Source of the DNA: an uncultured Acidobacteriota bacterium
Lineage (GTDB): Bacteria; Acidobacteriota; UBA6911
Length of the DNA: 64,000 bases
Reading direction: 5' to 3'
Assembly: GCA_963827655.1 (NCBI GenBank)
Contig: CAWHCF010000006.1
Span: forward strand, 192,001-256,000
The position numbers and the translations under genes are program-made. Each line of letters starts with the position of its first letter. The first letter of the stretch is position 1. Shown piece by piece: positions 1 to 64,000 of this stretch. Below the pieces are notes generated by a model that saw only the letters and a program-made list of their open reading frames with translations, was not told the DNA's origin and did no database searches.

Positions 1-174
1 GAGGCCAGATATCCCTTTCTGGACACTCAAGTCGTCCAAGAGTTTTTATGGCTGAAGCCGGAGCTGAAGAACATGTTCTATAAAGCTCCACTGTACACTT
101 ATTTAAACAGGTATCGGTATCCGTTCAAGCCAAACGTGAAGCGTGGATTCGAAGCGGGGCGCAACCTCTCTTAG
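1..174 (+). CDS. asnB: 3' end of asparagine synthetase (glutamine-hydrolysing)-like protein, partial
   Basis: Not in the ORF track. Frame 1 reads EARYPFLDTQVVQEFLWLKPELKNMFYKAPL...KRGF to TAG at 172-174. E-x-R-x-PFLD and K-x-GF are AsnB C-terminal motifs. Confidence 0.75.
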   Translation, partial: EARYPFLDTQVVQEFLWLKPELKNMFYKAPLYTYLNRYRYPFKPNVKRGFEAGRNLS

Positions 175-191
175 GGTTCACGCAGAAATAG
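174..191 (+). mobile_element. Solo copy of the MITE terminal inverted repeat also found at 54191/54423
   Basis: GGGTTCACGCAGAAATAG versus GGGTTCGCGCAGAAATAA at 54191-54208 (16/18); no partner end seen nearby. Confidence 0.45.
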
Positions 192-318
192 GTTCCTTAG
201 CTGAGGACAACCCACTCACGAATACCCTTCACACCATGGTGGGTGAATAACCGCCGGACCATTCCGTTTGACCGGATGGTTTGGCTCGTGCGAACCAGGC
301 GAGTATCAGACCCGGATC

Positions 319-1335
319 ATGCTATCGATCATTCGCGACCAGCCTCAATGGGATGCCTTGTACGCGAGGCTGCATCGGCCAAGTATTGTCGCATCCTATG
401 GCTATGTGAACGCCGCGGCACAATTGGAGAACGGCGGTTACGCGGAACTAGCCGTGTGGTCAGATGATGACGATATCGTTTTCCACCCGTATATCCGTCG
501 ACAGATCAGCGGCGGGTCCGCGCTTGACGACCTGGTATCGGCTTGGGAATTTGGCGGATTCTGGTTCACTACAGCAAATCTCGAGCATCAACTTAAACTC
601 CTGCGGGCGTTTTCGCAGGCCTTTTATCAGCGCTGCGTAGATGAGAGCATCGTCAGCGAGGTTGTCCGCTTCTATCCCTTGACACCGTTGGTAGCTACGA
701 CACTCGACCCCTATTGTCTCGAGTATCATTCGGAACATATCGTTATCCCGCTAACGGAGCCCCATGAGACGCTTTGGCGAACTTTCCCGTCTTCACTGCG
801 CGGGAAGATTCGCCAAGCGGAAAGGCACCGCCTCAGCGTTCAGCCGTCCAAGGATATCGATACATTCGTGCGTGTATTCCACCAGAATTTAGATCGCATC
901 GGCGCCCAGCCTTTCTATTATTTTCCCGCTGCTTTTCTGCAGGCGATCAAGGCGCATCTTCACTTCCTGTTTGCGTTCGATCATGGCGGCCGGTTATGCG
1001 CGACACACTGTTATCTTGAAGATGATGAAGTATACTTTGCCTTTCTTTGCCATGGTGTTCAGGATGCGATTGGCCTGCGGCCCAATGATTTTGTGTATGA
1101 TGCCGCGATACGAGACGCGCAGAAGCGCCACTTCCAATTTCTTCATATGGGGGGTGGCGGTCCTTCGCTTATGGCTTATAAGCGAAAATTCTCCCGGATG
1201 ACTTGGCCCTTCTATATCGGCCGGTGCATCTTTCGACCCGATATTTATGCAGACCTGGTCGCCCAACAGCAAAAGCGACTGGGGGTCGACCTGACAAACT
1301 CGTCCCATTTCCCAGTCTACCGGACTCCCGCCTGA
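319..1335 (+). CDS. GNAT/FemAB-like N-acyltransferase (Acetyltransf_6 type)
   Basis: LRGKIRQAERH, FYYFP, PNDFVYDAAIRDA...LHMGGG..LMAYKRKF motifs; start uncertain (track start 268). Confidence 0.75.
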   Translation: MLSIIRDQPQWDALYARLHRPSIVASYGYVNAAAQLENGGYAELAVWSDDDDIVFHPYIRRQISGGSALDDLVSAWEFGGFWFTTANLEHQLKLLRAFSQAFYQRCVDESIVSEVVRFYPLTPLVATTLDPYCLEYHSEHIVIPLTEPHETLWRTFPSSLRGKIRQAERHRLSVQPSKDIDTFVRVFHQNLDRIGAQPFYYFPAAFLQAIKAHLHFLFAFDHGGRLCATHCYLEDDEVYFAFLCHGVQDAIGLRPNDFVYDAAIRDAQKRHFQFLHMGGGGPSLMAYKRKFSRMTWPFYIGRCIFRPDIYADLVAQQQKRLGVDLTNSSHFPVYRTPA

Positions 1336-2222
1336 TGGACATTGTTTTTATCACCGACCGAAATCAGCTCGTGGGTATGTTGGCGGCGATGAACTCGGTC
1401 ATCAAAAACTGCTGCGGCGAGCGTGATCTCCGCTTTTCCATCGTGTCGGACGTTGATAGTTACCCTGATATAGTCCATCACATCAATCAACTGTTTGGCC
1501 AGACTAACATTGACATGCGGGTAGTCGCCTTTCATCCGCCCGCCTTCCTCCAGGAGAATATCCGGGTCAACCGCAGGGGCCGCCTCAACAATGTGCTGAA
1601 CTATGCCAGATTTTACTTGCACCAGGCCCTGCCTGACCTCGACAAGATCATCTACCTGGACGCCGATGTCATCGTGCAGGGAAATATCGCGGAACTGTGG
1701 TCGATTGCGAAACTGGATCAGAAGATCATCGCCTGCGTCCCATCGGGGATTGGATCTTACGATTATATTGGAACCTTCTATCGGAACACGGCGCCACTCG
1801 CGCACCTTGACGAGCGCGAACGGTTTTTTAACGCCGGCGTGTACGTGACTCGCTTGCGAGCGTGGGAGGAACGAGGCATCTTACCCCAGATTGAACGTTG
1901 GATGATCCTCCATAAAAACGATCCCAAAGGCTTATTCGAATTGGGGACCCAGCCACTCCTCAATCTGGTCTTTTATCGGGATTATGAGTATCTGCCGCCG
2001 GAATGGAACGTCATCGGCCCGGGTGATCACGGTCCTGCTCCCCTCGATAAGAACCTTTTAGAAACCGCTAAGATCCTGCACTGGAAGGGCTCCCATAAAC
2101 CTTGGCTGCCCGACGGGTATTTCAAGGACCTCTGGAATCCATACGATTTGCTGGGTGTGAACCGCCCGCTGCATGATGCAGCATCCAGGAGCGTGGAGGT
2201 TGCTGATGATGCCGAGGCCTGA
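1335..2222 (+). CDS. Glycosyltransferase family 8
   Basis: NYARFYL, KIIYLDADVIV (DxD), FNAGV, ILHWKGSHKPW; ATG overlaps the upstream TGA (TGATG). Confidence 0.9.
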   Translation: MDIVFITDRNQLVGMLAAMNSVIKNCCGERDLRFSIVSDVDSYPDIVHHINQLFGQTNIDMRVVAFHPPAFLQENIRVNRRGRLNNVLNYARFYLHQALPDLDKIIYLDADVIVQGNIAELWSIAKLDQKIIACVPSGIGSYDYIGTFYRNTAPLAHLDERERFFNAGVYVTRLRAWEERGILPQIERWMILHKNDPKGLFELGTQPLLNLVFYRDYEYLPPEWNVIGPGDHGPAPLDKNLLETAKILHWKGSHKPWLPDGYFKDLWNPYDLLGVNRPLHDAASRSVEVADDAEA

Positions 2223-3165
2223 CGCGGCCCGCTCTGATGGCCACAGATCCGGTGGAGTGATCCGTCCGATTTACCACGGTCGTCTCGGCAATAACCTCTT
2301 TCAGTATTGTTTCGGCCGCGTGCTCGCCGAGGAACTTCACTGCGACTTTCTGGCCCCGCCCATTGCGGGATTTACGCATGCCACGTCGATACGCCTGGGA
2401 CCGGAGTGTGCCGTCTATGATCGAGAGATCGTACTTCGTCAGGAGCGAGCCCACGCGAAGATTTCGGTCCAGGAGGGTGCCATCTCACACGTCGAGTTTA
2501 ACGAACTCCTGACTGATCTCCGAGAGCGGAGGGGAAGAAAGCGAATCACCATCGAATATGGGTGCTTTTTACACGTCCCTTTTTATCGAGATTATACTGA
2601 CCGCATCAGACATCAATGGTTACAGATCTCTGACAGGTCTAGTATCCATGAGAACGATTTAACCATCCATATTCGTTCCGGTGACATCTGGCAAGAAGAC
2701 ATTTCACGAGAGCCTCATGATTCATATTGCGCGCTACCTTTTTCATTTTATGAAACCATCATCAGAGAATATAACTGGCGACATATCCATATTGTCACCG
2801 AAAACCGCAATGATCCCATGGCCCGTAAGCTGTCCCGGAGCTACGGCGCGTCTATTGTGTCGGGAACCTCTTTCGAAGACTTCAATTTCATCAAAAGCAG
2901 CACGAATATCGTGTTAGCGATCAGCACCTTTAGCTGGTTCGCTGCCTTCCTGTCGGAAGCAAGAACGATCTACTACCCACAGGCCGGCCTTTTCCATCGT
3001 GGCATCCGCCCTGATGTCAATCTTGAAGTACAAGAGCCGCGATATTGTTACCGTTGCGTCTATCCTGACGACCAATTTCGCGACTGGTTCGAGGGGGTAT
3101 TTTTCCCCGGTAAGCCTGCCTGGAAGGGAACTCCGGACCTGCGAGAATTTCTCCTTCTGCGTTAG
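2206..3165 (+). CDS. GT11 alpha-1,2-fucosyltransferase-like protein
   Basis: GRLGNNLFQY, HIRSGD, STFSWFAAFL motifs; GGAGG before ATG 2206. Confidence 0.8.
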   Translation: MMPRPDAARSDGHRSGGVIRPIYHGRLGNNLFQYCFGRVLAEELHCDFLAPPIAGFTHATSIRLGPECAVYDREIVLRQERAHAKISVQEGAISHVEFNELLTDLRERRGRKRITIEYGCFLHVPFYRDYTDRIRHQWLQISDRSSIHENDLTIHIRSGDIWQEDISREPHDSYCALPFSFYETIIREYNWRHIHIVTENRNDPMARKLSRSYGASIVSGTSFEDFNFIKSSTNIVLAISTFSWFAAFLSEARTIYYPQAGLFHRGIRPDVNLEVQEPRYCYRCVYPDDQFRDWFEGVFFPGKPAWKGTPDLREFLLLR

Positions 3166-3194
3166 CGCAACGGAATTTTTTGAGGAAGAAATGC

Positions 3195-4046
3195 GTGAGT
3201 ACAATCTTGGTGACTGGCGCCAGTGGTCTGATCGGTCGCGCGCTATCGGCGCATCTGTCGGAAAAACACCAGGTGATTTGCCTGGACCAGCGGCCACCGG
3301 AGCTCAACTTGCCCAGCGTGACCGCGCGCATCGAATCACCAGAGGACCTGCGTCAGCTGGACGAGTTCGACATTGAGGTGGTCGCGCATCTCGCCGGTGT
3401 AACGGGGCGCTGCACTGAGCAGGACGCGTTGATGGTCAACGTCGAAGGCAGCCGCTGCCTGATGCGCTATCTCCTGGACCACGGTTGCCGCAAGTTCGTC
3501 ATGGCAAGTTCTACCGCGGTCGTGGGGTTTCAGAGCGTGAAGTTCCGGCCGGAACAATTGCCGTTTGCGGACGAAGCGCCCTGTCTCGACCGTGATGGTT
3601 ACGGCTTCAGCAAGTATCTTCTGGAGCAGGTTGCCCGCTACTACCATCGTCAGCACGGCGATACTGATATGATCGCGCTGCGACTGGCATCAACCTTTCC
3701 AGACGACGCGTTGCCGCCACTCGCAGAAGCACAACCTCTGCGTGAATGGTCGATGGCAACTATCACGATTATGGCGCTCAGTGACACAGTGCGCGCCTTT
3801 GCCATGGCCGCTGAAGCTCAGCACAAACCAGGCGTGCGGATCATGAACGTCGCCCCTCCCCTGGCGTGGGTGCAGGACCCGGTGGCAACGATCCTCCGCG
3901 TCTGGTATGGCGACGAAGTTGACGTCTCCTACTTTGAGCAACCAGGACACGAATGGGATTCGTTATATGACGTCCGTCGCATCAAGGCGGAACTGGGATT
4001 TGTGGCGCACATACTGCCGCTAACACCTACAGCAAGGACACCGTGA
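3195..4046 (+). CDS. NAD-dependent epimerase/dehydratase (extended SDR)
   Basis: ILVTGASGLIG, HLAG, YGFSK catalytic motif. Confidence 0.88.
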   Translation: MSTILVTGASGLIGRALSAHLSEKHQVICLDQRPPELNLPSVTARIESPEDLRQLDEFDIEVVAHLAGVTGRCTEQDALMVNVEGSRCLMRYLLDHGCRKFVMASSTAVVGFQSVKFRPEQLPFADEAPCLDRDGYGFSKYLLEQVARYYHRQHGDTDMIALRLASTFPDDALPPLAEAQPLREWSMATITIMALSDTVRAFAMAAEAQHKPGVRIMNVAPPLAWVQDPVATILRVWYGDEVDVSYFEQPGHEWDSLYDVRRIKAELGFVAHILPLTPTARTP

Positions 4047-5266
4047 TGGCAGAATTGGCCTTATGTGGGGGTCAGGCGTTACGTACCAGATCCTTTCCGT
4101 CATGGCCCGTGTTCGACGACCAGGAAACTGCTGCAGTACTTGAAGTCCTCGAAAGCGGCAAGTGGGGCCATGTCATGTCTCCCGACGATAAAGTGACAGC
4201 ATTTGAAAGAGAGTTCGCCGCGTATCACGGGGTGAAGTATGCCATCGCCGTGGCCAGCGGTTCAGTTGCGCTGGAAGCAGCGTTGAGGACGGCCGGGATC
4301 GGCTTCGGCGATGAGGTCATTACGCCACCGACGACCTGGGTGGCGCCAAATCTGGCGCCGGTCATGGCTGGAGCGGATCCGATCTTTGTGGATATCGAGC
4401 CTGAGACCTATTGCATCGATCCCGGGAAGATTGAGCCGGCCATCACCGCCAGGACCAAAGCTATTATTGTTGTGCATCTGGGTGGATACGTCTGCAATAT
4501 GGATCCCATCATGGACATCGGCCGCCGGCATAATCTGATCGTCATCGAGGATTGTGCCCAGGCGCACGGCTCCAGGTATAAAGGGCGTATTGTCGGCAGT
4601 ATCGGCCATTTCGGTTGTTTCAGCTTCGAGGCCACCAAACTCATGACAGCGGGTGAAGGTGGCATGGTCATCACGAATGATGACCAATGGGCTGAATTTG
4701 CCTATTGTTACACGCATGCGGGCGTTCGATACGGGAACAATGGTTGGGGGTACTCCAAGGGGCGGATCGCCGGCTGGAATCTGCGCATGACCGAGTTTCA
4801 GGCGGTCATCCTGATGTGCCAGTTAGGGCGGCTGGATGCGCACAAGAGAAAGAGAATCGAAAACGCCGGGTACCTGACCAAACGGCTTGCGGACATCGAG
4901 GGCATTGAGCCGCTGGCACGTCAGGCAGACCAGAACTACTACACTTACATGTTCAAGTATGATCCCCATTCTTTCGGCAACATCCCGGTACAGACTTTTA
5001 GAAACGCCCTGAAGGCAGAGGGTATCCCATGTTTTTCTTCGGCTTCTCATCAGCACCCCGCGTACCGATCACCGGTCTTCTATTCCCCTCGAAGGAGTTA
5101 CGATGAGGTGCATTGTCCGGTGGCAGAACGAGCCTATACTGCCGAGGCGGTAGGACTGCAGGCGACCTGGGTCTTGTTGGGCGACAAGGAAGACATGGAT
5201 GAGATTGCCGACGCCATCCTCAAAATCAAACATAACCTGGACGAGCTTCGTTCCCTCAGTGCATGA
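4046..5266 (+). CDS. DegT/DnrJ/EryC1/StrS PLP-dependent sugar/aminocyclitol aminotransferase
   Basis: IEDCAQAHG, SFEATKLMTAGEGG, GWNLRMTEFQA motifs. Confidence 0.92.
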   Translation: MAELALCGGQALRTRSFPSWPVFDDQETAAVLEVLESGKWGHVMSPDDKVTAFEREFAAYHGVKYAIAVASGSVALEAALRTAGIGFGDEVITPPTTWVAPNLAPVMAGADPIFVDIEPETYCIDPGKIEPAITARTKAIIVVHLGGYVCNMDPIMDIGRRHNLIVIEDCAQAHGSRYKGRIVGSIGHFGCFSFEATKLMTAGEGGMVITNDDQWAEFAYCYTHAGVRYGNNGWGYSKGRIAGWNLRMTEFQAVILMCQLGRLDAHKRKRIENAGYLTKRLADIEGIEPLARQADQNYYTYMFKYDPHSFGNIPVQTFRNALKAEGIPCFSSASHQHPAYRSPVFYSPRRSYDEVHCPVAERAYTAEAVGLQATWVLLGDKEDMDEIADAILKIKHNLDELRSLSA

Positions 5267-5359
5267 CTGCCGTTGTGGGCGTGTGCCTCTCGTTGTTTGC
5301 TTATCGCGGATCACGGATTGACGATTGGCAGGCGGCCAGGCTGCTTGCTGCGGAGTGAC

Positions 5360-5773
5360 TCAAAGTTTCTCTACGCGAAGGCCATACGCCCGCGCCGCCT
5401 GGCACTGCTGTTCGTCCGCAGACACAAACAGGTCCGCCTGCCACTCCGCCGCGCACGCTATATGCAAAGAATCTGAAGATCTCAGTGGCCAGCGCTCAAG
5501 AAGACCGACAGCTCGCAGGACCACTTCGTCTGTCAGGTTGACCAAACTGGCATCGCTGATATCCGTGAACAACGCCTGCTTTGCTTTCAGGTACTGGTCC
5601 TTCGACAGACTTCCTTCCCTGCGACGCCTGCACAGCGCCGAAATAATCTCCGAAAGACAGATTCTCGAGATACCCAAGGATGAGGCTTCAGCAAGAATCT
5701 CCTCAAGACGGCCAGTTCCGGGTTCCCGAACATATCGCTTCGAAAGCGCGGAAGAGTCAGTGAAGACGTTCAA
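5360..5773 (-). CDS. vapC: Type II TA toxin, PIN/VapC family
   Basis: FTDSSALSKRYVRE...SEIISAL...LRSSDSLHIACA...FVSAD; TTG start overlaps the antitoxin stop. Confidence 0.88.
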   Translation of the reverse strand: MNVFTDSSALSKRYVREPGTGRLEEILAEASSLGISRICLSEIISALCRRRREGSLSKDQYLKAKQALFTDISDASLVNLTDEVVLRAVGLLERWPLRSSDSLHIACAAEWQADLFVSADEQQCQAARAYGLRVEKL

Positions 5774-6000
5774 TATGACGATCGCCTTTCTTTCAAGATC
5801 GCTTTGCTGAGTGAGGCCCCCGGGGCGATCAACCGCAGGCCGGGTCGCTTCCATGCGGGCGCTTCGCGCGGCGTATCCTCGGGAACGATCTTTGCGATCG
5901 GTTTTCCATGCCTGAGGACGCGAATCGTTTCACCTTTTTCGACCGAGTCCAGCACTTCCGAAGCATGCTTCCTGAATTCTGTGAAGTTAATCGTCTTCAT
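5770..6000 (-). CDS. Type II TA antitoxin, Phd/YefM family
   Basis: MKTINFTEFRKHASEVLDSVEKGETIRVLRHGKPIAKIVP; GGAG RBS; directly upstream of the PIN toxin. Confidence 0.9.
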   Translation of the reverse strand: MKTINFTEFRKHASEVLDSVEKGETIRVLRHGKPIAKIVPEDTPREAPAWKRPGLRLIAPGASLSKAILKERRSSY

Positions 6001-6021
6001 TGGGCAGGTCTCCATGCACCA

Positions 6022-6041
6022 ATTGTACACTGCTGTACAAT
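6022..6041. promoter_or_regulatory. Probable Phd/YefM autorepression operator overlapping the -10 element
   Basis: ATTGTACA-CTGC-TGTACAAT: two TGTACA palindromes (6024-6029, 6034-6039); TACAAT on the minus strand. Confidence 0.65.
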
Positions 6042-6078
6042 AATGAGCAAATTGGTCCCGAACGAATAGCGACTCTCT

Positions 6079-7335
6079 TCACGGTGTCCCGTTATATGGA
6101 ATTACGAAGCGCTCCTGGCCCTGCGGTCCGCCCCACTTGTGGCAGTAATGAGCGTGATGCCACTGGAAAGCCACTTCGCCCGCGAGGGTTGCATCCGCAT
6201 GCAAGGTCTGGCTTGTGTAATGAGTAACCTTCGTGCCTCCAAAGTCGAGGGTCTCCCATCCGGACAGTTGCAGACGGCGATAGTAATCGAGGTCCGAGAC
6301 ATACCAGCGGAACGTTTCATCCCATGGACCAGTGCTCCGCAGCGCCTCCGTTCTGAACACGGCAAAGGCGTCATAACAGGTGAACACGACACCGGCGCGC
6401 GGCTGTCTGCGCGCAAAGTCGATGACTTCGCGCGCGACACCGGCGTGACATTCCGCGTCGTTGTGCATGAAGACGAGGAATGCAGCCTGCCGTTCGAATG
6501 CTTCCGCCTGTGCCCAATTCATCATTTGTGTAAAAGACATTCCTCTGTGTGGCGCGCCGAACACACCCGCAATTCCACCCAGCGAAGCAAGCTCGGCCGG
6601 CCCCAGACCGTTAGCTGACTGATCGATCACCACCAAGCAGGGCCAGAGTTCTTTGATGGACATGACAGCCCTGTACAGCAAATCCGGCCGGTTCACGTAT
6701 GGAATATAGGCGAAAACGTCCGAGTGGTTTTCGTTCGAACGACGCATGGTCCACTGCCCGCGAACCGGGCGTTGCTTGCGATAGCTCCAGTTTGCGACGT
6801 CATTCGAAATGGTGATTTCGCTTTGCGGAATACTTTCGTAAACGCCGATCAACACTCCCTCCCAATCCGCGTCGTCGCCCGCCAGAACACCGCCCTGCTT
6901 CACCTTGGGAAGCCACGCTCGTACATCGTCACGAACGCTCTTGTAATCGTGCCCGCCGTCGATCATGACGAAGTCGAACGATTCGTCGGGAAAGCAGCGC
7001 GCGGCTTCAACCGACCGCATTTCCATCGGCTGTATCAAATGCGCGACACCGCCGCGCTGCATGTTTTGCAGAAAGAACGAGAACGCTGAGCCACCTTTCG
7101 GGACCAGTTGTTCCGCCATCCAGGGCAGATCATCTGAACCTCTCCATGTGTCGATGCAGTAGAAATCGATTTTCTTGCCGCTGTTCACTATCTCGACGGC
7201 CATGTATGCTGCCGAGCGGCCATACCAACTACCGATTTCAGCGAACGCTGCGCCATCACGAGCTTCGGCGACGGCTGAGTCATAGATATCCTTGAAATTA
7301 AACCAACCTTCAACGGAGTTATAAAAATGTTCCAT
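6079..7335 (-). CDS. Class I SAM methyltransferase (Methyltransf_24-like) fused to a GT2/GT-A-like domain
   Basis: EIGSWYGRS, FVMIDGGHDY, GGVLAGDD; C-terminal half has FMHNDAE, GPWDETFRWYVSDLDYYRRL. Confidence 0.75.
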   Translation of the reverse strand: MEHFYNSVEGWFNFKDIYDSAVAEARDGAAFAEIGSWYGRSAAYMAVEIVNSGKKIDFYCIDTWRGSDDLPWMAEQLVPKGGSAFSFFLQNMQRGGVAHLIQPMEMRSVEAARCFPDESFDFVMIDGGHDYKSVRDDVRAWLPKVKQGGVLAGDDADWEGVLIGVYESIPQSEITISNDVANWSYRKQRPVRGQWTMRRSNENHSDVFAYIPYVNRPDLLYRAVMSIKELWPCLVVIDQSANGLGPAELASLGGIAGVFGAPHRGMSFTQMMNWAQAEAFERQAAFLVFMHNDAECHAGVAREVIDFARRQPRAGVVFTCYDAFAVFRTEALRSTGPWDETFRWYVSDLDYYRRLQLSGWETLDFGGTKVTHYTSQTLHADATLAGEVAFQWHHAHYCHKWGGPQGQERFVIPYNGTP

Positions 7336-7442
7336 AGGTTGTCACCGCATTAATTCCTGGATTGCCGGGTCGATACGATCCACGGTCAATTGTGACAGGC
7401 ACTCGACGGCGAGCTTATGCAACCGAAGCGATCTCAGTGTTT

Positions 7443-7511
7443 CTTTGTGTCTTCGTGTCTTGGTGGTTAATGCTGACAAACCAATACCACTAGGACACGA
7501 AGACCCGAAGA
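7443..7511. repeat. Inverted pair of 8-mer tandem arrays
   Basis: CTTTGTGT-CTTCGTGT-CTTGGTGG-TT ... ACCAC-TAGGACAC-GAAGACCC-GAAG. Confidence 0.7.
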
Positions 7512-7522
7512 TCCGCAATCGA

Positions 7523-8443
7523 CTAATCCGCAATCGCCTCAGCTGCCAGGGGCGACATCACGGCTTCCGGACAGAAACGGGCGATCACTTCCATCGCGAT
7601 TTCGGCCCGCCGCACTCGCTCGCGCGAAAGAGCCGTCACGGTATTCTCGAGGTGCGTTCCGCTGGGATAAACATCCGGGGCATTGCGCAGGCCAAACTTG
7701 AGGTAAATCGGCGAGGCGACTCGAATAAGCTCCGGAATTTCGTAATATCGAATAAAGCCGCCGATATTGTCAGGAGCTTCCACATAGAAATCGATCGGCA
7801 CCGCAATCGCCGCCCGCACCGCCGCGATCTGCTCGAGCGTGAGATCGGAGGGGATGTTAATCGTGCTGGCCCCGAGGTCTTCGAGAATCCTGGCCGAGGC
7901 CGGATTGGCCGGCGCCATCATGACCGAAGTCTTGATGATCAGGTCGCCGGGCAAGTCTCCCGTGGAGCGCATTTTCGCGATGAGCTGGAGAATCCCGAGA
8001 TCCGAGACCAAAATGCTGCGCAAGCCAAGCCGTGTCGCCCTCAGGCAATCCTCGAGCGCGTAAACCAGCTGGTCGGCGCCGCGCAGGCTAAGCCCGAGCG
8101 TTTTTCCGGCCATCGAATAAGCCTGGGCGCCGATATCAAAAGTGGCGCGCGGCCCGACGAATAGATTCACCTCGACACCCGCTCTTCGACCGATCTCGAG
8201 CATTTCAGTAATCTCTTCATCGGTCATGAGCATGATGCCGCTTCCCTGGCTCACGCGATGAACCGGCACGTTCCGACTCTTCGCCTCCGACAGAATCTCC
8301 GCCAGCGCGCGCGGGCCCTCCGTGCTCGGAATCTCAATCCGATATTGCCCCCGGTCCGGAAATCGTCGCGTGGACGACGGGCAGTCACGCGGATCGGATC
8401 CAGGGAGGCCAAGGCTTGCCAAAAACTCACGTGAACTCTTCAT
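7523..8443 (-). CDS. U32-peptidase-like TIM-barrel protein of unknown function
   Basis: YRIEIPSTEGP, HRVSQGSG, ILVSDLG, NPASARILEDLGASTIN, PIDFYVEAP..GGFIRYYE. Confidence 0.6.
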   Translation of the reverse strand: MKSSREFLASLGLPGSDPRDCPSSTRRFPDRGQYRIEIPSTEGPRALAEILSEAKSRNVPVHRVSQGSGIMLMTDEEITEMLEIGRRAGVEVNLFVGPRATFDIGAQAYSMAGKTLGLSLRGADQLVYALEDCLRATRLGLRSILVSDLGILQLIAKMRSTGDLPGDLIIKTSVMMAPANPASARILEDLGASTINIPSDLTLEQIAAVRAAIAVPIDFYVEAPDNIGGFIRYYEIPELIRVASPIYLKFGLRNAPDVYPSGTHLENTVTALSRERVRRAEIAMEVIARFCPEAVMSPLAAEAIAD

Positions 8444-8551
8444 CCTTGCTTCCTTTCGCAATGCGTTGAGTTTGATTCAGAGGACCGACGGTCCAAGGCG
8501 TGCTTGGGCTGATGCGGCAAGATCAGGAGCGAGCTTTCTGGCGGCAGGCGA

Positions 8552-9688
8552 CTAGGGTTTTGATTCGTTCCAGTAGATCTTAACATTGCCCGTGGCCCGG
8601 CCAACGGCGACGATTTCGGGACGCCCGTCGCCGTTCAGGTCCGCCACCGCAAGGTCTTCCGTAGCCATGCCGCCATCATCAACCATCAGCGACTTGCCCC
8701 ACTTCCCTTCCGCGTTTCGTTTGTAGACCGCCACGCCGTGCTTTCCCCGGCGCCACCCGACGGCCAGCTCCTCGTTGCCGTCTCCGTCGAAATCTCCCCA
8801 GCCCAGGGCGTGACCATCCGAGAGTTGATCTTCAATGACCTCTCTCGCCCACTTCCCTTTCTGTTCCTGGTAAAGCACAACAGAGTTTCCATGCCACGGC
8901 TCGACGGTCGCCAGATATCGCGTCTTTCCTAGACGTCCCATCTTGATTTCGCCCGGCGACCCTTCTCCGATCAACGTCTTCGACCAGCCTCCCTTGGTCA
9001 GACGCTTGAGCACGTGCACGCCCTCGCGGCTCGCCGTGAGAATCTCATCCTGAAGATCGTCATCGAAGTTCGTGACTATCAAGTTGTGAACAATGTGGAG
9101 GGAGTCGTCGGCTACCTCGACCGGCCAGGAATCCCGATCGGGATTGGGTGGCACGCGGTAAACCAGAATCCGGGCGCCCTGGCCTTCCCAATTCGGACCC
9201 TTGTTTCCGCGGCCGTGCAGCGGAGCCACGACCAGTTCCTGCTTGCCGTCGCCCTCCACGTCACCCCAACGGATGCGGTGAAGCGTAGGCTCTTCGGCAA
9301 TAGGCGCCAGATTCCAAAGACGATTCGAATCGTCCGAGCTGCGCCCGATCCACTGGAGAGTGCCTCCGCTGGCCGTATTCGCGGGTTGCCAGTCGGCGCC
9401 GAGGGCAAGATCTATCTTGCCGTCACGATCGATATCATGAGCGGCAATGCACACGTTATCTTTTTTTGTGGCGCCATCCAGAATCACCCGCTTTTCCCAG
9501 GAGGGATTCTCAAACCAGACCGCCTGAGTCGGGTTGATTGCGACAATGTCGGGCCTGCGATCGTTGTTTACATCAGCAATAAGCACGGCATAGCCTACGC
9601 CGAACTGCCGTTGAATTTCCTGCTCGCGAAAACGGATTTCTCCGTAAGCGAGCGCGCTGAGAAGCAGAATTGCTGAAGGGAGTCGCAT
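8552..9688 (-). CDS. Secreted FG-GAP/VCBS-repeat beta-propeller (aldos-2-ulose dehydratase N-domain-like)
   Basis: Signal peptide; repeated DxNxDGxxD motifs; LHRIRWGD, VEPWHGN, GHALGWGD. Confidence 0.75.
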   Translation of the reverse strand: MRLPSAILLLSALAYGEIRFREQEIQRQFGVGYAVLIADVNNDRRPDIVAINPTQAVWFENPSWEKRVILDGATKKDNVCIAAHDIDRDGKIDLALGADWQPANTASGGTLQWIGRSSDDSNRLWNLAPIAEEPTLHRIRWGDVEGDGKQELVVAPLHGRGNKGPNWEGQGARILVYRVPPNPDRDSWPVEVADDSLHIVHNLIVTNFDDDLQDEILTASREGVHVLKRLTKGGWSKTLIGEGSPGEIKMGRLGKTRYLATVEPWHGNSVVLYQEQKGKWAREVIEDQLSDGHALGWGDFDGDGNEELAVGWRRGKHGVAVYKRNAEGKWGKSLMVDDGGMATEDLAVADLNGDGRPEIVAVGRATGNVKIYWNESKP

Positions 9689-9789
9689 GGAAGCGCATTT
9701 TATCGCAGGATCGGCGGTTCCGACTCGAAAATTGCGACGAAACGGGTCCATTCATTGTATTCTTAGCGCTCCTTTGCATTTTCGCGGTG

Positions 9790-11082
9790 ATGACCCGGAT
9801 GGATGGCACTGTACAGATCGCGCTGGTAGGAGCCGGCATGTTCGGAGGGGACGTGCACGCGCGCGCGTACGCCGACCTGTATGCGGGCGGCATCAGCGGA
9901 AACCTCTCTCGAGTAGGACTGGAACGGTGGGCGAGAGAGCTGGCGCCTTTGAGGTTCAACCTGGTCGCCGTCGCGACTCGTTCCGAAGCTTCGGCCCGGC
10001 GGCTTCAGGAAAAATTCAAGGCCTGGACCGGGCATCAACCCAAGGCCTACCATGGCGAGCGTCCCTGGATCGAGATCATCCGCGATTTTCCTGAACTCGA
10101 CGTGATGGCGGTGGCTACTCCCGATCACCTCCACACACCCGTGATCCTGGCGGCCCTCGAGAACCGGACCCATGTGATAACGGAGAAGCCTATGTGCCTC
10201 TCCATCCGGGAGGCGGATCAGATCGTGGAAACGGCCCGCGCCAAGGGACGGATCGTAGCGGTCGACATGCACAAGCGGTACGATCCGGACCACCTCAGGG
10301 TCAAGTACGATCTGTCGAAAAAAATCGGTGACCCGTTATACGGCCTTGCCATGCTGGAAGAACCGCTGGGAGTCTCCACCGAGACCTTCAAGTGGGCCGA
10401 GCAAAGCGATCCCTTCAGTTACGTGGGCTCACATTGGACCGACCTCTTTTACACTTACTACAAGAGCAAACCGGTTTCCCTCACGGCCGTAGGGCAGAAG
10501 AAACGTCTGGTGCGCAGCGGAATCAATGCCTACGACGCAGTCCAGGTGAGAGTCGATTTCGACAACGGGATGAGCGTGTCTTTCCACAATAACTGGATCA
10601 CTCCTCCCGATTTCGAGGGACCGGTAAACCAGCAACACGAGATCGTAGGAACGGACGGGAAGGTCGAATCGGATCAGCAGTACCGGGGACTTCGATTCTG
10701 GTATTCCGGTGGAGGTAGCCGCACGGCTAACAATCATTTCACACGCGACGTGCCCAGGCCCGATGGCTCGCAGGCGTACGTCGGCTACGGCGTGGACAGC
10801 ATCACGGCTATCCTGGTAGCGATCTGCCGAGTGAAGTTTCTGGGGGAAACCTGTGACGCGGTGGCCGATATTTATCCGACCGCAGAAGATGGGCGTATTA
10901 CCACGGCGATCCTCGATGCCGCCGCGCGCGTGCGTGATCTGAATTTCAAATACCTCCAGGAAGGTAGAGGCGCCGCTGTGACCGCGCGCTTCGGCGCCGA
11001 CGGAATCACGATCGTGGACCCGAATCGTTTTCGGGAAGGAGAAAACGCCGTATTTCAGAGGATCTACGATAGACCGATATAG
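9790..11082 (+). CDS. Gfo/Idh/MocA family oxidoreductase
   Basis: ALVGAGMFG, VATPDHLH, HVITEKPM, HKRYDP. Confidence 0.88.
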   Translation: MTRMDGTVQIALVGAGMFGGDVHARAYADLYAGGISGNLSRVGLERWARELAPLRFNLVAVATRSEASARRLQEKFKAWTGHQPKAYHGERPWIEIIRDFPELDVMAVATPDHLHTPVILAALENRTHVITEKPMCLSIREADQIVETARAKGRIVAVDMHKRYDPDHLRVKYDLSKKIGDPLYGLAMLEEPLGVSTETFKWAEQSDPFSYVGSHWTDLFYTYYKSKPVSLTAVGQKKRLVRSGINAYDAVQVRVDFDNGMSVSFHNNWITPPDFEGPVNQQHEIVGTDGKVESDQQYRGLRFWYSGGGSRTANNHFTRDVPRPDGSQAYVGYGVDSITAILVAICRVKFLGETCDAVADIYPTAEDGRITTAILDAAARVRDLNFKYLQEGRGAAVTARFGADGITIVDPNRFREGENAVFQRIYDRPI

Positions 11083-11136
11083 CAGGTCTGGATCGACCAT
11101 TGACGATTGGGTGCCCAATCGGCTTCAGGAGGGCTA

Positions 11137-12513
11137 ATGGGAAGGGAGTTCAGCATCGTTCCGCGCAACGTTCCTCGAGTCGAGACTCGGTACCGGCGGA
11201 TTGTGACGCCGCTCCCGGCTCCCGAGTCGCTTCCCATTCTTGAAACCCTTAGAACGTTCGAGCCAGTCTCGATGCGCGGCCAGCCTCCCGTAGTATGGGA
11301 TCGTGCAGAAGACGTCCAGGTCTACGACCGGTGGGGAAACATGTGGCTGGACTGGAGCTCCGGCGTCCTGGTCACCAACGCCGGCCACGGAGCGCCCGAA
11401 GTGAAGCAGGCGATTATCGATCAGGTCAACAGCGGACTGCTGCACAACTATTGCTTCCCCAGCGAAGAACGCGCTCAGCTGCTCGATTCCCTGGCCCGGC
11501 TTGCTCCCGAGGGACTGAGCAAGGTGTTCCTGCTGACCACGGGGGCCGAGGCCACCGAAAATGCCCTGAAGATGGCTCGGACGTACGGCATCAGAAAAGG
11601 AGGAACCGACAAGATCGGTTTTGTCGGCTTCGAACGAGGCTTTCACGGCCGCACTCTCGGGGCACAGCAGGCGGGCGGAATCCCTGGCCAGAAAGGGTGG
11701 ATCGTGAATGAAGATCCTGCCATAGTGCAGGTTCCATTCCCCGACGGATACTGGACCGAGGATACACGTTTCACCCTCTTCTGTGAGACTCTGGGAAAAA
11801 AGGGTATGAAGCCGGACCGGGTAGCCGGGGTCATGCTCGAAACCTACCAGGGAGTTGGACCTGACTTTGCGCCCGTCGAGTATGTCAGGGCCCTGTCGAA
11901 CTGGTGCAAGACTCACGATGCCTTGTTGATCTTCGACGAGGTGCAGGCCGGGTTCGGAAGAACCGGAAAAATGTGGGGATTTGAACACTATGGCGTGGTT
12001 CCGGACCTCATTTGTTTCGGAAAAGGGGTCACGGGCTCACTCCCGCTCTCGGGCGTGATCGGCCGGCCCGACATTATGGACCAGTATCCGCCGGGGTCCA
12101 TGACCAGCACTCATACGGGAAATCCAGTGTGCGCGGCGGCCGCCCTGGCAAGCCTCAAGAAGATTGCGCGCGACAATCTGGTGGAAAATTCGCGCCGGCT
12201 GGGAGAGGTTTTGCTCGAGGGACTCCATGAGATCCAGAGCGCGCATCCTGACAGGGTGGGGCGCTGCACAGGCCGCGGATTGGTGGCCGGTTTGCAAATG
12301 ATAAAAGCCGGGAGGAAGGAACCCGATCCTGACCTGGCCTTCGACATCGTCGAGCGGTGCTACCACAAGGGGCTGCTCTTCTTCGCTCCGGTCGGTGCCT
12401 GGGGCCAGACGGTCAAAATCGCGCCGCCGCTCACGATCACTTCAGACGCGCTGAAGGAGGGGTTGAGCGTGCTGGGCGAATGCGTGAAAGACGCCGTGGC
12501 AGCAACGAAGTAG
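11137..12513 (+). CDS. Class III PLP aminotransferase (GabT/ArgD-like)
   Basis: TTGAEATENALK, GFHGRT, FDEVQAGFGRTG, FGKGVTG, THTGNP. Confidence 0.92.
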   Translation: MGREFSIVPRNVPRVETRYRRIVTPLPAPESLPILETLRTFEPVSMRGQPPVVWDRAEDVQVYDRWGNMWLDWSSGVLVTNAGHGAPEVKQAIIDQVNSGLLHNYCFPSEERAQLLDSLARLAPEGLSKVFLLTTGAEATENALKMARTYGIRKGGTDKIGFVGFERGFHGRTLGAQQAGGIPGQKGWIVNEDPAIVQVPFPDGYWTEDTRFTLFCETLGKKGMKPDRVAGVMLETYQGVGPDFAPVEYVRALSNWCKTHDALLIFDEVQAGFGRTGKMWGFEHYGVVPDLICFGKGVTGSLPLSGVIGRPDIMDQYPPGSMTSTHTGNPVCAAAALASLKKIARDNLVENSRRLGEVLLEGLHEIQSAHPDRVGRCTGRGLVAGLQMIKAGRKEPDPDLAFDIVERCYHKGLLFFAPVGAWGQTVKIAPPLTITSDALKEGLSVLGECVKDAVAATK

Positions 12514-12568
12514 TGCTTAGGCGCTTAGTGAAACGTTCAAACCAACATGTCGTCGTTCAAAAGGGGCC

Positions 12569-12596
12569 TTCGTTCGGGGCGAAGTCCCCGAACGAA
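12569..12596. other. 11-bp perfect stem-loop flanked by 8-mer arrays
   Basis: TTCGTTCGGGG-CGAAGT-CCCCGAACGAA, with no U-tract. Confidence 0.55.
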
Positions 12597-12648
12597 CCTT
12601 AGCGTCTTCGAGTCCTGGCGGTGAAACGAACTTTGACGAGGTTAGACC

Positions 12649-13539
12649 ATGAAAAACTCTAGACGTGCTTTCGTTAAGAGCATCGGCGCGGCAGGCTTAC
12701 TGGGCTTTGCGCCCGAGGCAGCGCATGCGATTGAACCCATCCCGCGGCGGGGCGCGCATATGAAGCTGAGCCTGGCCGCCTATTCGTTCCGGCAATATCT
12801 TGCCGGAAAAACAAAATCGATGACGCTCGACGACTTCGTCGACCTCTGCGCCGAGTACGAGCTCGATGCGGTCGAGCCGACGTCCTACTACTTCCCCGAA
12901 CCTGTCACCCCTGAATACTGCCACCAGCTCCGAAGACGGGCGTTCATGCTCGGTCTCGGCATCTCCGGCACGGCCGTGGGAAACACTTTCACGCATCCTC
13001 CGGGACCACAGCTCGACAAAGAGATCGCTCACGTAAAGAAATGGGTCGATCACGCCGTCGAGATGTCCGCTCCCGTCATCCGTATCTTTGCCGGAACGCT
13101 GCAAAAAGACACGACCGAGGCTCAAGCCCGGAAATGGTGCATCGAGGCAATCGACCAGTGCTGTAAATACGCCGGTCAGCGGGGCATTATTCTGGCTCTG
13201 GAAAACCACGGCGGAATTGTCAGTACCGTCGACCAGCTCCTTTCCATAGTTCGCGAAATCAAATCGGACTGGTTCGGCGTCAACCTTGACACAGGAAACT
13301 TCCGCGGACCCGATCCTTATGCAGATATAGCCAAAGCGGCGCCCTACGCGGTGACGGTGCAGGTCAAGAGCGAGATCTCAGCCGGCGGCGCGAGAGGCGA
13401 AGCCGATTTCGGACGCATCGTCGAAGTCCTCAAGAAAGCGCACTATCGAGGCTTTGTCGCTCTGGAATATGAAGCGAAGGAAGACCCGAAGACGGCTGTT
13501 CCGCGCCACCTCAAGACTCTGCGGAAACTGATTTCGTAA
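12649..13539 (+). CDS. Tat-exported sugar-phosphate isomerase/epimerase (AP_endonuc_2 TIM barrel)
   Basis: SRRAFVK Tat motif; LALENHGG, NLDTGNF, VALEYE. Confidence 0.85.
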   Translation: MKNSRRAFVKSIGAAGLLGFAPEAAHAIEPIPRRGAHMKLSLAAYSFRQYLAGKTKSMTLDDFVDLCAEYELDAVEPTSYYFPEPVTPEYCHQLRRRAFMLGLGISGTAVGNTFTHPPGPQLDKEIAHVKKWVDHAVEMSAPVIRIFAGTLQKDTTEAQARKWCIEAIDQCCKYAGQRGIILALENHGGIVSTVDQLLSIVREIKSDWFGVNLDTGNFRGPDPYADIAKAAPYAVTVQVKSEISAGGARGEADFGRIVEVLKKAHYRGFVALEYEAKEDPKTAVPRHLKTLRKLIS

Positions 13540-13593
13540 CAAGAAACGCTGCGTGTTTTCGCGTCTTCGCGCCCAGACCAAACGAGGTGCTCA

Positions 13594-14559
13594 ATGAAAA
13601 ACATTCGCGTTGCCGCGGTTCAGTACGAGCACGCCCCCAGCGACAAGAGCGCGAACCTGGAAAAAATCCGCCAATTTGTCGCCCAGGCCGCCCGCCATAA
13701 AGTCGAGATTATTTCTTTTCCGGAATGTTGCATCACGGGGTACTGGCACCTGCGCCACCTCACGCGAGAGCAGCTGGCGGATGTGGCCGAGCCCGTCTTT
13801 GACGGTCCTTCGTCGCAGGCGCTGATGTCGCTGGCCCGGGAGTACCGGATGACGATAGGCGCCGGCCTGATCGAAATCACGAAAGAGGGCAATTTTCACA
13901 ATGCGTACGTCGTGGCCATGCCCGATGGAAACCAGCACTGTCACCGGAAGATTCACGCCTTCGTCAGCCAATACCTGACCTCAGGCTCCGACTACACGGT
14001 CTTTGATTCACCGCACGAGTGCCGGCTGGGCGTGCTGACCTGTTACGACAACAATATCGGCGAGAATGTTCGCATCACAGCCCTGAAGGGAACCGAGATA
14101 CTTCTGGCGCCGCATCAGACCGGCGGATGCAGATCAAATAATCCCAATACCATGGGATTGGTCGATCGCGCCTTGTGGGACAATCGTCACAATAACCCGC
14201 AAGCAATCGAAGAAGAGCTCCGCGGGCCCAAGGGACGCGGCTGGCTGATGCGTTGGCTTCCGACTCGCGCCCATGACAACGGTATCTTTCTGATTTTCAG
14301 CAATGGTGTGGGGGTTGACGATGACGAGATCCGCACGGGAAATTCGATGATCATCGACCCGTACGGGCGCGTCCTGGCCGAGACCTGCAAAGCCGGCGAT
14401 GACATCGTCATCGCCGATCTCGATGCTTCGCTGCTCGATCAGAGCACAGGCAGGAGGTGGATCAAGACTCGCCGTCCTGAGCTGTATCATCCCTTGACCA
14501 CGCCGACAGGGCTCGAGCGCGATACCCGTTCGGTTCGGTTCGACAAAAAAGGAATCTGA
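13594..14559 (+). CDS. Nitrilase/carbon-nitrogen hydrolase family protein
   Basis: FPECCITGY, HRKIH, LTCYD (E-K-C triad). Confidence 0.9.
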   Translation: MKNIRVAAVQYEHAPSDKSANLEKIRQFVAQAARHKVEIISFPECCITGYWHLRHLTREQLADVAEPVFDGPSSQALMSLAREYRMTIGAGLIEITKEGNFHNAYVVAMPDGNQHCHRKIHAFVSQYLTSGSDYTVFDSPHECRLGVLTCYDNNIGENVRITALKGTEILLAPHQTGGCRSNNPNTMGLVDRALWDNRHNNPQAIEEELRGPKGRGWLMRWLPTRAHDNGIFLIFSNGVGVDDDEIRTGNSMIIDPYGRVLAETCKAGDDIVIADLDASLLDQSTGRRWIKTRRPELYHPLTTPTGLERDTRSVRFDKKGI

Positions 14560-14560
14560 C

Positions 14561-14594
14561 GATTGCGGATTTCGGATTGCGGATTGCGGATTGG
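14561..14594 (+). repeat. 7-mer tandem array (GATTGCG/GATTTCG)x5
   Basis: Read directly, immediately after the nitrilase stop. Confidence 0.9.
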
Positions 14595-14804
14595 AAGAAC
14601 GTGGGACACTGGAGTTCCAACCGAAATGATCCGCAGTCTGGAATCGTTGTGGCCTTCGTAAACAGCGCGGGTCGCCAAGTCGATTCATCCGCAATCGGAT
14701 GGATCGAGACTCGCCGGCCCGGGGCGACTGATTGCGGATTGAATTGACTTGTGCGAGCGCGCCGTTTCTCGGATGTCATAACCAATTGCCGATTTCCGAT
14801 TAAC

Positions 14805-15158
14805 TCATTTCCGCGATCGCGCCGTCTTTAAAGAAGCGACAACCAGAGAGAGGATTTCGTTGGACTCCTTCAACAGCCCAGCGATCGTGCCTGGCTTCAC
14901 ACGCCCCGTGCCAATGAGGAGTTCCATCCAGTAGATGGATTCATCGCATTCCTCTTCAACGACTCCCATCCTGGCAATAAACTCTGCGCGAGATCTGGCC
15001 CGGCACGCCGATCGGTAGTTGGCACCCACCGAAGTTCCGGCTCTGAGCAGCTGTCTATAAAGAACATCTCCGACTTCCAATCTCGGCATCAATTCAACAA
15101 ACTGAATGATTCTGATCGCAAATCTCTTGGTGCGCTCCTTGAAATCTTCTGCATTCAT
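14805..15158 (-). CDS. Four-helix-bundle protein (23S rRNA IVS / TIGR02436 / bAvd-like family)
   Basis: FKERTKRFAIRII...RQLLRAGTSVGANYRSACRARSRAEFIARMGVVEEECDESIYWMELL. Confidence 0.92.
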   Translation of the reverse strand: MNAEDFKERTKRFAIRIIQFVELMPRLEVGDVLYRQLLRAGTSVGANYRSACRARSRAEFIARMGVVEEECDESIYWMELLIGTGRVKPGTIAGLLKESNEILSLVVASLKTARSRK

Positions 15159-15200
15159 GAAGCATCTAACTGGTTAGCCGGCAGAAATGCCAACTATTTT

Positions 15201-15227
15201 CAATCTGCAATCCGCAATCCGCAATCG
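15201..15227 (-). repeat. 7-mer tandem array (CAATCCG)x4, inverse of 14561-14594
   Basis: CAATCTG CAATCCG CAATCCG CAATCG. Confidence 0.9.
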
Positions 15228-15231
15228 AATG

Positions 15232-16530
15232 CTACCAATCCACGACTGAGCCGTCGTCGGCGTCGTACGATTCCTGATTGCGCCAGTCATGGCCGATCTT
15301 GTCGGCCATGGCAGCGTCGTCGAGCTCGATACCAAGCCCCGGACCCTTGGGCAATTCTACGTAGCCATTTTTCACCACGAAAGGATTCTTGATATAGCCT
15401 TCGCCCAGGCTTACCTGCTCCTGGCAAAGGAAGTTGGGAATCGAAGCGGCAATTTGAATGCCCGCGGCCAGCGAAATCGGACCGAGTGGATTGTGGGGCG
15501 CCATGGCAGCGTAGTATGCCTCCGCCATTCCCGCAATGAGGCGCACTTCGGTGATGCCCCCTGCGTGACACAGGTCGGGTTGCAGTATCGTGGCCGCTCC
15601 TTTCTCCAGAATCTCGCGAAATCCCCATTTCGTGAAGATCCGCTCGCCGGTCGCGATCGGCAGGTGGGTTCCCCGCGCAATGTCGGCCATGGCCTCGACG
15701 TTCTGGCAGTTGACCGGCTCTTCGATGAACATCGGCTGGTAAGGCTCGAGAACCTTGATGAGCAGCTTGGCTGTTTGCGGGGGGATCGCCCCGTGGAAAT
15801 CGATGCCGATATCGGCCTCCGGACCAGCGGCGTCGCGCAGTCCGGCAAACTCCTTCGCCACGTAGTCGACAAAGGCCTTGTTCTCGACTATGCGAGACGG
15901 GCGTCGCTTGGCGGGGCCTGTCTTGAACGCAGTGAATCCCTGGGCCATGCGCTCCTTGATTTGCTGGGGCGTGCGCGCGTGCGCATAGACTCGTATCTTA
16001 TCGCGCGTGGGGCCGCCGAGAAGCTCGTAAATCGGAACCCCGAGCGCCTTCCCTTTGATGTCCCACAGGGCCTGATCGATTCCACTGAGCGCGCTGGTCA
16101 ATATCGGCCCGCCGCGATAGAAAGCGTGGCGGTAAATTGCCTGCCAGTGATGGGCCACGGCTCGTGGATCCTTTCCGATCAGGTACGGCTCTGTCTCCTT
16201 TACCGCCTGTGCGCAAGTCAGCGCTCGTCCCTCGGTGATCGGCTCTCCCAGTCCGGTGATTCCGGCATTGGTGTGAATCTTCAAGAAGAGCCACCTGGGT
16301 TTCACCAGGAATGTCTCCAGCTTGGTAATTTTGATGCTTTCTTTGACCGAGGCGCGCTTCTCCGCAGGGGCAGCCGGAGAAGGTTGTTGAACGGCCGGAG
16401 CGCGTCCCGCGTTCTGTGCCGCAAGGCTCGTAGCACCGACGATCGCCGCCGTGCTCGTCAGCAAAGACCGGCGTTGAATACCCTTTGAGTTGATCGAGTC
16501 TTTTTCCAAGATAGTTCCCCCTTTTCCCAT
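15232..16530 (-). CDS. dgoD: Galactonate dehydratase-like enolase-superfamily enzyme with N-terminal twin-arginine extension
   Basis: KPRWLFLKIHT, FYRGGPILTSALSGIDQALWDIKGK, DFHG, FIEEP, TGER, APHNPLGP; QRRSLL leader; alternative TTG start at 16509. Confidence 0.85.
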   Translation of the reverse strand: MGKGGTILEKDSINSKGIQRRSLLTSTAAIVGATSLAAQNAGRAPAVQQPSPAAPAEKRASVKESIKITKLETFLVKPRWLFLKIHTNAGITGLGEPITEGRALTCAQAVKETEPYLIGKDPRAVAHHWQAIYRHAFYRGGPILTSALSGIDQALWDIKGKALGVPIYELLGGPTRDKIRVYAHARTPQQIKERMAQGFTAFKTGPAKRRPSRIVENKAFVDYVAKEFAGLRDAAGPEADIGIDFHGAIPPQTAKLLIKVLEPYQPMFIEEPVNCQNVEAMADIARGTHLPIATGERIFTKWGFREILEKGAATILQPDLCHAGGITEVRLIAGMAEAYYAAMAPHNPLGPISLAAGIQIAASIPNFLCQEQVSLGEGYIKNPFVVKNGYVELPKGPGLGIELDDAAMADKIGHDWRNQESYDADDGSVVDW

Positions 16531-16786
16531 TGCCGATTCGCGTCTTCGTGGTCGATCGTGGCAGCTACGCGCTTCCCGATGACCCCATAAACATCCACGG
16601 ATGCGGGCAGATATCTCACTTGGTTCGAACAACCTTACTCTACAAGTTGTTTGCCGCCAAGCAGGGAAAAACGAGTAGAATGATGATTCGCGTTGTTTGC
16701 ATTTTTCGTAAATCCCAGACGGCATGCGAATCATTTCGCTGGAGGCCAGCGGCCGGCCGCTTTTCTGACTGTAAGGTGAAAAACTT

Positions 16787-17701
16787 ATGCATGAATTGGA
16801 AACCGTGATCGCAATTCCCCCGCTTCCCTTTCGAGCGGGAATCGTTGACCGGGAGGCGCACCGGAAGAATATGCGCTACCTTGTCGAGAAGAATTTTCTT
16901 AATGACGGCCGGCGCCGGGCGATTGGAATTGCCGGCACCAGCCTGGTTCACCATCTGGATGAGAGCGGCCTGGTCGATGTCATGGACGTGTCCGGGCAAG
17001 CGGTCGGTCAGGATGCCTTGTTGATTGCGGGCCTGGTCGCCACTCCGCTGGCGACCGCCCGCCGCTGCATAGAGCGCTGCCTGAAGCTGAAGCGGCCTCC
17101 CGATTATTTTCTCCTGATGCCCATTCCCGGCGTCTGCAACCCGGACGGCATTGCCAGCGAGTTCGAGTCGCTGGCCACCGAGTGCGGAAGCCGGTACGGA
17201 GCCCGGTTTCTTCTGTACATGCGATCCTCTGACCTGACCGATGCCTATGCGAAGCTTATCTCCTCTTCCCCTCACATTGTCGGGGTGAAGGTCGGAACTC
17301 GAGAGTCTGACGTTGCCAGCATGCGAGCCGCGGTTCCGTCATCAAAAAAGGTACTGTGGGGCGTGGGAGATCGGGCTACGGAAGCCGCGCGTCTGGGCGC
17401 GCGCGGGCACACCTCGGGGATTACCCTGATCTGTCCACGAGTCTGCGACGAAATACACAACGCCTACTGCCGCGAGGACTTTGCTGAAGCCTCCAGACTG
17501 GAGGAACTCGTGGCGGAGTTCGAGGACATCCGCTTTGTTAATGCCCGGGCCTACAACTATTCGGCCGTAGTCGCCGCGGCTCAACTGGGCGGCTTCGCCG
17601 ACGTCGACCTCGGAGAAGGCGGGCCTTTCAACGCGCCTCCTCCTCCTGAAGTCTTGTCACGACTCGGAAGCTGCGTGGCCCGGCTCAAGAGCTACCACTG
17701 A
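16787..17701 (+). CDS. DapA/DHDPS-like class I aldolase/lyase
   Basis: TIM-barrel pattern with FLLYMR (Tyr) and IVGVKVG (Schiff-base Lys), GARGHTSG; canonical GTTGE replaced by GTSL. Confidence 0.7.
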   Translation: MHELETVIAIPPLPFRAGIVDREAHRKNMRYLVEKNFLNDGRRRAIGIAGTSLVHHLDESGLVDVMDVSGQAVGQDALLIAGLVATPLATARRCIERCLKLKRPPDYFLLMPIPGVCNPDGIASEFESLATECGSRYGARFLLYMRSSDLTDAYAKLISSSPHIVGVKVGTRESDVASMRAAVPSSKKVLWGVGDRATEAARLGARGHTSGITLICPRVCDEIHNAYCREDFAEASRLEELVAEFEDIRFVNARAYNYSAVVAAAQLGGFADVDLGEGGPFNAPPPPEVLSRLGSCVARLKSYH

Positions 17702-17734
17702 TCGGATGGGAGTGCTGTCCCCGGGAACGACCCC

Positions 17735-17950
17735 ATGTTCAAGATCATGATAACCTGCCCGGTTACCAAGAGGCCGATCGAGACTGGAGTAAAGACCGCG
17801 TCGCGCGAGGCGCTGAACAGCAACCTTTTTCAGGAACACGTCGTAATCTGTCCGAAATGCTACCAAACGCACTCCTGGCGGAAAGAGGATGCTTTTCTCG
17901 AGGTGGATCAGGATCCATTGAGGGCCGTGCTTTGGCGGCCGAACCCGTGA
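17735..17950 (+). CDS. Small Cys/His (zinc-ribbon-like) hypothetical protein
   Basis: ITCPVT...ETG...CPKCYQTHSW. Confidence 0.65.
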   Translation: MFKIMITCPVTKRPIETGVKTASREALNSNLFQEHVVICPKCYQTHSWRKEDAFLEVDQDPLRAVLWRPNP

Positions 17951-18090
17951 GTGTATCCGCGCGCCTGCCACATCGATGTTGAACCGCAAGAGTCTCACGT
18001 CCTCTCAAGTCTCCGTGGCTGCGACTTCGCTTCTTTGTGGTTAGTACTGCGGAAACAAAAGGCCGCGACCAAGTCAGTGAGGGAAAACTA

Positions 18091-19983
18091 ATGCCGCGTC
18101 GCACGAATTACAACAAAATTCCCATTCTGCTTCTCGCGCTTGGGATTGCCCTCCCGCTGTTTTCGCAGGGGCTCGACTACGTCAAGGCCAATTACACCAA
18201 GCTCGAGTCCTACATCCCCATGCGCGACGGTGTGCGTCTCTTCACCGCCGTCTACATTCCCAAGGACCAGTCCCAGAGTTATCCGATTCTGCTCAACCGC
18301 ACCCCCTACAGTATCGGGCCGTACGGATCCGACCAATACAAGGACGCCATTGGTCCCTCGGCGTCCTTTGCCAAGGAGGGGTACATCACGGTCTACCAGG
18401 ATGTACGCGGCCGCTTTATGTCCGAAGGCGAATTCGAGCACATGCGGCCTCATCGCGCGACAAAGAACAGTCAAAAAGAGATTGATGAAAGCACCGACAC
18501 CTACGACACCATCGAGTGGCTGCTGAACAATATCCCGGGTCACAATGGCCGCGTGGGAATGTGGGGGATTTCTTATCCCGGTTTCTACGCCGCGGCGGGC
18601 ATGGTTAACGGGCATCCTGCGTTGAAAGCCGTGTCGCCCCAAGCGCCGGTGGCCGACTGGTTCGGCTGCGACGACTGGCATCACAACGGCGCTCTGCTCC
18701 TGGCCCATGCTTTCGGATGGTTCTCCGGCGCCGGGTGGCCTTTTACCAAGCCGACCACAGCGCCTCCGAGCCGGACCATAGATCGAGATATCGAGGACGG
18801 CTACGAGTTTTATCGCCGGCTCGGCCCGATGCGCAACGCCAACGAAAAATACTTCAAAAATGAAATCACTTTCTGGAACGAGATGATGAAGCGGGAATCC
18901 CGCGATGACTGGTGGAAGGCCCGCAACATCCGGCCCCACCTGAAACAGATCAAACCGGCTGTCATGACGGTCGGTGGCTGGTTCGACGCGGAGAATCTCT
19001 TCGGGGCGCTCGAAGTTTACCGTGCCGTTGAGGTCCAGAGCCCCGAAACCTTCAACATCCTGGTCATGGGGCCCTGGATTCATGGCGGCTGGGCAAGAGA
19101 GAAGGGCGACCAGCTCGGCGACGTCCGCTTCGATGCTTCGACGGCTGAGTTCTATCGCGAGCAGATCGAGCTTCCCTTCTTCGACTTTTTCCTTAAAGAA
19201 AAGGGGAAGCAGGCTCTCCCCGAGGCCTATGTTTTTGAGACCGGCACGAACCAGTGGCGCAAGTTTGACGCCTGGCCTCCGAAAGTCGCGGCGGCGAAGA
19301 CGCTCTACCTGCACGCGAACGGCAAACTGTCCTTCGACCCTCCGTCCGCCGATGGCCAGAACGAATACGACGAGTATGTCAGCGACCCCAAGAAGCCGGT
19401 CCCCTACATCCCGGGCCAGGCATCGGGTATGGCCACGCGCTATATGGTGGATGACCAGCGTTTCGCCGCCCGGCGTCCGGACGTGCTGTGGTATCAGACC
19501 GAAGTGCTCGAGGAAAACGTCACCATCGCAGGTCCGATCATACCCCAGTTGCACGTGTCGACGACCGGCACCGATTCCGACTGGATCGTCAAATTGATAG
19601 ATGTCTATCCGGACCGCTTTCCCGATGCAAAGGGCTCGGTCAACAACACCATGGGCGGTTATCAGCAGCTGGTCCGAGGTGAGGTCATGCGCGGCAAGTT
19701 CCGAAATACGCTGGATACGCCGGAGCCCTTCAGTCCGGGCAAAGCCACGAAGGTGGAATTCACCGTGTCGGACACTTTTCACACCTTTCGGCGCGGCCAC
19801 CGAATCATGGTCCAGATCCAGAGCACATGGTTTCCGCTCATCAATCTCAACCCGCAAAAATTCATGAACGTCAACGAGGCGGTCGACGCGGATTTCACCA
19901 AGGCCACCCAGCGGGTTTACCGCTCCCGCAGCCTTCCGTCCGCGCTGAAAGTGAACGTCCTCCCCCGCACCCCGTCACACTGA
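18091..19983 (+). CDS. CocE/NonD family hydrolase (alpha-amino-acid ester hydrolase / glutaryl-7-ACA acylase-like)
   Basis: PMRDGVRL, RTPY, QDVRGR, WGISYPGF nucleophile motif, GWFDAE, GPWIHG. Confidence 0.93.
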   Translation: MPRRTNYNKIPILLLALGIALPLFSQGLDYVKANYTKLESYIPMRDGVRLFTAVYIPKDQSQSYPILLNRTPYSIGPYGSDQYKDAIGPSASFAKEGYITVYQDVRGRFMSEGEFEHMRPHRATKNSQKEIDESTDTYDTIEWLLNNIPGHNGRVGMWGISYPGFYAAAGMVNGHPALKAVSPQAPVADWFGCDDWHHNGALLLAHAFGWFSGAGWPFTKPTTAPPSRTIDRDIEDGYEFYRRLGPMRNANEKYFKNEITFWNEMMKRESRDDWWKARNIRPHLKQIKPAVMTVGGWFDAENLFGALEVYRAVEVQSPETFNILVMGPWIHGGWAREKGDQLGDVRFDASTAEFYREQIELPFFDFFLKEKGKQALPEAYVFETGTNQWRKFDAWPPKVAAAKTLYLHANGKLSFDPPSADGQNEYDEYVSDPKKPVPYIPGQASGMATRYMVDDQRFAARRPDVLWYQTEVLEENVTIAGPIIPQLHVSTTGTDSDWIVKLIDVYPDRFPDAKGSVNNTMGGYQQLVRGEVMRGKFRNTLDTPEPFSPGKATKVEFTVSDTFHTFRRGHRIMVQIQSTWFPLINLNPQKFMNVNEAVDADFTKATQRVYRSRSLPSALKVNVLPRTPSH

Positions 19984-20021
19984 AGATTCGTGCTTCTTCG
20001 TGTCTTCGCGTCCTGGGGTGG

Positions 20022-20393
20022 TCACTTCGCGGCGACGCGCTTCACCGAGATCTTCGCGGTCAGTTTACCGCCCTCGCCTCCTTTTATATCGCCGTCGATC
20101 TGATCCCCTTTGACTCTCAAGTCGAAATACATAGTGTTTCCGCCTGTCACCGACTCAAAGGTCAGCTTATCCCCTTCGAGTTTTCCGTTCTGGATCGGAA
20201 ACTGCTCGTTCTCATTCGGGCCTCCGGTCCCCGTTACTTTGCTACCCTCTTGCTTCAGAATGATGTACGTTGGCCCGGACCCCGTTGCTCCTTCTGCGTT
20301 CTTCAAATCGATGGTACCTGACCATCTACCCGTGACGTCGGCGGCGTTTAGAGTGGCTGCTGAAAGCAGCAGAACGAGAAGAATTGCTTTCAT
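20022..20393 (-). CDS. Small secreted beta-rich protein
   Basis: Signal peptide then ADVTGRWSG...LKQEGSKVTGT; AGGAGG RBS. Confidence 0.75.
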   Translation of the reverse strand: MKAILLVLLLSAATLNAADVTGRWSGTIDLKNAEGATGSGPTYIILKQEGSKVTGTGGPNENEQFPIQNGKLEGDKLTFESVTGGNTMYFDLRVKGDQIDGDIKGGEGGKLTAKISVKRVAAK

Positions 20394-20476
20394 AGTTCCT
20401 CCTTTGAAGCTGGCGTGCTCATGGATACGGGAATTTTCCCCGAGTTAAAGACTGGCATTTGTCCGCCAAAGCGTCA

Positions 20477-20570
20477 AGAAAGTAGAAAGTAGAAAGTGCT
20501 GAGTAGAAAGTATCAAGAGCGTAGGCTCAGAAGTTTTTACTCAGCACTTTGGACTTTAAACTTTCTACTG
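20477..20570. repeat. Inverted pair of 7-mer arrays (AGAAAGT / ACTTTCT type)
   Basis: AGAAAGT x3, GCTGAGT, AGAAAGT ... ACTCAGC ACTTTGG ACTTTAA ACTTTCT. Confidence 0.8.
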
Positions 20571-21000
20571 CTTAGGAAGCCGGGAGGCGCGCCGAAGCGA
20601 TCGAGATTCGGGAAGACGGCCGGGAGGTCCACGGCGCTCACGCCGTACCATGTAGCCAGCGCCGCGCCATACTGGTCTACAGACGTTGTCGGAATCCATT
20701 TTCCGCGCGCCGTTCCTCCGGCATCGGTGTCGTCCGGGCCGCTGGGCACAAGCGTCGGAAATGCGCCAAAGAAGTCCCCTCCGCGCACCGACCCCCCCAT
20801 GATGAAATGGTGGCTTCCCCAGGCGTGGTCGGTCCCTACGCTATTGTTGGCCGTGAAGGTGCGGCCAAAGTCCGACAGCGTAAAGGTGGTGACCTGCGTG
20901 GCGGCCCCGATCTCCTCGGTAGCCGCGTAGAAGGCTCTCATCGCCGAGCTCAACTGAGCCAAGAGGTTTGCGTGGCTGCCGATTGGGAAGCCTTCGGGGT
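20537..21000 (-). pseudogene. C-terminal fragment of a DUF1501 protein
   Basis: HANLLAQLS..VTTFTLSDFGRT...GTDHAWG..HFIMGGSVRGG...IPTTSVDQY...FPNL; no N-terminal half or start before the upstream gene ends. Confidence 0.75.
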
Positions 21001-21008
21001 TACCGCGC

Positions 21009-22985
21009 CTATGTCAACGACCCGCCTATGTCCACGACGGCTTCCGTGATCTGACCCAGGTATTTCCCGTCGCACACCACATCAGCCGCCAGGGCGAAGC
21101 GCGGCGACCTCGGCGTCCAGTCGCGCGGAATCTGGATCTGAAACGACTGGCGCGCCTTGGTTCCAGCAGCGGCCTCGAAGCGTAACACGTCCGGCTCGAT
21201 GCGCCATTCTCCCGGCGCAATCAGCGAGATTTCCATCTTCATCGGCGCCTTGCGGTAATTCTGAACGCGAACTTCGGCACGGGCGGATTCCCCCGGCTTG
21301 ATCAGCATCTGGTAGGGATAAAGGCTGCACCAGCTCGGATCGAGACCGAAGTTGATGTCCGGATCGGCGATGATGTCCTGAAAGTGTTGCGTCAGCCGGC
21401 GCATCTTCTGCTCGCTTGCCAGCAATTCATCGCGGTTGATAAGAAATGGGCGGCCGTGGCCGGGAGCCATCAAATTCGGCTCATGATCGATCAAGTTGCG
21501 GATTGACTTCTGGTGGCTGTCGCTCTCCACGTGATTACGAAAGATGAGATTGTGGCGCAATACGCCCTGCCCCGGGTCGGGATAAGGGAAAAAGGCATCC
21601 CCGGTGAAGGCCACGCGCGCACCGTCGATGCTCACGAAAAGCGCCATCTGGTATTCGGTATGGCCGGGAGAGTGCGTAATCTCAAAATCGTACTCCTCCC
21701 ACTTGAAACGCTCACCATGACGGAAGGATTTCGATACCTTGAATGGTTCGCCCAGGATGCATCCCAGATTGTGGCCGCGAGGGTTCTCGAAAACGTCCAC
21801 CATGTTTTCGTAACACCAAACCTGGGTGTTGTGATGGCGAATCAAATGCGGAAAGCCGTTCATGTGATCGTCATGCATGTGGCTGGGCATGGCAATATCC
21901 ACGGACTTCATCCCGAAGCGAGACTTGAGATCATCAATGTTGTGCTCGACGAAACGAATCCGATCCGTGACGGCTGTGGCCCGCTCGAAATTTCCAAAAT
22001 GCAGCCCGGAAGCCGATCCATAGTCAATGAACATTGCCTTGCCGCTCTTGCTCAGGATGGCATAGAAGGATGAGGTCGTCAGATGGTGCGCGATCAGGTG
22101 AGGGCTGACGGCATAGCCTCGTGACAAGAGGCTCGGGCTGGCGCCGGTTTGAAAACGGTAGTATTCGACCAGACGGTCGATGGTTTGCTGGATCCCGCTG
22201 TCCGGGTCCGGCAGCGGAGCTCCGTGCGAAGGACAAACCAGCGCCGGTTTCTGTTCGCGCAGTCTCGCCAGGGAAAACGCGCCCAGATCCACGCCCTCGG
22301 CGCCGCCGTAGTTTATCTGCGTATCCCAAAGATTGACCAGCTTGCCTGGCGAGTGCATCAGGTCACCAGTAAAAGCAGTCCTCTTGCCGTCAACTTCCGC
22401 CAGCAACGACACCGACCCAAGAGTATGACCGGGAGTGGGAAGAACGAAGATATCGCGATTATTCCAGCGAAACGTGCCGTAGTCGTGCAATACGTTAGCG
22501 ACCGGTATGTTTTCCGTAATCGTGTTGAAGTCGTTGCGGACGTAATAGAGATGGAAAACGCGGCGGTTGCGCCAGAAGTTCTCGGCTTCGGCAAAGAAAT
22601 GCCGTTCGTGGGCGGGCACCACGATTGGGATCGAGCGTTCGACCGCCTTGTAATCCCCCTGGCACTGATCTCGATGATGGTGGGTGTGGAGAATCCAGTC
22701 TACTTTATTGATTCCCAGGCCGGAGAGATAGTCGAGAATCTTCCCCGATCCAAAATCGATGAGAAGACCGCGATTTCCGTCTCGAATCAAGTAGACGTTG
22801 CACGTGTCCTCGAGCAGGTAGAGATTCTCGGATAGCTTTTTCAGCTCGCCTGCCGGGACAAACGAAGTCCGGCGCTGAGGTGTTTTGTCGGCTTCAACTG
22901 CCTTTGTCACTCCAGGCGCTACTGCGGGAGATGCCGCCGCCGCGCCCAAAGTTTTCATGAAACCACGACGCGAAGTCTTGTCCAC
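21009..22985 (-). CDS. Tat-exported tandem MBL-fold metallo-hydrolase with C-terminal Ig-like domain
   Basis: SRRGFMK; two MBL motif sets (THHHRDQ/PGHT/TGD and SHMHDDH/PGHT/TGD); AAGGAGG before GTG 22985. Confidence 0.85.
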   Translation of the reverse strand: MDKTSRRGFMKTLGAAAASPAVAPGVTKAVEADKTPQRRTSFVPAGELKKLSENLYLLEDTCNVYLIRDGNRGLLIDFGSGKILDYLSGLGINKVDWILHTHHHRDQCQGDYKAVERSIPIVVPAHERHFFAEAENFWRNRRVFHLYYVRNDFNTITENIPVANVLHDYGTFRWNNRDIFVLPTPGHTLGSVSLLAEVDGKRTAFTGDLMHSPGKLVNLWDTQINYGGAEGVDLGAFSLARLREQKPALVCPSHGAPLPDPDSGIQQTIDRLVEYYRFQTGASPSLLSRGYAVSPHLIAHHLTTSSFYAILSKSGKAMFIDYGSASGLHFGNFERATAVTDRIRFVEHNIDDLKSRFGMKSVDIAMPSHMHDDHMNGFPHLIRHHNTQVWCYENMVDVFENPRGHNLGCILGEPFKVSKSFRHGERFKWEEYDFEITHSPGHTEYQMALFVSIDGARVAFTGDAFFPYPDPGQGVLRHNLIFRNHVESDSHQKSIRNLIDHEPNLMAPGHGRPFLINRDELLASEQKMRRLTQHFQDIIADPDINFGLDPSWCSLYPYQMLIKPGESARAEVRVQNYRKAPMKMEISLIAPGEWRIEPDVLRFEAAAGTKARQSFQIQIPRDWTPRSPRFALAADVVCDGKYLGQITEAVVDIGGSLT

Positions 22986-23045
22986 ACTCTCCTCCTTGGG
23001 TTCCAGACCCACCAGAATGCCGCGCGCTGATCAGGAACTCACAGC

Positions 23046-23074
23046 AATATATATCGCTTGACCCGAACGCTCAA
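23046..23074 (-). promoter_or_regulatory. Candidate sigma70 promoter of the MBL gene
   Basis: TTGAGC-N17-TATATT on the minus strand. Confidence 0.45.
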
Positions 23075-23387
23075 CATAGAAACAGATCGAAATCGAGTGT
23101 TGAGGCGGCACACGCTCTGACCGGCGAAAGCATCCGCGGCTTCGCTGAATCACACCACCCAGCAAGCAGGATGGCTCCCCGGCTCGCCTGACGGTTCCGC
23201 TTGCGACGCCTTAAACTCTCATTTTCTTGTGATATCGGACAGCGTGAAAGCGCTCGACCTCGCCGTCAACATTGCCGGCCCTACGGGCCCTGGAGTTTGG
23301 ACACTTCGCAGGCACAGAAGCTCGGATGCCGTTAACCAGGGCCGAAGGCCCGCCCCGCCCGTGAGAAGCTGTAAAAAATCTGAGTCT

Positions 23388-23414
23388 GTGGCGACGGGTC
23401 ATCAGACCAGTCGC
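23388..23414 (+). repeat. REP-like palindrome, uninterrupted copy
   Basis: GTGG-CGACGGGTC-ATCA-GACCAGTCG-C. Confidence 0.7.
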
Positions 23415-23459
23415 AAACACCGCGATCGGAATGATCTACCTTTAAAGAGATCGTTGGTG

Positions 23460-23768
23460 TCATCCGGGGCCCTTGAGGCTCAGCGATGGAATAGCAACGA
23501 TGAATCTGCGTCCGCGGTCCTCAACCAGAGCCATGGCCTCGAGGTCATCAACGCTCGCGCTGGAAATCCCCTCGACCGGCCGCCGGATAATGGGACCGGC
23601 CTGACTCTCGGGTGTAAGCCGCAGCTCATAGAGCGCGTCGCTGATATTGTTGTCGCAAAACAGGAATCTTGAATCGCCGATCGCAACGATGTCCGAGGCA
23701 TTGTACGGTTCGCTCCCGTCGTGGGGCCGTTCCGCAAAATAGATGGGCTTGACCTTTCGAGGCTTCAA
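23460..23768 (-). pseudogene. Truncated N-terminal fragment of a DUF3616-like propeller protein
   Basis: YNASDIVAI..RFLFCDN...VDDLEAMA...SLS, then an abrupt stop; family call from memory. Confidence 0.4.
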
Positions 23769-23961
23769 GGACCATTCTCGCTGTTCGCCGCACCTTCAAT
23801 CGCGCGCTCATGGTTGCTGAGCACCCGATTTCCGCCGGCCTTCACGGCCAGCGGCTACTCACTGTCGGCTCCCACGGGCTCGTCATGGCGAAGCAATTGC
23901 CGTGACAGCCAGGACGCATACCAGCATTTCCGAAGAGTAATGCAGCCCGGCTCCGTCAGCT

Positions 23962-25647
23962 CTACCAGGTCAGCCTTAGCAAAGAAACTCCCTGGCCCGG
24001 AAGATCGAACCGCAGCGTTAAACGATCCTTCGCCGGGTGCACCCACTCAGGCGAACTCAGCAGTTGCAACTGATCCGCTTTCTCAAGCTGCTTGTACTGC
24101 TCCGCCGACGGCGGTTGCGGCGAGCCCATCCTTTTCCAAGCCTCATATGAATTACTGTGTTCCGCATCGATACGGTAGTGATGAAGCAACGCACGACCGG
24201 CAGGAAGTCCTTCGACCACGACCTCCACTTCGGCCGGCGGGGATGGCACATCATCGTCGTGATAGTTCCACACCAGTACGGAAGCAGTTCGATCCTGCCG
24301 GCTGGCCAGCGCATTCACGTCGGACTTGCCGGTCACGCCGGTATCCCGAATCGCCGTCAGGGACATTGCTCTCGTGCTCTCCACGGCCACACGCTGTCCG
24401 CCCATCTGTCCCAGCATGCGGAAGACATTCAGCACCGGCTTGGCGATCCCATTGGTCGCGAGGTCGCGGAAGCCATCGAAATATGGTTGGTCCTCAAACT
24501 CGAAAGCCCAGGTGACCGATCCCAGTAGATTTACCCCATGAAGGTCCGCAAGTTCGTAGGTGCGCGCAATCTGGGCGGCGGTGTAGCTGGAGTACATCGT
24601 GCCGTTGCGGTACGCGTTCTGGGGGTGCATCCGCGCCGAGCAGGCAGCACAGCCTTCCGGATCCGATTCGCCGATGATGATCGGCGTGTTGCGCAACTCG
24701 GGGAAGGACGCCACAATCTCGAAGCCCTTCGAAATGGACCTGAGCTGGTTGCTGATGCCCATCCGGACGTGTTTATCAACCACTCTCGGGGCGCCCTTGG
24801 CGTGGAAGCCCACATAGTCGAGCGGGGAGCCGCTCTTGCCGGTCGCATAATTCGTTCCCCGCAGGCAGTGTTCCAGAAAATTACGCAGAAACTTCTCGGC
24901 CCTGGGATTGGCCGGCCCGGTAACATGAGGTCCGCCGATCTTGGCTGTCGGCAGCGCGCGCTTCACGGCCGCGGCGGTGAAGTCGTAGAGTTTGTTGAAT
25001 TCCTCCTGCGTGCCCTGCCAGTAGCCGATGTCCGGCTCGTTCCAGAGTTCCCAGTACCAGCTCTCCACCTCGGCGCGTCCATATTTCTCGAGTGAGTGCC
25101 GCACCCACTGGTAAACCAACTCGGCCCACTTTCCGTAATCGCGCGGAGGATGCGCCCAGCCGGTGAAGATCGAACTGTAAGGCTTGTCAATTCCCCATTC
25201 GTGCCGATAAGGGTGCGGTTTGACCGACAGCGCCTCAGGCATGAACCCGATCTCAACCAGCGGCTTCATCCTCCGCTCGACCAGGGTATCGAAGATCCGG
25301 TCAACAATCGTCCAGTCATAGCGCGGCCGGCCGGTCGAATCCTCGGTGTACGCGTTGGTCGAGCCCCACTTGAGCGCCGCCGTTCCGTCGCCACTGGTGA
25401 GCAGGTTGTGGGTGCGCACGTATACCGGCACGGGACTCAACTCGGCAAGTTCGGAAAGGAGTTTCTTGCCATCCTTCATGTAGGTGTAATTCGGTTCGTC
25501 ATAACCGAAAAAACTCCAGACCGGCTTCATCTCCCCTTTGCTCTTCGACGTGTCGATTCGAATCGAAACACGATCCATCTGACCGGGCGACGGCGGGCCG
25601 CCCAGCAAGGCAACGAAAATAACCACGAGAGCGCTTGTCAGTCGCAT
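23962..25647 (-). CDS. GH39 beta-xylosidase-like glycoside hydrolase
   Basis: Signal peptide; WELWNEPD (acid/base), IIGESDPEG (nucleophile), WAFEFE. Confidence 0.9.
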   Translation of the reverse strand: MRLTSALVVIFVALLGGPPSPGQMDRVSIRIDTSKSKGEMKPVWSFFGYDEPNYTYMKDGKKLLSELAELSPVPVYVRTHNLLTSGDGTAALKWGSTNAYTEDSTGRPRYDWTIVDRIFDTLVERRMKPLVEIGFMPEALSVKPHPYRHEWGIDKPYSSIFTGWAHPPRDYGKWAELVYQWVRHSLEKYGRAEVESWYWELWNEPDIGYWQGTQEEFNKLYDFTAAAVKRALPTAKIGGPHVTGPANPRAEKFLRNFLEHCLRGTNYATGKSGSPLDYVGFHAKGAPRVVDKHVRMGISNQLRSISKGFEIVASFPELRNTPIIIGESDPEGCAACSARMHPQNAYRNGTMYSSYTAAQIARTYELADLHGVNLLGSVTWAFEFEDQPYFDGFRDLATNGIAKPVLNVFRMLGQMGGQRVAVESTRAMSLTAIRDTGVTGKSDVNALASRQDRTASVLVWNYHDDDVPSPPAEVEVVVEGLPAGRALLHHYRIDAEHSNSYEAWKRMGSPQPPSAEQYKQLEKADQLQLLSSPEWVHPAKDRLTLRFDLPGQGVSLLRLTW

Positions 25648-25711
25648 CGGTTGTCCTTGGCGTCTTAGCGGTGGTACCCACAAACCGCGAAGACAGAAAC
25701 AAACGCGCCAG

Positions 25712-26455
25712 TCAGTTAAGGGGCGTGAGATAGACGTCGCGGAAGTGGACCAGCGCACCCTCCGACTGGAGCGAAATTGCACCCCTGGTCACGTCGCACT
25801 TGGTGGCGTGGTTTACCAAAACGCCATTGACATGGACGACGATCTCGTCTCCTTTGCAGGTGACTTCCATCTTGTTCCATTGGCCAGCCGGTTTCTCGGA
25901 ATCGTCGGTGAGGTTCAGGTGTCGCCGGCCTCGCCGGCGCGTCTCGAGATCAGGCACTTCCAGGCTGGTGCCGATCACCCAAAAGTCCCCTGCATTTCCC
26001 AAGGCGAGCTGCACCTCGATCGACTTGGGCCATTGCCCAAGGGCATTCGGTGTAGACGTGTGCACAAGCACGCCGTTGTTTCCTTTTGCAGTTCCTTCCG
26101 GCCAGCGCCACTCGAGACTCAGCTTGTAGTTCTCGTACTCCTGAGCGGTACGAATGTAGCCTGTCGGTTTGCCCTGACAGATCAGAATGCCGTTTTCGAC
26201 GCTCCAGACCGCGGACATTGGAGTTGTCGTATCCTGCTGCTTGGCTGCGGAGTCCCACAGGTAATGGGTCCAGCCCGTCAGGTCCTTGCCGTTAAAAAGC
26301 GCGATCCTTTGCTTGACAACCTCCTGGGACTGGCCCGGCGGTTGCAGCGGCATGATGTGATTTCCGATCAGCCTCTCCCCGGGCCATGTAGCAGGGCCGG
26401 CCGCCGTCAGGACGGCGGACAACAAGAGGATCCCGTGTGCTGTCATCCCCTTCAT
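25712..26455 (-). CDS. DUF1080 (3-keto-disaccharide hydrolase/lyase family) protein
   Basis: LFNGKDLTGW, LEWRW, NNGVL, EVQL, GQWN, ISLQSEG..FRDVYL. Confidence 0.9.
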   Translation of the reverse strand: MKGMTAHGILLLSAVLTAAGPATWPGERLIGNHIMPLQPPGQSQEVVKQRIALFNGKDLTGWTHYLWDSAAKQQDTTTPMSAVWSVENGILICQGKPTGYIRTAQEYENYKLSLEWRWPEGTAKGNNGVLVHTSTPNALGQWPKSIEVQLALGNAGDFWVIGTSLEVPDLETRRRGRRHLNLTDDSEKPAGQWNKMEVTCKGDEIVVHVNGVLVNHATKCDVTRGAISLQSEGALVHFRDVYLTPLN

Positions 26456-26598
26456 GATCTCTCCTTCCGGTTTGTTTGAGAGCATTCTTATTGCCGCAGT
26501 GCCGGAGGCGTCAAGCGGAAACTGCGGCGAGGCGCCGGTTCCGTACCGAAGTTTAACCACGTGAACTTCCGGGCGCTCTCCGTTACACTGGGCAGCCT

Positions 26599-27348
26599 AT
26601 GATCGAACGTGACCGAGGGAAAGACGCCCCAGCGCGGATCGAAGAGCTGGTTAACCTTGAGACGCAAGCCTGGGATAGCCAGGATGTGGAGTTGCTCCTC
26701 TCCATTCTGCACCCTGATATGGTCTGGCCGTGGCCACCCGGCGCCTCCGCTCACGATCCGATCGACTGGGTACTCGAGTGGGGACGCTACGACTTCGAAA
26801 GGTGGAAGCGAGACTGGCAAGAGTTGTTCGACACGCACGACCTGATGCATAACCGGCGGATCATCCGCCGCATCGAGGTTGCCGCCGAGAGCGACGGTGG
26901 CTTCGCCGTTGTGGACGTCGACACCTTGTGGCGCCGGCGCGCTGATGGCGTCCCAAACCACTGGTCGGGACGCGCGTGCAAGATCTATACGCGGCTCGCG
27001 CGCGGTGAATGGAAACTGATCGCGCAGACCGGACTGCTCGACTACTCGTTGGTCAAGCGCGGCACCCGGAACAGCGCGCAGCACGCCGACAAAAACGCCG
27101 GTGCTCTCGTGAAAGATCCGTTCACCAAGCTTCAAGGTCAATACCTCGCCTTCATTGAGTCGTACACCAGACTGAACCGAAGGCCGCCGGCAGAGGCCGA
27201 CCTTCAGCGGTACTTCAGGGTAACGCCGCCGTCGATCCATCAGATGATCCTGACTCTTGAGAAGCGGGGCCTGATCGCCCGAACGCCAGGTCAAGCACGT
27301 TCGATCCAAGTCCTGGTAGCGCGCGACCAGCTTCCGTCACTAGAGTGA
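26599..27348 (+). CDS. SnoaL/NTF2-like domain fused to a LexA/MarR-type winged-HTH
   Basis: N-part AWDSQDVELLLSILHPDMVWPWP...TGLLDY; C-part QGQYLAFI..YT....PPAEADLQRYFRVTPPSIHQMILTLEKRGLI...PGQARSI. Confidence 0.7.
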   Translation: MIERDRGKDAPARIEELVNLETQAWDSQDVELLLSILHPDMVWPWPPGASAHDPIDWVLEWGRYDFERWKRDWQELFDTHDLMHNRRIIRRIEVAAESDGGFAVVDVDTLWRRRADGVPNHWSGRACKIYTRLARGEWKLIAQTGLLDYSLVKRGTRNSAQHADKNAGALVKDPFTKLQGQYLAFIESYTRLNRRPPAEADLQRYFRVTPPSIHQMILTLEKRGLIARTPGQARSIQVLVARDQLPSLE

Positions 27349-27451
27349 TGAGGGCGTCTGGCCGACAGGGTTCTGCTCCATCTGAATAATTGCTACAAAC
27401 CCGGCACGCTGAGAAGATGTTAAAGAATTGGCTCTGTGGCGCGGGTCATCA

Positions 27452-27653
27452 GAGACTGATGCAGAAGTCCTCCGGTTTATGTGCGGACGGGCTATCAAGC
27501 CCGTCCGGCCTACCAAGAGGGCGCAATGAACTTGTTAAGGATAAGTCCTTCGATCGCGTTACTTGCGACGGGCCAATGGCCCGTCGCCACAGTATGCTCG
27601 GAAGGTGTCTAAGCCACTCGGCCTGGGTCGGAGCTGAGTTTTGCAACGGTCTC
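27452..27653. mobile_element. 202-bp MITE with 18-bp imperfect TIRs and a 4-bp ATCA target duplication
   Basis: GAGACTGATGCAGAAGTC (27452-27469) / GAGTTTTGCAACGGTCTC (27636-27653), 14/18 complementary; ATCA at 27448-27451 and 27654-27657. Confidence 0.8.
27484..27590 (-). repeat. Two REP-like hairpins inside the MITE
   Basis: CGGACGGGCT-ATCA-AGCCCGTCCG-GCCTAC and GCGACGGGCC-AAT-GGCCCGTCGC-CAC; GTAG/GTGG feet on the minus strand. Confidence 0.75.
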
Positions 27654-27726
27654 ATCAGACCCGCATTATATGCTGGCCGGTCTCCCCGAGAGCTGGGAGC
27701 TAGTGAACCTAATCTGGAGGTTTTGC

Positions 27727-28824
27727 ATGAGTGAATTCGCTCGCCTTCGTATCTCTGACGTACTTGTCCGCCCGGTGATCGTCCCAATGAAACGGCAACT
27801 GCGCACAAGTTCCGGCGCGGTCACCCAGGCTCCCTTGCTTCTAATCGACCTTCACACGGAAGAGGGCGTGACGGGACGCTCGTACTTATTCGGCTATCAG
27901 CCGTTCTCCTTGAAGCCCTTGCGCGACCTGGTCTGCTCCCTGGCCGGGATGATTAAAGGTGATACCGTCGCGCCTTTCGACCTGGATCGCAAGCTTCGGA
28001 CTCGGACCAAGTTACTGGGTCCCCACCACCTTCTCGGCATGGCATTGTCGGGTCTGGACATGGCTTCCTGGGACGCGCTTGCCGTGGGCGCCGGGATGCC
28101 GCTGGTCGCCTTGCTTGGAGGCTCGACCAGGAGCGTTCCTGCCTATAACAGCAACGGACTTGGCATCATGCCGGCGGGAGACGCGATCGATGAGGGGATG
28201 CAATTGGTGGAGGAAGGCTTTCGCGCGATCAAAGTCCGCCTGGGCCGTCCCATCGCTGAAGAAGACCTGGCCGTCGTGCGCGCGGTCCGCAAGCAAGTGC
28301 CCGATGACGTCGTGCTGATGGCGGATTTCAACCAGGCGCTCGCGGTCAATGACGCCATACGGCGAGGTCACATGCTGGACGGTGAGGGTCTTCATTGGAT
28401 CGAGGAACCTGTGCGCGCTGACGATTTCGCCGGCTGCGCACGCGTTGCGGCAGCGCTTAAGACCCCGGTGCAAATTGGAGAAAACTTTTCGGGCATTTAT
28501 CAAATGCAGGAGGCGCTGGCTCAGCGAGCTTCCGACTTCGTCATGCCCGACGTACAGCGGATCGGCGGGATAACCGGGTGGCTGCGAGCGGCGGCCCTGG
28601 CTGATGCGGCCGGTTGTGAGATGTCCAGCCACCTTTTCCCGGAGGTCAGCGCGCACCTTTTAGCGGTTACTCCGACGTGCCACTGGCTCGAATATGTCGA
28701 CTGGGCAAGCCCCGTGCTCGAAGAGCAGGTTCGCATTCAGGACGGGCGAGCGATTCTCCCGGATTGTCCGGGCACCGGGCTCAAGTGGAACGAGGGCGCG
28801 GTTAAGCGATTTCAAATCGAATGA
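27727..28824 (+). CDS. Mandelate racemase / muconate lactonising enzyme family
   Basis: KVRLG, MADFNQ, WIEEP, IGENF, MPDVQRIGG, SSHLFPE, WLEY. Confidence 0.9.
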   Translation: MSEFARLRISDVLVRPVIVPMKRQLRTSSGAVTQAPLLLIDLHTEEGVTGRSYLFGYQPFSLKPLRDLVCSLAGMIKGDTVAPFDLDRKLRTRTKLLGPHHLLGMALSGLDMASWDALAVGAGMPLVALLGGSTRSVPAYNSNGLGIMPAGDAIDEGMQLVEEGFRAIKVRLGRPIAEEDLAVVRAVRKQVPDDVVLMADFNQALAVNDAIRRGHMLDGEGLHWIEEPVRADDFAGCARVAAALKTPVQIGENFSGIYQMQEALAQRASDFVMPDVQRIGGITGWLRAAALADAAGCEMSSHLFPEVSAHLLAVTPTCHWLEYVDWASPVLEEQVRIQDGRAILPDCPGTGLKWNEGAVKRFQIE

Positions 28825-28872
28825 TGATAAACCAACCGCCAGGAGAGACGCGGACCCAAAGGATCGGCGCTT

Positions 28873-29680
28873 GTGAATGCCTACGGGGATGACCTGGCCT
28901 ACATCCATGACGTTGGCCACGGAGAGTTTGCCCGAAGCGCCGCCCCCGGCCTGTTGCAATTTCTGCATAACCGGGGAATCACAGCGGGACTCGTGATTGA
29001 CCTGGGCTGCGGGACAGGAATATGGGCGAAGGAGCTCGTTCGCGCGGGCTATGCGGTCCTGGGCATCGACATTTCTCCTTCCATGATCGCCCTCGCCCGC
29101 AAACGTGTGCGCGACGGCGGAATTCCGCACCGAATCGTTGTTAAAGGCCGCACTGCCGGAGTGCGTCGCCGTCACTTCAATCGGGGAGTGCTTCAACTAC
29201 CTCTTCGACACTGCCAATTGCCTGGAACTGCTGGCCGGCTTGTTCAGGCGGATATATGCCGCGTTACAACCGGGCGGCCTGCTGGTCTTCGATATCCTGG
29301 AGCCGGGATACCTGCGCGGGACAGGTTTGCAAAAGAGGTTCCGCGAAGGAAGGGATTGGGCCGTCCTGTCGGAAATCGAGGGAGATCGCAAGCTGGCCCG
29401 GCTGACGCGCCGCATCACCACTTTCCGCAAAGTCGGGAAGCTGTACCGGCGCGGAAACGAAATCCATCGCCAGCAACTGTACCAGGGCTCGGAGCTGGCA
29501 AGGGAACTCCGTGGCGCGGGCTTCGGTATTACGCGGTTGCGCGGCTATGGGCAGCTGCGATTTCCCGGCTCGCATATCGGCTTCCTGGCCGTCAAGCCCG
29601 GTGCACGCGCGAGTTCCCCGCTCGAATCCCGCAAGGCTCCGCTGGTCAAGCCGGCCGTTGTGCCTCGGCGGCGCCTGTGA
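28873..29680 (+). pseudogene. Class I SAM methyltransferase with one frameshift near 29110 (pseudogene or read error)
   Basis: DLGCGTG...GIDISPSMI..ARKRV in one frame continues as AEFR...SIGECFNYLFD...LQPGGLLVFD in another. Confidence 0.75.
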
Positions 29681-29782
29681 TAGGCTTCGCCTAAATCAAT
29701 CGGTCACGGTTGAAGACAGAGTCCCCCCAGATTGTTCTTCTTGGTATTTCTTCGTGTCAAAGTGCAGACAGTGGAGAACGTT

Positions 29783-32700
29783 ATGATCAGCAACCTGGTC
29801 AAGTTTGGATTCGCAGCGCTGTGGGCATTGGTCGCGACGCCGTTCTTGCCGTTAACTTTCGCACAAGTAGAGCAGGGCACCATCACCGGAACCGTCACCG
29901 ATTCCTCGGGCGGAGTCATGCCCAATGCGCGCGTGGTCATTACCAACGTTCAGACCGGGGTTGCGAAAGAGACGCTCACTAACGACGAAGGTTACTATCG
30001 TGTTCCCTATTTGCATCCGGGCAAGTACACGGTAACCGTGGACCAGCAGGGCTTCAGCCCCTCAACCGTATCCGACGTAAACCTCAGCGTCGGGCTCACG
30101 GCAACGGTCAATATCAGTCTCAAGCCAGGCTCGCCGTCCGAAGCCGTCACCGTTACCGCGACCATGGTTCAGCTCGAGCGGGAAAGCGCCTCGCTTGGCA
30201 ACGTGGTTGGAAGTATGCAGCTTATCGAATTGCCGCTCTTCGGCCGGAACCCGTACAGTCTGGTCACACTCGCTCCAGGTGTGATGCCTCGGGGAAACAC
30301 GGGGGTGGGACCCATCATCAACGGCGGCCGTTCGAACACCACCGAAGTTCTGCTGGATGGGGCGGAATCGCGCAATAGCACCACCAACGACATCGCGTAC
30401 ACACCCCCTCTGGAAGTGGTACAGGAATTCAAGGTGATTACCAACAGCATGGCGGCGGAATTCGGCCGGTCCGGTGGAGGCGTCATTACCGCCGCCACAC
30501 GTTCGGGCTCCAATAGGCTCCATGGCAGCTTTTATGAATTTCTGCGCAATGACAAACTGAACGCGAACAGCTGGACCACCAACCGTGTGGGAATCCCCGA
30601 TCCCGAAACCGGCAAGGTTCCCCGCAGTCCATTCAAGCGGAACGAATATGGCCTGGCGCTCGGCGCCCCCGTGGTTCTACCCCGGCTCTATGATGGTCAT
30701 GACCGGACCTTCTTCTTCGTGAATTGGGAACAGATCAAGCAGCGTTCGCCCGACGACTACATTGTGACCGTTCCAACCGCTCTGGAAAGACGGGGCGATT
30801 TCTCCCAGACTCTGGACGCCCGAGGAAGCCTGGTTCGCGTTTTTGATCCTGCCACGACGCGCCCCGATCCGGCGCGTGCCGGCTCTTTCCTGCGCGATCA
30901 GTTTCCCGGCAACCAGATTCCAGCCAATCGCATCGATCCGATAACCAGCCGCATCCTGGAATTCTATCCTCTTCCCAACCGTTCGACACTGACCCAGAAC
31001 TTCGTGTTGCCGGCGTCGCGTCTGGATGACACGTGGAAACTGTTCTTCAGAGTCGATCACAACATCGGAACCAAGCAGCATCTGTTCTTCACCTACGGTC
31101 GAGCCGACAATCCTCGCGCCTCACCCGGAATCAATGAAGCCTTTCCGGGTGAAGGGACCAATGGACAAAACGGAAGCATCGAGAGTCACCCGCGCACGGC
31201 GGTCCTCAGCGATACTGTCACCTTCGCCCCCAGCCTGATCGGAGAATTTCGCGCCAGTTTCACGCGCTCCCACACGATCGCTACGCCGCGCAGCGTCGGT
31301 TTCGATTACAGCCAGCTCGGGCTTCAGCCGTCGCTTCAAGCGTACGGCAAGAGCCTCCTGTTTCCCCGCATCGATGTTACCGATGTGGCGTCGCTGGGAC
31401 CGGATCGGGCGTCGTATTTCGACGATGCCGAGAATGCGCAGGAATTCCAGAGCCATCTGACCTGGGTGCGAGGCGCTCACTCGATCAAATCAGGATTTGA
31501 TTTTACTTTCATGGCCTTCAATGTCTTTCGTCCGGAGCGCCCCGCCGGATTGTATTCTTTCGCCCGCACGTTTACTCAAGGACCGGACCCGCTGACCACA
31601 GGGACGACGTCCGGGTTCGGACCAGCCACGTTCCTGCTCGGCGCCCCGAGCGGCGGGCAGATTACCAGCGATCCGTCGCTGGCTGCATCCCAGCGTTATT
31701 GGGCCGGATATGTGCAAGACGATTGGAAACTCCGGCGCAACTTCACCTTGAACCTGGGGCTTCGATGGGAATACCAGACCCCATGGACGGACCGTTTCGA
31801 TCAGCTGGCGTTTTTCGAGCCGGATTTGATAGAGCCGCTTTCGGGTCAAAAAGGTGTGTTGCAATTCGTGGGACGCGACGGAAACTCGCGCTACCAGTCG
31901 GATCCGGACAAAAACAACATTGCTCCACGCTTCGGCCTGGCATGGCAGGTTACCAACGAGACCGTGCTCCGGGCCGGGTACGGGCTGTTTTATTTCCCCG
32001 GCAGCGGAGGCATCGGCGCGGGCGCCAGCGACTTGGGAAGTGGATTCCTGGCCAGCACCGCGATTTTCCTGGGGCAGCCACCTGCGGCGCCCAACACGCC
32101 TCCGGCCGGAGCTTCGCTGGTGGACCCGTTTCAAGCCGGATTTCTGCTTTCCCCGACGACCGGCGTGGGAGGCGGCGTTACTACAATGTTTCGCGACTGG
32201 GTCACTCCGTACAACCAGCAGTGGAACCTGAATATTCAGCGCTCGCTGACCAGGAACACGATCGTCGAAGTCGCCTACGTCGGTAGCCGCGGTCAGCGTA
32301 TCTGGGTCAATCGATCCCGAAATGCAGTGAGTGCGGACTTCCTTACACTCGGTACTGCGCTGAACGATCTGGTGCCCAATCCCTTCTTCGGCAAGATTCC
32401 CGGCTTCGGCGCGTCCGCCAATGTGCGCCGATCCCAGCTACTGAAACCTTTTCCTCATTATGACGGTGTCACCCGGTTTCGAGACCCGGTGGGCGATTCC
32501 ACCTACCATGGCATGACACTGCGGCTGGACAAACAATTCGGACAGGGCTTGATGTTTCAGGCTTCGTATACCTTCAGCAAGCTGATCGACAACGTGCAGG
32601 AGCGATTCGGCGCAGGCACATCGTTCATTGATCCTAACAATCTGAGGCTTTCGCGTTCCATTTCGGAAGATGACCGGCCTCAGCTTCTGGTAGCTAATTA

Positions 32701-33211
32701 CATTTATGCGCTCCCCTTCGGTCCGGGACAGAAATGGATGGCCAACGGCCGGGCGGCAAGCTGGCTGGGAAACTGGCAGGTCAGCGGTATCACGAGCTTT
32801 GCCAGCGGCCGGCCGCTGGCTATCTCCGGCCCCAACAATACTCAACTTCCCGGAGTCAGCGCCTATGCCCAGCGGCTGAAGGCGGCGCAACTTCCCGACA
32901 ACGAGCAGACGCTGGATCGATGGTTTGACACGACGGCCTTCGCTCCTGCGCCGGCTTTTTCTTTGGGAACGGACTCGCGGACCCAGCCGGATCTGCGCGG
33001 ACCGGGCATCGCCATATGGGACATCGGTCTTCACCGCAATCAGCGGATCAACGAGCGTGTCAATATCCAGTTCCGGGCCGAATTCCAGAACGCATTCAAC
33101 ATGCCGCAATTTGCCCAACCGAACACCAGCGTCACTGCCGCTGATTTTGGAAGGATTACCACCGGCGGCTCGCCGCGCGTAATCCAGTTTGGACTGCGCA
33201 TTTCTTACTGA
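29783..33211 (+). CDS. TonB-dependent receptor (Oar-like, carboxypeptidase-regulatory N-domain)
   Basis: GTITGTVTDSSGGV, LPLFGRN, QEFKVITN..AEFGRSGG, QDDWK, C-terminal PRVIQFGLRISY. Confidence 0.93.
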   Translation: MISNLVKFGFAALWALVATPFLPLTFAQVEQGTITGTVTDSSGGVMPNARVVITNVQTGVAKETLTNDEGYYRVPYLHPGKYTVTVDQQGFSPSTVSDVNLSVGLTATVNISLKPGSPSEAVTVTATMVQLERESASLGNVVGSMQLIELPLFGRNPYSLVTLAPGVMPRGNTGVGPIINGGRSNTTEVLLDGAESRNSTTNDIAYTPPLEVVQEFKVITNSMAAEFGRSGGGVITAATRSGSNRLHGSFYEFLRNDKLNANSWTTNRVGIPDPETGKVPRSPFKRNEYGLALGAPVVLPRLYDGHDRTFFFVNWEQIKQRSPDDYIVTVPTALERRGDFSQTLDARGSLVRVFDPATTRPDPARAGSFLRDQFPGNQIPANRIDPITSRILEFYPLPNRSTLTQNFVLPASRLDDTWKLFFRVDHNIGTKQHLFFTYGRADNPRASPGINEAFPGEGTNGQNGSIESHPRTAVLSDTVTFAPSLIGEFRASFTRSHTIATPRSVGFDYSQLGLQPSLQAYGKSLLFPRIDVTDVASLGPDRASYFDDAENAQEFQSHLTWVRGAHSIKSGFDFTFMAFNVFRPERPAGLYSFARTFTQGPDPLTTGTTSGFGPATFLLGAPSGGQITSDPSLAASQRYWAGYVQDDWKLRRNFTLNLGLRWEYQTPWTDRFDQLAFFEPDLIEPLSGQKGVLQFVGRDGNSRYQSDPDKNNIAPRFGLAWQVTNETVLRAGYGLFYFPGSGGIGAGASDLGSGFLASTAIFLGQPPAAPNTPPAGASLVDPFQAGFLLSPTTGVGGGVTTMFRDWVTPYNQQWNLNIQRSLTRNTIVEVAYVGSRGQRIWVNRSRNAVSADFLTLGTALNDLVPNPFFGKIPGFGASANVRRSQLLKPFPHYDGVTRFRDPVGDSTYHGMTLRLDKQFGQGLMFQASYTFSKLIDNVQERFGAGTSFIDPNNLRLSRSISEDDRPQLLVANYIYALPFGPGQKWMANGRAASWLGNWQVSGITSFASGRPLAISGPNNTQLPGVSAYAQRLKAAQLPDNEQTLDRWFDTTAFAPAPAFSLGTDSRTQPDLRGPGIAIWDIGLHRNQRINERVNIQFRAEFQNAFNMPQFAQPNTSVTAADFGRITTGGSPRVIQFGLRISY

Positions 33212-33212
33212 A

Positions 33213-34268
33213 ATGTGTGGCGCGCTGGTTCTGTTCTTCCTTGCCTTCCAGACCCCGATGACCTTCGGCGTCTATCCAACCTACCCCGCAGCGGGACCGC
33301 TTCAGGGCAAGTCACCGGCCGAGCAAGCTCAGCTTCTTAGATCAATCGGCATTAACCTGGCCGGCGGGCGATTCAGGAATGACGATGTCCCGAACGCGCT
33401 GCGCGCCGCAAAAATCGACACCCTGGGCCTGGTGGTCTTGTGGCAAGGCGAGGAACACTGGAAGTCGCACCCGGAGTCACGACCGATCACAGCCAGTGGC
33501 CATCCGCTATTCAAGGATCGATGGTATGCGGGAATATGTCCGAACCAGGACTGGCTTCGCCGCCAAAAGCTCGCCGAGATTGAAGCCATGCTGCGAAGTG
33601 GCCGTTATGACGTCATCAATCTCGACTTCATTCGCTATCCGGTCCACTGGGAGGTCCCCGAGCCGAAGATTCCGGACACCTGCTACTGTGCGGCCTGTCT
33701 GACCAAGTTTCAGAACGACACCGGCATTGGGATACCCCGCGGGCTGGGCGACGTGCCGGCCAAGGCTGCCTGGATCAAGTCCAACCATGCCGAACTCTGG
33801 TATCGATGGCGGGCCGAACAGATCACCGGTTTCTGTGCCGAGGTCAAGCGGCTTCGAGACCGGATCCGTCCCGCGACAAAGATTGCGCTCGCGGCTGTTC
33901 CGTGGCAACCGTCGGACTACGGGAACGCCATTTACAAAGTTGTGGGACAGGACTTCCGCGCGCTGGCCAAAGTCATCGACGTGTTCAACCCGATGTCTTA
34001 TCACGTTCTGAATCAGCGCCCGGTAGCCTGGATCGGAGAGGTGAACGACCACCTGGTTCGTGAAACCGGCCGGCCGGTCTGGCCCTTTGTGATTTTCGAT
34101 AAGGACAAGACTCTCGCGGCCGGCCAATGGAACGAGATCTTTCGTCAGGCTCTTGCCGGCGGCGCCAGCGGGTTCATCGCGTTTCCCTACCCGAATATCT
34201 GGCGATCCTCCGGAGAGAGTGCTCTGCTGGAATTCTTGAAGAAGAGTGCCGGTGGTGTCAGGCCCTGA
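33213..34268 (+). CDS. Putative glycoside hydrolase (GHL10/DUF187-like TIM barrel)
   Basis: ICPNQ, INLDFIRYP, CYCAAC, GQDF, PMSYH; directly follows the TonB receptor. Confidence 0.65.
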   Translation: MCGALVLFFLAFQTPMTFGVYPTYPAAGPLQGKSPAEQAQLLRSIGINLAGGRFRNDDVPNALRAAKIDTLGLVVLWQGEEHWKSHPESRPITASGHPLFKDRWYAGICPNQDWLRRQKLAEIEAMLRSGRYDVINLDFIRYPVHWEVPEPKIPDTCYCAACLTKFQNDTGIGIPRGLGDVPAKAAWIKSNHAELWYRWRAEQITGFCAEVKRLRDRIRPATKIALAAVPWQPSDYGNAIYKVVGQDFRALAKVIDVFNPMSYHVLNQRPVAWIGEVNDHLVRETGRPVWPFVIFDKDKTLAAGQWNEIFRQALAGGASGFIAFPYPNIWRSSGESALLEFLKKSAGGVRP

Positions 34269-35415
34269 GGGATGTCACAATGGTTCGCCGGGCGGCAAGC
34301 AGAGCGGGAAGGAAACCTCCGAATGCCCCCATCAGCGCGGCAAACCCGATCCCCATCGCCAGCATCTCCGGCGTGATCCGGAAATGAAACGCCAGTTCGG
34401 AGAAGGTGTTGAAGTTCATCGTCCCGGTCGAGACCCCGTGGATGGGGATGGCCAGCAAACCTCCGACAATGCCGCCGGCCACGGCAAGCAGCACCGATTC
34501 TAATAGAAAGGCGAACAGCACCTCCCGGCGCCGGAACCCCAGGACTTGAAGGGTCCCGATCTCGCGCGTGCGATAAGCTACGGAGGCGTACATGGCATTC
34601 ATCGCCGCAAAACAGGCCCCAACCGACATCACGAAGGCGATGAAGGAACCCAGGATTTTGATGGGGGCCGAAGCCCGGGTCTGATCGCGAAAATACTCGA
34701 TCTCGGGACGTGCCTGAAGGTGGAGGCGGCGATCCTGGTCGATTCGTTGCACAAGAGAGTTCACGGCAGCCGGGTCGACCGCCCGAAGCAGCATGGACGA
34801 AAAGTGGGAACGGTCGAATTCGTCCCCTACCGCATTGACGTCGGCCCAGATCTCGGAGTCGTAGGCGGTACCGGCTGCGTCGAAAAACCCTACGACCTCC
34901 CACGGATTGCCTCCGTCCAGGCGCAGCGGCTGGCCGATCTCCATGGCGAAACGGCGTGCCAGCACCCGGCTGGTAATGACCTCCCGCAGGCCGCTCTTGA
35001 ACAGACGCCCCTCCACCAGCTGGACCTGAGGCCGCAGCAGCAGTCCGGCGGATGACGTTCCCCGCATGGTCACCATGGCTCGCTCACCCCCGGAACGCGG
35101 TAGAAACATCAGGACCTGCATTTCGGCCGAAACCATCGGCTCCCCGGAACTGTCTCTTGCAATTCCCTCCAGGTACTTCAGGGTCTGGAGTTTTTCGCGC
35201 TCGATGCTGCTATTGGTCTCAACCTGCGCTCCCTGGCGAATCACCACCAGGTTCAGCGGGTGTCCGGTCGAGGTGAGAGCGGACTCCAGCCCCCGCGAAA
35301 GAGCCATAACCGAGATGAAGACCGCGACGGTCGCGGCCACGCTGAGCACCGCCATGAAGGTGCCGGTGCGCCGCACCACGACGCTGCGGAAATTGTATTT
35401 GAAAGGAATCGCCAT
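34258..35415 (-). CDS. ABC transporter permease (MacB/FtsX-like)
   Basis: TM-periplasmic-TM layout; RTREIGTLQVLGF...ES...GG..PA. Confidence 0.9.
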   Translation of the reverse strand: MAIPFKYNFRSVVVRRTGTFMAVLSVAATVAVFISVMALSRGLESALTSTGHPLNLVVIRQGAQVETNSSIEREKLQTLKYLEGIARDSSGEPMVSAEMQVLMFLPRSGGERAMVTMRGTSSAGLLLRPQVQLVEGRLFKSGLREVITSRVLARRFAMEIGQPLRLDGGNPWEVVGFFDAAGTAYDSEIWADVNAVGDEFDRSHFSSMLLRAVDPAAVNSLVQRIDQDRRLHLQARPEIEYFRDQTRASAPIKILGSFIAFVMSVGACFAAMNAMYASVAYRTREIGTLQVLGFRRREVLFAFLLESVLLAVAGGIVGGLLAIPIHGVSTGTMNFNTFSELAFHFRITPEMLAMGIGFAALMGAFGGFLPALLAARRTIVTSLRA

Positions 35416-35425
35416 GTGGAAAAGT

Positions 35426-36574
35426 TCAACCGGTATAGCGCAGAGCGTCCGCGATGTTCAGGCTCGAGGCGCGATACGCGGGAAATCCGGAGGCCATCAG
35501 GGCAACCAGGACCGAAAGCGCGAATCCGATCGCAAGCGACTCGGGCTGGACCCGCAGGACCGTAAAGAAGCCCCCGGTGGCCTTCTGCAAATCGACATTG
35601 GAAAATAACAGCCACGCGCCGACGCAGCCGAGCAGCCACCCGGCCATCGCGATCATGAGAGACTCTCCCACGAGCAGGCCGACAATGCGAGAACGGGTGA
35701 ATCCGAGGGACTTCATGACGCCCAGCTCGGCCGTGCGCTCGCGGATGTTCATTCCCATGGTCGTGGCGGTCACCAGCAAGATGGTAAAGACCACGACCGC
35801 CGAGATGCTGCTGACGAGGAATTTCAAATTCCCCATCAGGCCGCTGAAACTGAGCTGAAATCCCTTTTCAGTCTCGGTCTTGGTTGGAGCGCCCGAGTTA
35901 CGAAACATGTCATCCACTCCCTGGATAATTCTCGGCACATCTTCACGGCTTTGGGCCACAAGGGTGAACCATGCGGCCTGGCCGATCCGGCCCAGGGATT
36001 CATCCAGGTAATCCCAGCGAAACATCAAGGCCGCTTCATCGGGAGGATTGATGGACGTGAACCGGCCGACCAGAATCAGTTCGAGGTCCGTAGGATAGTT
36101 CGTCCCCTTCAAGGTTATGCGATCACCAATCTTCCAACCGAATCGGTCGAATAACCGGGTACCCGCGATAGCCGCATTCCGCTGCTTGCGGAACTCAGCC
36201 TTCTGCTCGTCGGGTAACTGGATCTCCGGCATGATGTCGAACACCTTTTCATGATCCACGGTGAACTGGGCGAAGAAATCCTTCTCATCGATGTAGATTC
36301 CGCCATACCAGTTACCCGGCATCACATCCCGCACACCTGGGACTCTTTTCATTCTCTCGAGATACGCAATCGGCAGCGGGTTAGTGAAGGAAACCACATG
36401 GCGGCTCACCAGGCGCAGGTCGCTTAACGGCGCGGCCGAGACGGCCTGCAGTTCGGAGAGCACAGTGCGCAGCGTGGTCAGCAAGAAAAGCGAGGCGGCC
36501 AGGCTGAGGGCCGTCAGCAAGGAGCGCCGCTTGTTGCGCAAGGCATTCTTCCAGATCAAGGCGGAATATTTCAT
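35426..36574 (-). CDS. ABC transporter permease (MacB/FtsX-like)
   Basis: RNKRRSLLT, RERTAELGVMKSLGF, PAYRAS. Confidence 0.9.
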   Translation of the reverse strand: MKYSALIWKNALRNKRRSLLTALSLAASLFLLTTLRTVLSELQAVSAAPLSDLRLVSRHVVSFTNPLPIAYLERMKRVPGVRDVMPGNWYGGIYIDEKDFFAQFTVDHEKVFDIMPEIQLPDEQKAEFRKQRNAAIAGTRLFDRFGWKIGDRITLKGTNYPTDLELILVGRFTSINPPDEAALMFRWDYLDESLGRIGQAAWFTLVAQSREDVPRIIQGVDDMFRNSGAPTKTETEKGFQLSFSGLMGNLKFLVSSISAVVVFTILLVTATTMGMNIRERTAELGVMKSLGFTRSRIVGLLVGESLMIAMAGWLLGCVGAWLLFSNVDLQKATGGFFTVLRVQPESLAIGFALSVLVALMASGFPAYRASSLNIADALRYTG

Positions 36575-36596
36575 GGCTGAATTCTACCACGCCGGA

Positions 36597-36713
36597 ACGA
36601 TTGACGATTTACGATTGACGATTGACGATTGACGATTGACGATTGAAAAAAAGCTCGGCGGCTAATCGCCCAGCTGTTTTTCAATCGTCAATCGTAAATC
36701 GTAAATCGTCAAT
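36597..36713. repeat. Inverted 7-mer arrays forming a ~115-bp hairpin
   Basis: (ACGATTG)x7, self-complementary spacer, then (CAATCGT/AAATCGT)x4. Confidence 0.9.
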
Positions 36714-36730
36714 AAGAATGGGGAACGACA

Positions 36731-38126
36731 ATGACCTTTCTATCTCGCTTCGCTCGTTTGCCATCCTTCCGTTTGAGTGGGGCATGCGTGGCTCTGCTCG
36801 CGCTGGTGTCGGGACCTGCCCAAGACGGAGCTCGAGGAGTCAACTGGCCTTCCTTTCGGGGCCTCAACGGCAGCGGAATTTCGGAGGGATACTCAACCCC
36901 TGCCCGATGGAACGCCGAGACCGGCGAAAACGTTGGATGGAAAACGCCGATTCCGGGTCTGGGCCATTCGAGCCCCACGGTTTGGGAAAACATGATCTTT
37001 GTAACCAGCGCCGTCAGCGGCCAGGAAAAGCCGGTCCTGAAAGTCGGCTTGTATGGCGATATCGCTCCCGTGAATGACGACACGGTTCACAGCTGGCGGG
37101 TTTATTGCCTGGACAGGCGCACCGGTCGCCAACGTATGGGAGCAGACCGCGCACGCCGGCGTTCCTAAAATCAAAAGACATACCAAAGCGACGCATGCGA
37201 ATTCCACGGTGGCGACCGACGGGAAGCACGTAGTGGCATTTTTCGGCTCGGAGGGACTCTACTGTTATGACCTGAAAGGAAAGCTACTGTGGAAGAAAGA
37301 CCTCGGGCTGCTGGATTCCGGCTACTATGTCGTCCCTTCGGCTCAGTGGGGATCAGCCAGCTCGCCGATCATCTACAAAAACACGGTCATCGTTCAGTGC
37401 GACGTCCAGAAAGGCTCGTTCATCGCGGCCTTCAGTCTCAAAGATGGAGGCGAGATCTGGCGCACGCCTCGAAATGACGTCCCGACCTGGAGCACTCCGG
37501 CGATCTTCGAGACCGGCTCGCGGGCGCAGCTCATAGTCAATGGGTACAGACACATTGGCGGCTATGATGCCGCGACCGGACAGGAAATCTGGAAACTTAC
37601 CGGCGGTGGAGACATCCCGGTGCCAACTCCAGTCATCGCCCATGGCCTGGTCTTCATCACCAACGCTCACGGCCGCATGGCTCCCATCTACGCGGTCCGC
37701 CTGGGCGCAACCGGTGACATTTCTCTCAAAGGCGAAGAGAAGGCGAACCAGCATATAGCCTGGAGTCAGACGCGGGAAGGGGCTTACATGCAGACGCCGC
37801 TCGTCTACGGAGACTATCTCTACACCTGCAGAGACAACGGCGTACTCAGTTGTTATGAGGCCAGAACCGGAAATCGCGTTTATCAGGTGCGCCTCGCCGA
37901 TGGCCGGACCGGGTTCACCGCTTCCCCGGTCGCCGGGGATGGAAAGATCTATTTCACGAGCGAGGAGGGCGAGATCCATGTCGTAAAAGCAGGGCCGGAA
38001 TTTGAACTGCTTGCCAAGAACCCGATGGGCGAAATCTGCATGGCCACGCCTGCCATTTCCGAGGGATCGCTCTTTTTCCGCACTCAGGGGCATCTGGTTG
38101 CCATCTCGGAAAAATCCAAGCGGTAA
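36731..38126 (+). pseudogene. PQQ-binding-like/BamB-type beta-propeller protein, frameshift near 37125
   Basis: WPSFRG, WKTPIPGLGHSSP...CLDRRTG continues as VWEQTA...ANSTVATDG...ASSP...WSTP...ATPAIS in another frame. Confidence 0.8.
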
Positions 38127-38290
38127 GCCTATTCACGCGAAGTATTGCCGGCCGCGACCGAGACATGCAGAGCCGACTCCTACCGCTCCAATCAGCTTCC
38201 TAGCCGCAACGAATAAAATCCACCACTAAGACGCTAGAACCTCAGAGCGATCTTGTGGACAGAGTGGGGTTCCGTAGTATCCTTGACACC

Positions 38291-41053
38291 ATGGAGACGG
38301 TTGTCCGGTCAGCGGAGCGTGAGCGCTCTGCTGCAACTACCTACAACGAGCGAATCGAGCAAATCGTCAGCCGGTTTCCGGATCGAGTTGCATTCAGACT
38401 CAAGACTCCTCAGGGCTACCGGCAGGTGACCTACCGGGAATTCCATCAGCAATCCAAAGCCGTCGCCCAGGGAATCATCGGCACCGGGTTGAGGCCTGGA
38501 GGCCGCGTCGCCATTCTGTCCGAGAATCGGCCGGAATGGGTGGTTGCGTACCTGGGCACCTTCCTGGCCGGGGGAACCGCCGTCCCTCTTGATCCTCAAA
38601 TCTCTCCCGAAGAATGGAAGCGGCTGCTGGACGATTCCGAGACGCAGGTGATTTTTGTGAGCGGGTCCCTGTTGCCCCGGCTCCGAAGCGTCTTGCGGGA
38701 TTCTTTCCTGGCCCAAAGGTTGATCTGCTTCGACCCCCTCGAAGGAGATCGAGACGCTCGATCGGAGCTGGCCGGCTTTCAGGAGTGGGCCCTGTCGCTC
38801 AGTCCGCCAACCGCTATTCCGGAGAGCCGACTTTCCGATGTGGTCGTGATCATCTACACGTCGGGAACTACGGGCAAGCCCAAGGGGGTAATGCTCACGC
38901 AGGAGAACTTCATCTCAGAAATCTCTGCCATCCTGACCAGCATCCATGCCGACGAGAACGATGTTTTCCTGTGCCTGCTTCCCCTGCAGCACGTTTTTGC
39001 CTCAGTGGTCAATTTTCTTTTGCCGCTTTACATCGGCGCCGAAGTAACCTTCGTCGATACGCTCAAACGCACGGAGATTCTCGAAGCGCTCGAGCAAGCG
39101 GGAATCACGATCCTGGCCACGGTTCCTCAATTCTTCTATCTCTTTCACGGCCGGATTCATGACGAGCTCAGGAAGAAGCCGCCTGTCGTTCGAGCACTCT
39201 TCCGCGCAATGCTCGCGCTCAATCGATACTCGCTGCGCTTGCTCGGTCTTAATCTTGGCAAGCTGCTCTTCGCCAAGATCCATCGCACGTTCGGCAGCAA
39301 GCTCCGGCTCTTCGTCAGTGGCGGATCGGCCTTTGACTTGAACGTGGCCCAGGATTTTCATGATCTGGGATTCACCATTCTCCAGGGCTACGGCCTCACT
39401 GAGACGACGGGAGCCGCCACGGTCACACGCGTGAAAAACAACGTTATCGGCTCCGTGGGACCCGCTTTGCCAGGCGTGCAGCTCAAGATTGTCGATTCTG
39501 ACAGCGCCGGCATCGGCGAAGTTGCTATCCGCGGGCCGGTCGTGATGAAAGGCTACTACAAGAATCTCGAAGCTACGGCAGCAGTACTGAAGGAGGATTG
39601 GTTCCATTCTGGCGACCTGGGGCGCCTGGATAGCCGCGGGAACCTGTTTATCACCGGAAGAAAGAAAGAAGTCATCGTTCTCCCGAACGGAAAAAACATC
39701 TATCCCGATGAACTGGAAGCTCACTATCTGCAGTGCCCCTACATCCAGGAGATTGCCGTGCTGGGGATCTCGAGTCCGGGCGGCTACGAACGCAGCGAAC
39801 GCCTGCATGCCGTGGTGGTCCCCAACTTCGAGTATTTAAAGCAAAAGAAGATCGCAAACACGCGGGAAATTCTTCGAGACGAGATCGCGCGCTGGTCGCA
39901 CCAGCTCCCAAAATACAAAAGACTGATGAGCTACCAGGTTCAGAAGGAGCCGCTCGCCCGCACCACTACGCGCAAGATAAAACGGCTGGAGCTGAAGCGG
40001 CAGATTGAAAAAGGCGAACTGCAGGGGATGGAGGGTTCTGCGGCGCCAGCCGCCAATCCGGAAGACCAGGCCTTGCAGAACTCTCCCGTCGGACGCGAGG
40101 TCATTCGCACGCTCAGCGAGACCTATCACCGAAAAATGCCGATCGAACCCGGCATGAATCTGGAATTGGACCTCGGCTTCGACTCTTTGGAGCGCGTCGA
40201 GTTACTGGCCAGCCTGGAGCAGTCGTTGAACCTTCGGCTGCCGGAAGATTCCGGGGCCGAAATCTACACCGTGCGGGACCTGATCAAGCAGCTTCAAGGT
40301 CAGGCGGCAAGCGCCGCCGGCCCTGCCGCTGCGCGTCAGAGCTGGAAAGAAATCCTCTCGGAGAATCTGCTGAAAGAAGTGGGCGAATGGCACGTGCGCT
40401 TCTCGGGTGCCATGTTGACATTCCTGAAGCACGCCGGTCTGAAGGTGCTCTATTTGATCTTTCGCATCTTCCTGCGCCTCGAGGTTCGAGGGCTGGAAAA
40501 CCTTCCGGTGCGAGGTCCTTACCTGATCTGCCCGAATCACCTGAGCTACATGGATCCTCTGGTGGTGATGTCGGTGTTGCCTTACCGCGTATTCAAGAAA
40601 GTCTTCTTTGTCGGAGCCAGCGAATATTTCACCAGCTGGCCCATGAGATTCCTGGCCCGGCTGGCCAACATCGTCCCGGTCGACCCCGATGCTCACTTGC
40701 TGCGCGCAATGAAAGTGGGAGCCTACGGGCTGCGCCAGGGACGCATTCTCTGCATTTTCCCGGAGGGAGCCCGGTCCTTCGACGGAGAACTGAAGGAATT
40801 CAAGAAAGGGGCAGCGATTCTGTCCCGGGAAGTCGGAGTGCCGATCATTCCTGCCGGACTTCAAGGGACCTATGAGGTCTGGCCGCGCGACAGCTGGAGA
40901 ATACGCCCGCACAAGGTGAAGGTGTCGTTCGGAAGTCCGTTACAGGCCAGCGACGGATCAGAGGAAATTCCCTATCAGGCCGATACGGAACGCCTGCAGC
41001 AAGCGGTCTCCAGTCTGATCACAAACGGCCGCGCACAATCCACTCGCCAGTGA
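38291..41053 (+). CDS. Aas-like long-chain acyl-CoA/ACP ligase with ACP and PlsC acyltransferase domains
   Basis: YTSGTTGKPKG, GYGLTE, SGDLG; LGFDSL (phosphopantetheine site); NHLSYMD and FPEG. Confidence 0.92.
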   Translation: METVVRSAERERSAATTYNERIEQIVSRFPDRVAFRLKTPQGYRQVTYREFHQQSKAVAQGIIGTGLRPGGRVAILSENRPEWVVAYLGTFLAGGTAVPLDPQISPEEWKRLLDDSETQVIFVSGSLLPRLRSVLRDSFLAQRLICFDPLEGDRDARSELAGFQEWALSLSPPTAIPESRLSDVVVIIYTSGTTGKPKGVMLTQENFISEISAILTSIHADENDVFLCLLPLQHVFASVVNFLLPLYIGAEVTFVDTLKRTEILEALEQAGITILATVPQFFYLFHGRIHDELRKKPPVVRALFRAMLALNRYSLRLLGLNLGKLLFAKIHRTFGSKLRLFVSGGSAFDLNVAQDFHDLGFTILQGYGLTETTGAATVTRVKNNVIGSVGPALPGVQLKIVDSDSAGIGEVAIRGPVVMKGYYKNLEATAAVLKEDWFHSGDLGRLDSRGNLFITGRKKEVIVLPNGKNIYPDELEAHYLQCPYIQEIAVLGISSPGGYERSERLHAVVVPNFEYLKQKKIANTREILRDEIARWSHQLPKYKRLMSYQVQKEPLARTTTRKIKRLELKRQIEKGELQGMEGSAAPAANPEDQALQNSPVGREVIRTLSETYHRKMPIEPGMNLELDLGFDSLERVELLASLEQSLNLRLPEDSGAEIYTVRDLIKQLQGQAASAAGPAAARQSWKEILSENLLKEVGEWHVRFSGAMLTFLKHAGLKVLYLIFRIFLRLEVRGLENLPVRGPYLICPNHLSYMDPLVVMSVLPYRVFKKVFFVGASEYFTSWPMRFLARLANIVPVDPDAHLLRAMKVGAYGLRQGRILCIFPEGARSFDGELKEFKKGAAILSREVGVPIIPAGLQGTYEVWPRDSWRIRPHKVKVSFGSPLQASDGSEEIPYQADTERLQQAVSSLITNGRAQSTRQ

Positions 41054-41108
41054 GTGAAGTACGACTTCTTTGGTCAATCTGCCCCCTTGCCGTCCGTCAT
41101 TGCGATAA

Positions 41109-41546
41109 TCACGATGGAATGGTTTCAAGCGTCTTGGCTCCGCCTTGGACAGCGGCAACTGGAATGTGACGGTCTAAGGTCGCCAGCTTGCCACCGCGAT
41201 GGACCGACAGGCCAAGCAAGTAAACGTCGGTCAGATGGCTATGATTGATAGCGGCCCCGATCGTGAAGAGTCTTTCGTCCAAGAGACTAACTTCATCCGG
41301 CCAGAAGCGATGTCCCTTGCCGCCACAAAACTGGCGAAGAATTCCAAGGATTTCCTGCGGGCTGCCGGGACAACCGGGATAGCTGGGATGGCTTGCGATG
41401 CGCACAACTCCGTTTTCGGTCATCGGACAGGTCGCCCACGAGCGATGGCCTATTGATCGAAACCAGCGGTGAGCCGCGTCATGCGAAACGTGGTGGGGGT
41501 CGAATAACGCCAGTAAAACGTTAACGTCAAGTAGATATGCCGTCAC
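41109..41546 (-). CDS. vapC: Type II TA toxin, PIN/VapC family
   Basis: LLDVNVLLAL, TCPMTENG, TDVYLLGL...LATLD. Confidence 0.9.
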   Translation of the reverse strand: MTAYLLDVNVLLALFDPHHVSHDAAHRWFRSIGHRSWATCPMTENGVVRIASHPSYPGCPGSPQEILGILRQFCGGKGHRFWPDEVSLLDERLFTIGAAINHSHLTDVYLLGLSVHRGGKLATLDRHIPVAAVQGGAKTLETIPS

Positions 41547-41770
41547 GGGGCCTCATCCCGAAGCCGGTTGACCAGCTCCAGAGTGACAACGGTCGAGCCG
41601 GGCTGAGTATCAAATAATGGCACCCCATTTCGCGACCGTGAGGCCCGGTCACGGCGTAGGCCCTTGCGTGCCAGCTCGGACAAGACCTTGCCAGCTGGAA
41701 GGCCCCGGTGCCGTGCAAGATTCTTGGCTGCCAGGAGAACATCTTCGTCAATATCAAGTGTCGTTCTCAT
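41543..41770 (-). CDS. vapB: RHH/CopG-type VapB antitoxin
   Basis: MRTTLDIDEDVLLAAK...GKVLSELARKGL...RNGVPLF...VTLELVNRLRD; 4-bp overlap with the toxin. Confidence 0.88.
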   Translation of the reverse strand: MRTTLDIDEDVLLAAKNLARHRGLPAGKVLSELARKGLRRDRASRSRNGVPLFDTQPGSTVVTLELVNRLRDEAP

Positions 41771-41780
41771 AGCTGAATAT

Positions 41781-41807
41781 CATCACGCATCACGCATCAG
41801 ATGTCAA
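41781..41807 (-). promoter_or_regulatory. Promoter with direct-repeat operator of the vapBC pair
   Basis: Minus strand TTGACA-tc-TGATGCG-TGATGCG-TGATG-ATATTC. Confidence 0.55.
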
Positions 41808-41862
41808 ATACTCCCTGGGCGTGGGAAAGCTAGCCCCAGCGTTCTTTAACGGGGGACGGCTC

Positions 41863-42942
41863 TTATTGCCGGCTGACCAGAACCAGGCCGGTAACGATGA
41901 TGTTGAGCACCGATAACGGCAGCAGCATTTTCCAGCCCAGATGCATGAGCTGGTCGTAGCGGAAGCGCGGAAGAGTCCAGCGGATAAGAAGCAAGAACCA
42001 GCAGAAGAAAACCACCTTGGCCCCGAACGAGGCAACCTGCAAGAGGACGACAACCGGATGCGAGAGACTCCAATGGGAGTCCCAGGGGAAGTAAAAACCG
42101 TCAGTCTGCAAGTAGGGGACCTGCCAGCCCCCGAAAAAAAGAGTGGCCGTCAGGGCCGCAACCAGGACCGTCTCGATGAAATCGGTCATGAAGAACGCGC
42201 CAAACTTCATGCTGCTGTATTCCACGAAATAGCCGATGATCTCGGACTCCCCCTCGGGCAGATCAAACGGCACGCGTTTCGTCTCGGCGATTCCAGCCAC
42301 TAAAAACAACACGAATCCCAGAGGCTGAAGCACGATTCCCCATTTCGGAAGCCATCCCCACAGCAGTTCCCCTTGCTGCCGATTCAACTGCGCCAGGTCC
42401 AGAGTTCCAAAAATCATCAGCAGGCCGACCAGCGTGGCCCCCATCGTGATTTCGTAACTGATCATCTGACTGGACGCGCGCAAGCCGCCGAGGAAGGCAA
42501 ACTTGTTATTCGAGGAGAAGCCGGCCAGAAAGCTGCCGTAGACGCCCATCGACATCATCGCGAAAATGAAGAGCAACCCGACGTCCAGCGGAAGAATTTG
42601 CAGCTCGATCCTTCGCCCCGCCACCTGAATCGCGTCGCCGAACGGAATCGAGGCGAAACTCATAAGCGCAAAAAACAGCGCGATCAGGGGTGCGATCGTG
42701 TGCAGGAATTTGTCGCCTCCGGGAGGAACGAAGTCCTCTTTGAAAAACATTTTGAGAGCATCGGCGAAGATATGAAACAACCCGAAAGCCCGCAGGCCGA
42801 AAATCGGGGCGCGGTTGGCCCCGATGCGATCCTGCATTACCGCCGACTGTTTTCGCTCCATCCAGGTGAGGAGCGACGTGAGAATCAGGATCGCGTTGAT
42901 GAAGACAACCGCCTTGATGAAAATGATGACGATGTCAATCAT
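41863..42942 (-). CDS. nuoH: NADH-quinone oxidoreductase subunit H
   Basis: ERKQSAVMQDRIGANR, ADALKMFFKED, LRASSQMISYE, AETKRVPFDLPEGESE, PRFRYDQLM..GWK. Confidence 0.96.
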   Translation of the reverse strand: MIDIVIIFIKAVVFINAILILTSLLTWMERKQSAVMQDRIGANRAPIFGLRAFGLFHIFADALKMFFKEDFVPPGGDKFLHTIAPLIALFFALMSFASIPFGDAIQVAGRRIELQILPLDVGLLFIFAMMSMGVYGSFLAGFSSNNKFAFLGGLRASSQMISYEITMGATLVGLLMIFGTLDLAQLNRQQGELLWGWLPKWGIVLQPLGFVLFLVAGIAETKRVPFDLPEGESEIIGYFVEYSSMKFGAFFMTDFIETVLVAALTATLFFGGWQVPYLQTDGFYFPWDSHWSLSHPVVVLLQVASFGAKVVFFCWFLLLIRWTLPRFRYDQLMHLGWKMLLPLSVLNIIVTGLVLVSRQ

Positions 42943-42944
42943 TC

Positions 42945-43084
42945 GATTTCGGATTTCGGATTTCGGATTTCGGATTAAGAGATTCGATTGATTGGGAAGC
43001 TACCGTACGCATGGTTAACAAATCCATTGTCAAACGAACACATCCCGTTCAATCCGCAATCCGCAATCCGCAATCCGCAATCGG
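42945..43084. repeat. Inverted 7-mer arrays between nuoG and nuoH
   Basis: (GATTTCG)x4 ... (CAATCCG)x5. Confidence 0.9.
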
Positions 43085-44686
43085 CTGGCCGGCGTCTCCG
43101 ACGGTGTCATAGGTCATCCCGGCGAACGGAGGCTCGCGCTCCCCTATTTCGCGGAATATCTCTTCAGGCAGCGTCGTTTTCAACGGCACATCAAGTTCGG
43201 CGGCGAGCCGGCCAAGGATCTCGAGATCGGGAAGCGACTCTCCCAGAGGCGGCACGGCCGGCAGGATGCGCTGCACACGCCCCTCAAGATTGGTAAACGT
43301 CCCCTCTTTTTCAGCATACACAGAAGCGGGCAGCAAAACCTGCGCCATGGACGCAGTCGGGTGTTCCCACGGTCCCTGGAATGCAACGAAATCCACGTTG
43401 CCGAGGGACCTCAAGACCTCCTGGGCGTCAAACCCCGTCGTCAGGTCATGGTAAAAAATATAGACAAAATGAACTCGACCTTCAGCGCACGCGCGCAGCA
43501 GGTCGTCGCTGCCGGCTCCGCTCAACCCCAGCGCCTCGGCGCCTCGGGAGTTCGGATTCTTGTCGGCTGTGATCAAGATATCGTCGGAGTAAACCTGACG
43601 ACGAAGGGGCACACGATACTCGAGCCGGCGAATGTTAAGCCCATTCTTGAAAATCTGGCGCAGTGAATAGAGCTCTTCGTTGGTCATCTGCGGAGAAGCC
43701 AGGACCGCGACGCCGTCGGGACCATGCTTTTGTAATGTCTCGCGCAATACGGCGGCCGTCTTCTTGATTGCGTCATCCCAGGTGACTTCCTGCCACCGAT
43801 CGCCCTGGCGCAGCATGGGCGTCCTCAAGCGGTCCACCGAATCGATCGCGCGATAGGCGTATCGCCCCTCGTCGCACATCCAGTAACCGTTGACATCCTT
43901 GTTGTACCGGGGCTTCAGGCGATGAACCCGTTTGTCATGGTAGCGCGCGTTGAAGCGCTCGTTATAGTGAATCTCAGTATTGCATCCGCGGCTGCATCCC
44001 GGGCAGACCGAGTTGGTTCTGCCAAGAAACCAGACCCTGCATTGGAATCGGAAATCACGGTCGGTGAGGGCTCCGACCGGGCAAATATCTACCACGTTGC
44101 CCGAGTACGGATTGTCGAGCTGAACGCCCGGAAATAAATCGATCTCGCTGAGATGGCCGCGATCGTGCACCGCGAGTTCGCCCGTCCTGGATATCTCTCG
44201 AGTGAAACGGACGCAGCGAGTGCAGAGGATGCAGCGTTCCTGGTCCAGGATAACCGTGGGTCCAATCGGGAACGCCTTCTTGCGCTTGGTCTTGTTCTCG
44301 TTAAAACGGGGATCGTAAGCCCCGTGCTCCATATAGTAGTTCTGCAGCTCACACTCACCCGATTGATCGCACACGGGGCAATCGAGGGGATGATTAAGGA
44401 GGAGAAACTCCAGGACAGATTGCCGATTGCGGAGCGCGTCGGGTGTCTGGGTCCGGATCACCAGACCCTCCGCAACCGGAGTAGCACACGAAGGCTGAAG
44501 CTTGGGAATCTTCTCAATCTCTACCAGGCACATCCGGCAGTTCCCCACCACCGACAGACCCGGGTGGTAGCAGTAGTAGGGGATCTTGATGCCGGCCTGC
44601 CGCGCGGCTTCGATCAGAGCCGTCCCTTTAGGTGCCTGCACGGTCTGGCCGTCGATGGTCAGCGTGACCAGTTCCTTTTCCGACAC
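43049..44686 (-). CDS. nuoG: NADH-quinone oxidoreductase subunit G (short, ~545 aa form)
   Basis: CYHPGL..GNCRMCLVE, NHPLDCPVCDQSGECELQ, CILCTRCVRF, CPVGAL, CPGCSRGC, CDEGR; AGGAG before GTG 44686. Confidence 0.92.
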   Translation of the reverse strand: MSEKELVTLTIDGQTVQAPKGTALIEAARQAGIKIPYYCYHPGLSVVGNCRMCLVEIEKIPKLQPSCATPVAEGLVIRTQTPDALRNRQSVLEFLLLNHPLDCPVCDQSGECELQNYYMEHGAYDPRFNENKTKRKKAFPIGPTVILDQERCILCTRCVRFTREISRTGELAVHDRGHLSEIDLFPGVQLDNPYSGNVVDICPVGALTDRDFRFQCRVWFLGRTNSVCPGCSRGCNTEIHYNERFNARYHDKRVHRLKPRYNKDVNGYWMCDEGRYAYRAIDSVDRLRTPMLRQGDRWQEVTWDDAIKKTAAVLRETLQKHGPDGVAVLASPQMTNEELYSLRQIFKNGLNIRRLEYRVPLRRQVYSDDILITADKNPNSRGAEALGLSGAGSDDLLRACAEGRVHFVYIFYHDLTTGFDAQEVLRSLGNVDFVAFQGPWEHPTASMAQVLLPASVYAEKEGTFTNLEGRVQRILPAVPPLGESLPDLEILGRLAAELDVPLKTTLPEEIFREIGEREPPFAGMTYDTVGDAGQPIADCGLRIAD

Positions 44687-44736
44687 TATTGTGCTCCTAG
44701 GTACGGACGACCTTTTGCCGCCCTGAATCCTGAATC

Positions 44737-45249
44737 CTAGTTTTTGGGTCCGATCAGCGGCTGTCGCTTCTGAATCGGATAGTCCTTCCGTAGCGGGTGT
44801 CCTTTGAACTCTTCGTACAACAGGATGCGCTTGAGGTCGGGATGGCCGGCAAAACCAATCCCGAACATGTCCCAGACCTCCCGTTCGAGCCAGTCCGCGC
44901 AGCCCCACAGGGAAGTCACCGAATCGACCTCGGCAGCGGATTCTTCGAGCCGGATTTTGATTCGTAACCGCCGCTTGAAGGGAAGCGATACCAGGTGATA
45001 GACAACGTCAAACCGCGGTTTCCGACCCACATAGTCTACTGCCGTGAGATCGGCGAGCAGGTCAAACAGGAGCCGCGGATCATTCTTCAGAAACTCAAGG
45101 ATCTTTCTCAGCGCCCGCGGCCGAATGATGGCAGTAGCGTCCCCCTGAGGCAAAGCAATTTCGATAATGTCGTCAGGGAAGCTTTCGTTGAGCAACTGAA
45201 GCGCTTCGGCGTTTGTAGCCGACGGTCCACCGGAAGAATTGACTACCAT
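44737..45249 (-). CDS. nuoC: NADH-quinone oxidoreductase subunit C
   Basis: DLTAVDY, RFDVVYHL, WLEREVWDMFGI.F.GHPDLKRILL, GHPLRKDYP. Confidence 0.95.
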   Translation of the reverse strand: MVVNSSGGPSATNAEALQLLNESFPDDIIEIALPQGDATAIIRPRALRKILEFLKNDPRLLFDLLADLTAVDYVGRKPRFDVVYHLVSLPFKRRLRIKIRLEESAAEVDSVTSLWGCADWLEREVWDMFGIGFAGHPDLKRILLYEEFKGHPLRKDYPIQKRQPLIGPKN

Positions 45250-45593
45250 TCAAGCGCGCCCACTTTCCATGCGTATACAAAGCCCACACCGACAATCAGA
45301 AGAAACACCAGCATTTCCACAAAACCGAACCACCCGAGATCGCGAAAGACGACCGCCCAGGGAAAGATAAACGCCAACTCGACGTCGAAGAGGATAAAGA
45401 GCAAGGCGACGAGATAAAACTTCACCTGCACCGGCGCATGCTTCATTCCTTCTGATGGGAGGCCCGATTCGAACGGCGCATCCTTTACCGGCGATCTCTT
45501 CTTAGGTCCCAGAATAGCCGACAAGAAGACGAACGAACCCGCGATCAAGCCCGCCAGAGCCGCCATCACGAGCAGGGGGATCATGTATTCCAT
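45243..45593 (-). CDS. nuoA: NADH-quinone oxidoreductase subunit A
   Basis: PFESG, KFYLVALLFILFDVE..FIFPWAV, WKVGALEW. Confidence 0.96.
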   Translation of the reverse strand: MEYMIPLLVMAALAGLIAGSFVFLSAILGPKKRSPVKDAPFESGLPSEGMKHAPVQVKFYLVALLFILFDVELAFIFPWAVVFRDLGWFGFVEMLVFLLIVGVGFVYAWKVGALEW

Positions 45594-45706
45594 GGTTTCA
45601 TGAGCCTGTTTTCACAAAATGACGGATTAATTTACCACCCCCAAGACGCGAAGACACGAAGAAATGTACCCCGGCTCCTGGCGTTTTTCAGCGGTGAGAA
45701 TTGAAA

Positions 45707-47362
45707 TCACGCAAGTCGAACGACGCGCGTTTGAGAGAGCTTGTCCTGAAGGCAGTCGGAATCAGCATCAAAGAAACCCCAAATTAACCCCGCCCCCAGG
45801 CCGAGAAGCGACAGAAGGTAGACCGCGGATCGGATCAACAGTCGGACAAAAGTAGGACGACTCCCAGACTTTCCAACAACCCGGAGGTTCGTGAACATCA
45901 TTCCTATCGTCTGGTTTGCAGTCCCGAGGAAGAAGAGGGAGTATACGAGGAAGATTGCAACCACCAGCAAAGAGTAGTGGATCAAACTGCGAGAATCAGA
46001 AACAGTGATGCCCGAAACCACATCAGTCACCAGGATGAAGGCGCCCCCGCACAAGAATACAATAATCAGGTCCAACAGGCCGGAGAGAGTGCGTGACAGC
46101 AGGATGAGTTTCTCCGGACTCTCCTCATCTCTGACTTGCTCCGGCGCGATGATCTTTTCGGGCAACTCCGAGGCTTTTGTCTGAATGGCTTCGCGCGCCA
46201 TCACGCTATCGATGAGATTCTCGATCTCGCCAGGGTTAGATAGCGGAATCGACTCTCCCGCCTCTGGAGAAGCTACCCTGGCCTCGGACTCCGCCACCGG
46301 TTCCGGTTTCGAGTCGCGCGAGAGAGAAGCGGCTAGAGGCTCCGGATCTACCGGATAATGCAAGAGCGATTCTTCGGTGCCCGGCGAACCAGTTCCGGAC
46401 GCCTCGGCCTCCGCCACCGGTTCCGGTTTCGAGTCGCGCATGAGAGAGGAGGCGGCTAGAGGCTCCGGGTCTACCGGATAATGCGAGAGCGATTCTTCGG
46501 TGCCCGGCGAACCAGTTCCGGATGCCTCCGCCTCCGCCACCAGTTCTGGTTTCGAGTCGCCCATGGGAGAGGGGGCGGCTAGAGGCTCCGGGTCTACCGG
46601 ATAACGCGAGAGCGATTCTTCGGTGCCCGGTGAACCAATTCCGGATGCCTCCGCCTCCGCCACCAGTTCTGGCTTCGAGTCACCCATGGGAGAGGGGGCG
46701 GCTAGAGGAGCCGGATCTACCGGATAATGCGAGATCGGTTCTTTGGCGCCCGGTGAACCAATTCCGGATGCCTCGGCCTCCGCCACCGTTTCTGGTTTCG
46801 AGTCACCCAGCGAAGAGGGGACGGCTAGAGGAGCCGGATCTACCGGATAATGCGAGATGGATTCCTCGGTACCCGGCGAACCGACCCGGGACGCCTCGGC
46901 CTGCGCCACCGGTTCCGGCTCGGAGGACGGAGCATCGACCGGATAGGGAAGTTTGTTGGCTGATTCCGCTTGGGATGGTTGGCCGGCCTGCCCTGCCGCC
47001 TGTCGAGGCATCTTGCGCGCGATCCGCGGCCTTTGGACGGGAGGCGCCGATCGACCCTGGAGCTCGGGTTTGGGGAAGGGTAGCTTACCGAGGTTCGCCG
47101 TTTTCTCGAGCGCCTCTCTGTCTTGTTTGATCTTCTGGAGCCGCTGATTGAGTTCCAGCCTCCATTGAGGCAGCGCGTCGCCTTTCTGCGCGCGCTCGTT
47201 GATCCGCTCTGGACCGTGTTCCTCGAGGTTGTCAGCCGGGATGCGGGGTCGTTTGGAGCGAGCTAAGCCTTCAACCGGGGTCGCTGTCTGGATCTTGGTG
47301 TCACAAACCGGGCAGCTCCCCGATTCATCGAGCTCGCTCTTCCGGCACTTTGGACATTGCAC
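45707..47362 (-). CDS. RDD-family membrane protein with N-terminal zinc ribbon and long acidic/Pro-rich repeat linker
   Basis: CPKC...CPVC; WRLELNQRL; C-terminal RTLSGLLD...QTIGMMFTNLRVV...LQDKLSQTRVV. Confidence 0.82.
   Translation of the reverse strand: MQCPKCRKSELDESGSCPVCDTKIQTATPVEGLARSKRPRIPADNLEEHGPERINERAQKGDALPQWRLELNQRLQKIKQDREALEKTANLGKLPFPKPELQGRSAPPVQRPRIARKMPRQAAGQAGQPSQAESANKLPYPVDAPSSEPEPVAQAEASRVGSPGTEESISHYPVDPAPLAVPSSLGDSKPETVAEAEASGIGSPGAKEPISHYPVDPAPLAAPSPMGDSKPELVAEAEASGIGSPGTEESLSRYPVDPEPLAAPSPMGDSKPELVAEAEASGTGSPGTEESLSHYPVDPEPLAASSLMRDSKPEPVAEAEASGTGSPGTEESLLHYPVDPEPLAASLSRDSKPEPVAESEARVASPEAGESIPLSNPGEIENLIDSVMAREAIQTKASELPEKIIAPEQVRDEESPEKLILLSRTLSGLLDLIIVFLCGGAFILVTDVVSGITVSDSRSLIHYSLLVVAIFLVYSLFFLGTANQTIGMMFTNLRVVGKSGSRPTFVRLLIRSAVYLLSLLGLGAGLIWGFFDADSDCLQDKLSQTRVVRLA
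46280..46950 (-). repeat. Intragenic 123-bp (41-aa) tandem repeat, about 5.5 units
   Basis: CTACCGGATA recurs at 46348, 46471, 46594, 46717 and 46840. Confidence 0.92.
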
Positions 47363-47528
47363 GAGGCGACGAGTATAGCACAAGCGCTTGCGCCCCATCT
47401 GCTATAATTAGCCGGTACTTTGACGCGTCGCGAGTGGGTGTCAGGCCTTGAAAACTCATTTCCGGCCAGGACGCCGAGCACAGCGCCGAGAAAGTGAATT
47501 TTCAAGGCACTGGACGTCAGATCGTCTC

Positions 47529-47831
47529 ATGACATTTCGAAATCGGACCCTCATGCTGCTGTGCCTCGGAATCCTCGCCTGCGGCGCGTACGCGATCACC
47601 CGCTTTTACTCGATTGTTCTTGTGGCCTACGTGGTCGAAGAGTCATTGATTCAGAAAGCTCCCGACGGGGCGGACACCGCCCGGATTCGAGCGCGATTTC
47701 AAGGGCTCGTCGATTCGCTTCCTGACCGTCGCTCGCGGCTTCAGAGGTTGATCGAGATGTCTCAGGTTCTGGAAAAGGTCCAAGGACTTGATCCGGCTGG
47801 AATGGAGCGGCTGCTTTCGATTGACGATTGA
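47529..47831 (+). CDS. Hypothetical membrane-anchored protein
   Basis: Hydrophobic N-terminus, helical C-terminus; stop lies in a CGATTGA array. Confidence 0.55.
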   Translation: MTFRNRTLMLLCLGILACGAYAITRFYSIVLVAYVVEESLIQKAPDGADTARIRARFQGLVDSLPDRRSRLQRLIEMSQVLEKVQGLDPAGMERLLSIDD

Positions 47832-47912
47832 CGATTGCTAATCAATGTGGCAGAAGTAGACGGCCTCTCGATTGACGATTGATGAAATGGTCGATCGAAA
47901 CATTAGAATTCT

Positions 47913-47940
47913 GGAACTTTTTGGACTTGGGAAGAGTCAA
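47913..47940 (+). promoter_or_regulatory. RpoE/ECF-type promoter (probably autoregulatory)
   Basis: GGAACTT-N16-GTCAA, 46 nt upstream of the ECF sigma ATG. Confidence 0.8.
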
Positions 47941-47986
47941 TAAACACAGGTTTTTGTCTCATTCCTGAGCGTCCGAGTTTAAAGAG

Positions 47987-48616
47987 ATGTTTTCGAAAGA
48001 GATAGCGCTAGAGACCTACGAAAAGGAGAGATCGAGTGCGGAGCTTGATTCTCAATCAGACCAGATCTGTACCGACAGGAGCGCGGTTTTCGACGAGCTT
48101 TTTGAGCGTCACCAGTCGATGGTCTTTAACCTGGCCTACCGCATTCTGGGCGATCGTGAGGAGGCTCTCGACATCTCGCAAGAGGTTTTCCTCACCATTT
48201 ATCGGAAGATGCATCACTTTCGGGGAGACTCCTCGCTGAAGACCTGGATTTATCGCATCGCCATCAACAGGGCATCCAATCGGTGCAGGTGGTGGAACCG
48301 TCTGCGCCGGCGCGGAACCGTTTCGCTGGACCAACACCTCACCAGGGATACCGGACTCAATCTGTCCGAAACCCTGGAAACCGACGATCGTTCACCCGAA
48401 GAGAATCTCTTGTCGAAAGAGAGGTCCCTGGAGATTCAACGGTCATTGCTTCGATTGCCTGTCCCGCAGCGCGTGGCAGTCATCATGAGGGACATTGAAG
48501 GGATGTCCTACGAGGAGATTGCCGCATCGACGCAAGCATCCCTGGGAACTGTGAAATCACGAATTGCACGGGGCCGGGAGGAACTCAAGCGGCATCTCAA
48601 CGGGGCGCTCGGGTAG
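47987..48616 (+). CDS. ECF RNA polymerase sigma factor (RpoE/SigW-like)
   Basis: AFDELF-like region 2, QEVFL, FRGDSSLKTWIYRIAIN, MSYEEIA, GTVKSRIARGRE. Confidence 0.94.
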   Translation: MFSKEIALETYEKERSSAELDSQSDQICTDRSAVFDELFERHQSMVFNLAYRILGDREEALDISQEVFLTIYRKMHHFRGDSSLKTWIYRIAINRASNRCRWWNRLRRRGTVSLDQHLTRDTGLNLSETLETDDRSPEENLLSKERSLEIQRSLLRLPVPQRVAVIMRDIEGMSYEEIAASTQASLGTVKSRIARGREELKRHLNGALG

Positions 48617-48645
48617 ACGCCCGAGGCTGGCAGGAGGTTTGTGAC

Positions 48646-49425
48646 ATGAAGTGTCAAGAAGCTCAAAAGCATCTGTCCCCCCTACTCGATAACATACTCG
48701 AGAACGCGGTTTCTAGCCGGGTCTCTACCCACCTGGATGAATGTTCCGCCTGCCGCCTGGAGCTGCGCCGGCTTCGTCTGGTAAGTGCTCGACTAGGATC
48801 GCTGGAGAAAGTTTCGTCGCCCGAGTTTCTCAAACACTTGATCCAGATGCAGCTGGAAAACACGACGCAAGAGCGATTGGCGGCCCGGCTGCGAAAGAAC
48901 TTGGAATACAAGTGGTCCAGGGTCCGAACGACGGAAGGGCTGTGGTATGTCACGCGGATGGCGGGCACTGCAATGACCGCGGTTTTCTTTTTTGTACTGT
49001 ACACCGCGATGAGTCCCGTCTACTTCAGCCTGCGCCCGCCGCTACCCGAACGCCCAGCGGTATCGCAGGATCGCCCTCAACAACTGGCGGCCAACGTTCT
49101 GAATCATCTGGGTCTGACACCCCCGAGCGGGTTTCGCCGGCGTGTGAGTTCCAGCGAGGCGATGATCAGCGACCTCTATTTCTTGAAATTTGGTCAAAGC
49201 GCGTCGCGCAGAGGCGCGGACGATACCGTGACGCTCTTTACCACGGTGGATCGACGAGGGTCGGCTAAGATCCAAAACGTGCTCGAATATCCCAGCGACA
49301 GCACGCTGCTCGATAACTTCAGCGAGATGATTGCCTCAGCAAGATGCAGGCCTGCGATACATAATGGAAAAGCAATCGACTCTCCTCTCGTCCTGACCTT
49401 TTCGAAAATCTCGGTGTACGACTGA
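48646..49425 (+). CDS. zf-HC2 anti-sigma factor with TM helix and TonB-C-like C-terminal domain
   Basis: MKC...HLDECSAC; TM AMTAVFFFVLY; TVDRRGSAKIQNVL...ARCRPAIHNGKAID..LVLTFS. Confidence 0.8.
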   Translation: MKCQEAQKHLSPLLDNILENAVSSRVSTHLDECSACRLELRRLRLVSARLGSLEKVSSPEFLKHLIQMQLENTTQERLAARLRKNLEYKWSRVRTTEGLWYVTRMAGTAMTAVFFFVLYTAMSPVYFSLRPPLPERPAVSQDRPQQLAANVLNHLGLTPPSGFRRRVSSSEAMISDLYFLKFGQSASRRGADDTVTLFTTVDRRGSAKIQNVLEYPSDSTLLDNFSEMIASARCRPAIHNGKAIDSPLVLTFSKISVYD

Positions 49426-49758
49426 GATTACTCCCCGATTCCTGCCGGCTTCGGCCTCTTGGCGGGGCTGTGGCTTGAACGCGCTTACCCCCGCCTGAGC
49501 GTGCATGACTACTAAAGGCCCTTTTCGTTGATAGCCACGCAACAAGTTTTTTGGATTCCCTCCAATTGGTTGAATTTTTCCGGTCTGAAAGAATTTCTTA
49601 ACCTTGGGTTCTTTTTTTCGTAACCGGCATGGGTAGCGTTATTAAGCCGAGCCGCAGGACGCCCCCGAACCAGGAACGTAACTTGCTTCGTGGCTTATCT
49701 TTGATCCTTGAGCGACAGCGCTGATGACGTCGAAGGAACAACCGTCAGGGAGGAACTA

Positions 49759-52734
49759 ATGAGGAATCGAAGAACGTGGGTTGCCGTACTCGTCTTTGTC
49801 GGTGTCGTGCTTGGTGCGGAAACCGGATCGTCCCAGTCTCAGATCACGACAGGAACTATTCAGGGGAGCGTTACCGACGAAACCGGGGGCGTCATCCCGG
49901 GCGCTTCGGTGACGTTGACCCACGTGGCCACCGGGGTAACTCGAACGGTCCTTGCCGACGAGCATGGGCGCTACACCGCTCCTCTCCTTGAAGTCGGCGA
50001 CTATGAAATCGCCGTCGAGGCATCGGGGTTCGGCAAGGTGGTCCAGAAGGGCTACGTTCTTGCGCTCGGTCAGACGCTGGTGGTGAACATACCGATCAAG
50101 ATAGCTGGATTGGAACAGGTGGTCACGGTAAGCGACGAGTCACCTCTGGTGGAGACGTCGAAGGCTGAAACCAGCACGCTGGTCGACCGCCGAGCCGTGG
50201 CCAATCTCCCGTTGAATGGACGCCGGTTCCTGGACCTCGCGTTTCTGACGCCGGGCGTCAGCCAGGAGCGAGAGCGCGGCCAGGTGTCGTTGGCCGGCCA
50301 GCGCGGCATCAACAGCAACGTCAACGTGGACGGCGCCGATTTCAACCAGCCGTTTTTCGGCGGCCAGCGCGGCGGGGAGCGAACGAACGATGCCTACGTG
50401 GTCAGCCAGGAAGCGATTCGGGAATTTCAGGTCGTGCGTTCCGGCTTTGCCCCGGAGTTCGGACGGTCGACGGGAGGCGTGGTAAACGTCATCACCAAAT
50501 CGGGGACCAACCTCTGGCACGGCAGCGGGTTCTATTACCTCCGCCACCGCGAGTTTGCTCCGCGCACCGTTTTTGGCGACGATGTCGCTCCCACGCGCCA
50601 GCAGTTTGGCGGAACCGCCGGAGGACCGCTGAACCGCGACCAGACCTTCTTTTTCATGGCCTACGACCAGCAGGCTCAGCATGAGGCCTTGATCGTTCGC
50701 TTCAATAACCCCGCGGGTCTTCCGGCCGATCTCCTGGCGCAACAGGGAGTGTTCAAATCCACCAACGACGTGAATACCTACCTCGTGAAGGTCGATCACC
50801 AGTGGTCCGCTGCTACCCACGTCACGGCCCGCTACAACTACAGCCGCAACAAGGCCCTGAACGGTACCTTCACCGGGAGTTACCACCGGCGTGCGTGGAG
50901 AACAACGGAATCGAGCGGGATCGCACTCACACGGGCGTGCTGAACATCAATACGGTCATTTCAGCCACCATGCTCAATGAACTGCGCGGGCAGTACTCGT
51001 ATGAAGACCGGCCCCGCATCAACAACGGCGAAGCGCTCGATTTCAATTCGCAGGTGGGCCCGCAAGTGCAGGTCAGTCGCTGCTGCTTTTTCGGCGGGGT
51101 TGCGTTCCTTCCCGTCCAGCAGAACGACGACCGCCTCCAGTTTGCCGATAACTTTTCCCTGATCCGCGGGGCGCACAATATGAAGTTCGGGTTCGATTGG
51201 AATCGCGCCCACGTGGAGCAGATTTTCCGAGGCAACTGGCGTGGGGTTTACGTCTTCAATAACGTTGCCAGCTTCGTCAATGTCCTGAACCAGGTTCCAG
51301 GCGCCGTTGCCGACCAGTTCCGGGTTTTCTTCGGCAACGGTCGATTGGATGGCGTCGCAGTACGACGTCGCTACATTCTTTCAGGATTCGTGGAAAGTAA
51401 ACCGGCGCCTGACCATGACCGCCGGGCTGCGCTACGAAGCCGCCCTGAATCCACAGCCCGTATTTCCCAATTCGCTGCTCCCGCAGACGGCCAGGATTCC
51501 GAGTGACACGAAAGAATGGCAACCACGCCTGGGTCTGAGCTGGGATATTTCCGGGAATGGCCGAACCCTGCTGCGCGCCTCGTCCGGTCTCTTCTACGCG
51601 CGCACGCCCATGCTGCTGTTGAACCAGGCTTTCAACGCCAATGGCAACCCCGATGTCGGTTCCGCGTTCACGCTCAATCCGGCTCAAATTCGACAGGCTC
51701 AGTCGGTCCATCCTGAGTTTGTCTTCCCGTTTGTGCCGGATACCTCGAGCGCTGCCAACGCGTCGTATTTCACGGCTGCGGGTATCGCCGGCTTGCGTCC
51801 CGACGCCTCGTTCTTTGACCCGGAATTCAGGAATCCGCGCAGCTTCAATTACAGCCGTAGGGCTGGAGCAATTGCTCGCGAATAATCTGGCTCTTTCCCT
51901 GGATTGGGTGCACTCGAATACCGTTTACCTCGAGCGCATCCGTGACATAAACCTGGCGCCGCCGGTCGTTGGTAGGACAACTCCACTCCGCCCGTGCTTC
52001 GCCCACGATTCAACGTCTCGCTCCGGCCGGATCCCAACTTCAATATCCTTCGCAGCCAGGAGAGCAGCGCCCGTTCCAACTACGATGCGCTGTCGCTCTC
52101 GCTGAACAAGCGGTTTGCCAGCCGATACCAGTTCCTGGGCTCCTATACTCTCGCCTATAACCGTGACGATGACTCCAATGAACGCAACTTCGCGGGTATA
52201 ACCTATGAAAACGCGTTCAATCTGATCGACGAGTACCGTTGGAGCCGAAATGACATCAGGCACCGCGGGGTGCTCAGCGGCAGTTACGACATCCCCGGGG
52301 GATTCCTGGTTTCGGGAATCGTGACCTATCGGACCGGCCTGCCGTTTACCGCTTTCACGGGTGTCGACAGCAACGGCGATTCGCAGTTTACCGACCGGCC
52401 GATTATCGCCGGAATTCCCTTGCTGCGTAACAGCTTCCGCCAGCCGAATTTCTTTAACGTCGACCTGCGGGTTTCGAAAACGTTCACCGTCAAGGAAAAC
52501 CACAAGCTGGAACTGCTCTTTGACATGTTCAACGTTACCAACCAGCGTAACTTTTTCTACCTAGTGTCGACCAACGAGAGCACGACGACGGCAACGGGAT
52601 CCGTGTGGGGGACCGATCAGACGCCGCTTCCGACCTTCCGCACTCTGCAGAATCCCGACGGCACCTACAACCGGAACACTGCGAGTGTGGCCTCGCCGTT
52701 CCAGTTGCAGGCGGCGCTGCGCTACAGTTTCTAG
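49759..52734 (+). pseudogene. TonB-dependent receptor (Oar-like) broken by 4 frameshifts (pseudogene or read errors)
   Basis: One protein across ORFs 49708, 50802, 51307, 51641 and 51994; shifts near 50885, 51345, 51855 and 51975; ends FQLQAALRYSF. Confidence 0.85.
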
Positions 52735-52802
52735 GCAGCCGAAGGACCGCAAAGACACCAGGACGCCAGGATATTGCAACGATCGATCGGGCGCGAAAAC
52801 GC

Positions 52803-53358
52803 ATGCAGCCCTATGACGTCTACAGTCTAGGTTTTTCCAACCGTATCCTGGGACGCGACCGTCGAGATTCTTCACGCCTTCGGCATCCGTTGTGTTGTCG
52901 ACATCCGCACCTTACCCGGCTCCCGGCATACGCCTCAGTTCAACAAGAGCGTTCTCGAGAAAGCGCTGCCCAGGGAGAACATCGAATACATTCACCTGAA
53001 GCCTCTCGGAGGACTGCGCAAGCCGAAGCGGGGCGACACGACGAACGAAGGCTGGAAGAATTCAGGTTTTCGAGGTTATGCCGACTACATGCAGACCGAG
53101 GAATTCAGCCAGGCGCTGGACGACCTGATCCGGATAGTGTCCGACAAGACCTGCGTCTATGCTTGTACCGAAGCTGTTTTCTGGCGCTGTCACCGTGCCC
53201 TGCTGTCCGACGCGCTGACCGTGAGGGGTTACAAAGCAGGGCACATATTCGGCCCGACCAAGTGCGAGCCCCATTCGCTCACCAGTTTCGCCTGCGTCGA
53301 AGGCAGCCGCATTACCTATCCGATTCTTACCGCGAAGACGCCAACTCTCTTCGGTTGA
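52803..53358 (+). pseudogene. DUF488 family protein with a frameshift near 52845
   Basis: MQPYDVYSLGFSNR, then VVDIRTLPGSRHTPQFN...LGGLR...WKNSGFRGYADYMQT...CTEAVFWRCHR.LLSD. Confidence 0.8.
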
Positions 53359-53360
53359 TT

Positions 53361-54149
53361 TCATCGGCCCTGGAAACTTGCCTTCCGCTTTTGAAGAAAT
53401 GCGTTTACACCCTCGAGGAAGTCCTCGGAGCGGAAGCAATCGGCCTGATTGAGCGCTTCGAACTCGAGCGCCGAGCTCAGATCGGCGCTCTGACCGTACA
53501 CGAGCGCCTCTTTTATTTTCCCCAGGGCAATGGCAGGAGCGGCCAGGAACGTTTCTACCAGAGCGTTGACAGTGGAGTCGAGTTTTTCAACCGGTACGAC
53601 CTGGTTTACCAGGCCGAGGGCGAGAGCCTGGGCGGCGTCAATGGTCACCCCTGTCGCCATCAGCTCAAAGGCCTTGGCATAGCCAACCAGGCGCGGCAGA
53701 AAATAGGTAGAACCGCCGTCCGGCATCAGTCCGATCTTGATGAAACCCATGCTGAACTTTGCCTGATCGGAGGCAATCCGGATATCGGAGGCCAGAGCGT
53801 AGCTGAAGCCGATGCCCGCCGCCGGACCATGCACCCGCGCGATAATCGGTTTGGGCATACGACTCATCGCGAGGATCGCAGGCGTGGTGTGCTTGCGCAA
53901 GCCCGCTGTGACATCGTAGCTCTTGATTTGTTCGGGCGTGCGGGCCTGAAGGTCGGCGCCGGCGCAGAAGGCGTCACCGGCCCCGGTCAGAACGATTACT
54001 TTGGTGTCGTCTCGGGCAGCCTGCTGAATAGCGTCGTGGAGCAGCTGCATCGCCTCGAAATCGACGGCGTTACGCCGTTCCGGACGGTTAAATGTAATAC
54101 GAGTGACGCGGTTCTCCACCGTCACTATCAGTTTTTCACCTGAACCCAT
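53361..54149 (-). CDS. Enoyl-CoA hydratase/isomerase (crotonase, PaaG-like)
   Basis: NRPERRNA, FCAGADL, PKPIIARVHG.AAGIG, GLMPDGG, EGVNAFLQKRK..FQG. Confidence 0.92.
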   Translation of the reverse strand: MGSGEKLIVTVENRVTRITFNRPERRNAVDFEAMQLLHDAIQQAARDDTKVIVLTGAGDAFCAGADLQARTPEQIKSYDVTAGLRKHTTPAILAMSRMPKPIIARVHGPAAGIGFSYALASDIRIASDQAKFSMGFIKIGLMPDGGSTYFLPRLVGYAKAFELMATGVTIDAAQALALGLVNQVVPVEKLDSTVNALVETFLAAPAIALGKIKEALVYGQSADLSSALEFEALNQADCFRSEDFLEGVNAFLQKRKASFQGR

Positions 54150-54190
54150 AAAGATCCTCGCAAGTTTTAGGTAGTATTCTGACGCACGTA

Positions 54191-54423
54191 GGGTTCGCGC
54201 AGAAATAAGTTCGCATTCTGCTGCAGGCCCCCAGGCCCGCTGGCGAGGCGCGAGCGACGATGCGTACCCGGTGCGGTACGTGAGAAGCGAGCAACAAAGC
54301 CAGCGGGCCTGCGGGCCGCAGCCCGAAGGGGCGCGATCCTCACCCTGCTTAGCGAACAGAAACCGGTTCATGATTGACCGCCGATTCTCGCGCCAGAATG
54401 TGAAGTTATTTCTGCGCGAGCCC
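54191..54423. mobile_element. 233-bp MITE-like element with 18-bp TIRs and internal stem-loops
   Basis: GGGTTCGCGCAGAAATAA ... TTATTTCTGCGCGAGCCC (17/18); internal CAGGCCCGCTGGC/GCCAGCGGGCCTG stem; flanks GTA/TTA. Confidence 0.75.
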
Positions 54424-54494
54424 TTAGGTCACGGAACTTATCACGGAGTCGCGAAGACACAAAGGTCGTCGTCTCTTCGGGGGCTTGCGCCGCC

Positions 54495-55253
54495 ATGAAA
54501 TCGAAAGCTGTGATGACTCTGGACCGGGTGCTTTCTCGCTTCGGCCTCGCTTCACGGACTGACTCGCGCGAAGCCATTCTAGGAGGGCGCCTGAAGGTAA
54601 ACGGGAAGGTCGTGCGCAATCCCGAACTCTGGGTGCGTCCGGAAAAGGACGTGATTCATCTCGACGGCAATCGCCTCAAACCAGCCCGCAAGGTCTACCT
54701 CCTTTTCTACAAACCTAAAGGAGTGATCACCAGTCATGGAGACCCCGGCGATCGCAAGACCGTTTACGACTACATTCAGGAGAAGAACGCCTGGGTTGTT
54801 CCTGTGGGGCGTCTCGATCGGGACACTTCCGGGCTGCTATTGCTGACCAACGACACCGATTTCGCCGAATTCGTTACTGCGCCTGAATCCAGGGTCCCCA
54901 AGACCTATCTTGTGAAAGTAAGTGGACTTCTCTCGGAGGAGACTTTAGCAAGCCTCAGGAGCGGGGTGAGGCTGAAAAGGGGAGATTGGGCCAAGCCTGA
55001 GAGAATTACGCGGTTGAAAGACCGAGGGAAATATACCTGGCTCGAGATTGTGCTGACCGAGGGGAAGAACCGCGAAGTCCGGCGCATGATCGAGACGGTG
55101 GGATTCAAGGCGCTCAAGCTTGTCAGGACGCGAATCGGCGCATTGACGCTGGAGAACCTCGAGGTGGGGAAGTACCGGAGAGTAACCGCCAGTGAAGTTG
55201 CTGCCCTGAAAGAGTACCGACGATCCGATTTACGATTGACGATTGACGATTGA
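54495..55253 (+). CDS. rRNA pseudouridine synthase, RsuA/RluB/E/F family
   Basis: S4 domain, YKPKGVITS, PVGRLDRDTSGLLLLTND, LTEGKNREVRRM. Confidence 0.93.
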   Translation: MKSKAVMTLDRVLSRFGLASRTDSREAILGGRLKVNGKVVRNPELWVRPEKDVIHLDGNRLKPARKVYLLFYKPKGVITSHGDPGDRKTVYDYIQEKNAWVVPVGRLDRDTSGLLLLTNDTDFAEFVTAPESRVPKTYLVKVSGLLSEETLASLRSGVRLKRGDWAKPERITRLKDRGKYTWLEIVLTEGKNREVRRMIETVGFKALKLVRTRIGALTLENLEVGKYRRVTASEVAALKEYRRSDLRLTIDD

Positions 55254-55488
55254 CGATTGGGAGTTGGTTGTCACTTGTGATTTCTGGTTGCTTCCTCGTC
55301 TGCATCTTAACGGTTGGTTTTGTTCCGCTACACTAACCACGAAGCCACGAAGTCGCAAAGACACTGAACATGCCATTCATGATGGAAGCCGTCCCCGATG
55401 AAGCGCAGTCGGCAATCGACGAACGTCGATTGTGAGTGAGGTTGTGGTACAATCACCGTCCCAATCGTAAATCGTAAATCGTAAATCG
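55226..55488. repeat. Inverted 7-mer arrays between convergent genes, enclosing an 8-mer array
   Basis: (CGATTGA)x5 at 55226-55260; (TAAATCG)x4 at 55461-55488; AACCAC-GAAGCCAC-GAAGTCGC-AAAGACAC at 55335-55364. Confidence 0.88.
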
Positions 55489-55490
55489 AT

Positions 55491-57719
55491 TCAGGGGATT
55501 TTTACGATGAGCTTGGTGGTGCCTGTGGATCCGGTCGAATCACCCGCGCGCAGTCCGATCGCATGTTCCCCGGGAGCCAGATCCAGCGTCGTCATCTGAA
55601 AATCCTCTTGAGGCGAATCTGCGATCCCGTCCGTCGGGAAGACGAGAAACCACTCACCTCCGTCCACTGAGAATTCGGCACTCAAGATGCGATCGGTCGG
55701 AACCCGGGCTCGGAAATGAATCTCAACCTTCTTGCCGCTGATCTTGTGATTGACGACCTCCAGCTGCGGCGTTCCGTTGCTGATCACAAACGGCTTTGAG
55801 ACCATCTCTCCGATCAAGAACTTGCCAAAGGGGTTGGACGGCGCGTCGCTGGCGACAATTTTCATGGTGTACACGCCATCGGGAAGCGATGCGCTATCCA
55901 GAGTGTAGAAGACATCGGTAACCTTTTTCTCCAGCAACTTCCAGTCTGCTTCCCCTTCTCCTCTGAAAAAGATGGAATATTCCAGCGTGTCGTCATTGTC
56001 GTCCGTGGCTTTCCACGAGAATGACTGAGCGCCCGGTTGGACGATCTGGCGCGGCGGTAAAGGCTGTTTTTCCTTTCCCCGTTCGCGCGGGGCATTCAAA
56101 GGAGCCCCGTCGGTGCCCATCGACGAAAAGCTGACACTCCCGGATGGCAGCGAGGGCGTTTTTTGCAAGGCCAAACCGGAGGGAAGAACGTTGATGCTCA
56201 CAACCTGCGGGCGCAGGTTCTGTTGCAAATACGATACTCGAACTCTCTCGAGCAGGTCCGTAGCTGCGTTGGTGCTCGGGTTGGTGCCTCGCTTGAAGGC
56301 AGCTCTCCATTGGAAGTACCGTGCCTTCGGGCTGGTGACCTGCTGGCCGGCACTGGTGTAAGGCGCGCTCCAGTCGCTCCAGGAGCTGTCCGGCTTTTCC
56401 GTATTGCCGCTCCTGGTAGATAGCTCGACGCTGCCGCCTGCCGGATTCATCATGTTCCAGGCGATCTTTCCCCAGGCTGCCACGGTCTTCGCGTCCAGAA
56501 GCTTTGACTCGAACGTACCGGTTTCCGTTCTCTGTGATTGCAGTCTGTAGACCTTCCCCTGGTTACTTCCTGCTACCCAGACAGCGTCGGTCCCCTGCAC
56601 CAGTCTCGTCATCTGCTCCTCTGGAGAATCAGTGATGACCGTGACCTGTTTCGCGGCATCAATCGAGAGCAGCCTGCCTTTGCCTCCAGTCGAGGCCAGA
56701 ATGCTGCCGTCAGTACGAACCATCACGTCGTAGACCATCTGGTCCCTTGAGGTAAAGACCGTTTCCGTGCTTCCGTCTTTGGTAATTGAATAGATGGATG
56801 ACTTGGATCCTGTGGAATCCTTCTCGCCGCCGGGTGCAGTAACGGCTGAGACAGGCTCCTTGGATTTCTCCGAGACGCTCCCGAGCGCTTGAATCGTAAC
56901 GATGGGAAGGGCGCCGGCGATCGTATCCGGGCTCGAGGTGCTCTTGACTGCCGGTGGACTCGCGAGGCTCTTCGAACTTGAAGCTACGGCATGGACGGTG
57001 CCGAACCGGTCCAGCGCCAGCGAGCGGATTTCCTCCATCGGCGAATCGAGCAGCGTAAAGGCCTTGCCCTGCGGATTGATCTGTAGAACAAGTCCTCCCG
57101 GCGAAGTGCCGGCCAGGAGATTGGCGCCCTCCCTGACCAACGACACGATGTGGCTGTCATCGCTGTCATAGAAGCTCGACTTCTTTCCTGCGCGGTCCAC
57201 TTTGTGGATGATTCCCCGCCCTCCCGTTCCGACGTAAAGGTTACCGGCGTCATCGAAGACCAGCGACCAGATGTACTTTTCTTCCGGCGCGCAAAACTCG
57301 GTCGCCTGGTTCGGTCCGGTGACTTTGTAGACCTTACCGTCCGGCGACGAGCCTACGTACAACGTGTCCGACCCATCCAGAGCGAGAGCGAAAATGTCCA
57401 GTTCTTTGGTCTGGTAATAGAGCGTGCCGTTCCCCTTGGAGTCAACCTTGAAAACCTTTCCTTCGTGCCCGGTCCCGAGGTAGAGGTTTCCTGCCTTGTC
57501 GCGCACCATCGAGAAAATGTAGGGCTGGCCGGTATCGTAGACCATCTCGTAGCTGGGGGCCAGAAACAGCTTTCCGTCTGACGTGAGTGATACGCGCGTG
57601 AGCGTTCCCTTCAGCAGCTCTTCCTGGGTAAAGTTCTCCCAGAACTGGGGTGTGACGGCCGTTGCCGTGAAACACACAAGCAGCAGGTAAAGCAGGGCAC
57701 ACAAGCCTCTATATCGCAT
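55491..57719 (-). CDS. Secreted beta-propeller protein with FN3/Ig-like C-terminus
   Basis: Signal peptide; repeated LY(L/V)GTG..GKV(F/Y)KV blades; TRSGNT..PD..WSDWS; WKATDDNDD.L.Y. Confidence 0.78.
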   Translation of the reverse strand: MRYRGLCALLYLLLVCFTATAVTPQFWENFTQEELLKGTLTRVSLTSDGKLFLAPSYEMVYDTGQPYIFSMVRDKAGNLYLGTGHEGKVFKVDSKGNGTLYYQTKELDIFALALDGSDTLYVGSSPDGKVYKVTGPNQATEFCAPEEKYIWSLVFDDAGNLYVGTGGRGIIHKVDRAGKKSSFYDSDDSHIVSLVREGANLLAGTSPGGLVLQINPQGKAFTLLDSPMEEIRSLALDRFGTVHAVASSSKSLASPPAVKSTSSPDTIAGALPIVTIQALGSVSEKSKEPVSAVTAPGGEKDSTGSKSSIYSITKDGSTETVFTSRDQMVYDVMVRTDGSILASTGGKGRLLSIDAAKQVTVITDSPEEQMTRLVQGTDAVWVAGSNQGKVYRLQSQRTETGTFESKLLDAKTVAAWGKIAWNMMNPAGGSVELSTRSGNTEKPDSSWSDWSAPYTSAGQQVTSPKARYFQWRAAFKRGTNPSTNAATDLLERVRVSYLQQNLRPQVVSINVLPSGLALQKTPSLPSGSVSFSSMGTDGAPLNAPRERGKEKQPLPPRQIVQPGAQSFSWKATDDNDDTLEYSIFFRGEGEADWKLLEKKVTDVFYTLDSASLPDGVYTMKIVASDAPSNPFGKFLIGEMVSKPFVISNGTPQLEVVNHKISGKKVEIHFRARVPTDRILSAEFSVDGGEWFLVFPTDGIADSPQEDFQMTTLDLAPGEHAIGLRAGDSTGSTGTTKLIVKIP

Positions 57720-57759
57720 CGATTCTCCAGAACTGCGCGGCGTCCGGCGAGGCGCCAGC

Positions 57760-59592
57760 TCAAGGCTTAATTTCGAGATTCAGGGTCTTCGCACCCGACA
57801 CGAGGTTATCGGAAGGAGGAAGCTCGTACTCCATGAATGTGGACGTTTGGATTGGATTCATTCCGCCGATATTGCGATCCGACCTCAGGATGGAAAGGAC
57901 GGAGGGAGGAAGGCCGGGCAGTCCCTCACCTCTTACCACCGCTCCGGCTTCCCGGCGATAGATTCGGACGTACAGGCGGTCATTTTTACGGATGTTATTA
58001 ATGAACTTGATCAGTTGACTCAGGTCACGAGGGATCAGGTCTTCCCCATGCTCGCGGGCATCCATCGACATGAGGTTTGTGCCATCGGCCACCAGCAGCG
58101 AGATAGGACCTGGAGTAACATCGGGCGGAATCTTAACCGGATACGACTCCTGGACAACGTCTCCGTTATTCTTCTTCGAAAAAATATCGAGATTCACCAC
58201 TTCGCCGGCCTTCAGCTCGGTGCGATCGTAACGTACCGAGTCAAGAAGAGCCCCGCGGTCGTCCTCGACGGCCGTTATTTCGAGGTTGATACTTTCGAAC
58301 TCCAGATTGTTGTAACCGGACGCAAGCAGGAAGTTCACCGGCAACGCAACTGAAAGGGATGCGAAAACGGGCGAGTTGCTATCGGAAGAAAAACGATTCT
58401 CGATTTCAACCGGCTGCTCCCCCTTGATGTTGATCTTGCCCTTTATTTCGAGCGTCGATACTCCCAGCGAGCGTTCAAAGGAAACGATATTGTTAAACAC
58501 CGTAAGGTTGATCAGAAAGGGCGTCAAGAATCTGTCGCTGGCCACCTCGTACTTAAGCAACTTCTTGGCGCCGCGGCTGGTGGTCATCTGCACCTGCATC
58601 GGAATCATCCTGGTTTTCTGTCCAAGAATTCCATAGATTCCGGATCCTCGATCTTGCCGGATCGTCCCCACCGGTTCACCGGTTTCCAGAATCTTGAAAG
58701 AGCTCTGCAAGCTGGGAAAGACGGAAATCGCCCTGCCCTTGTGCATCGGCAGTTCCGTTCGGCCCAGGTTGAAGAGCAGATGCCCGAATGCATAGACCTT
58801 GTCACCCTCGACGTGGGTCACCGTTCCGCCGGCCGATGCGTCGAGATCGCCGCGAATCAGCGGCACCACGATGTTAGATCCCCCTTCAATTGGGGTATTG
58901 TCGGAAGGGGCGGACGACCTGGCCGGAGTTGCAACACCTTGGAGCAACGTCAAGCCCAATGCCCTGAGCTGCGGAGCAAACGTCTGCGTCGCCTCCGGAC
59001 TGAAGCCTCCGATACTTACCGGGGTAGAAATCGGGACCAGCGCATGTCCGGCGAAAGGAGCCAGCGTAGGCTGAAAACGGGCTTCGAGAGGATTGACCAG
59101 GATGCTGCGATTCTTGATTCCGTTGTCGGGCAACTGCAACTGATAATCCCAGAGCATACTCTTTTTGAGAATGATCTTGCCGCCCAGAGTGCCGCCTTCC
59201 GACTGTTCCGCAAAGGCATCTACCATCTGTGTAATCGGAGTGATTCCGCACACCGCGTCTTTCGCAAAGGGGAAAGAGAAGGCAACCGCGCCGAGCAGTT
59301 TGCCGTCGATAAAAACAGGGCTTCCGCTCATCCCTTCGAAGACTCCTGTTCTTTCTAGCGGCCCGCCGCTGAGCCGCGCCAGCACAGCGTCGGCACCGGG
59401 ACTAATGCCGCGGAGAACTCCCAGGATCTCCACCGCAAACTCTTCCGGGCGGCTACCTTGATAGCAAGTCTTCCCGACTCCCTTCATGCCTGGACGCAAA
59501 TCTTGAACGTTGAAAAACTCAGTTCGCGCCAGCAGTGGCGAGAGCGACAGTAGCGCCGTTGCAGATGCTACCAGGAGCCTCTTTCGCATCAT
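57760..59592 (-). CDS. SpoIVB peptidase S55 domain protein
   Basis: LRPGMKGVGKT, EGMSGSPVFIDGKLLGAVA, GITPI..M, AFGH. Confidence 0.88.
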   Translation of the reverse strand: MMRKRLLVASATALLSLSPLLARTEFFNVQDLRPGMKGVGKTCYQGSRPEEFAVEILGVLRGISPGADAVLARLSGGPLERTGVFEGMSGSPVFIDGKLLGAVAFSFPFAKDAVCGITPITQMVDAFAEQSEGGTLGGKIILKKSMLWDYQLQLPDNGIKNRSILVNPLEARFQPTLAPFAGHALVPISTPVSIGGFSPEATQTFAPQLRALGLTLLQGVATPARSSAPSDNTPIEGGSNIVVPLIRGDLDASAGGTVTHVEGDKVYAFGHLLFNLGRTELPMHKGRAISVFPSLQSSFKILETGEPVGTIRQDRGSGIYGILGQKTRMIPMQVQMTTSRGAKKLLKYEVASDRFLTPFLINLTVFNNIVSFERSLGVSTLEIKGKINIKGEQPVEIENRFSSDSNSPVFASLSVALPVNFLLASGYNNLEFESINLEITAVEDDRGALLDSVRYDRTELKAGEVVNLDIFSKKNNGDVVQESYPVKIPPDVTPGPISLLVADGTNLMSMDAREHGEDLIPRDLSQLIKFINNIRKNDRLYVRIYRREAGAVVRGEGLPGLPPSVLSILRSDRNIGGMNPIQTSTFMEYELPPSDNLVSGAKTLNLEIKP

Positions 59593-59644
59593 TGTTTGAG
59601 AACCTTTCCGAGGAATGATCAGGACCCGCGAGTTGCAAAGCTTA

Positions 59645-59674
59645 AGTATAAGACCCTCGCTGCGATAGGGTCAA
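59645..59674 (-). promoter_or_regulatory. Candidate sigma70 promoter of the SpoIVB operon
   Basis: TTGACC-N18-TATACT, overlapped by a GACCCT...AGGGTC inverted repeat. Confidence 0.5.
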
Positions 59675-59740
59675 GCATGACCGCGTCTTCGCGTCTTTGC
59701 GACTTTGTGGTTTAATACTGCCGGGACCACCAAGAAAGCC

Positions 59741-60349
59741 ATGAATACAGGGGACGCCCGAAACGCGGACCTGTGCGCCGTAATTCTCGCCGGGGGGCAA
59801 AGCCGCCGAATGGGTCGAAACAAGGCTCTGATCCAGGTCGAGAGTAGTCCGCTGATAGTTCGACTCGCCGAGCAGGCTTTGCGCCTCACCAACCAGGTTT
59901 TCGTCTCCTCGAACGATGCCGATGTTTACGACTTCCTCGGATTGCCGGCGCTCCCCGATCTGTATCCGGGACAGGGACCCCTGGCCGGCCTGCACGCCGC
60001 CTTCAAGACCACCGATCGTCCTCTGGTGCTCCTGCTGGCCTGCGACCTTCCGGCGCTTCATGATGTCATGCTGAAGCGTCTCCTCGAATTCTCCGAAGGG
60101 CACGACGCCGTAATCCCTCGTACGACCGACGGACGCCTCCATCCGCTCTGCGGCATTTATCGTCGAACCTGCCTGAACACTCTCGAGCACAACCTCAGAA
60201 GGGGCATCAATAAGATGACGGACCTGTTTCGAGACGGATCGCTGCGGGTGAAGCTCGTCAACGGACCCGACGGCCGGTTCGAGGACTCCGACCTCCGTAA
60301 CCTGAACACTCCTGAAGATCTGGAGGCTTACACTCACCGGAATTCTTAA
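59741..60349 (+). CDS. mobA: Molybdenum cofactor guanylyltransferase
   Basis: ILAGGQSRRMGRNKA, GPLAGL, LACDLP, HPLCGIY, NLNTPEDL. Confidence 0.92.
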   Translation: MNTGDARNADLCAVILAGGQSRRMGRNKALIQVESSPLIVRLAEQALRLTNQVFVSSNDADVYDFLGLPALPDLYPGQGPLAGLHAAFKTTDRPLVLLLACDLPALHDVMLKRLLEFSEGHDAVIPRTTDGRLHPLCGIYRRTCLNTLEHNLRRGINKMTDLFRDGSLRVKLVNGPDGRFEDSDLRNLNTPEDLEAYTHRNS

Positions 60350-60434
60350 GAGGTTGGCAGGCAGTGCCGCCTTGACCCGCGACCTGGTCGTGTCCCCAAA
60401 CCGACTCGGTCTTCCCCAAGTTTTGCAGACGTAC

Positions 60435-60481
60435 TCGCTACATCTAGGGTTCTTAATGAACCTCACCACGATATCTTGGGG
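60435..60481. promoter_or_regulatory. Tandem NrdR-box-like motifs upstream of smc
   Basis: tcgCTACATCTAGggt (60435-60450) and ccaCGATATCTTGggg (60466-60481), 31 bp apart; extended -10 TGCTATAGT downstream. Confidence 0.55.
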
Positions 60482-60631
60482 CATTGCGACGATTTTTTGC
60501 ACTTGCCGTCCGCTTGCTGTGCTATAGTACGGACGAATTTCATTGGTCAGGGAATCGTGGACCTTCAAGCAAGCTCAATAGCTGCTGATTACCTCAAAAG
60601 CCGCCAAGCCACGATGAAGCACTAGGGTCGC

Positions 60632-63600
60632 ATGGCTCAAATAGAAAAACTTGAGATGATCGGTTTCAAGTCGTTCTGCGACCGGACCCAACTTTCATTC
60701 CACCAAGGGATAACCGCAGTCGTGGGCCCCAACGGCTGTGGAAAAAGCAACATTGCCGATGCGATCAGCTGGGTTGTTGGGGAACAGAGCGCCAAGAGCC
60801 TCCGAACTGACCGGATGGAAGGAATCATCTTTAACGGCACACAGGCCCGCAAAGCGACCAGCATGGCCGAAGTTATACTCTCACTGAAACTTCTGGACAA
60901 TCTCCGGGTCCCCGAAGGATTGGATTTGAATCCCGAGGGCTTCACAGTCGGACGGAGGCTCTATCGGTCCGGGGAAAGCGAGTACTACATCGACGGCCGC
61001 CGGTGCCGTTTGAAGGATATCCTGGCCCTCTTCGAGGGGACGGGGCTTGGTCCCAATTCTTACGCACTGATGGAGCAAGGGAGAATCGGCCAGATCCTGA
61101 GCTCGAAGCCGGCGGACCGCCGCAGCCTGATTGAAGAGGCGGCGCGCATTACGCTGTTCAAGAGCCGCCGCTACTCTGCCGAGACGAAGCTGGAGCTTGC
61201 TCAGCAGAATCTAGCGCGAGTCCATGACATCATCCGGGAAGTAGCCCGCCAGCTGAACTCGCTCAAGCGCCAGGCAGCCAAGGCCCGCCGCTACAACCGT
61301 CTGCGCGACGAGTTGCGTGGCGTGCATAAGCTCAAGCTGGGCCTCGAGCAGAGAGAGCTGGCCGGAAAACTGGAAGCTTGCACGCGTCGTTTTTCGGAAG
61401 CGGTCGAGTGGGAACAGAGCATCCTTCGAGATCTCGCCCGGGCCGAGAATGACCGGTCACAAAGCCAGGAAGCCTGCCGGCGTCAGGAAGAGCTTGCCAA
61501 TCGTTCCCGGGAAGATCTGGGCAACCTGAAGCTTGACGCGGAGCGCGCTCAAAGCGCGAAGCAGCAGCAGGAAGTCCAGAAGGACGACCTCGAAAAACGG
61601 CTGAAGGATCTCGAGCGCGAAACGATATCGATCGAGGAACGACGTGCATTGATCGAACGCGAGCAGGAGCGGTTGCAAGTCTACCGGCAACGGCTTCTCG
61701 AGGAGATATCGACTGAGCGCGAAGTGCTGGATCGAGAGCAGGCGCGCAACGAGGAACTGGTCCAGGCAATACGCGAGTCCGAAGGCAAAATCGAGGCGCT
61801 GCGTTCGATCCTCTTGAATGGTGCGGGGGAGCTCTCTGATTTAAGGAACCTGCAGGCTCGGTGCCAGGAGAATATCCAGCGCCTCCAGGCCGGAACCGCC
61901 CGCCTGGAATTCGAGCGCCATAACACGGCCCAGGAACGTGCGCGGTTCCTATCCCAACTGGAGGACTTTCGCCGGAAGTCGACCGGCAACCTTTCCGTCC
62001 GCGAAGAGCTTGCCGAGCGACGGCGGCGGAGCGAGACAGCTCTGGCAGAGTTGCAGGCCAAGCTCGAGCAGGTTTCGACCGAGGTTACCGCGAAGCAGGA
62101 GGAGTGGAGTCTCATGCAGCATCGCCACTCCTCGCTGGAGGAGGTCGAACGACGCCGGAGCAACTACTCCGAAGGCGTCCAGAAGTTTCTTTCAACCCGC
62201 CTGCAAGGAGAGAAGGCCCCTGCGCGCCAGACTCTTGCCGATCATGTGGAGACCGATCCCAGATACGAAGCCGCCGTCGAGGATTACTTGAACGGTCCGC
62301 TGCAATACATTCTGGTGGACGGTCTCGACGAGGCGGTCGAGAGCGTCGAACGGCTGAAACGAATCGGAGCAGGCAAATGCACATTCATGACGCTGCGCGG
62401 CGCGCAATCCAACGGAAACGGGCATGACGTGGGCTCCAGGGTCCGCCTGGAGGGCGAAGGAATCGTCGGATTCCTGGACGAGCTGCTGCGCATGCGTGAA
62501 GATGTAAAGCAAGCGTTTGAACGAACGCTTCCCGACTACGCCTCCACCGTAATGGTCTCGGACCTTGGAACCGCTTTCCGAGTCGCCGAGAGCAACCCGC
62601 ACACCAACTTTCTGACGCTCTCGGGAGAGGCCTACTCTCCGCGCGGGACTCTGTCGGCGGTCGGGGAACGAAAGTCGATGGCGGGATTTTTGGCCCTGAA
62701 GCGCGAGAAACGCGAGCTGGAAGGAAAACTGGAATCACTCCAGGCCAAGATACAAGTGGCGCGCGCGGAACTCGAGCGCCTCAAAGGCGAGCAAGCCGCC
62801 GCCCATGAGGTTCTCAAATCTCTGGATGGCGAAGCCCGCAAGCTCGAGTTAGAGGCAGTGATTGTCGATCATCAAATTGCGCGCGTGGAAGCCGAGGTCG
62901 CGAAAATTGATCAGACGGACGACGTCGCCGATGATGAGTTATCCCAGATGCTCGCCGAGAAGCAGGAATTCGAATCAAAGGGGAGCGAGGCGCAGCGCGG
63001 CATTCAGGAGATTGAAGAGCGGAGCCGCTCCGGGGAGCAACAGCTCCGGGACCTCGGTCAACGCCTCGAGTCGTCAAAGGCGGAGAGTTCCATCGTGGCC
63101 AGAAGCGTGGCCACCGTGATCTCGTCTCAGGCAGTGAAGCACGAACGACGAGACAGCACGGAAGCGGACTTGCGCCGCCTGTCGGGAGAGTCCCAGGAGG
63201 TCAGCAACCGGCTGGAGGTCAATCGCGCGGAGAAAGATGGAATTCAGGTTCGGATTGGCGAGCTCGAACGGGCGCAACTGGAAACGCAAACCAGAATCGA
63301 TCAGTTGTTGCGGCTGGTTCAGGAAGGGGAAGCGGAGCTAGCCGGCAACCAGACAGAACTCGCGAACCAACGAAAGTCTCTGGCGGAGCTGGAGGAACGT
63401 CTGCGCCGGCTGCACGGGGAGCGCGAGGAATCGATGGGAGAGCGGGGGCGGATCGAAATCGAGAAGACCCGTCTCGAGAGCGATCTCGAACACCTCGAAC
63501 GAAGTTGTCAGGACGAGTTCCATGCATCCCTGGCTGAGATCCTGGGGGGCATTCCTGCGGACGATTGGCAGCGCGACTACCTGGAAGTGTCTCAGTTTTA

Positions 63601-64000
63601 CGACCAGATCCGGCAACGGATCGAGACTTTTGGCGCCATCAACATGCGCGCGCTTGAAGAATACCAGGAACTCGATGAGCGTTTTCAGTTTCTGAACCGG
63701 CAGCGCGCCGACATCGAGCAATCGATCTCCGACACTCAAAGAGCCATCGCGGAAATCAACCGCCGTTCAATCGAGCAATTCCAGGATGCGTTCACCAGTA
63801 TACGGGAGAACTTTGTCGAGGTTTTTCAGGCGCTATTCAACGGCGGCCAGTGCGACCTCCGGCTTCTTGACGAGGAGGACACGCTGGAAAGCGGAATAGA
63901 CATTATCGCTCAGCCGCCCGGGAAGCGTTTGCAGAACGTGTTGCTGCTTTCGGGGGGAGAGAAAGCCCTGACTGCGCTCGCCCTGCTGATCGCAATCTTC
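60632..64000 (+). CDS. smc: Chromosome segregation protein SMC (3' end beyond the window)
   Basis: Not in the ORF track (no stop). GFKSF, Walker A GPNGCGKSN, coiled coils, hinge, and LLSGGEKALTALALLIAIF at the edge in the same frame. Confidence 0.96.
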   Translation, partial: MAQIEKLEMIGFKSFCDRTQLSFHQGITAVVGPNGCGKSNIADAISWVVGEQSAKSLRTDRMEGIIFNGTQARKATSMAEVILSLKLLDNLRVPEGLDLNPEGFTVGRRLYRSGESEYYIDGRRCRLKDILALFEGTGLGPNSYALMEQGRIGQILSSKPADRRSLIEEAARITLFKSRRYSAETKLELAQQNLARVHDIIREVARQLNSLKRQAAKARRYNRLRDELRGVHKLKLGLEQRELAGKLEACTRRFSEAVEWEQSILRDLARAENDRSQSQEACRRQEELANRSREDLGNLKLDAERAQSAKQQQEVQKDDLEKRLKDLERETISIEERRALIEREQERLQVYRQRLLEEISTEREVLDREQARNEELVQAIRESEGKIEALRSILLNGAGELSDLRNLQARCQENIQRLQAGTARLEFERHNTAQERARFLSQLEDFRRKSTGNLSVREELAERRRRSETALAELQAKLEQVSTEVTAKQEEWSLMQHRHSSLEEVERRRSNYSEGVQKFLSTRLQGEKAPARQTLADHVETDPRYEAAVEDYLNGPLQYILVDGLDEAVESVERLKRIGAGKCTFMTLRGAQSNGNGHDVGSRVRLEGEGIVGFLDELLRMREDVKQAFERTLPDYASTVMVSDLGTAFRVAESNPHTNFLTLSGEAYSPRGTLSAVGERKSMAGFLALKREKRELEGKLESLQAKIQVARAELERLKGEQAAAHEVLKSLDGEARKLELEAVIVDHQIARVEAEVAKIDQTDDVADDELSQMLAEKQEFESKGSEAQRGIQEIEERSRSGEQQLRDLGQRLESSKAESSIVARSVATVISSQAVKHERRDSTEADLRRLSGESQEVSNRLEVNRAEKDGIQVRIGELERAQLETQTRIDQLLRLVQEGEAELAGNQTELANQRKSLAELEERLRRLHGEREESMGERGRIEIEKTRLESDLEHLERSCQDEFHASLAEILGGIPADDWQRDYLEVSQFYDQIRQRIETFGAINMRALEEYQELDERFQFLNRQRADIEQSISDTQRAIAEINRRSIEQFQDAFTSIRENFVEVFQALFNGGQCDLRLLDEEDTLESGIDIIAQPPGKRLQNVLLLSGGEKALTALALLIAIF

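Follow-up and report, generated by a model that had tools for sequence, protein, structure and literature searches.

The S23p/TIGR02436 proteins are very common and uncharacterised. We know of no explanation for the excess of intergenic 7-nt tandem repeats in bacteria, noted since 1990; the cyanobacterial STRR are another class of intergenic heptameric repeat. In REP/REPIN systems, a gene is flanked by short repeats that are also present as hundreds of gene-less inverted pairs. A gene of the S23p family is known from intervening sequences of 23S rRNA: as described in the available parts of PMC4990558, the Coxiella burnetii intervening sequence (428-444 nt) sits in helix 45, carries tandem heptameric repeats in its 5' part and has a terminal stem of 28 bp that RNase III cleaves, S23p ORFs are cited for Leptospira, Brucella and Xanthomonas, and the Xanthomonas S23p is a homopentameric toroid. 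Described intergenic heptameric repeats include GGGAATC in Xanthomonas and GGGGA(T/C)T in Nostoc, with 70-75 convergent inverted heptamer pairs in each Xanthomonas genome (Rehm 2015, PMC4692102, available text), and TAACTGA in Beggiatoaceae and cyanobacteria, mainly just upstream of start codons (MacGregor 2015, PMC4679880, available text). The available texts of both papers do not contain the phrase "four helix", and that of PMC4679880 does not contain "intervening sequence". Our literature search returned no description of a cassette such as the one reported here beyond the Coxiella intervening sequence.

The four-helix-bundle gene and its arms

The window (the whole stretch of DNA analysed, 64,000 nucleotides from an uncultured Acidobacteriota bacterium) had been read, from the letters only, as holding GATTGCG arrays to the left and CAATCCG arrays to the right of a TIGR02436-type gene; sequence inspection, Tandem Repeats Finder, ORF analysis and profile searches bear this out. 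The outer left array, (GATTGCG)4.7 (14561..14593; sequence and Tandem Repeats Finder), contains five GATTG cores, starts 1 nt past the stop codon of a host gene of the carbon-nitrogen (CN) hydrolase family (13594..14559, plus strand; PF00795, 5.5e-45), and is the reverse complement of (CAATCCG)3.7 at 15201-15226. The single ORF between the two outer arrays is a four-helix-bundle (4HB) gene (14805..15158, minus strand), whose S23p/Avd-like product of 117 aa matches TIGR02436 (7.6e-20, 71.2 bits against a cut-off of 24, profile positions 2-108 of 109) and PF05635 (9.2e-13, 48.8 bits, cut-off 33.8); among solved structures, 2RLD comes closest (E 1.5e-18, residues 6-115; one entry, 5 chains). The cassette 5' arm (15201..15229, minus strand; sequence and Tandem Repeats Finder) reads TC-GATTGCG-GATTGCG-GATTGCA-GATTGAA on the gene strand, and a 42-nt leader (15159..15200, minus strand), in which no promoter-like site was found, joins it to the start codon. 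Upstream of the 4HB gene and co-oriented with it lies a host gene of the enolase superfamily (MR_MLE; 15232..16734, minus strand), whose stop codon is 2-5 nt before the 5' arm.

On the other side, the proximal 3' arm (14783..14803, minus strand), made of three degenerate GATTG-type units, begins 1 nt beyond the 4HB stop codon. Degenerate nested arms had been noticed inside the locus, and all were located: besides the proximal 3' arm, a degenerate CAATC-type array (14620..14646) which, read from the letters, forms with 14561-14593 a short-loop, gene-less hairpin beside the cassette, and two decayed arms within 14697..14747 (CAATC-type, 14697-14712; GATTG-type, 14729-14747). No promoter-like or terminator-like site, U-tract terminators included, was found in 14300-15500; a sigma-54-like motif read after the 5' arm was dropped for its unsuitable spacing. 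No Rfam family reached the threshold across the window, and its 42 ORFs of at least 150 aa include neither a recombinase, as the sequence-only reading had stated, nor a reverse transcriptase (RVT_1).

That reading had also proposed that the 7-periodic arms form a stem around the cargo gene. In the predicted RNA fold, the outer arms (14561-14593 and 15201-15229) do pair as a terminal stem, in both the MFE and the centroid structures (z = -5.4); since the proximal 3' arm is decayed, the local stem relies on the distal array 211 nt away. G.U-compatible arm mismatches, analysed as a sign of an RNA stem, gave no signal: they were as frequent antisense as sense (30 vs 26 in 55 cassettes, 38 vs 32 in 113 hairpins) and were exceeded by transversion-type mismatches (76 and 152, respectively); the arm mismatches show no sign of RNA-type compensation. 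One metatranscriptome, available as assembled contigs in which RNA ends are not visible, showed contigs over the two host genes but not within the 4HB gene.

That the family is connected with Avd and with 23S intervening sequences excised by RNase III, as given in the sequence-only reading, is in print (available parts of PMC4990558 and PMC10053308). The cassette resembles those intervening sequences, as far as the former paper describes them, in its protein family (S23p, that is PF05635/TIGR02436), its size (about 445 nt, 14785 to 15229, compared with 428-444 nt in Coxiella), the position of the S23p ORF in the loop of an inverted-repeat terminal stem (here a predicted fold), the tandem heptameric repeats in the 5' part and the way in which it would ride on a host transcript without a recombinase of its own. 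Unlike them, it lies outside rRNA, between the CN-hydrolase and enolase-superfamily genes, and begins at the stop codon of a host gene; cleavage by RNase III, established there, is proposed here; and hundreds of gene-less arrays with matching units, undescribed for those sequences, accompany it. With the intergenic heptameric repeats of PMC4692102 and PMC4679880, as portrayed in the available texts, the arrays share the period of 7, the intergenic position, a size of mostly about four units, the convergent inverted pairs and the lack of a known function or an insertion-sequence link; they differ in their link with a gene family, their placement at stop codons and their five-core limit. The likeness to REP/REPIN sequences and their RAYT enzyme extends to the repeat-flanked gene, the many gene-less inverted pairs and a repeat family for each paralogue, whereas the flanked gene here encodes a 4HB ring-family protein (PF05635) and not a HUH nuclease, the repeats are tandem 7-mer arrays and not a unique 20-30-mer, and the loops of the gene-less pairs are mutually unrelated. 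Avd of diversity-generating retroelements has a homologous 4HB fold (available parts of PMC10053308), although here there is no adjacent reverse transcriptase and no template/variable repeats. Intrinsic terminators also differ, as the locus has no terminator-like site, a like hairpin lies inside the nuo operon and hairpin contexts are at the genome baseline.

Heptamer arrays and four-helix-bundle genes across genomes

The gene-less inverted pairs reported earlier at 20477, 36597, 42945 and 55226 all proved real with Tandem Repeats Finder. The AGAAAGT-type pair at 20477..20570 consists of (AGAAAGT)5.1 (20477-20512) and an imperfect partner reaching to about 20570. The hairpin at 36597..36713 has (GATTGAC)7 at 36597-36646 and 4.7 copies of the complement at 36681-36713, around a 34-nt loop made of an A-run, a palindrome and a T-run. 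The hairpin at 42945..43082 (arms 42945-42976 and 43050-43082) has GATTTCG on the left and the complement of GATTGCG on the right, which gives one mismatch per unit; it occupies the gap between a nuoG-like ORF (43052-44908), which extends through the right arm, and a nuoH-like gene (41866-42942) of the same operon. The pair at 55226..55488 (arms 55226-55259 and 55463-55488, 203-nt loop) lies between convergent genes, with each arm abutting or overlapping the stop codon of a neighbour. Among the single arrays claimed, Tandem Repeats Finder recovered (CCTGAAT)2.4 at 44722..44738 and (CGATTGA)2.9 at 47818..47837; the one placed near 7511 is mainly a period-8 repeat (7494-7515) followed by two CAATCCG-like units.

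Across the whole genome there are 667 period-7 arrays, about one in every 12 kb, and 201 of these stand as close inverted pairs. Among arrays with a Tandem Repeats Finder score of 50 or more and three or more copies, 416 have period 7 and 16 have period 14, the latter being double heptamers, and any other period from 3 to 15 has at most 6, so that heptamers exceed chance. All 11 4HB genes of the genome have inverted short-unit arms (8 of period 7, 3 of period 6), each 4HB lineage has its own repeat unit, and 588 of the 667 heptamer arrays match, with at most one mismatch, an arm unit that belongs to one of five 4HB lineages. The top three hexamer units are likewise those of the hexamer-armed 4HB genes, and are found at other loci too. 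Several 4HB copies are frameshifted or truncated, and behind two cassettes (C26:290696 and one on contig C25) 5'-truncated copies of the gene 3' end, together with the 3' arm, stand in tandem. No second cargo family was found for the heptamer arms: the small ORFs lying between adjacent arrays turned out to be ordinary genes between two separate hairpins (GcvH, PTPS), an IS fragment or a hydrolase.

The heptamer unit consists of a conserved 5-nt core and two variable bases, which form a 2-nt spacer. GATTK arrays rise from three cores (71 arrays) through four (147) to five (195) and fall to 8 arrays at six, the mode of array length being 32-34 nt; in the AGGAT and AGRAG families the modal core number is 4, not 5. 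Both arms have an equal core number in only 51 of 140 GATTK hairpins, and the G/T variant at core position 5 occurs in 131 mismatched unit pairs vs 57 matched T-T pairs. Hairpin contexts (113 tandem, 40 convergent, 29 divergent) can be set beside a genome baseline of 3553, 1082 and 1076.

Other genomes were surveyed with the two closest paralogues as query, so the best 80 of 284 confirmed relatives cover one subfamily: of these 80 loci, which span more than ten phyla, 76 have a period-7 array no more than 150 nt from the 4HB gene, against a background of 0.174 period-7 arrays per kb in the surveyed loci; arrays lie on both sides in 60, and the pair is complementary within 1 mismatch in 52. The tie between the 4HB family and inverted period-7 arms, on which the sequence-only reading relied, thus holds generally, in all 11 copies of this genome and in these 76 loci. 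On a protein tree that crosses phyla, 4HB gene and arms cluster together, and unit classes change 26 times (shuffled mean 41, minimum 35), although the units of closely related 4HB proteins may differ by 1-2 bases. Among 41 related genomes, which are not independent samples, the 8 that lack a 4HB gene are also devoid of GATTG arrays, and a 4HB gene is present in each of the 18 that have such arrays (8/8 and 17/17 without the unpublished genome G034); a 169 kb sample of 4HB-free genomes contained 1 period-7 array.

The arrays are also placed and oriented with respect to coding sequences. Genome-wide, 103 of 278 stop-facing array sides have a gap of at most 5 nt (54 expected), compared with 33 of 252 start-facing sides (30.9 expected); the gene calls behind these and the other scripted counts are crude (ORFs of 150 aa or more). 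Where solo arrays stand at stop codons, GATTG reads away from the gene 32 times vs 3. In the related-locus survey, the 4HB gene agrees with same-direction neighbours in 28 of 32 loci and opposes them in 4, and the 5' arm starts between -5 and +13 nt from the stop of the upstream co-oriented gene in 36 of 40 loci. Supply of the stop codon by the array was considered and rejected as a general account: GATTGAC provides a TGA in every frame, while GATTGCG does not, and 25 of 37 GATTGCG arrays are still within 5 nt of a stop.

Gene-less loops and mobility

Gene-less pairs had been taken as non-autonomous elements or as scars left by gene loss. This description fits the AGAAGYC family and fails generally: 130 of the 143 gene-less loops of at least 25 nt resemble neither one another nor any cassette interior, so most gene-less pairs are not recognisable scars of gene loss, and a simple copy-and-paste cassette model fails to account for them. 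The AGAAGYC cassette family comprises 4 full-length and at least 13 internally deleted gene-less copies, whose deletions often begin at the inner edge of the 5' arm; this lineage has multiplied within the genome and has left internally deleted copies. It has extra conserved ends outside the arms, with a GGTTAG motif at both, and is not placed at stop codons. A shared interior with defined ends, as in MITEs, is therefore a feature of the AGAAGYC family and not of the GATTG families.

Filled and empty alleles were sought in 40 relatives, all from outside the genus, in which the two flanking genes were never neighbours; because of this, no filled-versus-empty allele or target duplication could be defined. 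The cassette itself is present, as contigs, in three DNA runs on soil or rhizosphere, which come from separate studies. Contig joints that skip about 607 nt were considered as empty alleles and rejected: their sides are shorter than 30 nt and foreign letters lie between, which makes them other GATTGCG hairpins. Phages were searched as possible carriers, with 1 of 50,697 phage records matching at E of at most 1e-8. The genome has one match to a Y1 (HUH) transposase, on contig C35, where the only array within 4 kb has the unrelated unit GCTGAAC, and two matches to reverse transcriptases (RVT_1), on contigs C22 and C49, away from all 11 4HB genes.

Explanations for the cassette

That the heptamer hairpins are generic intergenic repeats or terminators, the small gene merely lying in a repeat-rich gap, has hardly any probability. 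Arrays are abundant enough, at their density in this genome, for some genes to lie near one by chance; the counts nevertheless contradict such a coincidence: every paralogue has arms, with a unit for each lineage, 76 of 80 loci in other phyla have an adjacent array (background 0.174 per kb), genomes without a 4HB gene have no GATTG arrays and the locus is without a U-tract terminator. It is unlikely, though conceivable, that the arms act as DNA, either as terminal repeats or as hairpin or cruciform signals in single-stranded DNA for a recombinase or transposase encoded elsewhere, with the 4HB gene as cargo or accessory, in the manner of REP sequences with their RAYT enzyme or of IS200/IS605 ends. 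The absence of strand asymmetry in G.U-type mismatches, the excess of transversions and the layout of one flanked gene with hundreds of gene-less inverted pairs, as in REPIN/RAYT, speak for such arms; the multi-copy AGAAGYC family, whose internal deletions often run inwards from the 5' arm, and the Y1 transposase and two reverse-transcriptase matches elsewhere in the genome agree with it. The enclosed gene, however, is not of a nuclease or recombinase family, the window is without a recombinase, the sole array near the Y1 gene has an unrelated unit, and most loops are unique, so the hairpins are not copied as units; starts at stop codons, GATTG sense polarity (32 vs 3) and cassette co-orientation (28 vs 4) would all be left unexplained. 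Diversity-generating retroelements act at gene 3' ends adjoining a hairpin, a setting like the present one. A 4HB protein working, like Avd, with a reverse transcriptase encoded elsewhere, the arrays and truncated copies being products of cDNA synthesis and template slippage at gene 3' ends, is nonetheless very improbable: the family is homologous to Avd (available parts of PMC10053308), the genome has the two reverse-transcriptase matches and the C26:290696 and C25 cassettes carry the tandem truncated copies, whereas neither the window nor the surroundings of any of the 11 4HB genes contain a reverse transcriptase, no template/variable repeat pair was seen and replication slippage at repeats could also give truncated duplicates.

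A domesticated rather than selfish role, with the arrays as host mRNA regulatory sites and the 4HB rings as their trans-acting readers, seems quite improbable to us. We give no better prospects to the idea that a pentamer wraps one array of up to five cores behind the stop codon, in competition with hairpin formation, much as the TRAP ring wraps GAG repeats; it is similarly doubtful that such binding sets 3'-end stability or read-through and that the gene's own arms are an autoregulatory site. The 5-nt core with its 2-nt spacer and the sharp fall of array numbers after five cores would suit a ring of five subunits, the homologue being a homopentameric toroid (available parts of PMC4990558). 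Each paralogue has its own unit, arrays abut stop codons in sense polarity even when solo, one hairpin fills the nuoG-like/nuoH-like gap inside an operon, an unlikely place for a terminator, and hairpin contexts mirror the genome baseline. Such regulation, however, rests on the predicted binding of the 4HB protein to the repeats, while units of closely related proteins can differ by 1-2 bases, several 4HB copies here are frameshifted or truncated like decaying selfish elements, near-identical cassettes across phyla look like horizontal transfer, and the Coxiella homologue is apparently untranslated (available parts of PMC4990558).

We lean, with limited confidence, towards the locus being one of a widespread set of intervening-sequence-like cassettes that hitch-hike on host transcripts through read-through, an RNase III-cut stem and cores read by a pentamer. 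The cassette consists of a 4HB gene, whose S23p/Avd-like product would form a ring, inside inverted arrays of up to five heptamers, and transcription would reach it by reading on from the enolase-family gene. The arms of the cassette would pair into a stem of about 26-33 bp, looping out the 4HB ORF; RNase III would cut this stem, as it does in 23S rRNA intervening sequences with the same gene, and the cassette RNA would leave the host message. The pentameric protein may then read the repeated cores, one per subunit, which would account for the five-core limit and for the pairing of units with paralogues. More tentatively, and as a possibility rather than an expectation, 4HB rings may generally be sequence-specific readers of arrays of a 5-nt core and 2-nt spacer, up to five units long, with a unit for each paralogue and in sense orientation behind stop codons.

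If 4HB rings are such readers, the cassettes, the bare arrays in their hundreds and the 23S intervening sequences would form a single system, with a small ring protein that keeps up, spreads or regulates the repeat family belonging to it, and the heptamer excess in bacteria (cyanobacterial STRR, Xanthomonas and Beggiatoa repeats) would be explained. The function of S23p/TIGR02436, the origin of ORF-bearing 23S intervening sequences and the excess of 7-nt repeats may thus be a single puzzle. A protein that reads its own array would be a repeat-binding module of a new class, compact and programmable, and a purely selfish cassette would be a hitch-hiker of a new kind, able to do without its own recombinase.

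Arm units of the four-helix-bundle genes

The four-helix-bundle (4HB) gene at 15158..14805 (minus strand) encodes a protein of 117 aa (PF05635, 9.2e-13; TIGR02436, 7.6e-20) that matches the solved protein 2RLD, a single entry with five chains, at an E-value of 1.5e-18. Sequence reading, Tandem Repeats Finder (TRF) and the ORF list bear out a TIGR02436-type gene enclosed by inverted heptamer arrays, as the sequence-only reading had described it: this is the sole gene between the outer left array, (GATTGCG)4.7 at 14561-14593, and the array (CAATCCG)3.7 at 15201-15226, which are mutual reverse complements. A carbon-nitrogen hydrolase gene (PF00795; 13594-14559, plus strand) ends with its stop codon one base before the former. 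On the 4HB strand, an enolase-superfamily gene (MR_MLE; 16734..15232, minus strand) comes first, and 2-5 nt beyond its stop codon follow the 5' arm (TC-GATTGCG-GATTGCG-GATTGCA-GATTGAA), a leader of 42 nt, the ORF, and, one base after it, a decayed three-unit 3' arm (14803..14783); beyond lie two further decayed arms (14747..14697) and a short-loop hairpin, formed by 14646..14620 with the well-preserved array 14593..14561. Measured from the 5' arm to the proximal 3' arm, the core cassette spans about 445 nt. Neither a sigma-70-like promoter nor a terminator-like site was found within 14300-15500, and no Rfam family in the 64-kb window. In the predicted RNA fold from host stop to host stop (z = -5.4 against 20 shuffles), the 5' arm and the distal array form the terminal stem, in the MFE and centroid structures alike.

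The genome encodes 11 TIGR02436 genes (12 profile hits). TRF reported a heptamer array within 75 nt of six of them, the mean array spacing being 12.3 kb; inspection of the sequence by eye shows inverted arms at all 11 (period 7 in eight, period 6 in three). The arm units are: GATTGCG in the window; GATTGAC in the closest paralogue (62% identical); TCATTNN and AGGATNN in two separate lineages; AGAAGYC in four near-identical copies; and GGGAAC and GTGCAC in the hexamer-armed lineages. A census of inverted 7-mer pairs and their cargo had been proposed in the sequence-only reading. Besides these armed genes, the small ORFs between array pairs of this genome yielded no further family carried by heptamer arms; those ORFs were rejected as cargo (GcvH and PTPS, ordinary genes located between separate hairpins; an IS fragment; a hydrolase).

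In the whole assembly (8.18 Mb, 53 contigs), 416 arrays of period 7 and 16 of period 14 reached a TRF score of at least 50, and every other period from 3 to 15 gave at most six. A looser cut gave 667 non-overlapping heptamer arrays, 588 of them differing by at most one mismatch from a heptamer arm unit; by a rough estimate, the five such units would with that tolerance cover some tenth of all unit classes. Among hexamers, the three units found most often coincide with those of the hexamer-armed 4HB genes and are present at other loci too. About 40 CAGCTGA/AGCTATC-type arrays are without a cognate gene in this 90%-complete assembly; TIGR02436 genes bordered by units of this type occur in three relatives. 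Array lengths peak sharply at 32-34 nt. Arrays with GATTG or GATTT cores carry three (71), four (147), five (195) or six (8) cores, a hard drop after five. Positions 1-5 of the heptamer are nearly invariant and positions 6-7 variable, in a table that, because arrays were picked by core, is biased towards core conservation; this "core plus two" build, with modal core numbers of 4-5, recurs in the TCATT, AGGAT and AGRAG families. Inverted pairs with spacers of up to 220 nt are formed by 201 neighbouring arrays, 189 of a single chirality, which in the GATTG families is GATTG left and CAATC right on either strand.

Repeats with a period of 8 (GAAGACAC-type units) form a second system, which occurs in the window at 7442-7515, 45643-45662 and 55337-55352 and comprises 242 arrays genome-wide (at least three copies, score at least 34), 141 of which share one unit. 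The single array reported near 7511 does exist, but is mostly of period 8 rather than 7. Also in the window, an RDD-family gene (45710-47398, minus strand) contains a 123-nt tandem repeat (46281-46918; 5.2 copies, 90% identity), and a CarboxypepD_reg/OMP_b-brl_4 outer-membrane receptor gene (49708-52731) is split into four consecutive ORFs, being broken or affected by assembly errors.

Related loci in other genomes

A species-genome collection was queried with an alignment of the window 4HB protein and its closest paralogue, and the best 80 of the 284 confirmed relatives were kept by protein similarity (49-64%), repeats not being used in the choice. Record titles assign them to Verrucomicrobiota, Planctomycetota, Acidobacteriota, Ignavibacteriota, Hydrogenedentota and eight more phyla; nearly all are metagenome bins, and some phylum labels are possibly wrong. 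Among these best 80 of 284, a period-7 array lies within 150 nt of the gene in 76 loci and at both sides in 60, 52 array pairs are complementary within one mismatch, and all but one of the 136 gene-adjacent arrays have period 7; more than 400 nt from the gene, the density of period-7 arrays is 0.174 per kb. The gene-adjacent arrays show a length peak at 31-32 nt. On a quick protein tree (115 columns, many forks open), the unit class changes 26 times (shuffled mean 41, minimum 35); the GAATGCG class is common to proteins from Verrucomicrobiota, Hydrogenedentota and Myxococcota, and close proteins sometimes have units one or two bases apart. In 27 of 63 cases, a background array has the same unit as the cassette residing in its locus, a match inflated by shared ancestry (permuted-cassette mean 12.9; none of 2000 permutations reached 27). 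Two nearly identical cassette proteins (L036 and L037, branch lengths 0.10 and 0.14) come from bins labelled Hydrogenedentota and Bathyarchaeota, reflecting either recent transfer or a binning error.

A TIGR02436 match occurs in 33 of 41 genomes from the family and class, and arrays of four GATTG cores in 18; every one of these 18 also encodes the gene, and none of the eight TIGR02436-free genomes has such an array (hypergeometric 0.005, kinship ignored; 17 of 17 and 8 of 8 without the unpublished genome G034). TIGR02436 matches number 11, 9, 3, 11 and 10 in the five genomes where the array pattern was matched more than 300 times. A sample of 169 kb from TIGR02436-free genomes contained one period-7 array, and 181 kb surrounding TIGR02436 genes in genomes that lack GATTG arrays contained 24; there, nine of ten TIGR02436 genes have inverted arms, short-unit or longer, built from other units.

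Placement of the arrays and gene-less pairs

The 4HB gene is co-oriented with its neighbours in 28 of the 32 survey loci whose neighbours share one strand (two-sided binomial probability about 2e-5), and in 36 of 40 loci with a co-oriented gene upstream, the 5' arm starts between -5 and +13 nt from the stop codon of that gene. In this genome, 103 of 278 stop-facing sides of arrays or hairpins have a gap of at most 5 nt (54 expected), versus 33 of 252 start-facing sides (30.9 expected); the expectation places the block anywhere in its gap, and the counts use crude gene calls, in which starts are less certain than stops. At the junctions, the first unit overlaps or abuts the stop codon (for example TGA-c-GATTGCG, TA-G-ATTGAC and cGAT-TGA-C). 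Some contacts of GATTGAC arrays arise because the array carries TGA in all frames; GATTGCG arrays contain no stop themselves; even so, 25 of 37 are no more than 5 nt away from one. Solo arrays (no partner within 300 nt, although a third have a decayed one) read GATTG away from the gene in 32 cases and CAATC in three when beside a stop, versus nine and seven beside a start. Host stop codons appear to be followed very often by C (TGA-C, TAA-C, TAG-C; 14557-14562 in the window and many other junctions), because C precedes the first unit; a stop codon followed by C is a weak termination context.

All four gene-less pairs named in the sequence-only reading (at 20477, 36597, 42945 and 55226) exist. 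The pair at 42945-43082 occupies the whole gap between nuoG-like and nuoH-like genes of one operon, where a terminator would not be tolerated, and the nuoG-like ORF reads through its right arm. At 55226-55488 the neighbouring genes are convergent, and each arm of the pair touches or overlaps a stop codon. Genome-wide, the hairpins lie in 113 tandem, 40 convergent and 29 divergent contexts, mirroring the adjacent-gene baseline (3553, 1082 and 1076), and thus show no preference for the ends of transcription units. At C22:225266-236961, hairpins recur every ~2.7 kb over 11 kb, two with similar loops, probably a tandem array of paralogous genes with a hairpin behind each.

The proposal that gene-less pairs are non-autonomous or post-loss copies is supported for the AGAAGYC cassette, but not as a general rule. 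Its four full-length copies (one intact, one without the first bases of the 5' end, two frameshifted) are accompanied at other loci by at least 13 internally deleted copies, several of the deletions starting at the inner edge of the 5' arm; this family has about 40 and 50 nt of extra conserved sequence outside the arms and is without stop-codon placement. Elsewhere, 130 of 143 hairpin loops resemble neither each other nor any cassette interior, so that bare arrays spread, or arise, without carrying a loop; they are not recognisable as remnants of lost genes. Some loops are ordinary terminators (A-run, palindrome, T-run). Five TCATTTG-armed hairpins (C18:26257, C23:227272, C46:78216, C1:88091, C36:35776) share one 58-69-nt loop, in either orientation relative to the arms, and form a small MITE-like subfamily amid otherwise unique loops. 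Tandem copies of the gene 3' end and 3' arm follow the cassettes at C26:290696 and on C25: one or two 5'-truncated duplicates, with the last ~100 nt of the gene (C26:290560-291120 and C25:44800-45650), which could come from slippage or incomplete copying during spread. At C14:138688-139329, GATTGAC arrays truncate a fragment of an IS4-like transposase ORF at both ends, indicating that arrays can arise in, or insert into, a decaying insertion sequence.

Pairing, mechanism and known systems

The arms are clearly able to pair, about 91-93% of aligned positions being Watson-Crick. Arms kept for pairing within one transcript should have mismatches leaning to G.U on the sense strand; no such lean was found in 55 cassettes (30 sense, 26 antisense) or in 113 hairpins between tandem genes (38 sense, 32 antisense), and transversion-type mismatches were commoner (76 and 152, respectively). 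Core number is equal in both arms of 51 of 140 hairpins, and for the common G/T variant at core position 5, 131 unit pairs fail to match between the arms and 57 are matched as T-T. Changes of this kind are more suggestive of two arrays, each held to a consensus, than of a co-evolving helix.

The most likely mechanism is a four-step route in which the cassette would be transcribed by read-through from the host gene, as its position and orientation support, the arms would pair into a stem in the RNA, RNase III would cut that stem, by analogy, and the ring protein would read the repeated cores. The arms may instead be DNA-level ends used by a separate enzyme, or the spread of arrays may be assisted by a reverse transcriptase; among the 42 window ORFs of at least 150 aa there is no recombinase, as the sequence-only reading had stated, and no transposase or reverse transcriptase. 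Arrays and ring proteins may also constitute a domesticated RNA-binding regulon. The sense-oriented placement of arrays at stop codons is explained neither by the read-through and stem-cleavage route nor by these three alternatives.

In the open-access papers and preprints searched, no link of the 4HB family outside rRNA to inverted heptamer arrays was found. Heptameric intergenic repeats, mostly of four units and with a function described as not known, were reported by Rehm et al., with 70-75 convergent pairs per Xanthomonas genome (PMC4692102), and TAACTGA arrays by MacGregor in Beggiatoaceae, cyanobacteria and Bacteroidetes (PMC4679880). PF05635 is described as homologous to Avd (PMC10053308). 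The closest description concerns the Coxiella 23S intervening sequence (428-444 nt), which carries an S23p ORF, inverted repeats at its borders that form a 28-bp stem, and, towards the 5' side, a varying number of tandem GACAGAT heptamers; that source also cites the Xanthomonas S23p protein as a homopentameric toroid (PMC4990558). ORF-bearing 23S intervening sequences lie in the rRNA gene, whereas the cassette described here does not and therefore falls outside that class; it probably works like these elements and is related to them.
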